Source: a virus
Lineage: Duplodnaviria; Heunggongvirae; Uroviricota; Caudoviricetes
Length of the DNA stretch: 7,862 nucleotides
IMG/VR virus record: IMGVR_UViG_2548876959_000005
Span: 1 to 7,862 of that record
Strand: one strand, 5' to 3'
The number at the start of each line of letters is the position of its first letter. Positions within the stretch are counted from its first letter, which is position 1. Shown here piece by piece: positions 1 through 7,862 of this stretch. Both the position numbers and the translations under genes were made by a program. Below the pieces are notes generated by a model. The model ran no database searches. It saw only the letters and a list, made by a program, of their open reading frames with translations, and was not told where the DNA came from.

Positions 1-65
1 TTAGTTACGAGCGACATTGCTCCGTGTATTCACTCGTTGGAATGAATACACAGTGCTTACTCGTA

Positions 66-536
66 CTAATAAAATACCCAATTTTCTGTTTCTTGGTTGT
101 GCCCAAAGTTATATTCAATATCTGGTGTTGATGTATCAATATTCTTCATCCCATCAACAAGAGTTGATACAACAGCCAAATCTTGTTTGATTCTCATTAA
201 ATGGTATTTCTTCCGGCGCAATAAACTCTCAATGGCAAGTTTCTTCGTTGGGAATGCAAAAGATCTTTCTGCATTTTTTGCTACTTTCTTAATTGCATAT
301 CTATTTCTCCTTTGTTTCCATTCCTGTAACCACTGATTTGGTGCTGGTTTAAAATTAACAATCCAATGCGCAGGAACCAACCATGCATAATGCTCTGTCT
401 GATGAAAAGCTATATATTGAAGTGCGAATATTTTTATCCCATCTTCTTCAACTGTCGCCTGGAATCTCCAGAAAACAGGCATTCCATCATGTTCAGTTTC
501 TGATTCAGGAAAAGGTACGCTCCATGATTTTGTCAT
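66..536 (-). CDS. Hypothetical 156-aa protein, second gene of the pL operon, immediately downstream of N
   Basis: Intact ORF on the minus strand. Its ATG (534-536) lies 8 nt after the N stop codon (545-547), and a GAGGTG ribosome-binding site overlaps that stop, so it is tightly coupled to N. No family recognised from the sequence; Trp/His-rich, soluble-looking. Confidence 0.6.
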   Translation of the reverse strand: MTKSWSVPFPESETEHDGMPVFWRFQATVEEDGIKIFALQYIAFHQTEHYAWLVPAHWIVNFKPAPNQWLQEWKQRRNRYAIKKVAKNAERSFAFPTKKLAIESLLRRKKYHLMRIKQDLAVVSTLVDGMKNIDTSTPDIEYNFGHNQETENWVFY

Positions 537-544
537 ATCTCACC

Positions 545-844
545 TCAAATAAGTGGTTTGCTGCCTAATTTCATTTTCTGGCGACCAACACAAGTCACAC
601 CCATTTCACTGCGTGGCTTGCGGTAGTAAATACGGTTCTGTTTACGCTCGACTTCTTCTGCCTTCTTGCAGCGAAGGCTTCCGAGTGATGCTGCTTTATC
701 TGCTCTGACGCAACCAGAGAGCTTTAGCGCAATTATTCGCGCCAGTCGCTGCTCTTGCATTGCCTGTTCACGTTGAGCCTGTCTGCGTGCTCTGCGGCGA
801 TTTCTGGCGTTATCGTCAGCCAGATATGTAATGACTACTGTCAT
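545..844 (-). CDS. N: Antitermination protein N (lambda/phi21 N family)
   Basis: 99-aa ORF with an N-terminal arginine-rich motif (NARNRRRARRQAQREQ) and a C-terminal segment (RIYYRKPRSEMGVTCVGRQKMKLGSKPLI) that matches the conserved C-terminus of lambdoid N proteins as I recall them. GGAGG ribosome-binding site 5-6 nt upstream of the ATG; sits downstream of pL/nutL. Confidence 0.85.
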   Translation of the reverse strand: MTVVITYLADDNARNRRRARRQAQREQAMQEQRLARIIALKLSGCVRADKAASLGSLRCKKAEEVERKQNRIYYRKPRSEMGVTCVGRQKMKLGSKPLI

Positions 845-951
845 GTTGACCTCCGATGATTGACTTTGGCGGTGACGCGCCGGGTGCTTATCTTCCGGTT
901 GCCGTCGTGCAGCTGCACTTCACGTCACCCCAAAGCCAACTACTCTTTGGT

Positions 952-993
952 TCCCGCATTTCGGCGGGACAATCCCATCAATGTTAAAGAGCC
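952..993 (-). promoter_or_regulatory. nutL: nutL: boxA-like element plus boxB hairpin (N utilisation site)
   Basis: Read on the minus strand: GCTCTTTAACA (boxA-like, plus coordinates 982-992), a 12-nt spacer, then TCCCGCCGAAATGCGGGA (plus 952-969; 6-bp stem, 6-nt loop). The hairpin is identical to the nutR boxB at 2650-2667. Located between pL and the N start, as in lambda. Confidence 0.65.
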
Positions 994-1038
994 TGCCAAT
1001 CTGTTCCGTTTGGCTACCAGCGTCCTGCTGATGGCTAA

Positions 1039-1125
1039 AGAATACTGTAGGTATTTTATTGTGTAAATACCCAAGGTATTTATTTTTGATGAAATAATGA
1101 TAAACAAATGAATACAAAGGATATT
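1039..1125 (-). promoter_or_regulatory. pL promoter with three OL operator-like palindromes
   Basis: Three AATAC-N5-(G/A)TATT sites at 1041-1055, 1066-1080 and 1111-1125. On the minus strand, -35 TTTACA (1062-1067) and -10 TATTCT (1039-1044) with a 17-bp spacer, overlapping sites 1 and 2. Orientation is toward N. Confidence 0.55.
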
Positions 1126-1211
1126 TATTTTTTCGGTATCTGCTTGTTCAGTGCTTTTTATGCGGGATATGTGAAGTGGATCCCGATAGCTATTGCTGCC
1201 GGGATTATGGG

Positions 1212-1580
1212 TTAGTCAGCGAAGGTTAAGACGAGAATTACCTTAATGATGTCTGCTACAACAGACACGGCCATAGATAAACCAAAGACGATCCAAGCCA
1301 TAGAGATGTCTTCACTACCATCGTATAGAGTTCCGTAATCACTGGTGTAAGGCGTAAATGTCGCGCCTTGATACAACAGGTATAAGCTTGATCCATAGAG
1401 GATAAATGCAGATATCCCTTGTATTGCTATGACCACTAGAATCATGAAACGAGCTGATCTATGCGCCCAAGCCTGGCTTATTTTTTCTGATAGAGATTTC
1501 GCAATAAAAGCATGCGCTAAGCCGTAAATTGTTGAGATTGCCAACATCCCAAAAAAGCTTGCTATAGCGGTTCCAACCAT
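1212..1580 (-). CDS. Small integral membrane protein (about 3 predicted transmembrane segments) co-transcribed downstream of cI; candidate exclusion or abortive-infection protein
   Basis: 122-aa ORF with three long hydrophobic stretches. GGGGGA ribosome-binding site 6 nt upstream of its ATG. Starts 19 nt after the cI stop, on the same strand, in the position lambda uses for rexA/rexB. Confidence 0.6.
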   Translation of the reverse strand: MVGTAIASFFGMLAISTIYGLAHAFIAKSLSEKISQAWAHRSARFMILVVIAIQGISAFILYGSSLYLLYQGATFTPYTSDYGTLYDGSEDISMAWIVFGLSMAVSVVADIIKVILVLTFAD

Positions 1581-1599
1581 AAGCGTCCCCCTTGCGTGA

Positions 1600-2316
1600 T
1601 CAAACCAGCCTTAGTTTTGTCTCAATTGCAACGCCTATAATCTTGCAGTTTCCATTGATTGGCACGAGAGGCCATGCAGGGTTAAGTCCCTTGAGGTATT
1701 TATTTCCGCCGTCGATTATCAGCTTCTTGAATGTTGCTTCGTTAGAGTCAGAAAGTTTTGCTATGACCAGGCTGCCGTTGATCGCCTCCCTTCCGGTATC
1801 GAAAAGAACGAATGTTCCCTCTGGAATGCTTAACCCAACCGGTGCCGTCATTGAATCACCTTCCACTTTAAGCCAGAACGCATTGCCTTGAATATGCGCG
1901 TCAGACTCAAGCCAAACATCTATGTCTTTAATGGTGTATGGTTCGCATGCTTCACACCACGAGCCAGCCTGGATACTGCTTAACACCGGATACCTCTTTC
2001 CTGCTCTGTATTCCCCTGCATACCTTACGTTGGCATCGCTCTTAAGGCTTTCTGCCTGTTCTGCAACCTTGGCAGCAATTGACTGGCTAAAATCAGCAAT
2101 TGAGACTTGCAACAAACGTGCAAAACCAGATGCGACCTCAACGTTTAGCGCGTTTCTGCCATTAAGATAATGCCCTACCGCTCCTTGGGTGATACCCAGT
2201 TCATCAGCGATTGAGTATTGGGTTATTCCCAATTCTTTCTTTTTTGACTCATACAAAGCCTTAAGCCGCTTAGCGTCTTCGAGCTGTTCTGTCGTCAGTG
2301 ATTTTTTATTTTCCAT
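1600..2316 (-). CDS. cI: cI-type phage repressor (N-terminal HTH, C-terminal LexA-like S24 autopeptidase domain)
   Basis: 238-aa ORF. N-terminus (LTTEQLEDAKRLKALYESKKKELGITQ) resembles lambda cI. Has the Ala-Gly cleavage site (SIQAGSW), the catalytic-serine motif EGDSMTAP and the lysine motif FKKLI. Divergent from cro across an operator region. Confidence 0.9.
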   Translation of the reverse strand: MENKKSLTTEQLEDAKRLKALYESKKKELGITQYSIADELGITQGAVGHYLNGRNALNVEVASGFARLLQVSIADFSQSIAAKVAEQAESLKSDANVRYAGEYRAGKRYPVLSSIQAGSWCEACEPYTIKDIDVWLESDAHIQGNAFWLKVEGDSMTAPVGLSIPEGTFVLFDTGREAINGSLVIAKLSDSNEATFKKLIIDGGNKYLKGLNPAWPLVPINGNCKIIGVAIETKLRLV

Positions 2317-2351
2317 AGCTTAATTCTAATAGCTAAGGTACTTAAACTAAA

Positions 2352-2393
2352 AATACCCTGAGTATTGATTGCTTTGAATACCTGTAGTATTCT
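2352..2393 (+). promoter_or_regulatory. OR operator sites with pR promoter
   Basis: Palindromes AATACCCTGAGTATT (2352-2366) and GAATACCTGTAGTATTC (2376-2392), same consensus as the OL sites. pR -35 TTGATT (2365-2370) and -10 TATTCT (2388-2393) with a 17-bp spacer. GGAGAG ribosome-binding site at 2412-2417 precedes cro. Confidence 0.6.
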
Positions 2394-2422
2394 TTGTTCA
2401 TGGTTAATAACGGAGAGTGCAT

Positions 2423-2617
2423 ATGATTCGAATGACACTTGCCGATTACGCCAAAATCCATGGACAGGCTAAAGCAGCCAGTGACTTTGGTGTAATCCAG
2501 TGCGCTATCAGCAAGGCCATTCTGGCAGGCCGTAACATTATGGTTACGGTAAAGCCTGATGGCAGTGTGATTGGAGAGGAAGTTCGTCCTTTCCCAAGCA
2601 ACAAGAAAAACAAATAG
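2423..2617 (+). CDS. cro: Cro repressor
   Basis: Small ORF divergent from cI. Sequence ([39 protein letters not shown]...PFPSNKK) is clearly related to lambda Cro. ATG at 2423 chosen for its 6-nt spacing from the ribosome-binding site; the GTG at 2417 in the ORF track is an alternative. Confidence 0.85.
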
Positions 2618-2623
2618 TAACAC

Positions 2624-2667
2624 CGCTCTTTAACAGTCATGGTCCTCATTCCCGCCGAAATGCGGGA
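2624..2667 (+). promoter_or_regulatory. nutR: nutR: boxA plus boxB hairpin
   Basis: CGCTCTTTAACA (2624-2635) closely matches the boxA consensus. After a 14-nt spacer comes TCCCGCCGAAATGCGGGA (2650-2667), a 6-bp stem with a 6-nt loop. Lies between cro and cII, as in lambda. Confidence 0.7.
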
Positions 2668-2674
2668 ATACAAC

Positions 2675-2700
2675 GCGCATAAGTTGATGCGCATAACTTC
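2675..2700 (+). terminator. Possible tR1-like hairpin or pause site downstream of nutR
   Basis: GCGCAT (2675-2680) pairs with ATGCGC (2687-2692) around a 6-nt loop, followed by a moderately T-rich stretch (ATAACTTCTTATTTGTT). Position matches lambda tR1; not a strong intrinsic terminator. Confidence 0.3.
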
Positions 2701-2725
2701 TTATTTGTTAAGGAAATACTTACAT

Positions 2726-3019
2726 ATGGTTCGTGCAAACAAACGCAACGAGGCTCTAAGAATCGAGAGTGCGTTGCTTAACAAAATCGCAATGCTTGGA
2801 ACTGAGAAGACAGCGGAAGCTGTGGGAGTTGATAAGTCGCAGATCAGCAGGTGGAAGAGGGACTGGATTCCAAAGTTCTCAATGCTGCTTGCTGTTCTTG
2901 AATGGGGTGTCGTCGACGACGACATGGCTCGATTGGCACGACAAGTTGCTTCGATTCTCACCAATAAAAAACGCCCGGCGGCAACCGAGCGTTCTGAACA
3001 AATCCAGATGGAATTTTAA
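2726..3019 (+). CDS. cII: Transcriptional activator cII
   Basis: 97-aa ORF (MVRANKRNEALRIESALLNK...ERSEQIQMEF) that I recall as nearly identical to lambda cII. AAGGA ribosome-binding site upstream. The track ORF beginning at 2639 is a spurious 5' extension that runs through nutR. Confidence 0.9.
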   Translation: MVRANKRNEALRIESALLNKIAMLGTEKTAEAVGVDKSQISRWKRDWIPKFSMLLAVLEWGVVDDDMARLARQVASILTNKKRPAATERSEQIQMEF

Positions 3020-3041
3020 TAACATCCAACGAGGTAATTAT

Positions 3042-3314
3042 ATGCGAAACAAAGGCTTTAATCCACCTGATACACACAAAGAAGCCAAGCGTTTGCGCTT
3101 CCTTCGTTCCATTGATGAAAGAACTCAAATCTCTTTTGTGAAAGTTGCCAGAACTGAGCTTCTGAAGGCTGAGGCGAGGGCGTTGCTCCCGTCTCTACCA
3201 AAAGAGGAGGGATATACGTTCATTCCAAACGCATTTCTGGAAAAGCTGCTCAAAGAAGACATATCCGTAAGTCAGTTTAACGATGTTCTTAAGGTCTTTC
3301 GTCAAGGCAGGTAG
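3042..3314 (+). CDS. Hypothetical 90-aa protein inserted between cII and O
   Basis: ORF with a GAGGT ribosome-binding site 7 nt before the ATG at 3042; its stop is 2 nt before the O start. Basic and helical-looking (MRNKGFNPPDTHKEAKRLRFLRSIDERTQ...). The track ORF from 2769 is an out-of-frame overlap with cII; the real start is probably 3042. Confidence 0.55.
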   Translation: MRNKGFNPPDTHKEAKRLRFLRSIDERTQISFVKVARTELLKAEARALLPSLPKEEGYTFIPNAFLEKLLKEDISVSQFNDVLKVFRQGR

Positions 3315-3316
3315 TT

Positions 3317-4264
3317 ATGAGCAATACAGCAAAAATCTACGATTTCAGCGCCGCACACGAGCGCAGGAGCAACAGGATGGAGAACCAGAAAACTGGTTAC
3401 ATTCCGTTGTACCGGAGCATTCTGAAACAGTCATGGGCGAAAGATGTTTATCTTCGCACCCTGTGGGAAAACCTTCTCCTGAATGCCGCCAGAAAGCCAT
3501 ACAAAGCGAATTTCAAAGGTCATGAATGGCATCTGCAACCCGGTCAACTGGTTGTGACAGCAGCTGATTTAGGTCTTCAGTTATGCGACAGACATGGCAA
3601 GCCAGCAAGCCGTGATCAGGTTGAGCGGATGCTTCAGGTTTTTGTGAAAGAGGGGATGATCTCCATTGATGGAGAGAAGCAAAAAGGTCGTGTGATAACC
3701 ATCACAAATTACCATGAATATGCTCAAAAAATGGACAATTTACCCGCACATGAAGCCGCACAAACAACCGCACATGATGCCGCACATGGCGAAGCCAGTA
3801 ATGGCGCGGCTTTCAGCGCACATGCCGCACATGAAAGCGCACATGAAGCCGCACAAACAACCGCACATCATGAACAAGAAGGTATTAACAAGAATATAAA
3901 TAATACCCCCCTACCCCCCAATGGGGGAGGCGATGGGCAGGTTAAACCTGAACGTCGCAAGGCAGAACGAATCGACTACGAATCCTTCCTGAACGCCTAC
4001 AACACCGAAGTCGGTGACAGACTGCCACACGCTGTTGCGGTCAACGAGAAACGCAAACGCCGCCTGAAGAAAATCATCCCGCAACTGAAAACGCCAAACG
4101 TGGACGGTTTCAGAGCGTATGTCAGGGCGTTTGTGCATCAGGCCAAGCCGTTTTACTTCGGAGACAACGACACGGGCTGGACAGCTGATTTTGATTACCT
4201 GCTGAGGGAAGATTCGTTAACTGGAGTACGGGAAGGGAAGTTTGCAGACAGGGGGATTGCATGA
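3317..4264 (+). CDS. O: Replication initiator protein, O-like (origin-binding N-terminal domain, repeat linker, C-terminal domain)
   Basis: 315-aa ORF starting MSNTAKI, like lambda O. Internal repeat-encoded linker ([10 protein letters not shown]...) contains the iterons. C-terminal motif [10 protein letters not shown]. Its stop overlaps the helicase start (ATGA at 4261-4264). Confidence 0.8.
3744..3905 (+). repeat. Putative replication origin inside the O gene: about 9 iteron copies followed by an AT-rich segment
   Basis: Tandem units of roughly 12 bp (CCGCACATGAAG / CCGCACAAACAA / CCGCACATGATG / CCGCACATGGCG) at 3744-3791, then five more at 3817-3872. Includes a 31-bp direct repeat (3745-3775 and 3839-3869). 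Followed by AT-rich AACAAGAAGGTATTAACAAGAATATAAATAATA (3873-3905) and then a C-run/G-run element. Confidence 0.65.
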
Positions 4265-5637
4265 GACAGGATATCGAAGCGAGCGTTATCGGTGGCCTGC
4301 TGATTGGTGGATTAACACCAACTGCCAGTGACGTTCTGGCAACGCTTGAGCCGGAAGCGTTTTCAATTCCGCTCTACCGGAAAGCCTTCGAGGTTATCCG
4401 CAAGCAGGCGCGAAACAGAAAACTAATCGACGCGATGATGGTTGCCGAGGCGTGCGGAGAGGAGCATTTCACGTCAATCCTGATGACCAGCAAAAACTGC
4501 CCGAGCGCCGCAAACCTGAAGGGATATGCCGGAATGGTCGCGGATAACTATCACCGCCGTCTGGTGCTGGAAATCATGGATGAAATGCGTGAACCAATTC
4601 AGAGCGGAACCATCGACGCATCGAGTCAGGCGATGGATGAGCTTGTAAAGCGTCTTTCAGCCATCAGAAAGCCCCGTGACGAGGTTAAACCGGTACGGTT
4701 AGGGGAAATCATTACTGACTACACTGACACGCTTGACAGGCGTCTGAGGAACGGAGAAGAGTCAGATACCCTGAAGACCGGAATCGAAGAACTTGATGCC
4801 ATCACCGGAGGGATGAACGCGGAAGACCTGGTGATAATCGCTGCTCGTCCTGGTATGGGGAAAACAGAACTGGCGCTGAAGATTGCCGAAGGCGTTGCAA
4901 GCCGCGTTATTCCTGGTTCTGACGTCCGGCGCGGAGTATTGATTTTCTCAATGGAAATGAGCGCATTGCAGATTGCAGAGCGAAGTATTGCCAACGCCGG
5001 GAGGATGTCGGTTAGCGTGCTGCGAAATCCTGCATCGATGGATGACGAAGGCTGGGCGCGTGTTGCTAACGGCATGAGTCAGCTTGCAGATTTGGATGTA
5101 TGGGTAGTCGATGCCTCGCGGTTATCGGTCGAAGAAATACGCTCAATCGCAGAACGGCATAAACAGGAAAATCCAAACCTGTCACTCATCATGGCGGATT
5201 ATCTTGGCCTGATTGAGAAGCCGAAAGCAGATCGCAACGACCTCGCAATTGCTCACATCTCCAGAAGCCTGAAGGCGATGGCGAAAGACCTGAAAACGCC
5301 AGTTATCTCCCTAAGTCAGCTTTCGCGCGATGTTGAGAAGCGACCAAATAAACGACCGACAAACGCAGATTTGCGTGATTCAGGAAGCATTGAACAGGAC
5401 GCAGACTCAATCATCATGCTCTATCGGGAAGCGGTATATGACGAGAACAGTAGCGCCGCGCCATTTGCTGAAATCATCGTGACGAAAAACCGTTTTGGCT
5501 CGCTTGGTACGGTTTACCAGCGGTTCTGTAACGGACACTTTGTGGCATGTGACCAGGATGAAGCCAGACAGATTTGCACAGCATCAAATGCACCTGCTGC
5601 GCGTGGCAGACGATATGCACAAGGGGCTGACGTATGA
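4261..5637 (+). CDS. Replicative DNA helicase, DnaB family (phage-encoded)
   Basis: 458-aa ORF with a Walker A motif (AARPGMGKT), a Walker B-like region (LIMADYLGL) and an [10 protein letters not shown] arginine-finger-type motif typical of DnaB-family helicases. Start overlaps the O stop. Confidence 0.9.
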
Positions 5638-5662
5638 CCATCTACATCACTGAGCTTGTAAC

Positions 5663-5694
5663 AGGCCTGCTGGTAATCGCAGGCCTTTTTATTT
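5663..5694 (+). terminator. Rho-independent terminator (tR2-like) after the replication genes
   Basis: Perfect 8-bp GC-rich stem AGGCCTGC (5663-5670) / GCAGGCCT (5679-5686) with an 8-nt loop, followed by TTTTTATTT. Confidence 0.65.
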
Positions 5695-5709
5695 GGGGGA
5701 GAGTAAATC

Positions 5710-5916
5710 GTGGTTGAGTTGATTTTTTCTGCATTGAGGATTCTCGGTGCCATGTGGATGGTGGCGACGTTCATTGTGGTTGCCAGCAGTTTTGTCCGGT
5801 TGGTAGGCGAAGGTAAAGACCTGGCGGGTGTGATTTTCGGTAGCATTCTCCTGTGGGTGATTATCGGTGTTGCGCCTGTCGCTGTAGCAAAAATGGCGTG
5901 GCGTTTTGTGAGTTGA
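5710..5916 (+). CDS. Small hydrophobic membrane protein (68 aa, about 2 transmembrane segments)
   Basis: ORF from a GTG start with a GGGAGAG ribosome-binding site 7 nt upstream; two long hydrophobic stretches. Lies just after the tR2-like terminator in the lambda ren position. Could also start at an internal ATG. Confidence 0.45.
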   Translation: MVELIFSALRILGAMWMVATFIVVASSFVRLVGEGKDLAGVIFGSILLWVIIGVAPVAVAKMAWRFVS

Positions 5917-5933
5917 ACTGAGGGTAAGTATCG

Positions 5934-6311
5934 ATGGACGAATCAAGAAAGCAGTTTGAAGAAAGTTGGTTGCGACGTGGGGGCGAATCTTCAGACCTTA
6001 TCCGTTACCCTGAAAATCACCATGAAATTGGCAGCGGTAATATTGGTGGTCAATACGTGATGGACGATGTTCAAGGCCACTGGCAAACGTGGCAGGCATC
6101 GCGAGCAGCTATTGAACTGGATATCGACTGGCCCGAGTCGAATGACGACTTCTGGAAAGATGGTGAAGAAGGCGCTTATGCGATGGGCTATATGGATGGG
6201 CGTGACAAAACGGTAATTGTAGTAATGAAAGCTATCAGAGCCGCTGGAATTAAAGAGAAGAATTTCGATGAAGCAAATATACATGCTTCGCAACGAAGCA
6301 ATCAGAAATAA
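5934..6311 (+). CDS. Hypothetical acidic 125-aa protein
   Basis: ORF with a GAGGG ribosome-binding site 8 nt upstream of the ATG. Acidic and Trp-rich (DIDWPESNDDFWKDGEEGAY). 3' end overlaps the ninB start by 44 nt. No family recognised. Confidence 0.55.
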   Translation: MDESRKQFEESWLRRGGESSDLIRYPENHHEIGSGNIGGQYVMDDVQGHWQTWQASRAAIELDIDWPESNDDFWKDGEEGAYAMGYMDGRDKTVIVVMKAIRAAGIKEKNFDEANIHASQRSNQK

Positions 6312-6714
6312 CGCTATAGACGCAATACTCTCACTTCCGATCGACGACAAGTCACCTCACGAAGTCCACGTCAAAGAACCTAAGCGAACCAAAGCGCAGA
6401 ACGACCGTATGTGGCCGATGCTTCAGGACGTTTCCCGTCAGGTGCTATGGCATGGTCAACGGCTGGCGCCGGAAGACTGGAAAGACCTGTTCACTGCCCT
6501 GTGGCTTAAGACCAAAAAATTGGAGCAACGAAGTGTGCCTGGTATCGATGGTGGTGTTGTCATGCTTGGCGTGCGTACCAGCAAAATGCGAAAGGCCAGC
6601 ATGACTGAGCTTATCGAAATCATGTTCTGGTTCGGCTCAGAGCGCAACGTGCGGTGGAGTGATGACTCCCGGCGAGAGTATGAATGGTCACAACGAAAAG
6701 GGAAGGCTGCATGA
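6268..6714 (+). CDS. ninB: NinB/Orf-family recombination protein
   Basis: 148-aa ORF that aligns by eye with lambda NinB over conserved blocks (QNDRMWPMLQDVSRQVLWHG, SERNVRWSDDSRREYEW). Its stop overlaps the next start (ATGA). Confidence 0.8.
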   Translation: MKQIYMLRNEAIRNNAIDAILSLPIDDKSPHEVHVKEPKRTKAQNDRMWPMLQDVSRQVLWHGQRLAPEDWKDLFTALWLKTKKLEQRSVPGIDGGVVMLGVRTSKMRKASMTELIEIMFWFGSERNVRWSDDSRREYEWSQRKGKAA

Positions 6715-7238
6715 CTATCAAATCAAATACGCCAGCACACGACAAGGACTGCTGGCAAACGCCGCTTTGGCTTTTTGATGCACTGGATATTGAGTTTGGA
6801 TTCTGGCTGGATTCGGCAGCGAGCGACAAAAATGCTCTGTGCGCTCACTGGCTAACTGAGGCTGACGACGCGCTAAATTCTGAGTGGATAAGCCACGGTG
6901 CAATCTGGAATAACCCACCGTACAGCAATATCAGGCCGTGGGTGGAAAAAGCCGCTGAGCAGTGCATACAACAGCGACAGACGGTAGTGATGCTTGTGCC
7001 AGAGGATATGTCTGTCGGATGGTTCAGCAAGGCTCTGGAGAGTGTTGACGAAGTTCGTATTATCACTGATGGACGGATTAATTTTATCGAACCATCGACA
7101 GGGCTGGAGAAGAAGGGAAACAGCAAAGGCTCCATGCTGCTGATTTGGCGACCGTTCATTAGTCCTCGACGGATGTTTACTACCGTATCCAAAGCGGCAT
7201 TGATGGCGATCGGGCAGGGCGTCAGGAGGGCGGCATGA
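6711..7238 (+). CDS. Phage DNA N6-adenine methyltransferase (Dam family)
   Basis: ORF with a [13 protein letters not shown] motif and the catalytic NPPYS motif typical of phage Dam-type methyltransferases. Start set at ATG 6711 (GGGAAGG ribosome-binding site, overlaps the ninB stop) rather than the upstream ATG 6684 in the track. Confidence 0.8.
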
Positions 7239-7411
7239 GACGACAGCGACGAAGTATCACCGACATCATCTGCGAAAACTGCAAATACCTTCCAACGAAA
7301 CGCTCCAGAAATAAACGCAAGCCAATCCCAAAAGAATCTGACGTAAAAACCTTCAACTACACGGCTCACCTGTGGGATATCCGGTGGCTAAGACATCGTG
7401 CGAGGAAATGA
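7235..7411 (+). CDS. ninE: NinE-like small basic protein
   Basis: 58-aa ORF not in the supplied track ([58 protein letters not shown]), translated by hand; matches my recollection of lambda NinE. ATG overlaps the methyltransferase stop (ATGA). Confidence 0.7.
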
Positions 7412-7413
7412 CA

Positions 7414-7773
7414 ATGGATTATTCACAGTTAAGTGATTTTGAAATTAACGTGGCGGTATTCGAAGCCATTCATAACGGATCACCGGATTACAAAGAAGGT
7501 GAGAATGGCGCGATGGTGTTTATCTCATTTGAGGGAGACATTGTAAACGGAGACGCAGTTGAAGTAGAAGTTGAGCGCGGATCCTTTAACCCATGCGCAA
7601 ACCCAGCAGACGCATGGCCGATTATTGAAAAATACAGGATTAGCATTATCAATCTCGATGAAGACGAGTGGGGTGCACGCGGTGTGGCCTACTGTAAATC
7701 TAAGCGAGCTATACATGAAAATCCCCTCCGCGCCGCCATGATTGTCTTTCTCATGATGCAGAGAATCCAATAA
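7414..7773 (+). CDS. Hypothetical nin-region protein (119 aa)
   Basis: ORF with a GAGGA ribosome-binding site 7 nt upstream of ATG 7414. ATG 7408, which overlaps the ninE stop, is an alternative; the track's 7372 start is unlikely. Acidic; its stop overlaps the ninF start (TAATG). Confidence 0.6.
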   Translation: MDYSQLSDFEINVAVFEAIHNGSPDYKEGENGAMVFISFEGDIVNGDAVEVEVERGSFNPCANPADAWPIIEKYRISIINLDEDEWGARGVAYCKSKRAIHENPLRAAMIVFLMMQRIQ

Positions 7774-7862
7774 TGCTTAGCCCATCCCAATCCCTTCAAT
7801 ACCAGAAAGAAAGCGTCGAGCGAGCTTTAACGTGCGCTAACTGCGGTCAGAAGCTGCATGTG
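7773..7862 (+). CDS. ninF: NinF-like protein, 5' portion (runs off the window end)
   Basis: Hand translation from ATG 7773 gives MLSPSQSLQYQKESVERALTCANCGQKLHV, which matches my recollection of the lambda NinF N-terminus (Cys-x-x-Cys zinc-ribbon-like start). Truncated by the window edge. Confidence 0.6.
   Translation, partial: MLSPSQSLQYQKESVERALTCANCGQKLHV

Follow-up and report, generated by a model that had tools for sequence, protein, structure and literature searches.

Layout of the early region

The DNA analysed here was a 7,862-nt stretch of a Caudoviricetes genome, positions 1 to 7,862 of the IMG/VR record IMGVR_UViG_2548876959_000005, which we refer to as the window. Its open reading frames (ORFs), their Pfam and PHROG matches and a consensus scan for promoters identified the window as a canonical lambdoid early region. 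The features were as follows.

1-70, minus strand: extended RNA stem-loop right after the stop of the 156-residue ORF, part of the mobile cassette (minimum free energy -30.2 kcal/mol)
66-536, minus strand: coding sequence of the 156-residue ORF, HK97 gp45 / 933W NP_049479 / PHROG 1636 family (ATG at 536-534, TAG stop at 68-66)
537-597, minus strand: 5' edge of the mobile cassette, encoding the N C-terminus in the window (four-way DNA alignment)
540-546, minus strand: Shine-Dalgarno sequence GAGGTGA of the ORF, within the 3' end of N (direct reading)
545-547, minus strand: TGA stop of N, overlapping the Shine-Dalgarno sequence by 2 nt and 8 nt ahead of the ATG of the ORF
545-844, minus strand: N antiterminator, 99 residues, with the arginine-rich motif NARNRRRARRQ (PHROG 271, E=3.5e-36)
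1039-1067, minus strand: pL-like sigma-70 promoter, TTTACA-17-TATTCT (consensus scan)
1212-1580, minus strand: hydrophobic 122-residue protein, predicted to span the membrane (PHROG 6534)
1600-2316, minus strand: cI
Plus strand: cro, cII, an O-type initiator, a DnaB-type helicase, NinB, a Dam-family methyltransferase, NinE and NinX

Identity, prevalence and conservation of the 156-residue protein

The protein encoded downstream of N matched PHROG 1636 over its full length (E=2.7e-112, residues 1-156 on profile positions 1-156 of 156). Proteins that are 100% identical are encoded by 933W (NP_049479, ST933Wp19), Phi24B (vb_24B_11c), BP-4795, Min27 and many other Stx1 and Stx2 phages, and those of HK97 (gp45, NP_037731) and of an unannotated ORF in H-19B are 99.4% identical. 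An earlier note on this DNA had called the gene unrecognised. This description holds in that the protein has no characterised relative, but the gene itself is already catalogued as HK97 gp45, 933W NP_049479 and PHROG 1636, and is annotated as hypothetical throughout. No paper on the protein turned up in the literature under its accessions, locus tags or PHROG identifier, as "HK97 gp45" or through anti-defence keywords. The gene is carried by phages phi296 and phi367, for which DefenseFinder anti-defence models reported only a methyltransferase, Ral and Gam (PMC12502783); it has thus gone unflagged in published DefenseFinder runs.

DNA of the ORF was present in 598 of 5,426 complete E. coli genomes (~11%), at 833 places and in up to four copies per genome. 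At least 80% of the ORF length was retained in 593 of the 598 carriers, in which the annotation was always "hypothetical protein". The earlier note had proposed a survey of the same position in related prophages, and had named disruption of the ORF in close relatives as a refuting observation; nearly all the relatives surveyed had an intact ORF.

Homologues with 55-85% identity were found in Escherichia, Salmonella, Cronobacter, Pectobacterium, Brenneria, Rosenbergiella and metagenomes, and an alignment of 20 homologues, down to 55% identity, had 40 invariant columns. Pairwise dN/dS was 0.07-0.17 where dS was measurable; elsewhere dS was saturated, with dN only 0.1-0.3. These comparisons show the ORF to be a real, strongly conserved gene under purifying selection.

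The junction between N and the ORF

The minus-strand junction reads 5'-TTTGAGGTGAGATATG-3'. The ORF has a strong ribosome-binding site, which in the window allele overlaps the N stop, as the earlier note had described, with the TGA at 547-545, the Shine-Dalgarno sequence at 546-540 and 8 nt from stop to start. The same GAGGTGA was found in 933W, HK97, 611R6 and the diverged homologues L101 and L102. The layout is that of a coupled pair, in that the stop of N lies inside the Shine-Dalgarno sequence of the ORF and no terminator-like site separates the two genes. In the minimum free energy fold of positions 495-560 (minus strand), the Shine-Dalgarno sequence (AGGUGA) was paired with codons 8-10 of the ORF (UACCUU) and the start codon was enclosed, a predicted pairing that would favour true translational coupling. 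This fold was no better than that of shuffled sequence (z=+0.38).

Alleles of N and the 5' edge of the cassette

The match of N to PHROG 271, "anti-termination protein N-like", covered residues 1-98, and Pfam N_peptide was matched weakly. N in the window has the lambda-type C-terminus ...GRQKMKLGSKPLI. In 933W and HK97, by contrast, N is a 127-residue allele that ends at a TGA matching window positions 597-595, and the next 58 nt are non-coding. The same 58 nt are therefore a spacer in 933W/HK97 (L003, L004 at 2943-3000) and encode the N C-terminus ...GVTCVGRQKMKLGSKPLI in the window. HK97, 933W, Phi24B and H-19B have the same protein at the same place in the pL operon after N, but their 127-residue N stops 58 nt upstream, so there is no overlap between stop and Shine-Dalgarno sequence. 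By megablast, the identity of the window with 933W-type phages ended at ~625-629, inside the 3' end of N.

We surveyed the alleles in 80 IMG/VR loci encoding an identical 156-residue protein. The 8-nt junction was found in ~19 loci (once as a 3-nt junction), a 933W-type N with its stop 58 nt upstream in ~28 (once 68 nt), and a third N-like allele with a gap of 131-133 nt in 12 (once 331 nt); the remaining loci had other small genes between N and the ORF. The overlap of stop and Shine-Dalgarno sequence, real as it is in the window, is thus a property of the allele and does not extend to the gene at large.

In the same 80 loci, one N C-terminus was joined to window-type, lambda-type (MDAQTRRRERRAEKQAQW...) and P22-type (GNAKTRRHERRRKLAIERD...) N-termini, so that this segment is common to alleles with at least three different arginine-rich N-termini. 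The possibility that the C-terminus in the window was read-through of an intergenic spacer was considered and rejected, as ...GRQKMKLGSKPLI is common to lambda-type and P22-type N alleles. The C-terminus is genuine. Because it is common to several N types and PHROG 271 aligns to residue 98 of 99, the 58-nt spacer of 933W and HK97 is a relic of the 3' end of a lambda-type N, with the recombination joint near GTGACTTGTG. The tight junction is probably the older arrangement. This is supported by the two diverged homologues: L101 (83% identity) has the same TTTGAGGTGAATATG junction as the window, and in L102 (71% identity) N has a 933W-like C-terminus and its stop falls within the Shine-Dalgarno sequence (GCGAGGTGAGGATG), leaving a 2-nt gap.

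Downstream sequences and transcription

The stem-loop at positions 1-70 was long and nested, had no T-run, and was far more stable than expected by chance (z=-6.9; 0 of 200 shuffles folded as well). The 65 nt 3' of the ORF stop had at most two mismatches in 67 of the 76 loci that hold them. Diverged homologues lacked the stem-loop and had a plain terminator instead. The structure may serve as a site for RNase III, or it may stabilise the 3' end, and so separate the N-ORF mRNA from the downstream genes. In ~66 of 72 loci of relatives, a predicted intrinsic terminator of canonical form lay ~105-135 nt past the ORF stop, which is beyond the edge of the window, and past this terminator the downstream genes varied (Ea10/Ssb, the cIII-kil region or other small ORFs). 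The terminator was directly 3' of the ORF in L101 and L102 and ~45 nt past it in Brenneria and Pectobacterium.

On the upstream side, a consensus scan of the minus strand found no promoter-like site at 537-1038, leaving the pL-like site as the sole one upstream, and a scan of the window found no terminator-like site between pL and the ORF. The order of the operon, as read from these scans, is pL, nutL, N, ORF and first terminator. The ORF is co-transcribed with N, in agreement with the earlier note, and its expression should depend on the predicted pL. Because the first predicted intrinsic terminator of the operon follows the ORF rather than N, the product is expected to be immediate-early, N-independent and made before antitermination. 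In lambda, ral lies after tL1, whereas the 156-residue gene lies ahead of the first terminator.

A mobile accessory gene

The ORF has a GC content of 36.3%, compared with 47.6% for the window and 49% for N. A DNA query covering N and the ORF (window 1-900) matched 332 phage records, and the ORF protein only 87. The neighbours of the ORF varied by phage and included Ral, gp17, Ea10/Ssb, cIII/kil or xis-int. In phi367, N is separated from the ORF by Ral and two small ORFs; phi367 and phi296 carry both Ral and the ORF, and the occurrence of Ral in the same slot bears out the description of the region after N as a site of variable cargo. H-19B has gp17 and the ORF as separate ORFs. In Brenneria and Pectobacterium prophages the homologue is the last gene ahead of xis-int. 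In the virulent-looking siphoviruses Bas81, NX263 and L100 it opens an operon beside a divergent intergenic region, with a ParB-like protein after it. The homologue in L100, a 48-kb siphovirus-like contig, is 85% identical and is followed directly by an 88-residue protein of PHROG 14587, "anti-restriction protein" (1310-1576), which hhalign showed not to be homologous to the 156-residue protein.

The low GC content, the absence from many phages that share the N region and the varied neighbours suggest that the ORF is a genuine, non-essential accessory gene that is mobile. Its mobile unit is a cassette made up of the 3' end of N with the Shine-Dalgarno sequence, the ORF, the stem-loop and the intrinsic terminator, as indicated by the sharp 5' homology boundary inside N, the conserved 3' stem-loop and the terminator beyond which the genes differ. 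A tblastn search of plasmids gave only 11 records, all non-mobilizable; some were oversized "plasmid" records, and several were of 8-54 kb and may be prophage or excised-phage DNA. These 11 records showed no link to the leading regions of conjugative plasmids.

Two known classes of phage gene are similar in these respects. Ral, gp17 of P22/H-19B and Ea10/Ssb are also small, non-essential early genes of the pL operon that are variably present between N and cIII/kil, although at 66 (Ral) and 103 residues (gp17) they are shorter than the 156 residues of the ORF product. The gene is a catalogued, uncharacterised member of this class of early-left accessory genes. Morons, such as HK97 gp15, share a deviant GC content, a terminator of their own and a self-contained form that moves between otherwise unrelated genomes. 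The ORF resembled them in base composition and in having its own terminator, which lies outside the window and was seen in relatives. Classical morons are also transcribed in the prophage from a promoter of their own, and for the ORF the consensus scan of minus-strand positions 537-1038 gave no such promoter.

Remote homologues and predicted fold

The 156-residue protein has a mass of 18.6 kDa and a pI of 9.07; residues 66-117 together carry a net charge of +13, and acidic ends flank this core. The earlier description of it as rich in Trp and His was fair for Trp (7 residues, 4.5%), but the enrichment in His is modest (6 residues, 3.8%). The conserved residues include K84, K87, R91, R107, K109, H112 and R115.

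A profile search of 1.84 billion proteins identified 87 representative homologues at E<=1e-3. The remote homologues were mostly 130-160 residues long, had 20-29% identity and came from phage early regions. Among 49 family members (A3), all 49 matched PHROG 1636 and 41 matched PHROG 13631, and a reciprocal tblastn with P0048 recovered the Stx-phage ORF over 95% of its length. The protein thus belongs to a wider phage superfamily of ~130-160-residue proteins (PHROG 13631/25384). PHROGs 1636, 13631 and 25384 are all labelled "unknown function".

AlphaFold2 (AF2) with 20 close homologues gave a model with pLDDT 60, which was set aside; with the remote homologues the model reached pLDDT 95.3 and pTM 0.82. 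This model has strands at 19-30, 33-46, 50-55 and 83-86, helices at 56-61, 66-74 and 98-130, and an ordered C-terminal tail. In the predicted fold, a Trp-rich three-stranded beta-meander is followed by a pair of short helices and a fourth strand, and then by a helix of 33 residues, one face of which carries conserved Lys and Arg residues.

A Foldseek search of BFVD with the model gave 11 matches at E<=1e-3. The neighbours, from Erwinia phiEa2809, Achromobacter phiAxp-3, Rhizobium RHph_N38, Cellulophaga phi17:2 and others, and the members of PHROGs 13631, 25384 and 28215 have this predicted fold in common with the 156-residue protein, with Foldseek E values from 5e-7 to 3e-3 and TM scores of at most 0.65. 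They also share a core in which a beta-meander ending in "ET" is followed by K..K...RFAF.T...A...L..RK....HL. These relatives have 12-29% identity and are uncharacterised, and most of them lack the N-terminal WSVPFPES and the C-terminal YNFGHNxETExW of the enterobacterial subfamily. The predicted fold is confined to phages. A fold search of the PDB gave no neighbour among solved structures, solved anti-defence proteins included, and a PDB sequence search with two profiles gave only coiled-coil or basic-helix noise (E>=0.23).

Comparison with known families

Searches of Pfam, NCBIfam and PADLOC with the 156-residue protein, and of Pfam with the 49 family members, gave nothing above noise. The best PADLOC hit was Cas1_II (E=0.018, 12 bits), which is noise, and no defence protein was matched. 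The earlier note had stated that the protein was not Ral, Gam, Kil, CIII or SieB. For Ral this was borne out directly, as hhalign against Ral of phi367 gave a probability of 0.13%; Gam, Kil, CIII and SieB are excluded at the level of Pfam because there was no Pfam match. Gp17 of H-19B (P22 gp17 family) was likewise not homologous (hhalign probability 1.6%). The homology and structure searches that the note had recommended thus revealed no confident homology to a characterised protein, and the PDB sequence and fold searches gave no match to a solved structure of any known anti-defence family.

Possible functions

The earlier note had proposed that the gene is an anti-restriction, anti-defence or host-takeover factor. 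Such a role fits the context, with position and predicted timing as its basis. The note's reading of that context was borne out and gains support from four results: the first terminator comes after the ORF and not after N, the GC content of the ORF is low, diverged homologues keep the overlap of N stop and Shine-Dalgarno sequence, and the homologue in L100 has a gene of an "anti-restriction protein" PHROG beside it. The idea draws on an analogy with T7 Ocr (gp0.3) and ArdA, which are likewise made first or nearly first on entry and are encoded by dispensable accessory genes; the 156-residue protein differs in that no solved structure resembles it in fold. Ocr and ArdA mimic DNA and are strongly acidic. 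A DNA-mimic anti-restriction protein of this type was ruled out for the ORF because the protein is basic (pI 9.07, with the +13 core).

Based on its expected place as the earliest product of the operon, its dispensability and mobility, the anti-restriction and anti-nuclease genes found in its company and its conserved basic surface, we tentatively favour a reading in which the protein is an immediate-early factor, is directed at the host and binds either nucleic acid or a host complex that handles nucleic acid, and we place this somewhat short of an even chance. In the mechanism we envisage, the immediate-early protein would act on the host, its basic face would bind nucleic acid or a host machine that handles nucleic acid, and this binding would protect the incoming genome or disarm a host function, by a route other than DNA mimicry. 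Counter-defence is the leading case within this reading. Guilt by association is a weak guide in mosaic phage early regions, and a conserved partner gene was looked for beside the remote homologues, whose neighbours were found to be mutually unrelated. A broader proposal, in which the protein founds a widespread phage family of immediate-early counter-defence or host-takeover proteins with their own fold and a basic face that binds nucleic acid or an enzyme, and in which the lambdoid gene was inserted after N but ahead of the first pL terminator so as to be expressed alongside N within minutes of infection, is more doubtful.

The gene is present in roughly one in nine complete E. coli genomes, in most of the well-studied Shiga-toxin phages and in HK97, and has no annotation, domain or solved structural relative. 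It stands out by this prevalence in model and Stx phages, by lying ahead of the first terminator and by a confidently predicted fold that no solved structure shares. By its placement, its product would belong to the earliest proteins of an infection or of prophage induction, which is the time at which counter-defence and takeover functions are deployed. If the family were indeed one of counter-defence proteins, a function would be gained for a long-ignored gene of HK97, 933W, H-19B and Phi24B, which are model or clinically important phages. The gene could turn out to represent a so far undescribed anti-defence family or to modulate the induction of Stx prophages; a dispensable regulator would be an ordinary result. 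The easy genetics of HK97, lambda hybrids and the BASEL lambdoids make the gene a well-defined target.

The strongest of the alternatives is that the protein binds DNA or RNA to regulate the phage itself, for instance its early transcription, the action of N or the choice between lysis and lysogeny, and is not aimed at host defences. A basic, possibly dimeric protein encoded first in its operon would fit a transcription regulator equally well, and we consider this alternative unlikely on balance yet a serious competitor.

An accessory role in phage recombination or replication, as a partner of a Red, Erf or Sak4-type system or as a protein binding DNA ends or ssDNA, is improbable in our estimation. 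Such a role is suggested by the basic character of the protein, by the presence of gam-bet-exo or erf-abc2 in the lambdoid operon, and by two remote homologues, one (L005) whose gene immediately follows those of a Sak4-like AAA_24 protein and a DUF3799 nuclease and the other (L018) in an early operon with a DUF2800 nuclease gene ~5 kb upstream. However, Red-, Erf- and RecT-type modules co-occur with the ORF indifferently and are separated from it by other cargo and a terminator, the neighbours of the remaining remote homologues have nothing in common with one another, and in the PDB search no structure of Rad52, Redbeta, Erf, Gam or SSB resembled the protein in fold.

We regard as more improbable again a prophage-expressed exclusion or defence gene that protects the lysogen, like lambda sieB or rexAB. 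The slot of SieB in lambda is similar to that of the ORF, and the cassette is moron-like in its deviant GC content and own terminator. Expression in the lysogen is disfavoured, however, because the ORF should depend on pL, which is repressed in lysogens, with no promoter-like site seen within or after N. The lack of a meaningful PADLOC match, the homologues in virulent-looking phages and the absence of a membrane segment or enzyme motif also speak against it. That the ORF is spurious or decaying has almost no chance of being correct and is effectively refuted by conservation, for although it is annotated nowhere beyond "hypothetical protein", it combines low dN/dS (with dS often saturated), 40 invariant residues, 87 representative homologues, a co-variation-driven AF2 model with pLDDT 95 and near full length in almost all E. 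coli carriers.

Other features of the early region

The hydrophobic 122-residue protein encoded at 1212-1580 occupies the slot just downstream of cI, which holds rexAB in lambda and stk in 933W. It had no match in Pfam, NCBIfam or PADLOC, and PHROG 6534 is labelled "unknown function". We note it as a candidate lysogen-expressed exclusion gene.

A search of Rfam with window positions 1-2600 gave no match. The cII ORF as listed (2639-3019, 126 residues) is probably too long at its 5' end; because the Pfam CII domain spans only residues 30-120, the true start is likely the ATG near 2726.

Within the O-type initiator gene, a 12-bp repeat (CCGCACATGAAG/A) forms two arrays, at 3744-3788 and 3825-3868, each of ~3.8 copies. 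The arrays encode a His/Ala-rich segment of the initiator and are probably the iterons of the origin.

The Dam-family N6-adenine methyltransferase gene (6684-7238, Pfam E=1e-64) shares 31 nt with the end of ninB. Self-methylation by an enzyme of this kind is a known route around restriction, and here it is encoded by the same phage as the 156-residue ORF.

Follow-up and report, generated by a model that had tools for sequence, protein, structure and literature searches.

The window, by which we mean the whole 7,862-bp stretch of DNA analysed here, carries a repressor gene, cI, on the minus strand (1600-2316), and its 238-aa product contains the Pfam domains HTH_3 and Peptidase_S24. Next to it and divergently oriented is a plus-strand cro gene (2423-2617; Pfam Cro, PF09048, E=3.6e-26), which is followed on the same strand by cII (2726-3019; Pfam PF05269) and, in the ORF list, by O-like, DnaB-like and nin-region genes. 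On the other side of cI, both on the minus strand, are a hydrophobic ORF resembling hkaS (1212-1580; 122 aa), which occupies the position of rexAB in lambda and gave no significant Pfam family, and a gene at 545-844 that is annotated as the N antiterminator gene in HK620 and its relatives. The match of this ORF to Pfam N_peptide was 21.9 bits, under the 27.9-bit cut-off.

The cI protein matched the lambda repressor structure 3bdn with E=3e-52 over residues 3-232, and the two proteins are homologous end to end. Covered by this alignment are the Ala-Gly cleavage region, the serine of GDSMT and the lysine of FKKL. The recognition helix, on the other hand, reads GITQGAVGHYLNGRN compared to GMGQSGVGALFNGIN in lambda (QGAVGHYLNG versus QSGVGALFNG). 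Taken with the Pfam assignments, this places an HTH and S24 self-cleavage repressor beside a divergent cro, as in a lambdoid immunity module.

When the region 500-2700 was used as a megablast query, it matched HK620, HK630, HK140, mEpX2, HF4s, HZ41, vB_EcoP-611R6 and some Stx2c-converting phages, with identities of 98.5-99.8%. The agreement with coliphage HK620 is complete (100%) at positions 1017-1135 (AF335538, the record of Clark, Inwood, Cloutier and Dhillon 2001, J Mol Biol 311:657), and identity is about 99% over 653-2700; the alignment offset to locus L001 was constant at 348. The cI protein is 100% identical to that of mEpX2, and 16 phage records hold a cI that is at least 99% identical. 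As cI, cro and both operator regions are near-identical to those of HK620, the window has the HK620 immunity type. In contrast, no phage record covered 80% or more of the whole window, which therefore shares the HK620 immunity module and is otherwise a different mosaic.

A preliminary description of this DNA had pointed out three palindromes with the consensus AATAC-N5-GTATT at 1041-1055, 1066-1080 and 1111-1125 and had read them as three OL operators overlapping pL. All three palindromes are present, with zero, zero and one mismatches, respectively. A motif search over the window allowing one mismatch found five matches compared to 0.17 expected, and none of 200 shuffled sequences reached five. 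The matches begin at 1041, 1066, 1111, 2352 and 2377, so that palindromes sharing one consensus flank the repressor gene on both sides, as in lambdoid modules. With two mismatches allowed, there were 12 matches compared to 2.7 expected. A site matching at 8 of 10 positions also occurs within the hkaS-like ORF (1411-1425). A repeat search independently recovered the sites at 1041, 1066, 1111 and 2352 as one family, and it also found a 45-nt inverted repeat of 1037-1081 and 2351-2395; from this repeat, the operator-promoter module on the left mirrors the one on the right. About 1.34 kb separates their centres (OL and OR).

On the leftward side, a promoter scan of 850-2450 returned a single sigma-70-like site, on the minus strand at 1067..1039, and it is the promoter directed toward N that had been proposed from the letters alone. 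Its -35 hexamer, TTTACA (1062-1067), is separated by a 17-nt spacer from its -10 hexamer, TATTCT (1039-1044), which falls within the pL of the HK620 annotation (window 1032-1067). The leader CCTGCTGAT is the same as that of lambda and lies at an equal distance from the -10 hexamer. This homology suggests that the minus-strand transcript starts at about position 1032, the A of ATCAGCAGGACGC; we take the lambda pL start to be at the matching position.

We scored candidate operators with a position weight matrix (PWM), a symmetrised 19-mer matrix made from OL1, OL2, OR1 and OR2. OL1 (1041-1055, AATACTGTAGGTATT) matched the consensus exactly, scored 23.4 bits and is at about -9 to -23 of the inferred start, on top of the -10 hexamer. 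OL2 (1066-1080, AATACCCAAGGTATT), also an exact match, scored 25.8 bits and is at about -34 to -48, reaching into the upstream end of the -35 hexamer. The two centres are 25 bp apart. Each hexamer of this sigma-70 promoter is therefore overlapped by an operator, as with OL1 and OL2 in lambda, and the promoter is directed toward N, its first gene, and away from the repressor gene. We have little doubt that positions 1032-1081 constitute the leftward early promoter pL, with OL1 and OL2, of a lambdoid prophage. Since AF335538 annotated pL, OL1 (window 1040-1056) and OL2 (window 1065-1081) at these places in 2001, along with N, cI and cro at equivalent positions, this element was already known and is ordinary of its kind.

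Downstream of pL, and upstream of N, the minus-strand nutL (952-993) is carried over from the AF335538 annotation. Reading the sequence, we placed boxA (GCTCTTTAAC) at 973-982 and a boxB hairpin (CCCGC/GCGGG) at 943-958, both on the minus strand, the latter just beyond the annotated span of nutL. The same boxA and boxB occur again downstream of cro, at about 2624-2668.

The rightward side showed the same organization. OR2 (2352-2366, AATACCCTGAGTATT) and OR1 (2377-2391, AATACCTGTAGTATT) match the consensus exactly, while OR3 (2328-2342, AATAGCTAAGGTACT), 24 bp from OR2, matches at 8 of 10 positions and scored 7.4 bits. The corresponding AF335538 features are OR3 at 2325-2341, OR2 at 2349-2365, OR1 at 2374-2390 and pR at 2363-2398. 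From the sequence we read pR on the plus strand at 2365-2393, with TTGATT (2365-2370), a 17-nt spacer and TATTCT (2388-2393), the latter overlapped by OR1; its hexamers match at 8 of 12 positions, which is under the threshold of the promoter scan. The -10 hexamer of pRM is likely TAGAAT (2328..2323), six bases ahead of the cI ATG. This distance would make the cI mRNA leaderless, as in lambda. A weak -35 hexamer for this putative promoter, also read from the sequence, abuts OR2.

Across relatives, the consensus followed the recognition helix of the repressor. A scan of one genome per species gave 94 relatives of cI, and 23 of these prophage loci, from Enterobacterales and Microbulbifer, kept the helix motif [ST]QG[AG]VGH[YW]. 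The genera represented are Lelliottia, Siccibacter, Enterobacter, Tatumella, Lonsdalea, Serratia, Pantoea, Providencia, Proteus, Yersinia, Pectobacterium, Kluyvera and Microbulbifer. AATAC-N5-GTATT occurred in all 23, which have OL1 and OL2 at a spacing of 24-25 bp on the downstream side of the repressor operon; the same-helix Enterobacterales loci that we examined had two or three sites upstream of cI (OR) as well, at 24-25-bp spacing. Relatives with other helices had the same pL scaffold and other consensus sequences: AGTAC..GTACT in phage Fostie, whose cI is 62% identical, ATAAC-N4-GTTAT in Stx1-type prophages, AGTAC-N5-GTACT in the VT2-Sakai type and AATAC-N5-GTACT in the ST64T/L type. A consensus that travels with the recognition helix is the behavior expected of a repressor and its operators.

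These data bear on the specificity of the repressor. The preliminary description had noted that the motif is unlike the lambda operators and had predicted a different immunity specificity from it. Lambda indeed uses 17-bp operators of the TATCACCGCCAGTGGTA type (consensus TATCACCGC...) compared to the 15-bp AATAC-N5-GTATT here, and the differing recognition helix of cI fits this difference. The pairing of helix and consensus across relatives supports a distinct specificity, and the specificity is that of the known HK620 type and is not a new one. More broadly, it ties AATAC-N5-GTATT to a conserved recognition helix in more than 10 genera of Enterobacterales.

The third palindrome (1111-1125, AATACAAAGGATATT) is a different case. 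It matches the consensus at 9 of 10 positions, the single mismatch being in its right half, ATATT. Whereas OL1 and OL2 overlap pL as had been claimed, this site does not: it is at about -79 to -93, centred near -86, and lies 44 bp upstream of the -35 hexamer. OL1 and OL2 also agree with the HK620 annotation as operators, whereas this site is not the OL3 of that record, which is at 1087-1103 (centre 1095). The distal site (centre 1118) scored 14.5 bits, the fifth best score in the window, and such a score was expected 0.03 times per shuffled window. It is 45 bp from OL2, centre to centre, compared to 20-25 bp for every other pair of operators. It could be argued that this keeps it in the same helical phase to OL2 as a normal neighbor, since 45 bp is 24 bp plus two turns of the helix. 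No third site was found at the lambda-type distance of 20-25 bp from OL2; the best match at +19 to +23 was 4 of 10.

The position of the third operator relative to OL2 varied among the 23 same-helix loci, being +21, +30 or +45. Sites at +45 that match at 8-10 of 10 positions occur in the window and HK620, Serratia phage OS31, Serratia bockelmannii, two Tatumella, Pantoea BAV3049 and Kluyvera. In the six diverged relatives of this kind (L008, L016, L017, L018, L068 and L035) the +21 position matched at no more than 4 of 10, and the Kluyvera site (L035) is a perfect 10 of 10. Siccibacter and Enterobacter have a 9 of 10 site at +30, while loci from Lonsdalea, Pantoea, Providencia, Pectobacterium and Yersinia have a third site at +21 (8-10 of 10). 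In the Yersinia prophages the +21 and +45 positions each hold a site, and the resulting four sites have spacings of 24, 21 and 24 bp. The loci with a +45 site are mostly from one cI clade (helix 2 ..TQY[ST]IAD..), and common descent may therefore explain some of this conservation. Phage Fostie was set aside as a guide to the third site, given its AGTAC/GTACT-type sites and different layout.

To compare positions within the +45 group, we made an ungapped alignment and measured information content in the half-site columns and in the central five columns. The half-sites of OL1 and OL2 had 1.89 and 2.00 bits compared to 0.65 and 0.76 in their central 5 bp. The +45 site gave a similar result (1.66 and 0.70 bits). 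At the +21 position, where the annotated OL3 would be, the values were 1.07 and 0.58 bits and the conserved letters were off consensus. The conserved-variable-conserved pattern typical of operators is therefore present at the distal site and absent from the annotated OL3. Among seven near-identical copies from E. coli and phages there were ten variable columns, none of which fell in the 30 half-site positions; this comparison has low power (P about 0.24).

Loci L004 and L005, which have another immunity type on the same scaffold and operators of the ATAAC-N4-GTTAT type, carry GATAACAAAGGTATT at the distal position. Its left half matches their own consensus at 5 of 5 positions, and the site as a whole matches their own consensus and AATAC-N5-GTATT alike at 8 of 10. 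Covariation of the distal site with the immunity type of these loci is suggestive only.

From the score and the comparison between relatives, we lean slightly toward the distal palindrome being a functional operator. It is highly likely that the whole represents an HK620-type pL/OL module in which the distal palindrome is probably a weak auxiliary operator, by analogy taking the role of ‘OL3’ in this lineage. The new OL3 position is a candidate only and a modest refinement of the existing annotation.

The distal site also overlaps another conserved element. An AT-rich run at 1122-1133 (TATTTATTTTTT) includes part of the right half of the palindrome and begins 90-91 bp upstream of the inferred +1. 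Its offset is equal in the window, lambda, L004, L005, L008, L012, L016 and L020, and the run is kept even in relatives whose +45 position matches an operator at just 4-7 of 10 positions; the loci with this equal offset include some that match there at 6 of 10. It follows that part of the match of the distal site to the consensus is inherited scaffold. In 1998, Giladi et al. reportedly described a ‘distant UP element’ that, together with IHF, stimulates lambda pL; the AT-rich element of lambda is at -90 to -101, which is presumably the position of that element. Here, the IHF consensus (WATCAANNNNTTR) with up to one mismatch did not occur between OL2 and the distal site, the only match nearby being one that overlaps OL2, and its matches in the whole window were below chance expectation. 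Neither inspection by eye nor the promoter scan found a second promoter like lambda pL2 near the distal site. Quite possibly, though short of probably, the third OL operator that functions in HK620-type phages is the distal site near -86, built into this AT-rich upstream element, and not the annotated one beside OL2.

One alternative is that only two OL operators work, as in phage 933W, and that the distal palindrome is a non-functional resemblance. The resemblance could arise from the AT-rich element (...GGnATTTATTTTT) together with a left half-site that is a relic or present by chance, or from an old duplication of OL2 plus its flank. Several observations are consistent with this. The element AAGGnAATTTATTTTT is at the same distance from pL in lambda and in relatives that have a +21 operator; the repeat search found 82% identity over 22 nt between OL2 plus flank and the distal site plus flank (family D1); the 45-bp spacing is atypical; and 933W has only OL1 and OL2 at OL out of its five operators, so that a lambdoid phage need not have three OL sites, as work of the Koudelka laboratory shows (PMC3317979). 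However, the +45 element matches at 8-10 of 10 in loci lacking the +21 site and at 5-7 of 10 in loci having it, the Yersinia loci L025 and L026 (8 of 10) being the exception. Outside the AT-rich run, the left half-site is also kept (AATAC, AATAT, AATCT or AGTAT) despite free variation in the central 5 bp, and the perfect Kluyvera site and the rarity of a 14.5-bit score in shuffled windows likewise argue against a mere resemblance. We regard this alternative as possible but doubtful.

A second alternative is that the third operator is the annotated OL3 itself, as a very weak site that is filled through cooperative contacts with the dimer on OL2. It was named by the authors of AF335538, and it is 22 bp from OL2, like OL2-OL3 in lambda and the +21 sites of eight related loci. 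A passage in PMC5880393 also reports that lambda repressor bound to specific sites promotes adjacent non-specific binding. In contrast, the annotated OL3 matches the consensus at only 4 of 10 positions, and its PWM score of -19 bits ranks 1845 of 7844 positions, which is background. The sequence has diverged freely in the relatives of the +45 group without a half-site pattern, and one of the ten polymorphisms among the close copies, at 1089, falls inside it. The sequence does not support the annotated OL3 as a sequence-specific site, this reading is very unlikely, and scoring and comparison both favor 1111-1125 as the third site.

The HK620 record also places a terminator, ‘tIMM’, at 1100-1130, and the distal palindrome lies within it. 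Its hairpin has a predicted energy of -1.1 kcal/mol (z=+0.37), and 119 of 200 shuffled sequences folded at least as well; a terminator scan found nothing there. With an unstable hairpin and an empty scan, tIMM is not convincing as an intrinsic terminator. A longer fold, 1085-1215, was mildly better than shuffled sequences (z=-2.4) and is without a clear U-run. It includes an imperfect longer hairpin at 1100-1150 and a GC hairpin at about 1180-1205, neither of which is followed by a U-run, and neither the folds nor the terminator scan located the end of the cI-hkaS transcript. Both OL3 and tIMM are probably mis-annotated in the reference HK620 record.

The remaining alternative, that the palindromes are not repressor operators and either arose by chance in AT-rich intergenic DNA or serve another protein such as IHF or a terminator hairpin, draws on the AT-richness of the region and the tIMM label and is highly improbable, as no shuffled sequence reached the observed counts, the same motif recurs at OR where it overlaps pR, it co-occurs with one recognition helix in more than 10 genera, and the tIMM hairpin and the IHF search gave nothing in its favor.

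By analogy with lambda, and with binding, cooperativity, occlusion and looping all being predicted from that analogy, the HK620-type module would work as follows. Both cI and Cro are expected to recognize 15-17-bp pseudo-palindromes of the form AATAC-N5-GTATT. Two cI dimers, one on OL1 and one on OL2 at a distance of 25 bp, would prevent RNA polymerase from using pL, probably with the cooperativity known from lambda. In the lysogen, N and the leftward early genes would thus be kept off and the cell would be immune to any phage that has these operators, while OR1, OR2 and OR3, having the same motif, would control pR and pRM. Self-cleavage of cI stimulated by RecA should lift the repression, as suggested by the alignment of the Ala-Gly site, the serine and the lysine with those of lambda.

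The distal site would be filled at a higher concentration of repressor. There, a third dimer may stabilize the OL complex, take part in a loop between OL and OR, or cover the adjoining AT-rich element. If this is true, then, unlike at OL3 of lambda, repressor bound there could prevent the activation of pL from upstream or give the OL-OR loop another geometry. Our literature search, which covered sources other than the text of Clark et al. 2001, found no published binding, footprint or transcript data on an HK620-type cI.

The module resembles that of lambda in having cI between two inverted operator-promoter modules, in its homologous leader (CCTGCTGAT...), in the AT-rich run that begins 90-91 bp upstream of +1 and in the order of nutL and N downstream. 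It differs in its operators and recognition helix and in the third site, which is 20 bp from OL2 in lambda compared to 45 bp here. The OL-OR distance also differs, being about 2.4 kb with rexAB in lambda compared to about 1.34 kb with one small ORF here. Operator sites away from a tight cluster have some precedent. Carlson and Little reportedly described in 1993 an extra lambdoid operator, OFR of HK022, that is away from the cluster, and lambda cI is said to bind separated sites cooperatively (Hochschild and Ptashne, in 1986). As in these cases, the candidate distal site would be a repressor site outside the cluster that contributes via protein-protein contacts. Unlike them, it lies upstream of pL and is predicted from sequence.

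The repressor of 933W is likewise lambdoid and recognizes 15-bp rotationally symmetric sites; its repressor and consensus, on the other hand, are unlike those described here, and it is reported to bind adjacent sites without cooperativity (PMC3317979).

For the most part, these results re-identify pL and OL of a common lambdoid immunity type and add little new biology. The variable position of the third OL operator within one repressor family nevertheless suggests that lambda-type switches tolerate rearrangement of their auxiliary sites. The HK620 immunity type includes some Stx2c-converting phages, and among 5426 complete E. coli genomes, 146 carried the OL segment with a coverage of at least 80%.

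The transcribed pL leader (GAGCCTGCCAATCTGTTCCGTTTGGCT.CCAGCGTCCTGCTGATGG, window 990-1039) was compared with those of lambda (L091) and the related prophage and phage loci L004-L007 and L009. Identity was 80-98% across prophages whose repressors and operators differ considerably, and the carriers of this common leader include lambda, phage 21 (imm21), P22, VT2-Sakai and Stx1 phages. Sharing of the leader among prophages of differing repressor and operator type argues that the promoter-operator boundary is the exact place of a mosaic joint.

On the operator side, the position of the third OL operator was surveyed in genome contigs (loci L011-L027, L035 and L068). Its distance from OL2 varies within one repressor family (+21, +30 or +45 bp), some members lack it altogether, and two Yersinia prophages (L025 and L026) possess four OL sites with spacings of 24, 21 and 24 bp. 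Upstream of the inferred pL start, at a distance of 90-91 bp, an AT-rich run begins (ATTTATTTTT, 1122-1133). A run at this distance also occurs in lambda and in six other loci (L004, L005, L008, L012, L016 and L020), and its offset from the inferred start is independent of operator type in all of these and the window. For lambda pL a "distant UP element" has been described, to which the run may correspond.

Between cI and OL lies a hydrophobic 122-aa ORF on the minus strand (1212-1580) that resembles hkaS of HK620 and for which a Pfam search returned no significant family. In lambda this place is occupied by rexA and rexB; in the Serratia phage vB_SspS_OS31 (OS31) there is no hkaS-like ORF and cI adjoins OL directly. 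Because it is absent from OS31, the ORF looks like a lysogen-expressed moron. The "tIMM" terminator annotated in HK620 (AF335538; window 1100-1130) has a folding energy of just -1.1 kcal/mol (z = +0.37), and folding of 1085-1215 revealed no evident true terminator of the cI-hkaS transcript.

The hkaS-like ORF also contains two operator-like sequences, each matching the consensus at 8/10 positions: GATATCCCTTGTATT at 1411-1425 and a further match 41 bp away at 1370-1384. In a repeat search (pair I5) the first of these repeated the distal OL site at 1111-1125 almost perfectly in inverted orientation (13/14, spacer included). Since chance alone would yield about 0.2 inverted repeats of this kind in the 1.5-kb stretch, the resemblance may be a coincidence. 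Alternatively, 1411-1425 could be an additional weak repressor site.

At the other end of cI, the likely pRM -10 hexamer TAGAAT (2323-2328, minus strand) was read from the sequence six bases ahead of the cI ATG, with a matching -35 hexamer, TTTAGT (2351..2346, minus strand), adjoining OR2. The six-base gap to the ATG would imply a leaderless cI mRNA, as is found in lambda. In OS31 (L008), the annotated cI start (3441-3451) adds 23 residues at the N-terminus (MVGIFNFNSDGIRMTVM-ESKKSL...), an extension that would reach across OR. Translation probably begins instead at the Met preceding ESKKSL.

A boxA (CGCTCTTTAAC-like) and boxB were read from the sequence downstream of pL (943-982), and the same pair downstream of pR (about 2624-2668). 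The boxB hairpin is identical at both (TTCCCGC-CGAAAT-GCGGGAA, transcribed strand). The HK620 annotation identifies them as nutL and nutR, respectively, of a phage-21/H-19B-type N system.

Within the O-like replication gene, two tandem arrays of a 12-bp repeat (CCGCACATGAAG; 3744-3788 and 3825-3868), with 3.7-3.8 copies each, both encode a His/Ala-rich stretch of the protein. They are probably origin iterons, like those carried by lambda ori.

Follow-up and report, generated by a model that had tools for sequence, protein, structure and literature searches.

Our analysis of a 7,862-nucleotide stretch of lambdoid phage DNA (hereafter the window) identifies the open reading frame that follows the cI repressor gene as hkaS, the second and last gene of the cI operon in immunity modules of the HK620 type, where operon logic leads us to infer that it is cotranscribed with cI. 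Sequence comparisons point to a strict and ancient linkage of hkaS to one immunity specificity across several virion types, a linkage described here for the first time, and its product, HkaS, is predicted to be a three-helix inner-membrane protein with its N-terminus outside the cytoplasm and its C-terminus inside. From the position of the gene, and by analogy, we tentatively propose that HkaS is made in lysogens and excludes superinfecting phages, a role that we hold to be possible rather than probable.

The window is a typical lambdoid early region by its ORF list and its Pfam and PHROG matches (Table 1). None of the GenBank phages is collinear with the whole of it: the best, HF4s, reaches 79% coverage, and vB_EcoP-611R6 is 100% identical over positions 1000-2450 with only 67% coverage overall. 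The phage from which the window comes thus looks, at the sequence level, like a further mosaic of known lambdoid modules.

The hkaS gene and its transcription unit

The preliminary description of this DNA could not assign the protein and considered it possibly the first of a new family. It is in fact already catalogued, both as the hkaS gene of coliphage HK620 (GenBank AF335538, protein AAK28867), annotated "unknown" and 96.7% identical with 120 of the 122 amino acids aligned by tblastn, and as PHROG 6534, a family of unknown function whose profile matches HkaS over residues 1-122 of 122 (E 5.9e-79). Escherichia phage vB_EcoP-611R6 carries the same allele as the window (tblastn, 100%), and this allele differs from the HK620 gene, which has the same flanks (cI upstream, OL downstream), by few substitutions. 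All database names for the protein are "hypothetical protein", and a literature search found no study of it under any name or accession.

Table 1. Coordinates of hkaS and neighbouring features in the window.
Feature	Position	Strand	Remarks
ORF, 156 aa	66..536	-	Directly downstream of N
N	545..844	-	
pL	1067 to 1039	-	TTTACA-17-TATTCT; overlaps the OL palindromes
OL region	1041..1125		Palindromes AATACnnnnnGTATT at 1041-1055, 1066-1080 and 1111-1125
RNA hairpin	1180..1205	-	9 nt past the hkaS stop; -14 kcal/mol, z -3.4; no U tract
hkaS CDS	1212..1580	-	122 aa, predicted three-pass inner-membrane protein; PHROG 6534
hkaS ATG	1578-1580	-	
cI-hkaS spacer	1581..1599	-	19 nt
Shine-Dalgarno sequence	1586..1593	-	AAGGGGGA, 5 nt 5' of the hkaS ATG
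cI TGA stop	1600-1602	-	
cI repressor	1600..2316	-	238 aa, HTH_3 and Peptidase_S24; upstream gene in the same transcription unit as hkaS
OR region	2328..2391		Palindromes at 2328-2342, 2352-2366 and 2377-2391; must contain pRM, by analogy with the HK620 annotation
cro	2423..2617	+	
cII	2726..3019	+	
O-like replication gene, DnaB-type helicase, ninB, dam, ninE, ninX		+	

The account that had been given of the locus otherwise stands. A 122-aa frame, for which no strand had been named and which lies on the minus strand, begins 19 nt past the cI stop on the same strand, has a strong ribosome-binding site of its own and ends shortly before OL, with 86 nt between its stop codon and the closest operator-like palindrome (1111-1125) and with OL2 and OL1 about 130-170 nt away. 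Diverged hkaS lineages use AAGGA as Shine-Dalgarno sequence at a spacing similar to that in the window. The gene also occupies, as had been said, the slot that holds rexA and rexB in lambda, with no RexA-sized partner, and the HK620 record annotates the same layout, in the order cI, hkaS, terminator tIMM, OL3-OL1 and pL. In the ORF list of the window there is no RexA-sized frame between cI and OL and, besides hkaS, no minus-strand frame of at least 40 aa in this interval; the 19-nt gap between cI and hkaS leaves no room for a gene of the size of rexA.

A scan of the cI-hkaS spacer found no promoter-like site, nor was an internal pLIT-like promoter detected. At the other end of the gene, the hairpin just past the hkaS stop is the probable 3' end or stabilizer of the cI-hkaS transcript. 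A hairpin follows the stop codon by 9-22 nt in every lineage (z -2.1 to -4.7), none of them with a U tract, and these hairpins belong to three unrelated sequence types (window 1180..1205; Hafnia-type locus L099, 1832-1859; Salmonella-type locus L003, 5381-5421; locus L007, 5383-5412). What is functionally conserved here is a structure, serving as transcript end or stabilizer, without conservation of its sequence.

The operator consensus is matched 12 times in the window, against 2.7 matches expected by chance. All diverged lineages keep the third palindrome on the OL side (1111..1125, AATACAAAGGATATT, with 1 mismatch), 45 bp away from OL2. In the HK620 record (L001, 3088-3131), OL3 corresponds to about 1087-1103 of the window, a sequence that the lineages do not conserve, and the region with the 1111..1125 palindrome is labelled as the terminator tIMM; this OL3/tIMM annotation may need revision. 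Two further matches to the operator consensus, each with 2 mismatches, fall within the hkaS coding sequence (1370..1384 and 1411..1425), and they may be meaningless, since about 2.7 chance matches are expected in the window at that stringency. On the plus strand there is a 35-aa hydrophobic ORF (1108..1215, MNTKDIYFFGICLFSAFYAGYVKWIPIAIAAGIMG), which starts inside the distal operator-like site, is convergent with hkaS and overlaps its stop by 4 nt. We considered it as a type I toxin-like gene and rejected it: it has no Shine-Dalgarno sequence and its frame is not maintained in the Salmonella-type, L007 and Hafnia-type lineages, so it is probably not a gene.

Several other features of the window and its relatives were recorded in passing. 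The 156-aa ORF downstream of N has a full-length match to PHROG 1636 (function unknown, E 3e-112) and no Pfam domain. Between the DnaB-type helicase gene and the ninB region lies a 68-aa ORF with two hydrophobic segments and no Pfam match (5710..5916, plus strand); related phages have a hypothetical protein annotated in the corresponding place. The O-like gene contains a 12-bp tandem repeat, CCGCACATGAAG/A, in two arrays of about 3.7 copies each (3744..3788 and 3825..3868), which give rise to repeated motifs in the O-like protein; by analogy with lambda ori, these arrays are probably origin iterons. Rfam had no match anywhere in the window. In HK620 itself, cIII (L001, 1245..1385) is shorter than in its relatives owing to an internal stop codon, according to the annotation of the record.

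Linkage to one repressor and selection on HkaS

In every locus examined, hkaS follows a cI gene of the same lineage at a distance of 17-20 nt, with OL and N downstream. The gene comes after cI in 79/79 IMG/VR contigs that extend far enough upstream, and its frame is intact in 80/80; hkaS and this cI are each present in 146 of 5426 complete E. coli genomes (147 places), and all 16 GenBank phages with a cI at least 99% identical carry hkaS. Every block of homology to the window includes at least positions 950..2730 (nutL/pL/OL-hkaS-cI-OR-cro), and among 80 loci no recombination breakpoint falls between 950 and 2730; N (530-950) and the beginning of cII (about 2730) are where the breakpoints cluster. 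Phages of at least five genera that differ in their virions carry this 1.8-kb cI-hkaS-cro module, namely Lederbergvirus (HK620, 611R6), Lambdavirus (HK630), Shamshuipovirus (mEpX2), Yautsimvirus (HK140) and the Stx-type Traversvirus (phi296), and so do Stx2c-converting phages. The block moves between genera as a unit.

The family itself is extremely narrow, a point that is also new in this analysis. A word-indexed search for HkaS returned 12 clusters among 5.8 billion proteins, and an HMMER profile run against 1.84 billion representatives at 50% identity had only 2 matches, both members of the HkaS family and one of them a 44-aa fragment; this deep profile search yielded no remote homologue from which a function could be borrowed. 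A GTDB scan with one genome per species contained no HkaS. The carriers are prophages of Escherichia, Salmonella, Enterobacter and Hafnia, and the proteins fall into five lineages with about 98%, 82%, 60%, 56% and 52% identity to the window protein.

We also considered whether more distant cI relatives have a small membrane protein in the same slot, and in the four types checked this is not so. The slot is empty in Serratia OS31 (cI 71%) and Cronobacter ENT39118 (cI 65%), and in Erwinia phage 49 (cI 65%) it holds an unrelated 200-aa soluble protein. In phage 434 (cI 52%; L092 2409..2813, OL657227) it encodes an unrelated 134-aa protein with a hydrophobic, signal-peptide-like N-terminus, another uncharacterized passenger of a cI operon; its ORF overlaps the cI stop and is annotated as 'repressor protection protein', a phrase for which we found no paper. 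Empty or unrelated slots in other cI types fit the published view that the cI-N interval is a mosaic hotspot, home to defence genes such as rexAB and bstA (PMC8585504).

Comparison between lineages shows saturation at the synonymous sites of both hkaS and cI, and dN is 0.34-0.42 for hkaS as against about 0.08 for cI. The same difference is seen in the protein identities to the window, which are 95.8% for cI and 82% for HkaS in the Hafnia-type locus (L099), 86% and 60% in the Salmonella-type locus (L003), and 88% and 52% in L007. In the closest pair, the window and HK620, omega is 0.40 for hkaS and 0.05 for cI, and the Salmonella pair L003/L005 has no non-synonymous change in hkaS at a dS of 0.13. 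The length of 122 aa and the position of the gene are kept across lineages with saturated dS, and 44 columns of the protein are invariant across lineages down to 52% identity. These data indicate that HkaS is a real protein under purifying selection, yet one whose amino acids change 4-5 times faster than those of cI, which has not been described before.

Predicted structure and comparison with known families

The hydrophobic segments of HkaS, earlier estimated at about three, lie at approximately residues 3-27, 45-70 and 93-120 on the Kyte-Doolittle scale. An AlphaFold2 model based on a six-sequence alignment (mean pLDDT 89.7, pTM 0.74) has three long helices and one short amphipathic helix (residues 2-29, 31-37, 41-73 and 89-121), and its 74-88 loop forms a small beta-hairpin. 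Whatever the lineage, residues 28-44 make up a loop with a net charge of +3 to +5, and the charges of the 71-92 loop sum to -1 to -4. By the positive-inside rule, the 28-44 loop is placed with the C-terminus on the cytoplasmic side and the 71-92 loop with the N-terminus on the periplasmic side, so that the topology prediction called for in the preliminary description gives three helices in an N-out/C-in arrangement.

Conservation is distributed unevenly over this model. The predicted cytoplasmic loop is the best conserved, with 9 of 17 positions invariant and the motif LSxKI[ST]QxWxH[RK]xARF, and the periplasmic loop the least, with 4 of 22. Q54 in TM2 and the distal half of TM3 (D110-x-x-K113-x-ILVLTFAD) are nearly invariant; the protein ends in ...LTFAD, 2 residues past TM3. 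E. coli alleles differ most often by S93-M94 versus T-V, at the periplasmic end of TM3. The combination of a conserved cytoplasmic face and a variable periplasmic loop is a new observation of this analysis.

None of the searches that we ran connected HkaS to a characterized family. Pfam gave sub-threshold noise only, with no SieB, Imm or holin family and no RexB even at E<=1; matches to Cation_ATPase_C (E 0.0012, below the cut-off) and TssN were set aside as noise from the hydrophobic segments. There were no matches in NCBIfam, no family at E<=1 among the PADLOC-DB 2.0 defence models, no match at E<=10 when PDB chain sequences were compared with the HkaS family profile, and nothing at E<0.2 in a Foldseek search of the model against BFVD and PDB. 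The profile and structure comparisons that had been suggested against exclusion families of the RexB, SieB and Imm type thus ended without a match, and in hhalign comparisons with the HkaS alignment lambda SieB reached a probability of 1.8%.

The preliminary description had raised the idea of a solo RexB-like channel, which these results do not bear out: in addition to the Pfam result, the hhalign probability for lambda RexB is 0.7%, HkaS has three predicted transmembrane segments in 122 aa where RexB has four in 144 aa, and it has no RexA partner. The two proteins have no detectable homology and resemble each other in being small polytopic inner-membrane proteins, HkaS by prediction, encoded in the same slot between cI and OL and, by inference, in the same pRM/pRE transcription unit. 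The likeness to BstA of the Salmonella prophage BTP1 is likewise one of position, the bstA gene lying directly downstream of cI, presumably under the same promoter, and encoding a lysogen-expressed defence (PMC8585504). BstA, however, is a large abortive-infection protein of the cytoplasm that associates with DNA and is accompanied by an aba self-immunity element, whereas HkaS is a 122-aa membrane protein, and the two are not homologous.

Possible roles of HkaS

If the lambda paradigm applies, hkaS would be transcribed with cI, at a low level from pRM in lysogens and in a burst from pRE at establishment. HkaS would then insert into the inner membrane as a three-helix bundle, N-terminus periplasmic and C-terminus cytoplasmic, exposing to the cytoplasm a basic, conserved loop of 17 residues with a short amphipathic helix and to the periplasm an acidic, variable beta-hairpin loop of 22 residues. 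There it would protect the lysogen from superinfecting heteroimmune or unrelated phages, and the mode that we favour is constitutive interference with genome entry, as for the non-homologous P22 SieA, T4 Imm, HK97 gp15 and lactococcal Sie2009. SieA, gp15 and Sie2009 are made by prophages and Imm by the virulent phage T4, and all are small membrane proteins that block genome entry; the gene for Sie2009 adjoins the repressor gene. That small inner-membrane proteins can block DNA delivery is documented for P22 SieA (PMC10883804). HkaS, whose own placement in the inner membrane is predicted from hydropathy, loop charges and the AlphaFold2 helices, has no likeness in sequence or fold to SieA, Imm, gp15 or Sie2009, and hkaS differs in travelling with the immunity module and not with virion genes. 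Constitutive exclusion is ranked first because HkaS has no sensor partner and almost no cytoplasmic mass, and because its periplasm-exposed loop is its fastest-evolving part. Exclusion is made plausible by analogy, on the one hand with the repressor-adjacent rexAB, bstA and sie2009 and on the other with the inner-membrane proteins SieA, Imm and gp15, and the fast change of HkaS and its variable periplasmic loop fit, without proving, an arms race at the cell envelope.

Two other readings, each of which we think unlikely, draw on the same data. HkaS could be an abortive-infection effector of the Rex kind that has no separate sensor, staying silent in the lysogen membrane until a superinfecting phage either disturbs the membrane or produces a trigger protein, upon which it would oligomerize via Q54, D110 and K113, the membrane potential would be lost and the infection aborted. 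HkaS is encoded in the slot and operon that hold two abortive-infection systems, lambda rexAB and BTP1 bstA; its buried polar or charged residues (Q54, D110 and K113) do not vary, its conserved cytoplasmic loop could receive a signal, and a function independent of virion type would fit a module that moves between five genera. It is just as improbable in our estimate that HkaS has no part in defence and modulates the lysis-lysogeny switch, at establishment or induction, or brings about lysogenic conversion by altering an inner-membrane protein of the host, for instance a transporter, FtsH/HflKC or a stress-response component. Such a role would be in keeping with its strict and ancient inheritance together with a single cI/Cro/operator set, yet at a site that is a mosaic hotspot elsewhere among immunity types, with a conserved surface that is cytoplasmic and with expression from pRE, which would peak exactly at establishment; the modulation of the lambda switch by RexA/RexB provides a precedent (bioRxiv 10.1101/2021.04.19.439022). 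The linkage, however, also has a simple explanation in the absence of homology for recombination inside the immunity module, nothing points to a specific host target, and a rate of change 4-5 times that of cI is not what is usually seen in a protein that partners conserved components of the host or the switch. A further reading, which we regard as quite doubtful, would make HkaS the founding member of a new class of single-component, sensor-less inner-membrane proteins for defence or coupled to the switch, firmly tied to a single cI/Cro/operator specificity and inherited together with it beyond the saturation of synonymous sites; its conserved cytoplasmic face (LSxKIxQxWxHRxARF and D110/K113-ILVLTFAD) would couple the membrane events of superinfection to cell fate or to the prophage decision, and it would be neither a two-component system of the Rex type nor a classical entry blocker.

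The remaining explanations fare worse. In size and predicted topology (122 aa, three TM, N-out/C-in) HkaS resembles class I holins, and it might be a holin-like or antiholin protein that sets lysis timing for its own prophage or, in the manner of AbiZ, for invaders. This is very unlikely: the protein stops too soon after TM3 to have the charged C-terminal tail of a class I holin, it lacks a dual-start motif and any holin match in Pfam or PHROGs, and the gene sits in the immunity operon and not in a lysis cassette, related prophages carrying a separate holin of the lambda family. That hkaS is a chance or decaying ORF without function, as the lack of a known domain and the narrowness of the family might suggest, is scarcely credible and is effectively refuted by the conservation data, the frame being intact at all 80 loci, with its length and position kept despite saturated dS, the 44 invariant columns, a Shine-Dalgarno sequence in all lineages and a confident fold prediction.

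The interval between cI and N is a recognized site where temperate phages place defence genes for expression in the lysogen, rexAB and bstA among them, and the positional argument of the preliminary description is sound and agrees with the literature. An orphan three-pass membrane protein whose fold is predicted with confidence, HkaS has been kept in this slot through the deep divergence of one immunity group, a group found in about 2.7% of complete E. coli genomes, Stx2c-converting phages included, and also in Salmonella, Enterobacter and Hafnia. A catalogued hypothetical gene for which there is now a reasonable functional guess, hkaS is a good candidate for experiment, and the hypothesis is cheap to test because HK620, HK630, HK140 and mEpX2 are held in culture collections. 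Should HkaS indeed exclude phages, the defence repertoire of prophages would gain a minimal membrane mechanism that needs a single gene, with a bearing on the phage susceptibility of the strains that carry it.

What the first reader, a model, noticed from the sequence alone, without database searches (positions are those of the whole stretch)
2624..2667. nutR with a boxB hairpin identical to the one in nutL
boxA (CGCTCTTTAACA) is followed 14 nt later by the hairpin TCCCGCCGAAATGCGGGA. The same 18 nt occur in reverse complement at 952-969, so the N protein here has matching recognition sites on both operons. The loop CGAAAU differs from the lambda boxB loop I recall, consistent with the distinct arginine-rich motif in this N.
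Basis: seen in the sequence. Interest (0 to 1): 0.45.

Follow-up and report, generated by a model that had tools for sequence, protein, structure and literature searches.

The report
HK620-type nutR/nutL antitermination sites
These are the two N-utilisation (nut) RNA sites of a lambda-like prophage. They are identical to sites already annotated in coliphage HK620 and occur in about 9% of complete E. coli genomes, so the finding is correct but ordinary.

Summary
boxA CGCTCTTTAACA (2624-2635) is followed after 14 nt by the hairpin TCCCGCCGAAATGCGGGA (2650-2667). The same 18 nt lie in reverse complement at 952-969, 12 nt downstream (in the leftward sense) of a second boxA (982-993). The window is a lambdoid immunity region: N, nutL, pL, cI, cro, nutR, cII, O, P.

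Both sites are 100% identical to the features annotated "nutL/nutR; putative" in the HK620 GenBank record AF335538.

- 77 of 80 loci chosen only for carrying this N have the exact hairpin on both operons. They span at least 8 unrelated cI/cro modules and two different cII genes.
- Behind one shared pL leader and boxA, three boxB types occur, each with its own arginine-rich motif.
- Lambda has the same cII but a different nutR and a different N.

The likely mechanism is the standard one: the N arginine-rich motif binds the boxB RNA, NusB/NusE bind boxA, and RNA polymerase becomes termination-resistant. Binding itself is untested.

The loop C[GAAA]U may be a GNRA tetraloop closed by a C·U mismatch, by analogy with the phage 21 C[UAAC]C loop.

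Novelty: already known as an annotation. Interest is low.

The parts
2624..2635 (+). nutR boxA (CGCTCTTTAACA)
   Evidence: Identical to the start of the HK620 'nutR' feature. Inferred to be the NusB/NusE-binding element by analogy with lambda (PMC8632103).
2636..2649 (+). nutR spacer (14 nt, GTCATGGTCCTCAT)
   Evidence: Its 5' part resembles the phage 21 nutR spacer. It is polymorphic among related loci.
2650..2667 (+). nutR boxB hairpin (UCCCGC-CGAAAU-GCGGGA; the stem can extend to 2649-2668)
   Evidence: Exact copy in 77 of 80 N-selected loci. Lies within the HK620 nutR feature.
2675..2692 (+). Second hairpin (GCGCAT-AAGTTG-ATGCGC) in the nutR-to-cII spacer. It is part of the conserved ~100-nt nutR module and lies just downstream of the 7-nt feature HK620 labels tR1; its role is untested.
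   Evidence: Fold. Conserved with the module across different cro and cII genes. HK620 annotates tR1 at the window equivalent of 2669-2675, immediately after nutR. Aligns with the hairpin region downstream of lambda nutR.
982..993 (-). nutL boxA (GGCTCTTTAACA)
   Evidence: The leader and boxA are shared with phage 21 nutL.
970..981 (-). nutL spacer (12 nt, TTGATGGGATTG)
952..969 (-). nutL boxB hairpin, identical to the nutR boxB
545..844 (-). N antiterminator gene (99 aa). It is a mosaic: residues 1-64 are HK620-type, and residues 38-99 are 97% identical to phage 21 N.
   Evidence: Pfam N_peptide matches below its threshold (21.9 versus 27.9 bits). The C-terminus aligns to lambda N residues 74-110 of PDB 6GOV.
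764..811 (-). Codons 12-27 of N: the arginine-rich motif NARNRRRARRQAQREQ, the proposed boxB-binding helix
   Evidence: The core NARNRRRARR follows essentially every nutL copy of this boxB that has enough downstream sequence.
1039..1067 (-). pL candidate (TTTACA-17-TATTCT), the promoter of the nutL-N transcript
   Evidence: Coincides with the pL feature of HK620 once coordinates are mapped.
2365..2400 (+). pR, mapped from the HK620 annotation; the promoter of the cro-nutR-cII transcript
   Evidence: HK620 pR at L001 3211-3246, with an offset of 846 to the window. The consensus scan did not detect it independently.
2423..2617 (+). cro (Pfam Cro), upstream of nutR
2726..3019 (+). cII (lambda-type, 97 aa), the first gene downstream of nutR

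Best explanation
These are the two N-utilisation sites of an HK620-immunity lambdoid (pro)phage. pL and pR transcribe outward from the cI/cro region. Each early transcript carries a linear boxA (GCUCUUUAACA) followed 12-14 nt later by the same boxB hairpin (6-bp G+C-rich stem, loop CGAAAU). The phage N protein is encoded about 110 nt downstream of nutL. Its N-terminal arginine-rich helix (NARNRRRARRQAQREQ) is inferred to bind the boxB loop and upper stem. NusB/NusE are inferred to bind boxA, and NusA the spacer and boxB. The N C-terminus (phage 21/lambda-type) would then convert RNA polymerase into a termination-resistant complex that reads through tR1, tL and downstream terminators. The hexaloop is probably a GAAA (GNRA) tetraloop flanked by a C·U mismatch. 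That would give it the architecture of the phage 21 loop C[UAAC]C with lambda-like loop chemistry. Shown here: the sequence, position, strand logic, hairpin, identity to the annotated HK620 sites, and strict co-occurrence of this boxB with this motif. Inferred: binding, Nus factor use, antitermination and the loop fold.
For: Anatomy and chance.

Gene context (N, cI, cro, cII, O, DnaB-type P, NinB).

Identity to the annotated HK620 nutL/nutR.

N homology: residues 38-99 are 97% identical to phage 21 N, and the C-terminus aligns to lambda N in the 6GOV antitermination complex.

Modular co-occurrence:
- 77 of 80 N-selected IMG/VR loci carry the exact 18-mer once on each strand, in divergent orientation. 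They span at least 8 unrelated inter-nut (cI/cro) clusters, at least 5 cro C-termini and 2 cII genes.
- Phage CUS-3 has an unrelated cI and cro but the same N and both boxB copies.
- In 125 sites selected only by the shared pL leader and boxA, there are three boxB types: HK620-type 96, phage 21-type 27, a third type 2. Each pairs with its own motif and with a boxB of its own type at nutR, never the HK620 hairpin; in the third type the two copies are identical.
- Lambda shares cII and its ribosome-binding site but has its own nutR and N.

The loop is asymmetric and reads CGAAAU in the transcribed sense at both sites, as expected for an RNA element.

Mechanistic template: PMC8632103. The phage 21 CUAACC loop is a C-C-flanked GNRA-like fold (PMC12550061). 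P22 nutR reads C[GACAA]C.
Against: There is no experimental evidence for this N/boxB pair. I found no paper testing it, and GenBank calls the sites 'putative'. There is no covariation support for the stem. The hairpin is invariant in all relatives, and a search for stem variants carrying the same loop found none. All relatives are closely related E. coli prophages, so conservation alone is weak evidence. Rfam has no matching family. The Pfam N_peptide hit is below its threshold. The GNRA-plus-C·U loop fold is an analogy only.
Confidence: 0.9

Rival explanations
1. The conserved nutR and nutL segments are mainly DNA-level 'boundary' or linker sequences. They would persist because they mediate homologous recombination between lambdoid modules, or bind a DNA-binding protein as palindromes, rather than act as RNA sites for N.
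For: The ~100-nt nutR module lies exactly at the junction between variable cro and variable cII modules. CUS-3 annotates the N-to-cI interval as 'bsq5; boundary sequence'. The stem is a perfect DNA palindrome.
Against: The asymmetric loop and the boxA-to-boxB order follow the direction of transcription at both sites in every locus. The boxB type follows the N motif type even when the flanking leader and boxA (phage 21) or cII (lambda) are the same. The site lies outside the annotated operators. A linker role could coexist with nut function but would not replace it.
Confidence: 0.04
2. The hairpins are transcription terminators, attenuators or Rho-entry elements in their own right (tR1/tL-type signals), not N-binding sites.
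For: The stem is G+C-rich at -9.7 kcal/mol. HK620 annotates tR1 immediately after nutR. In lambda, the rut sites flank boxB.
Against: No U-tract follows either copy (AUACAACG and ACCAAAGA). The terminator scan does not call them. An identical hairpin placed after a boxA on both operons, paired with a specific N motif, is not explained by termination alone.
Confidence: 0.02
3. The hairpins act without N. They might be put-like RNAs that modify RNA polymerase directly (as in HK022), or sites for a host or other phage factor such as a Nun-type excluder.
For: N binding has not been demonstrated. Some lambdoid phages, such as HK022, dispense with N (own knowledge).
Against: An intact N gene with an arginine-rich motif follows nutL in essentially every locus that has enough sequence. 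The element is a single short hairpin with a boxA, not the two-stem put architecture (own knowledge). The motif and boxB change together.
Confidence: 0.03

Closest known systems
Coliphage HK620 nutL and nutR (GenBank AF335538 features 7753-7794 and 9423-9468; Clark et al. 2001, J Mol Biol 311:657)
   Same: 100% identical boxA, spacers and boxB at both sites. Same cI, cro and hkaS-like gene. The same N residues 1-64 at 97% identity.
   Different: The window's N has a phage 21/lambda-type C-terminus instead of HK620's ...LPNVAIYAAGYRKSKQLTAR tail. Homology to HK620 ends at the cII start, and the window has a lambda-type cII, as in phage HF4s. The sites are annotated only as 'putative'.
Phage 21 N / nut system (N peptide-boxB NMR structure, PDB 1NYB)
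   Same: Identical pL leader and nutL boxA, related spacers, and N residues 38-99 at 97% identity. A 6-7-bp stem carries a hexaloop of the form pyrimidine-NNNN-pyrimidine.
   Different: The boxB sequences differ (UCUCAAC-CUAACC-GUUGAGA at nutL, CACCU-CUAACC-GGGUG at nutR). Phage 21's two boxB stems differ from each other, whereas here they are identical. The motif is GTAKSRYKARRAELIAERR versus NARNRRRARRQAQREQ.
Phage lambda N / nutL / nutR (PDB 1QFQ peptide complex; 6GOV full antitermination complex)
   Same: The same genome positions and the same cII and ribosome-binding site downstream of nutR. The N C-terminal RNA polymerase-binding segment is homologous. The loop contains GAAA. The motif fits A-x-x-R-R-R-x-R-R.
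   Different: Lambda boxB is a 5-bp stem with the pentaloop GAAAA or GAAGA. Lambda boxA is the non-consensus CGCUCUUA. Its spacer is about 9 nt shorter. Lambda N has Trp18, and this N has no aromatic residue at the aligned position (alignment by eye).
Phage P22 gp24 / nut sites (PDB 1A4T)
   Same: Consensus-type boxA (GCUCUUUA). The nutR loop GACAA is flanked by a C·C mismatch, a pyrimidine-pyrimidine closure like the C·U proposed here.
   Different: The loop is the pentaloop GACAA with an extruded C. The motif is GNAKTRRHERRRKLAIER. The P22 nutL and nutR stems differ from each other.

Membership tests
Lambdoid N-utilisation (nut) site | Located in the early transcripts: one site between pL and N, the other between cro and cII | tested here: met
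   nutL (952-993, - strand) lies between pL (1039-1067) and the N start (844). nutR (2624-2667) lies between the cro stop (2617) and the cII start (2726).
Lambdoid N-utilisation (nut) site | A linear boxA (CGCUCUU(U)A) 5' of boxB on the transcribed strand | tested here: met
   GCTCTTTAACA occurs exactly twice, each 12-14 nt 5' of a hairpin copy in the sense orientation.
Lambdoid N-utilisation (nut) site | boxB: a short G+C-rich hairpin with a 5-6-nt purine-rich loop and no U-tract | tested here: met
   A 6-bp stem with hexaloop CGAAAU at -9.7 kcal/mol, comparable to the lambda, P22 and phage 21 boxB hairpins (-5.9 to -7.9). No T-run follows.
Lambdoid N-utilisation (nut) site | [quoted passage not shown] | tested here: met
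   The 99-aa ORF at 545-844 is 70% identical to phage 21 N. Its C-terminus matches lambda N in 6GOV. Its motif is NARNRRRARR. The Pfam N_peptide hit is sub-threshold.
Lambdoid N-utilisation (nut) site | boxB specificity matches the N motif (co-variation across phages) | tested here: met
   Three boxB types pair with three motif types behind the same leader and boxA. The same pair occurs across at least 8 immunity modules.
Lambdoid N-utilisation (nut) site | N binds boxB RNA, and the site confers N- and Nus-dependent terminator read-through | not testable with these tools
   Requires binding and reporter assays. No published test was found.
Lambda/P22-class boxB (GNRA-like pentaloop) | A five-nucleotide loop, GAAAA/GAAGA or GACAA, on a 5-bp stem | tested here: not met
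   The loop is six nucleotides (CGAAAU). The pentaloop register with a bulged C is 3.4 kcal/mol less stable. The loop does share the GAAA core.
Phage 21-class boxB (hexaloop with a GNRA-like turn closed by a pyrimidine-pyrimidine pair) | Loop CUAACC, in which a C-C pair flanks a UAAC turn | tested here: inconclusive
   The form is the same (Y-NNNN-Y, C[GAAA]U versus C[UAAC]C), but the sequence differs and the fold cannot be determined here.

The most novel reading that the evidence does not exclude
The HK620-type pair (motif NARNRRRARRQAQREQ with hairpin UCCCGC-C[GAAA]U-GCGGGA) may be a fourth N-peptide/boxB recognition class that has not been characterised structurally. It would be orthogonal to the lambda, P22 and phage 21 pairs. 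In it, a canonical GNRA tetraloop closed by a C·U mismatch would be read by an arginine-rich helix that lacks lambda's stacking tryptophan. If so, it would add a natural orthogonal peptide-RNA tether and a test case for how motif specificity evolves by cassette exchange within one N scaffold.
Probability: 0.4. Interest if true: 0.3.

Novelty: already known. Interest (0 to 1): 0.15.

Why it matters
As a genome feature it is routine. It marks the start of N-dependent delayed-early expression in a common family of E. coli prophages (501 of 5,426 complete genomes), some of them Stx-converting phages.

Its modest value is comparative. The same pL leader, boxA and N C-terminal scaffold carry at least three interchangeable arginine-rich-motif/boxB cassettes. 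That is a clean natural example of co-evolving peptide-RNA specificity. The HK620-type pair appears never to have been measured biochemically.

It is also an annotation warning. Several records extend cII upstream through nutR.

Tried and rejected
- Rfam scan of the whole window at E <= 1: no hits, so no curated family covers nut sites.
- Stem covariation: a search of IMG/VR for boxA + N{14,24} + (not C)CGAAAT gave 58 loci. None was a stem variant of this hairpin; they were chance matches or other elements, including one P22-type boxB. Covariation evidence is therefore unavailable.
- Per-position polymorphism in the N-selected loci: boxB is invariant and the spacers are slightly polymorphic, but diversity is too low to be informative. 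One indel-shifted sequence blurs the ungapped count.
- Literature: no paper in the library links HK620 to boxB or nut function. The HK620 genome paper, Cocozaki 2008 and Cilley & Williamson 2003 are not held.
- H-19B N, named in the HK620 note as similar, has a different motif (RSRRRER) and resembles HK620 N only in the C-terminus.
- Exceptions were examined and explained. L041 has the N gene but its upstream region is replaced from 13 nt before the ATG. L177 has a foreign insertion inside the nutR boxB. L091 has a lone 18-mer in an unrelated context, about what chance predicts for a collection of this size. L064 and L065 lack a nutR copy; their nutL copies lie only about 100 and 1,230 nt from the contig start, so I take them to be cut off by the contig end.
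- The intrinsic-terminator reading was rejected: no U-tract, and the scan did not call the hairpins.

Full report
**Observation.**
- On the + strand, CGCTCTTTAACA lies at 2624-2635, a 14-nt spacer at 2636-2649, and TCCCGCCGAAATGCGGGA at 2650-2667.
- The 18-mer occurs exactly twice in the window even when 3 mismatches are allowed: at 2650-2667 (+) and 952-969 (-). The chance expectation is 0.01 copies, and 0 of 200 shuffles reached two.
- The boxA core GCTCTTTAACA also occurs exactly twice, at 2625-2635 (+) and 982-992 (-). Each copy is 5' of a hairpin copy when read in the sense of that copy.
- A reverse-complement alignment shows identity over boxA and 19 nt of hairpin. The spacers differ (14 versus 12 nt) and the flanks are unrelated.
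- As RNA, the 18-mer folds into a 6-bp stem with the hexaloop CGAAAU at -9.7 kcal/mol (z = -2.9). In nutR the stem can extend to 8 bp.
- A pentaloop register with a bulged C is 3.4 kcal/mol worse.

**Context.**
The window is a lambdoid immunity and early region.
- N: 545-844, - strand.
- A 122-aa membrane ORF: 1212-1580, - strand (hkaS in HK620).
- cI: 1600-2316, - strand (HTH_3 plus Peptidase_S24).
- cro: 2423-2617, + strand (Pfam Cro).
- cII: 2726-3019, + strand (Phage_CII, E = 1.7e-48).
- O: 3317-4264. A DnaB-type helicase: 4261-5637. NinB: 6268-6714. Dam methylase: 6684-7238.
- A pL-like promoter (TTTACA-17-TATTCT) lies at 1067-1039 on the - strand.

nutL therefore sits between pL and N, and nutR between cro and cII. 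These are the canonical positions.

**Identity.**
Region 500-3100 is 98-99% identical to phages HF4s, HK620, HK630, HK140, mEpX2 and several Stx-converting phages. The HK620 GenBank record AF335538 carries features 'nutL; putative N-utilization leftward' and 'nutR; putative N-utilization rightward', together with pL, pR, OL1-3, OR1-3 and tR1. Their sequences are GGCTCTTTAACATTGATGGGATTGTCCCGCCGAAATGCGGGA and CGCTCTTTAACAGTCATGGTCCTCATTCCCGCCGAAATGCGGGAAT. They are 100% identical to the window, as are those of mEpX2 and HF4s. The finding has therefore been in the public annotation since 2001, as a prediction.

**The N protein.**
The 99-aa N is a mosaic.
- Residues 1-64 match HK620 N at 97%.
- Residues 38-99 match phage 21 N at 97%.
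- The last 38 residues align with lambda N residues 74-110 in the 6GOV antitermination complex.
- HK620 N itself carries the same N-terminus on a different tail (...LPNVAIYAAGYRKSKQLTAR).
- The arginine-rich motif NARNRRRARRQAQREQ differs from lambda (AQTRRRERRAEKQAQW), phage 21 (AKSRYKARRAELIAER) and P22 (AKTRRHERRRKLAIER). It keeps the A-x-x-R-x-x-x-R-R frame.

**Does boxB follow N?**
Four tests bear on this.

1. Loci chosen only for encoding this N. Of 80 IMG/VR loci (96-99% identity), 77 have the exact 18-mer once on each strand. The arrangement is always divergent, with the copies 1.15-3.4 kb apart.
   - The three exceptions are explained: L041 is rearranged, and L064 and L065 appear to be cut off by the contig end.
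   - The inter-nut DNA falls into at least 8 clusters that do not share 15-mers, that is, different cI/cro modules.
   - The ~100-nt nutR module (boxA, spacer, boxB, second hairpin, cII ribosome-binding site) is flanked by at least 5 different cro C-termini and 2 different cII genes.
   - Phage CUS-3 is a named example. Its cI and cro are unrelated, but its N and both boxB copies are the same.
2. Loci chosen by the 18-mer (119 loci). Every nutL-type copy with enough downstream sequence is followed by an N with the NARNRRRARR core or a close variant (NTRN..., NARNSRR..., TAKNRRRERR). One locus has an inserted gene between nutL and N.
3. Sites chosen only by the pL leader plus boxA that phage 21 shares (TTGGCAGGCTCTTTAACAT; 125 sites). 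Three boxB types follow.
   - HK620-type, 96 sites: every identifiable N has the NARNRRRARR motif. An HK620-type boxB lies on the nutR side in 71 of the 73 loci with at least 2.5 kb of upstream sequence.
   - Phage 21-type, 27 sites (TCTCAACCTAACCGTTGAGA): the motif is GTAKSRYKARR, and the nutR boxB is CACCTCTAACCGGGTG in 20 of the 27 (most of the rest lack upstream sequence). None has the HK620-type hairpin.
   - A third type, 2 sites (GGGGATGATTCGTCCCC): the same hairpin at nutL and nutR, with a 67-aa GTG-initiated N whose motif is KAREIRKLERARKHKEATAKRK.
4. Lambda shares cII and its ribosome-binding site almost base for base with the window. Its nutR and N are nevertheless its own.

boxB therefore follows the N motif. 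It does not follow the immunity module, the leader and boxA, or cII.

**Mechanism (inferred).**
By the lambda paradigm (PMC8632103):
- the N arginine-rich motif binds the boxB hairpin of the nascent RNA;
- NusB/NusE bind boxA, which lies 5' of it;
- NusA contacts boxB;

Both boxA copies here are the consensus GCUCUUUAACA form. From my own knowledge, this is the E. coli rrn boxA. PMC3177189 notes that lambda boxA9 is identical to the E. coli boxA. Lambda's own boxA is the weaker CGCUCUUA.

The asymmetric loop reads CGAAAU in the transcribed sense at both sites in all loci, as expected for an RNA signal. No U-tract follows either copy, so they are not intrinsic terminators.

**Loop architecture (inference).**
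- In the phage 21 complex, the CUAACC hexaloop forms a GNRA-like UAAC turn flanked by a C-C pair. The P22 and lambda pentaloops are GNRA folds with one extruded base (PMC12550061).
- P22 nutR reads C[GACAA]C.
- By analogy, C[GAAA]U here would be a true GNRA tetraloop closed by a C·U mismatch. That would be intermediate between the lambda and phage 21 designs.
- This cannot be tested with these tools.

**Limits.**
- I found no experimental test of this pair, and the primary HK620 paper is not held in the library.
- The hairpin never varies among relatives. A search for stem variants with the same loop found none, so there is no covariation evidence.
- Rfam has no nut family.

**Prevalence and verdict.**
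The nutR module is present in 501 of 5,426 complete E. coli genomes.
- The element is an ordinary nut-site pair that is already annotated as putative.
- The only residual novelty is that this specificity class has not been characterised biochemically.

Noticed in passing
window 2639-3019 (+): An in-frame ATG at 2639, inside the nutR spacer, opens a 126-aa ORF that runs through boxB into cII. HF4s, CUS-3 and RefSeq PGAP records annotate this long form as 'CII'. The lambda-identical 97-aa cII starts at 2726, behind AAGGAAAT. The long form is probably an annotation artefact.
   Followed up: partly
window ~851-945 (-), between nutL boxB and the N start codon: The N leader folds into a long, nearly perfect stem (GGCUUUGGGGUGACGUG...CGCGUCACCGCCAAAGUC). 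The whole leader scores z = -3.1. From my own knowledge, this resembles the RNase III-processed N-leader stem of lambda. A diverged version is present in phage 21.
   Followed up: partly
L222 (nutL ~3570-3630) and L226 (~10790-10850): A third boxB type, GGGGATGATTCGTCCCC, follows the same pL leader and boxA and is repeated at nutR. It pairs with a short GTG-initiated 67-aa N (KAREIRKLERARKHKEATAKRK...LPNVALYAAGYRKSKQLTAR).
   Followed up: partly
L177 (nutR side, ~3.4 kb upstream of nutL): The nutR boxB is interrupted after TCCCGCCG by foreign DNA (TGAACCGCCCCGGGTTTCCTGGAGAG...). It looks like the end of an insertion sequence, which would suggest a crippled prophage.
   Followed up: no
L170 (between nutL and N); L097: L170 has a ~190-aa ORF inserted between nutL and N. 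L097 has the exact boxB with a diverged motif (SDTAKNRRRERRAALRDQ), which shows which motif positions tolerate change.
   Followed up: no
window 3745-3872 (+), inside the O gene: Two clusters of 12-nt-spaced repeats (CCGCACATGAAG-like, 6 copies) encode a His/Ala-rich repeat in O. They are probably the replication-origin iterons. HK620 annotates a rep_origin inside its O gene.
   Followed up: partly
window 2968-2995 (-): A strong terminator-like hairpin with a T-run lies on the antisense strand at the 3' end of cII. Its position matches the oop RNA terminator annotated in P22.
   Followed up: no
L173 and L034, downstream of nutL: The N leader is replaced or expanded by simple repeats: (ACGTC)n in L173, and a poly-C run with an N in L034. 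These may be assembly artefacts or hypervariable leader sequence.
   Followed up: no
mEp213 record (H21-H23): The annotation lists two 'antitermination protein N' genes in one phage. The region matches only residues 1-64 of this N.
   Followed up: no

Follow-up and report, generated by a model that had tools for sequence, protein, structure and literature searches.

A conserved 90-codon gene in the variable slot between cII and O of lambdoid phages

The orf slot of lambdoid phages and the locus under study

In lambdoid phages, the genes cII and O flank a position for which the layout cII-oop-orf-O has already been described by Hayes et al. (PMC3349717). The occupant of this slot varies, being orf48 in P22 and gp53 in HK97, and the slot is empty in lambda. 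In P22, orf48 (DUF2740/PF10872; phrog_1913, including hkaW of HK620) follows c1/cII and the oop terminator, its start codon lies under the -10 element of the oop promoter, and its 3' end overlaps the O-type gene 18 (PMC3349717); the P22 record itself places the oop promoter across the start of orf48. The slot ORFs of HK97 (gp53) and HK022 combine the same position with the same overlap of oop promoter and O. P22 orf48 and HK97 gp53 are unrelated in sequence, the geometry being common to both.

In lambda, the pO-oop-tO unit has its promoter on O and produces an RNA of 77 nt, the 5' end of which lies at 38675 (PMC5869508). The lambda -10 element (CATAAT) overlaps the O ATG and lies 8-13 nt from the RNA 5' end (PMC5869508 and the sequence itself). 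A CATAAT -10 thus covers the start codon of O in lambda, of orf48 in P22 and of gp53 in HK97. The lambda oop data used for prediction in the present work are taken from PMC5869508 and PMC3349717.

Here, we describe a 90-aa gene that adjoins cII and O in a stretch of 7,862 nt, which is referred to as the window. Its principal features are the following:

Whole window (7,862 nt): lambdoid immunity and replication region, from a prophage or phage
545-844, minus strand: N-like antiterminator
1600-2316, minus strand: cI-type repressor with a Peptidase_S24 domain
2417-2617: lambda-type Cro
2726-3019, plus strand: cII (97 aa), lambda type (Pfam Phage_CII, E=1.7e-48)
3042-3314, plus strand: 90-aa gene (PHROG 2519), stop codon included (profile match, dN/dS, distribution)
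3317-4264, plus strand: O-type replication initiator (315 aa; Phage_rep_O, E=3e-15; phrog_345, E=6e-100)
4261-5637, plus strand: DnaB-type replicative helicase, the partner of O (DnaB_C, E=7e-79; DnaB N-terminal domain, E=3e-13)
Downstream of the DnaB-type helicase gene, in this order: NinB, Dam and NinX

The O gene probably starts at 3317, 2 nt past the stop codon of the 90-aa gene; its MSNTAK... leader is kept in all lineages, and the C-terminal 130 aa of the initiator are 95% identical to HK97 gpO. No NCBIfam match was obtained for the 90-aa ORF, cII or O.

Comparison with lambda, which lacks the gene, defines the boundaries of the additional DNA. The cII genes are 98% identical at the DNA level up to base 3015, where identity ends, and similarity resumes at the start of O from base 3315 onwards, with 20 of 22 nt identical at 3315-3336. 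Between these points, about 299 nt (3016-3314) replace the 34-nt cII-O spacer of lambda, in line with the first-pass annotation, which had recognised an extra 90-aa gene between a lambda-like cII and the start of O. The gene is separated from the cII stop codon by 22 nt and from the O start by 2 nt.

Morons, in the sense of Juhala and Hendrix, are autonomous accessory transcription units in phage genomes. With lambdoid morons, the 90-aa gene shares presence or absence among close genomes, given that lambda has a 98% identical cII and no such gene. Unlike them, however, it possesses neither its own promoter or terminator nor a compositional shift and is embedded in the early operon. A scan of positions 2300-3600 returned no promoter-like or terminator-like site on the plus strand, and the G+C content of the gene (44.7%) is ordinary when set beside that of cII (0.486), O (0.498) and the window as a whole (47.6%). 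Having no plus-strand promoter or terminator of its own, the gene must depend on the pR transcript that also covers cII and O, and co-expression with these genes is predicted. The proposed placement in the pR operon is thereby supported, and the gene should be expressed early in infection and on induction. The designation as a moron-type insertion is not supported for an element so closely tied into its neighbours; by the definition in terms of promoter, terminator and composition, moron identity was rejected.

A constrained gene family in a known slot

The reading frame extends from the ATG at 3042-3044 to the TAG at 3312-3314. Its ribosome-binding site had been called good from the sequence, and this description holds:

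3031-3034, plus strand: Shine-Dalgarno sequence GAGG, which precedes the ATG of the 90-aa gene by 7 nt (sequence)

The surrounding GAGGTnAATTATATG is kept in most lineages, with GGAGT in the lineages L020 and L021 and TAGGT in L023. An ORF call of 181 aa (2769..3314) represents the same frame extended back to a GTG within cII; the full-length homologues all begin with MRNK or MRKI at the ATG matching 3042. The encoded protein has a mass of 10.5 kDa and a pI of 9.99, and an AlphaFold2 model based on an alignment of 19 relatives (pLDDT 83.7) contains four helices (10-23, 26-51, 63-71, 76-87) and a small beta-hairpin (54-59), which agrees with the earlier impression of a basic, helical-looking protein.

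The region is crowded with overlapping spurious ORFs of 40-120 aa, and the length of the frame alone is not beyond chance. The ORF is taken as a real gene because it is conserved and not because of its length. Between lineages, pairwise dN/dS is 0.07-0.16, with dS ranging from about 0.6 to saturation, and the codon table displays runs of invariant residues that are encoded by different codons in each lineage, with third positions varying freely. No frameshifts or internal stops occur in the full-length lineages examined. Judged by this substitution pattern, the 90-aa ORF is a genuine, constrained gene under strong purifying selection. The first-pass annotation had named two observations that would speak against its reading, namely a lack of coding constraint in relatives and a homolog of known replication-accessory function; the constraint is clearly present, and no homolog with such a tested function was found among the relatives.

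A homology search, as had been proposed, placed the protein end to end in PHROG 2519 (E=1.9e-57, residues 1-90 against profile positions 1-90 of 90), a profile that is matched by all 19 aligned relatives as well. Full-length homologues mostly comprise exactly 90 aa; two have 86 aa, and the most divergent ones 92-93 aa. The most conserved part of the family is a C-terminal motif resembling O initiators, in which I61, P62, N63, F79, L83 and F86 are invariant, and distant members (41-62% identity) mainly keep this motif, G-[YF]-x-F-I-P-N-x-F-[LM]-[DE]-x-L-L-K-x-D-[LF]-S-V-x-Q-F-N-x-[VI]-L-x-x-F.

The gene is carried by 57 deposited phage records, including CUS-3, Kapi1, HF4s and many Stx2a phages, and by 279 of 5426 complete E. 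coli genomes (~5%), where it is labelled "hypothetical protein". Proteins with 98-100% identity are found in CUS-3, Gally, JEP4, HF4s, Kapi1, TL-2011a and about 49 Stx2a-converting phages, and homologues with 71-80% identity in Salmonella, Scandinavium, Pseudescherichia and metagenomes. A scan of species-representative genomes yielded two loci only, in Scandinavium and Pseudescherichia, and 1.84 billion representative proteins, searched with the family profile, gave 15 matches, which are mostly short, the two long ones being partial and of low complexity. The family is small. In the CUS-3 record, the 90-aa ORF has been left unannotated.

Searches directed at function or fold were negative within their respective scopes. 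In the literature, neither a functional study of DUF2740 or orf48 nor a named function was found, and the paper on the Eru replication region does not mention the 90-aa ORF. The protein had no match in the PDB by sequence profile and none in fold searches; PADLOC-DB defence-system models gave no match at E<=0.01, and anti-defence models likewise gave none.

In every locus recovered, the gene order is a Phage_CII gene, the 90-aa gene and an O-like gene, directly adjoining each other. The immunity regions of the carriers differ. The N-domain of the neighbouring O is usually of a type recognisable by 'MENQK-G-[YH]-x-x-L-[YF]-R-S', with two subtypes that are about 45% identical; in the L021 locus, it is of the P22/HK97 type. 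The gene following O varies as well, its product being either a helicase (DnaB-like or of 797 aa) or a lambda-P-like loader. In phages that share the O N-domain, in turn, the slot may be filled differently: Klebsiella phages encode a 265-aa ParB-like protein there, Yersinia phages an Ant/KilAC protein together with a 59-aa ORF, and an HK97-gp53-like ORF precedes a MENQK-type O in the Enterobacter phage ENT1. Given that the same O type occurs with unrelated slot genes, and that lambda has none, O does not need the 90-aa gene.

Judged by position and sequence comparison, the 90-aa gene is a further occupant, of a new sequence type, of the known variable lambdoid orf slot. An extra gene at the cII-O position as such is already known and is not a new kind of element. 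P22 orf48 is small and basic like the 90-aa protein, but it has 48 aa and is devoid of an O-like C-terminal motif; its start codon and 3' end are arranged as in the 90-aa gene. The slot ORFs of HK97 and HK022 correspond in slot and overlap geometry, and sequence similarity between them and the 90-aa protein was not detectable. Two points are possibly new, namely the apparently chimeric nature of the protein and the finding that its family, too, has the oop -10 over the start codon, as orf48 and gp53 do.

Signals for a predicted oop-like RNA and for O at the two ends of the gene

The 5' end of the 90-aa gene adjoins an oop-like unit, for which the following elements were assigned:

2968-2995, minus strand: oop-type intrinsic terminator (tO) in the 3' end of cII (terminator scan; 12 pairs followed by a T-run)
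3037-3042, minus strand: TATAAT, candidate -10 of the oop promoter, which covers the A in the ATG of the 90-aa gene
3060-3065, minus strand: candidate -35, TGGATT (3 of 6 matches, 17-nt spacer; weak)
2965-3030, minus strand: predicted oop-like antisense RNA of about 66 nt, with its 5' end placed by prediction

The terminator is identical to lambda tO. The hairpin has been retained in 11 lambdoid loci, 5 of its 12 pairs having changed in a compensatory manner. On the plus strand, AATTATATGCGAAA is invariant in all lineages of the 90-aa ORF examined, including those with 51-58% protein identity; read on the minus strand it is TTTCGCATATAAT, a consensus -10 (3042-3037), and the terminator (2995-2968) lies about 45 nt further along that strand. 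Based on this conservation and arrangement, the invariant TATAAT is likely to be the oop promoter. In the promoter scan, the candidate pair TGGATT/TATAAT fell below threshold and was not called, and Rfam matched no family in the window, hence also no oop model.

The ends of the RNA were placed using the -10 at 3042-3037 together with the 3' end of lambda oop mapped onto the window. From a promoter situated on the start of the 90-aa gene, an antisense RNA of the oop kind, about 66 nt long, would, thus, be transcribed and be complementary to the final ~55 nt of cII. In comparison with the lambda pO-oop-tO unit, the terminator is identical and the -10 lies over the start of the first gene after cII in both cases; the differences concern the gene that carries the promoter (O in lambda, the 90-aa gene in the window), the -10 element (CATAAT versus TATAAT) and the length of the RNA (77 nt versus ~66 nt predicted).

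A trace of the lambda arrangement is present at the start of O itself:

3315-3336, plus strand: degenerate second copy of the lambda junction/pO, corresponding to the lambda O start

Compared with the lambda-type -10, the final T is lost here, giving CATAAC on the minus strand. The lambda-like promoter copy probably represents a second, inactive version of the junction.

At its 3' end, the 90-aa gene contains the translation signals of O:

3304-3311, plus strand: AAGGCAGG, the Shine-Dalgarno sequence of O, which falls within the final codons of the 90-aa gene

The stretch CGTCAAGG(C/A)AGGTAGnnATG is kept at the nucleotide level, although synonymous sites elsewhere in the gene are saturated; L023 has one further base change at this end (CGTCAGGGC). 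The conserved 3' stretch includes a rare AGG codon. Two nucleotides separate the stop codon from the O ATG in the window and in close relatives, and the two overlap as ATGA in the distant relatives L020 and L021. This geometry is what translational coupling requires, and we infer from it that the translation of O would be coupled to that of the 90-aa gene. An mRNA structure masking the ribosome-binding site of O is predicted in only four of seven lineages.

Apparent chimeric make-up, possible roles and rival readings

Two segments of the 90-aa protein resemble proteins that are encoded in this order in P22:

3063-3173, plus strand: codons 8-44, weakly similar to P22 orf48/DUF2740 (profile and hhalign)
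3198-3305, plus strand: codons 53-88, O-like segment, covering the initial strand plus two helices of the winged-helix domain in O

For the N-terminal segment, a basic helical hairpin, phrog_1913, the family of P22 orf48, was matched by 10 of the 19 family members (best E=0.0024). An hhalign comparison of the 90-aa family with orf48 was co-linear, aligning residues 8-44 with 9-39 (P=0.013); in a shuffle test, the real score was attained by 6 of 4000 shuffles. The alignment runs via H-K-x-x-x-R-x-R-F-L-x-S ... F ... R-x-E-L-x-K. PF10872 (DUF2740) was absent from the Pfam matches of all 19 members at E<=1, and membership in DUF2740 by the Pfam model was rejected.

For the C-terminal segment, the Phage_rep_O model PF04492 was matched by 16 of the 19 members over positions ~6-39 of 95 (best E=5e-5), the window protein itself scoring 14.6 bits (E=0.048) relative to a gathering score of 28.7 bits. 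Among the O-like PHROGs, phrog_678 was matched by 16 and phrog_2365 by 10 of the 19 members, and DnaD-like PHROGs were matched as well. Against the N-terminal 80 residues of known initiators, the family profile scored 21.8 bits with HK97 gpO, 13.3 with lambda O and 9.6 with P22 gp18, and none of 4000 composition-preserving shuffles matched these scores for any of the three. With the Phage_rep_O initiators (lambda O, P22 gp18, HK97 gpO), residues 53-88 have the pattern 'G-Y/F-x-x-I-P/A-N ... L-S/T-x-x-Q-F/L ... R-K' in common; the recognition helix, the wing and the C-terminal, helicase-recruiting half of these initiators, however, are all missing from the 90-aa protein. The aligned part of O extends from 'DDGY...' to '...LRK' and ends just before TYGWNK and the recognition helix, and the AlphaFold2 model of the segment consists of strand-helix-helix only. 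Because no more than positions 6-39 of the 95 in PF04492 are covered, the 90-aa protein is not a complete origin-binding domain. Its classification as a Phage_rep_O initiator was rejected, the match being below threshold and confined to a partial domain, with the C-terminal half absent. The comparison of the 90-aa family with the O family of its own phage by hhalign was not significant (E=0.52); the 90-aa protein is more like the N-terminus of lambda/HK97/P22-type O than like the O encoded next to it.

Taken singly, both similarities are weak; they are suggestive together, as the order of orf48 followed by gene 18 is that of P22. A plausible origin of the 90-aa protein, and one towards which we lean, would be the fusion of an orf48-like gene with the 5' stub of an O gene. 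According to this scenario, the stub of an older O gene would have persisted after the exchange of a replication module and would have become fused to an orf48-like gene. A full-length initiator with an N-terminus like that of the 90-aa ORF, i.e., a donor "old O", was not found among the 1.84 billion representatives. With no donor initiator found and the orf48 similarity being weak, the fusion origin is a model and not a demonstration. A single event accounting for both the O-like stub and the HK97-like O C-domain was rejected, as the stub has ~30% and the C-domain 95% identity to HK97 gpO.

As a composite reading, held at roughly even confidence, the 90-aa gene would be an early pR-operon gene in the orf slot that is coupled to O, derives from an orf48/O fusion and acts as a dispensable accessory to replication. 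Ribosomes translating the 90-aa ORF would be delivered to O, and the protein would modulate replication initiation via protein-protein contacts of its O-like motif; DNA binding as a complete winged helix would be excluded. For the role of the protein, a dispensable replication accessory is the best guess that the sequence comparisons suggest. The occurrence with at least two types of O N-domain and three helicase or loader partners argues against a specific partnership with one initiator, and this free combination with O domains and helicases, together with the unrelated genes found in the slot, would fit a role as cargo equally well. Such cargo, a moron in a loose sense only, would target the host or the choice between lysis and lysogeny (e.g., CII stability, host proteases, cell physiology) and not replication. 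The slot is, indeed, filled by unrelated genes where the O type is the same, and it is empty in lambda; the immunity regions, O types and helicases found with the 90-aa gene vary freely, and the gene is co-transcribed with cII. On the other hand, it lacks both its own promoter or terminator and a compositional signature, it would stay silent in a repressed prophage, defence and anti-defence models do not match it, and the most conserved part of the protein is precisely the O-like C-terminal motif, so that we consider a cargo role possible but on the unlikely side. A more specific variant of action on initiators is a decoy: by imitating a shortened N-terminus of lambda/HK97/P22-type O, the protein might bind the initiators of competing lambdoid phages, or of prophages resident in the same cell, and poison or otherwise modulate them. 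This we regard as quite improbable; if true, the effect would come early after induction and give the carrier an advantage in multiply lysogenic E. coli, in which the gene is common.

The two remaining readings attribute little or nothing to the protein itself. The frame might be kept open mainly in cis, as a spacer that holds the oop promoter at one end and the ribosome-binding site and coupling signals of O at the other. Nucleotide conservation beyond the needs of the protein is, indeed, confined to these two ends, GAGGTnAATTATATGCGA and CGTCAAGGCAGGTAG, and P22 orf48 and HK97 gp53 share the geometry despite their unrelated sequences. However, purifying selection acts on the amino acids over the full length (dN/dS ~0.1, with saturated synonymous sites), a coupling leader alone would not keep at least 40 invariant residues, and lambda manages without such an ORF, which makes a predominantly cis-acting role improbable. 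Still harder to credit is a chance ORF or a decaying, functionless remnant of a replaced O gene. The resemblance of the C-terminal third to a truncated O N-terminus and the missing annotation in the CUS-3 record would be in keeping with it, but this reading is effectively refuted by the coding constraint (dN/dS 0.07-0.16 at saturated dS), and the intact frames of the full-length lineages as well as the presence of the ORF in 279 E. coli genomes and 57 phage records count against it, too.

For about 5% of the complete E. coli genomes and many Stx2a-converting phages, a "hypothetical protein" can, thus, be assigned as a conserved early gene in a defined, recombination-prone slot. Should initiators prove to be its target, one of the best-studied replication systems would gain a further regulator; otherwise, its practical importance is modest. 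The locus represents a real but ordinary case of lambdoid mosaicism. The origin from an orf48-like gene and an initiator stub, if true, would make it a new gene born from a recombination scar. Whichever gene lies downstream of cII appears to carry the oop promoter over its start codon; with this element at one end and the O signals at the other, module exchange would have to preserve the antisense element, the start codon and the translation signals of O.

Left boundary of the 90-aa-gene/O module

When Stx2a-converting phages (e.g., the phage carrying locus L002) are compared with positions 2957-3400 of the window, nucleotide similarity begins at base 2957, a position within the 3'-terminal part of cII where the oop terminator lies, and from there it extends across the 90-aa gene into O. 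Because the similarity starts at this base, the oop/cII-end segment serves as the left recombination joint of the module formed by the 90-aa gene and O. One further terminator-like structure lies within the 90-aa gene itself:

3087-3100, minus strand, second terminator-like hairpin, weak, AAGCGCAAACGCTT, with a poor T-run after it.

Overall, the number of terminator-like sites in the region is no higher than expected by chance.

Composition, start and internal repeats of O

The O protein of the window (3317-4264) is a mosaic: its N-terminal domain shares only about 24% identity with lambda O, and the last 130 residues match HK97 gpO at 95% identity. The HK97-like C-terminal part agrees with the DnaB-type helicase encoded downstream. 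Relatives that share the N-terminal domain combine it with a C-terminal domain of the lambda type and a lambda-P-like partner. In several database annotations, the start of O is placed 60 nt further downstream, at MENQK; codons 1-20 (window 3317-3376) are kept in all lineages, and the segment that they encode is similar to the lambda O N-terminus MTNTAKILNF, which is a ClpX recognition signal.

Within the O gene, a repeat with a period of 12 nt is present in six overlapping copies at 3745-3872 (CCGCACATGAAG / CCGCACAAACAA / CCGCACATGATG), encoding the His/Ala-rich linker of the protein. Since their location matches that of the ori iterons in lambda, the copies probably constitute the origin repeats for the replication type found in the window.

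Database annotation of the slot genes

The family of P22 orf48 (phrog_1913; DUF2740) is labelled “tail protein” in PHROGs, which is almost certainly a mis-annotation given that orf48 sits between c1 and gene 18. Among the database proteins assigned to the 90-aa gene, the entries P0001, P0002, P0035, P0014 and P0023 are 120-164 aa long, with either an over-extended N-terminus or fused fragments of cII or Dam; these over-long versions presumably reflect start-codon miscalls or assembly/frameshift artefacts.

Other genes of the window

Elsewhere in the window lie the following genes:

66-536, minus strand, 156-aa ORF, located downstream from the N-like gene.
1212-1580, minus strand, 122-aa ORF with several hydrophobic segments, lying just past the cI-type repressor gene on its 3' side.
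6684-7238, nin region, gene for a Dam-type N6-adenine methyltransferase (Pfam Dam, E=1e-64).

Neither the 156-aa nor the 122-aa ORF has a match in Pfam or PADLOC. The latter is located on the side of the repressor gene (minus strand, 1600-2316) that faces the N-like gene, in a position that is occupied by the rex genes in lambda, and may encode an exclusion or membrane protein expressed from the prophage. The Dam-type gene and the end of ninB overlap by about 30 nt.

Follow-up and report, generated by a model that had tools for sequence, protein, structure and literature searches.

Does the run of short in-frame repeats inside the O-like replication initiator gene of this phage mark the origin at which its own initiator would act, or do the repeats belong to the encoded protein, to a transcript or to some other regulatory system? 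We addressed this question in a 7,862-nucleotide stretch of a viral genome (hereafter the window; IMG/VR record IMGVR_UViG_2548876959_000005, positions 1 to 7,862) by analysing its genes, the organisation and conservation of the repeats, and their counterparts in related phages and in origins described elsewhere.

The O-like initiator gene and its surroundings

The window covers the early-right region of a lambdoid prophage and also carries NinB, Dam methylase and NinX genes in addition to the features listed here.

1600-2316, minus strand, cI-like repressor gene
2417-2617, cro
2639-3019, cII
3317-4264, plus strand, O-like replication initiator gene of 315 aa with the probable origin inside it (Pfam Phage_rep_O, phrog_345)
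3377-3730, plus strand, coding region of the N-terminal winged helix-turn-helix domain, aa 21-138 (AlphaFold2 model)
3906-4264, plus strand, coding region of a P22 gp18-type C-terminal domain (DNA identity to HK446/ST104/P22)
4261-5637, plus strand, DnaB-like replicative helicase gene, the analogue of P22 gene 12 and predicted partner of the initiator (Pfam)

Residues 20-132 of the O-like protein matched Pfam Phage_rep_O (PF04492; E 3e-15, 56.9 bits, relative to a curated cut-off of 28.7), and the protein matched phrog_345, 'replication initiation O-like', with E 6e-100. The gene was 98-99% identical to its counterparts in CUS-3, HF4s, Gally, JEP4, TL-2011a and ~48 Stx2a-converting phages, and in the records of relatives that were inspected no origin was annotated at the O gene. 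The product of 4261-5637 matched Pfam DnaB_C (E 7e-79) and DnaB (E 3e-13), and was 99% identical to the HK446 helicase and 90% identical to P22 gp12 at the protein level. Residues 31-135 of the initiator were modelled by AlphaFold2 as a winged helix-turn-helix (pLDDT ~90), with helices at 82-88 and 99-111 and a wing formed by strands 115-120 and 124-129. The folded N-domain ended at about residue 139, and homology to the C-domain, which is presumed to recruit the helicase, began at about residues 192-196. The repeat array (3744-3872) encodes residues 143-185 and is located in the O linker, between the N- and C-terminal domains.

Organisation of the repeat array

The heptamer SCGCACA occurred 11 times in the window, where 2.5 occurrences were expected, and a count of 11 was not attained in any of 200 shuffles. 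An earlier note on this DNA had described about nine copies in two blocks. Nine plus-strand copies of (C/G)CGCACA were counted (3744, 3756, 3768 and 3780; 3816, 3825, 3837, 3849 and 3861), although these comprise eight conserved units and one unconstrained partial copy. Tandem Repeats Finder confirmed the two blocks as period-12 arrays at 3744-3788 and 3825-3868, the second block as originally drawn starting at 3816 rather than 3817, and a repeat search gave 97% identity between blocks 1 and 2 over 35 nt. No inverted repeat was present inside or between the 12-bp units, which therefore lack dyad symmetry. The conserved motif in the central spacer had been missed in the earlier note.

3744-3791, plus strand, iteron block 1, four 12-bp head-to-tail units, each CCGCACAT plus four variable nucleotides
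3792-3815, plus strand, central spacer with the conserved motif CCAGTAATGGCGCGGC at 3795-3810
3816-3824, plus strand, partial 9-bp copy GCGCACATG, at the position of the relatives' spacer
3825-3872, plus strand, iteron block 2, four 12-bp units, the last of which is CCGCACATCATG and adjoins the AT-rich tract

A genome scan based on the N-domain alignment yielded 71 loci from many Enterobacterales genera, with N-domain identities from 88% down to 42%, and about 60 prophages were taken into the layout comparison. A scan of viral contigs with the single protein returned only copies at least 99% identical, and was used for polymorphism, not for divergence. All complete loci had a common layout of three to four 12-bp units, a 33-nt spacer, three to four further units, CATGAACAAGAA and an AT-rich tract, and the last unit CCGCACATCATG together with the adjoining GAACAAGAA (3872-3880) was kept in all groups. 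The span of the array varied in steps: arrays of 3+3 units measured 105 nt and those of 4+4 units 129 nt. The window has the 129-nt span of the 4+4 relatives with a 33-nt spacer, and its ninth copy thus occupies spacer DNA. Among 44 distinct arrays from close relatives, this partial copy, which reads GCGTACATG in CUS-3, was the most polymorphic segment (4.89 variants per site, cf. 3.03 at unit positions 9-12, 1.21 in the remaining spacer and 0.22 in unit cores, the cores having ~14 times fewer variants than positions 9-12). We therefore take the conserved array to consist of 4+4 units, and this comparison of sequences suggests that the partial copy probably does not function as an iteron.

The whole 40-kb CUS-3 genome contained a single cluster of cores. 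BLAST matches at 'two places per record' had raised the possibility of a second origin copy, which was rejected because they merely reflected block 1 matching block 2. An isolated core at 3351-3357, near the 5' end of O, was also present in CUS-3; it was set aside as an extra O site, since one extra copy is within chance expectation.

Constraint on the repeat DNA

Unit logos made from regex-defined units were rejected as circular and were redone by register from core-independent anchors. Across 102 units defined in this way (17 loci of the CCGCACAT group), positions 2-6 were CGCAC in 101-102, and positions 9-12 carried 0.1-0.5 bits. Being in frame with O, the repeats encode its repetitive linker, as the earlier note had recognised, and they could accordingly be nothing more than a low-complexity His/Ala-rich protein segment that arose by slippage and has no function as DNA. 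The AH-rich peptide lies between two folded domains and outside the confident part of the AlphaFold2 model, as such a linker would. However, bases were fixed where amino acids varied: the codon spanning the unit start encoded P, A, G, T, S or C, yet always ended in (C/G)C, and the Ala codon within the units had an identical third position in 680/680 comparisons among the 17 group-1 loci, whereas four-fold third positions in the adjoining N-domain showed 46% pairwise identity in the same loci. With synonymous positions in the units 100% conserved, we concluded that the constraint acts on DNA and not on protein. In distant relatives, the 12-bp periodic layout was kept while the encoded peptides were unrelated (e.g., PDEPSEEP and EVTNEVTNQ), and the 11-bp units of phage L are read in three frames. 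The fixed bases, the unrelated peptides and the three frames in L exclude a linker without DNA function with hardly any doubt, and an array length of 129 nt in 75/75 close relatives argues against slippage in particular.

The 61-aa open reading frame at 3714-3899 was, as the earlier note had it, a frame artefact that reads the repeat DNA in the +1 frame. In the protein database, this frame appeared only in frameshifted fusions to the O N-domain (P0018, P0045).

AT-rich tract, inverted repeat and mosaic right arm

Two further elements that the earlier note had placed after the repeats, a 33-bp AT-rich tract and a C-run/G-run element, were both found to be real.

3873-3905, unstranded, AT-rich tract of 33 nt, 18% GC, with an A-rich top strand (stability minimum)
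3910-3930, unstranded, C-run/G-run inverted repeat (CCC.CCCCC / GGGGGAGG), P22-type right arm (hairpin fold)

Of the 915 33-mers ranked in the O gene, this tract had the lowest stability, and in the window as a whole only one 33-mer was less stable. Its dG was -33.4 relative to a mean of -44.6 (sd 3.5), and it is presumed to be the DNA unwinding element. The array and the tract contained no DnaA box, the sole TTWTNCACA match in the window being at 7419, and no GATC, since this tetramer was absent between 3662 and 5229. The C-run/G-run element, which is common to P22, HK446 and ST104, consists of C6 (3906-3911), C6 (3914-3919) and G5 (3923-3927) runs. Its hairpin (-6.6 kcal/mol) was not significant alone, as 17 of 200 shuffles folded as well. 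Among relatives, an inverted repeat was found to the right of the AT tract in 20 right-arm types of unrelated sequence, with a mean stem of 6.25 bp compared to 3.57 bp in shuffles, a comparison in which the window's own stem length was matched by 9% of shuffles. A 7-bp inverted repeat around the AT tract (GGTATTA/TAATACC, z -2.8) was rejected as probably coincidental, given that it spans the mosaic junction described below and is absent from locus L121.

We also considered whether the region might act as an RNA or single-strand structure, for instance by forming a regulatory hairpin or a terminator in the mRNA of O or in an antisense transcript; a weak terminator-like match on the minus strand (3854-3837) could be cited in favour of this. 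The array folded no better than shuffles on either strand (z -1.5 and -0.65), direct repeats are unable to pair together, no Rfam family was matched, no promoter-like site was found over the array, and terminator-like sites numbered 2 against 1.8 expected, so that the chance of an RNA function appears negligible.

BLAST comparisons placed a mosaic junction at about 3890-3905, within or at the right edge of the AT tract: Klebsiella/Yersinia-type matches ended at about 3900 and HK446/P22-type matches began at 3890. To the left, the N-domain, array and AT tract matched Klebsiella and Yersinia phages at 76-80%; to the right, the hairpin and C-domain had 95-97% DNA identity to HK446, ST104, phage 2851 and BTP1, and 67% to P22 gene 18. 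Sequence comparison thus indicates that the N-domain, array and AT tract travel as a single module, which was joined either to a lambda-type ori right arm and a P-like gene or to a P22-type arm and a DnaB-like helicase. Lambda-type C-domains were accompanied by a P-like gene in 51/51 cases and P22-type C-domains by a DnaB-like helicase in 5/5, with no cross-combinations. In the relatives with a lambda-type C-domain, the array was followed by an A-rich tract and then by a homologue of the lambda ori palindrome (TTCGTCAGAGAATTCTGGCGAATCCTCTGAC), which means that the array sits where the four annotated iterons of lambda sit. The annotated rep_origin of P22 maps to about 3786-3930 of the window; this reference origin and that of phage L were annotated by similarity or as 'putative'.

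Iterons of plasmids and of lambda also have secondary autoregulatory, copy-control or incompatibility roles. For lambda, an inhibition phenotype has been described (PMC3349717). By analogy, O might bind the array mainly as an element of this regulatory kind while replication starts elsewhere. We regard this as unlikely, because the least stable tract of the gene and an inverted repeat directly follow the array, because in relatives the array is fused to the homologue of lambda's experimentally defined ori right arm, and because CUS-3 has no second cluster of cores.

Co-variation between the initiator and the unit core

Three features relevant to the specificity of the initiator lie in the N-domain coding region.

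3560-3562, plus strand, Ala82 codon (residue 82 also separates the groups)
3611-3649, plus strand, predicted recognition helix, aa 99-111 (AlphaFold2)
3614-3616, plus strand, codon of Asp100, the candidate specificity residue (co-variation)

A second large group of loci had units reading CCGCGCAT or CCGAGCAT, in which the change from GCA to GCG is synonymous. The residues S-R-D were found with CGCAC in 22/22 loci and S-R-H with CG(C/A)GC in 31/31, with no exceptions among these 53 loci. On an N-domain tree built without columns 82 and 100, at least three independent Asp/His switches were each matched by an A/G switch in the units; for example, locus L119 is 85% identical to the Asp/A locus L003, yet has His and G. 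Association with the unit core peaked at residues 82 and 100, which the AlphaFold2 model places at the N-termini of the two helices of the helix-turn-helix, and did not rise toward the array. Codon 100 is only ~130 nt from the array, and recombinational linkage could thus account for part of the Asp/His-A/G association. N-domains at 42-49% identity had unrelated cores in the same layout (e.g., CCGATGAACC, CCGATACAC, CCGTCCAACC and AGGTAACAAA).

These patterns bear on whether the units might instead be bound by a host factor, a second phage regulator or any further protein besides O. If anything recognises the central motif, it would evidently not be the specificity determinant of O, and this leaves some room for such a protein. 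The units themselves, however, switched core in step with residue 100 of O at least three independent times, changed core completely with distant N-domains while host genera overlapped, and were always inherited with the N-domain across mosaic junctions, making another protein very unlikely as their ligand.

Neither a sequence search of solved structures nor Foldseek against the PDB returned a close solved relative of the N-domain. The best Foldseek matches were generic winged helix-turn-helix folds (CodY, MarR, ArsR/RosR) with weak E-values, and neither search gives a guide to stoichiometry.

A conserved motif in the central spacer

The motif CCAGTAATGGCGCGGC was conserved in 62 loci, including groups with unrelated iteron cores, and its four-fold third positions were more conserved than neighbouring second codon positions. 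Its extended consensus covers ~18-24 nt (CCAGT-NN-TG-N-CG-N-GGC-TTNCAG). An exact probe matched at least 119 viral stretches, ~35 of which lie in ordinary coding DNA and are apparently chance matches; the remainder were in origin-like contexts. These included O genes of the L type and of the window's type, other O-like classes, of which one had dyad iterons in the style of lambda, and non-coding origins adjoining either D5/P4-type primase-helicases or a Prim-Pol/PriCT-2 protein. In a RepB-family phage-plasmid the motif had the iterons on one side and, on the other, 13-mer-like repeats that were rich in GATC and accompanied by a DnaA box, and Chi-like phages had a variant of it. Its position was always between iterons or between iterons and unwinding element, with its 3' side usually toward the AT-rich side.

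Compared by eye with the host-factor consensus sequences known to us, the motif had no match, and a literature search with CCAGTAATG returned unrelated primer sequences only. We tentatively suggest, as a possibility that we would not yet favour, that the motif is an unrecognised, initiator-independent origin-core element of enterobacterial phage and phage-plasmid replicons whose initiators are unrelated. If so, it could be a common host-factor site or a defined priming or loading site. CTG is the start trinucleotide of DnaG, and it is a matter of speculation whether the CTG on the bottom strand of the motif serves as a priming start. The motif is presented as a lead rather than a finding; if functional, it would point to an unrecognised shared part of origin firing in enterobacterial mobile elements.

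Proposed origin and mechanism

Overall, 3744-3930 is very probably the replication origin of this lambdoid prophage, contained within its own initiator gene. This assignment draws on the repeats, the DNA-level constraint, the co-variation with O, the modularity, the position relative to the lambda and P22 origins, the AT minimum, the single cluster in CUS-3 and the layout of phage L. The earlier note had proposed a lambdoid ori layout with iterons in the O linker and an adjacent unwinding region, and the support added here comes from comparison.

In the mechanism that we infer, which extends to binding, unwinding, helicase loading and stoichiometry, the winged-helix N-domain of O would bind the 12-bp CCGCACAT units in two blocks of four around the conserved spacer, with Asp100 at the start of the recognition helix reading the A at unit position 5. 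The bound initiators would then form an O-some-like complex that destabilises the AT-rich tract at 3873-3905, and, once the DNA is open, the gp18-type C-domain would bring in the DnaB-like helicase that the phage itself encodes (4261-5637). The units have no dyad symmetry, unlike the iterons of lambda, P22 and HK446; each 12-bp unit is therefore likely to take up a single monomer, and the binding of an O dimer to each iteron, as modelled for lambda, is not directly transferable.

This replication module is common to CUS-3, HF4s, TL-2011a and ~48 sequenced Stx2a-converting phages, and a located origin would provide defined targets with which to study or block their replication. The replication proteins serve to subtype Stx2a phages, and toxin yield has been found to correlate with the subtype (PMC4645166). 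The searchable papers on Stx-phage replication types made no mention of origins or iterons of the non-lambda types, and a literature search found no description of the CCGCACAT unit type as an iteron or of CUS-3 iterons. The origin itself is expected biology. Most worthy of follow-up are the shared central motif and the Asp/His-A/G switch: at unit position 5, A goes with Asp100 and G with His100, a naturally replicated pairing of one residue with one base that forms a readable recognition code, and a family in which one layout carries many iteron specificities is suited to the study of initiator-origin divergence.

Comparison with known origins

In the lambdoid scheme, O binds the iterons, an O-some forms, the AT-rich tract opens and the helicase is recruited via the C-terminal domain (PMC7466680). 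The window resembles lambda in having the origin inside the initiator gene, in the linker between a DNA-binding N-domain and a partner-binding C-domain; in the order of repeat array, AT-rich tract and inverted repeat, the last being represented in the window by a hairpin that is not significant alone; and in having a Phage_rep_O initiator whose N-domain and repeats form a specificity module. Moreover, relatives of its N-domain are fused to homologues of the lambda AT tract, palindrome, C-domain and P. The four iterons of lambda are 18 bp long, have internal dyad symmetry (TCCCTCAAAACGAGGGA) and are bound by O dimers (PMC7466680). In contrast, the window has eight 12-bp head-to-tail units without a dyad, in keeping with the distinct O-ori specificity that the earlier note had suspected, and these are not the ~18-19-bp iterons with internal dyad symmetry of a lambdoid ori within O. 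A conserved 33-nt spacer, absent from lambda, also divides the units 4+4, and the initiator is paired with a DnaB-like helicase instead of P. With P22, HK446, HK97 and ST104, the window shares a right arm with a C5-N4-G5 hairpin, a gp18-type C-domain and a DnaB-like helicase; however, the N-domains of P22 and HK446 are of another type, and their iterons (GGTAAAACATTTACC in P22 and TTAGCTAAAACAGCTAA in HK446) are dyad-symmetric, ~17-18 bp long and without the central motif.

The iteron plasmids (Rep_3/RepB, F, P1, R6K, pPS10) resemble the window in their head-to-tail repeats, winged-helix initiators and adjoining AT-rich unwinding element, and one RepB-family phage-plasmid origin has the same central motif between iterons and unwinding element. 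In the iteron-plasmid class, monomers bind the direct repeats. Plasmid iterons are ~19-22 bp long and are found outside the rep gene, in most cases accompanied by DnaA boxes and GATC-rich 13-mers, whereas the array of the window is inside the initiator coding sequence, with neither DnaA box nor GATC in the array or AT tract.

The architecture is also that of the putative ori in gene 18 of the phage L type, which includes ST64T, Sf6 gp43, HK75, HK629 and mEpX2. It was previously reported that lambda, P22 and L have differing iterons within the coding regions of O or gene 18, and that the six 11-bp repeats of L are 'likely the origin' (Zaworski et al. 2021, PMC8022706); that account of the L repeats did not mention a two-block layout or a shared central motif. 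In L, three repeats, a spacer containing CCAGTAATG(A/G)CGCGGC, three further repeats, an AT-rich tract and an inverted repeat lie in a distantly homologous initiator gene (22% identity to that of the window, E 6e-10) that is followed by a DnaB-like helicase gene. The window has the same arrangement at 3744-3930, with two blocks of 11-12-bp repeats around CCAGTAATGRCGCGGC followed by an AT tract and an inverted repeat. The units differ, being TGTCCAACGGA with a period of 11 in a 3+3 array in L, and CCGCACAT plus N4 with a period of 12 in a 4+4 array in the window, and the specificity of the L type is thus not shared. Since phage L has a published putative origin of the same layout, this origin type was already known, and the locus follows the usual lambdoid arrangement, its repeat sequence being one that had not been described before.

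Database records and variant arrays

Most of the database relatives of the O N-terminal domain (P0001–P0073) were either 'partial' entries of ~150–250 aa, which ended inside the repeats or just past them, or frameshifted calls, such as P0018 and P0045. The array evidently breaks both short-read assemblies and gene callers.

Arrays were also decayed or multiplied among the compared loci. In the Xenorhabdus ehlersii locus (L091), block 1 and the spacer were retained and then followed by unrelated DNA, and the array of a Symbiopectobacterium MAG (L139), with ~3 units and without the spacer, looks as if recombination between the blocks had caused a deletion. In L144, a contig labelled Martelella alba, the entire module of block plus spacer was present three times, giving an array span of 278 nt. 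This contig, a MAG labelled Bacillota (L136) and the 2692-bp 'Staphylococcus phage SA 1298 Kay' (OR850084.1) hold enterobacterial-type O genes in records of unrelated taxa, and thus their taxon attributions probably reflect contamination or mis-binning.

Other elements in and around the O gene

A single isolated CCGCACA core (3351–3357; codons A-A-H) lies within the O gene, close to its 5' end, and is kept in phage CUS-3. It could be an additional O site or a chance occurrence; one additional copy is within chance expectation. Around the AT tract, a 7-bp inverted repeat (GGTATTA / TAATACC, 3881–3907) flanks the core of the tract on both sides, in a region (3873–3935) with a fold z of -2.8. Because this repeat crosses the mosaic junction and is not present in the compared locus L121, the bracketing is probably coincidental.

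Two ORFs lie upstream of O:

2639–3019, cII ORF as listed, 126 aa
3042–3314, + strand, 90-aa ORF between cII and O

The cII ORF matched Pfam Phage_CII only from residue 30, and its true start is probably a downstream ATG. The 90-aa ORF matched phrog_2519, a family without assigned function, end to end (E 2e-57); since the equivalent stretch of the CUS-3 record carries no annotation, we read it as probably a real small gene.

GATC sites were strongly depleted in the whole window (15 vs 34 ± 5 expected), all 200 of 200 shuffles containing at least 15, and none occurred from 3662 to 5229. This depletion exists in spite of a phage-encoded methyltransferase:

6684–7238, Dam-family methyltransferase gene

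The central spacer motif in other replicons

3795–3810, 16-mer CCAGTAATG(A/G)CGCGGC at the array centre

This 16-mer was found again in origin-like contexts of unrelated replicons, the other loci being L160 (record of the phage L-type putative ori; 735–750), L166, L163, L171, L183, L233 and L283 (450–475). It is present in phage L-type O genes, in D5/P4-type primase-helicase elements and in one Prim-Pol/PriCT-2 element; in a RepB-family phage-plasmid it is flanked on one side by the iterons and on the other by GATC-rich 13-mers accompanied by a DnaA box. Chi-like phages carry a variant form.
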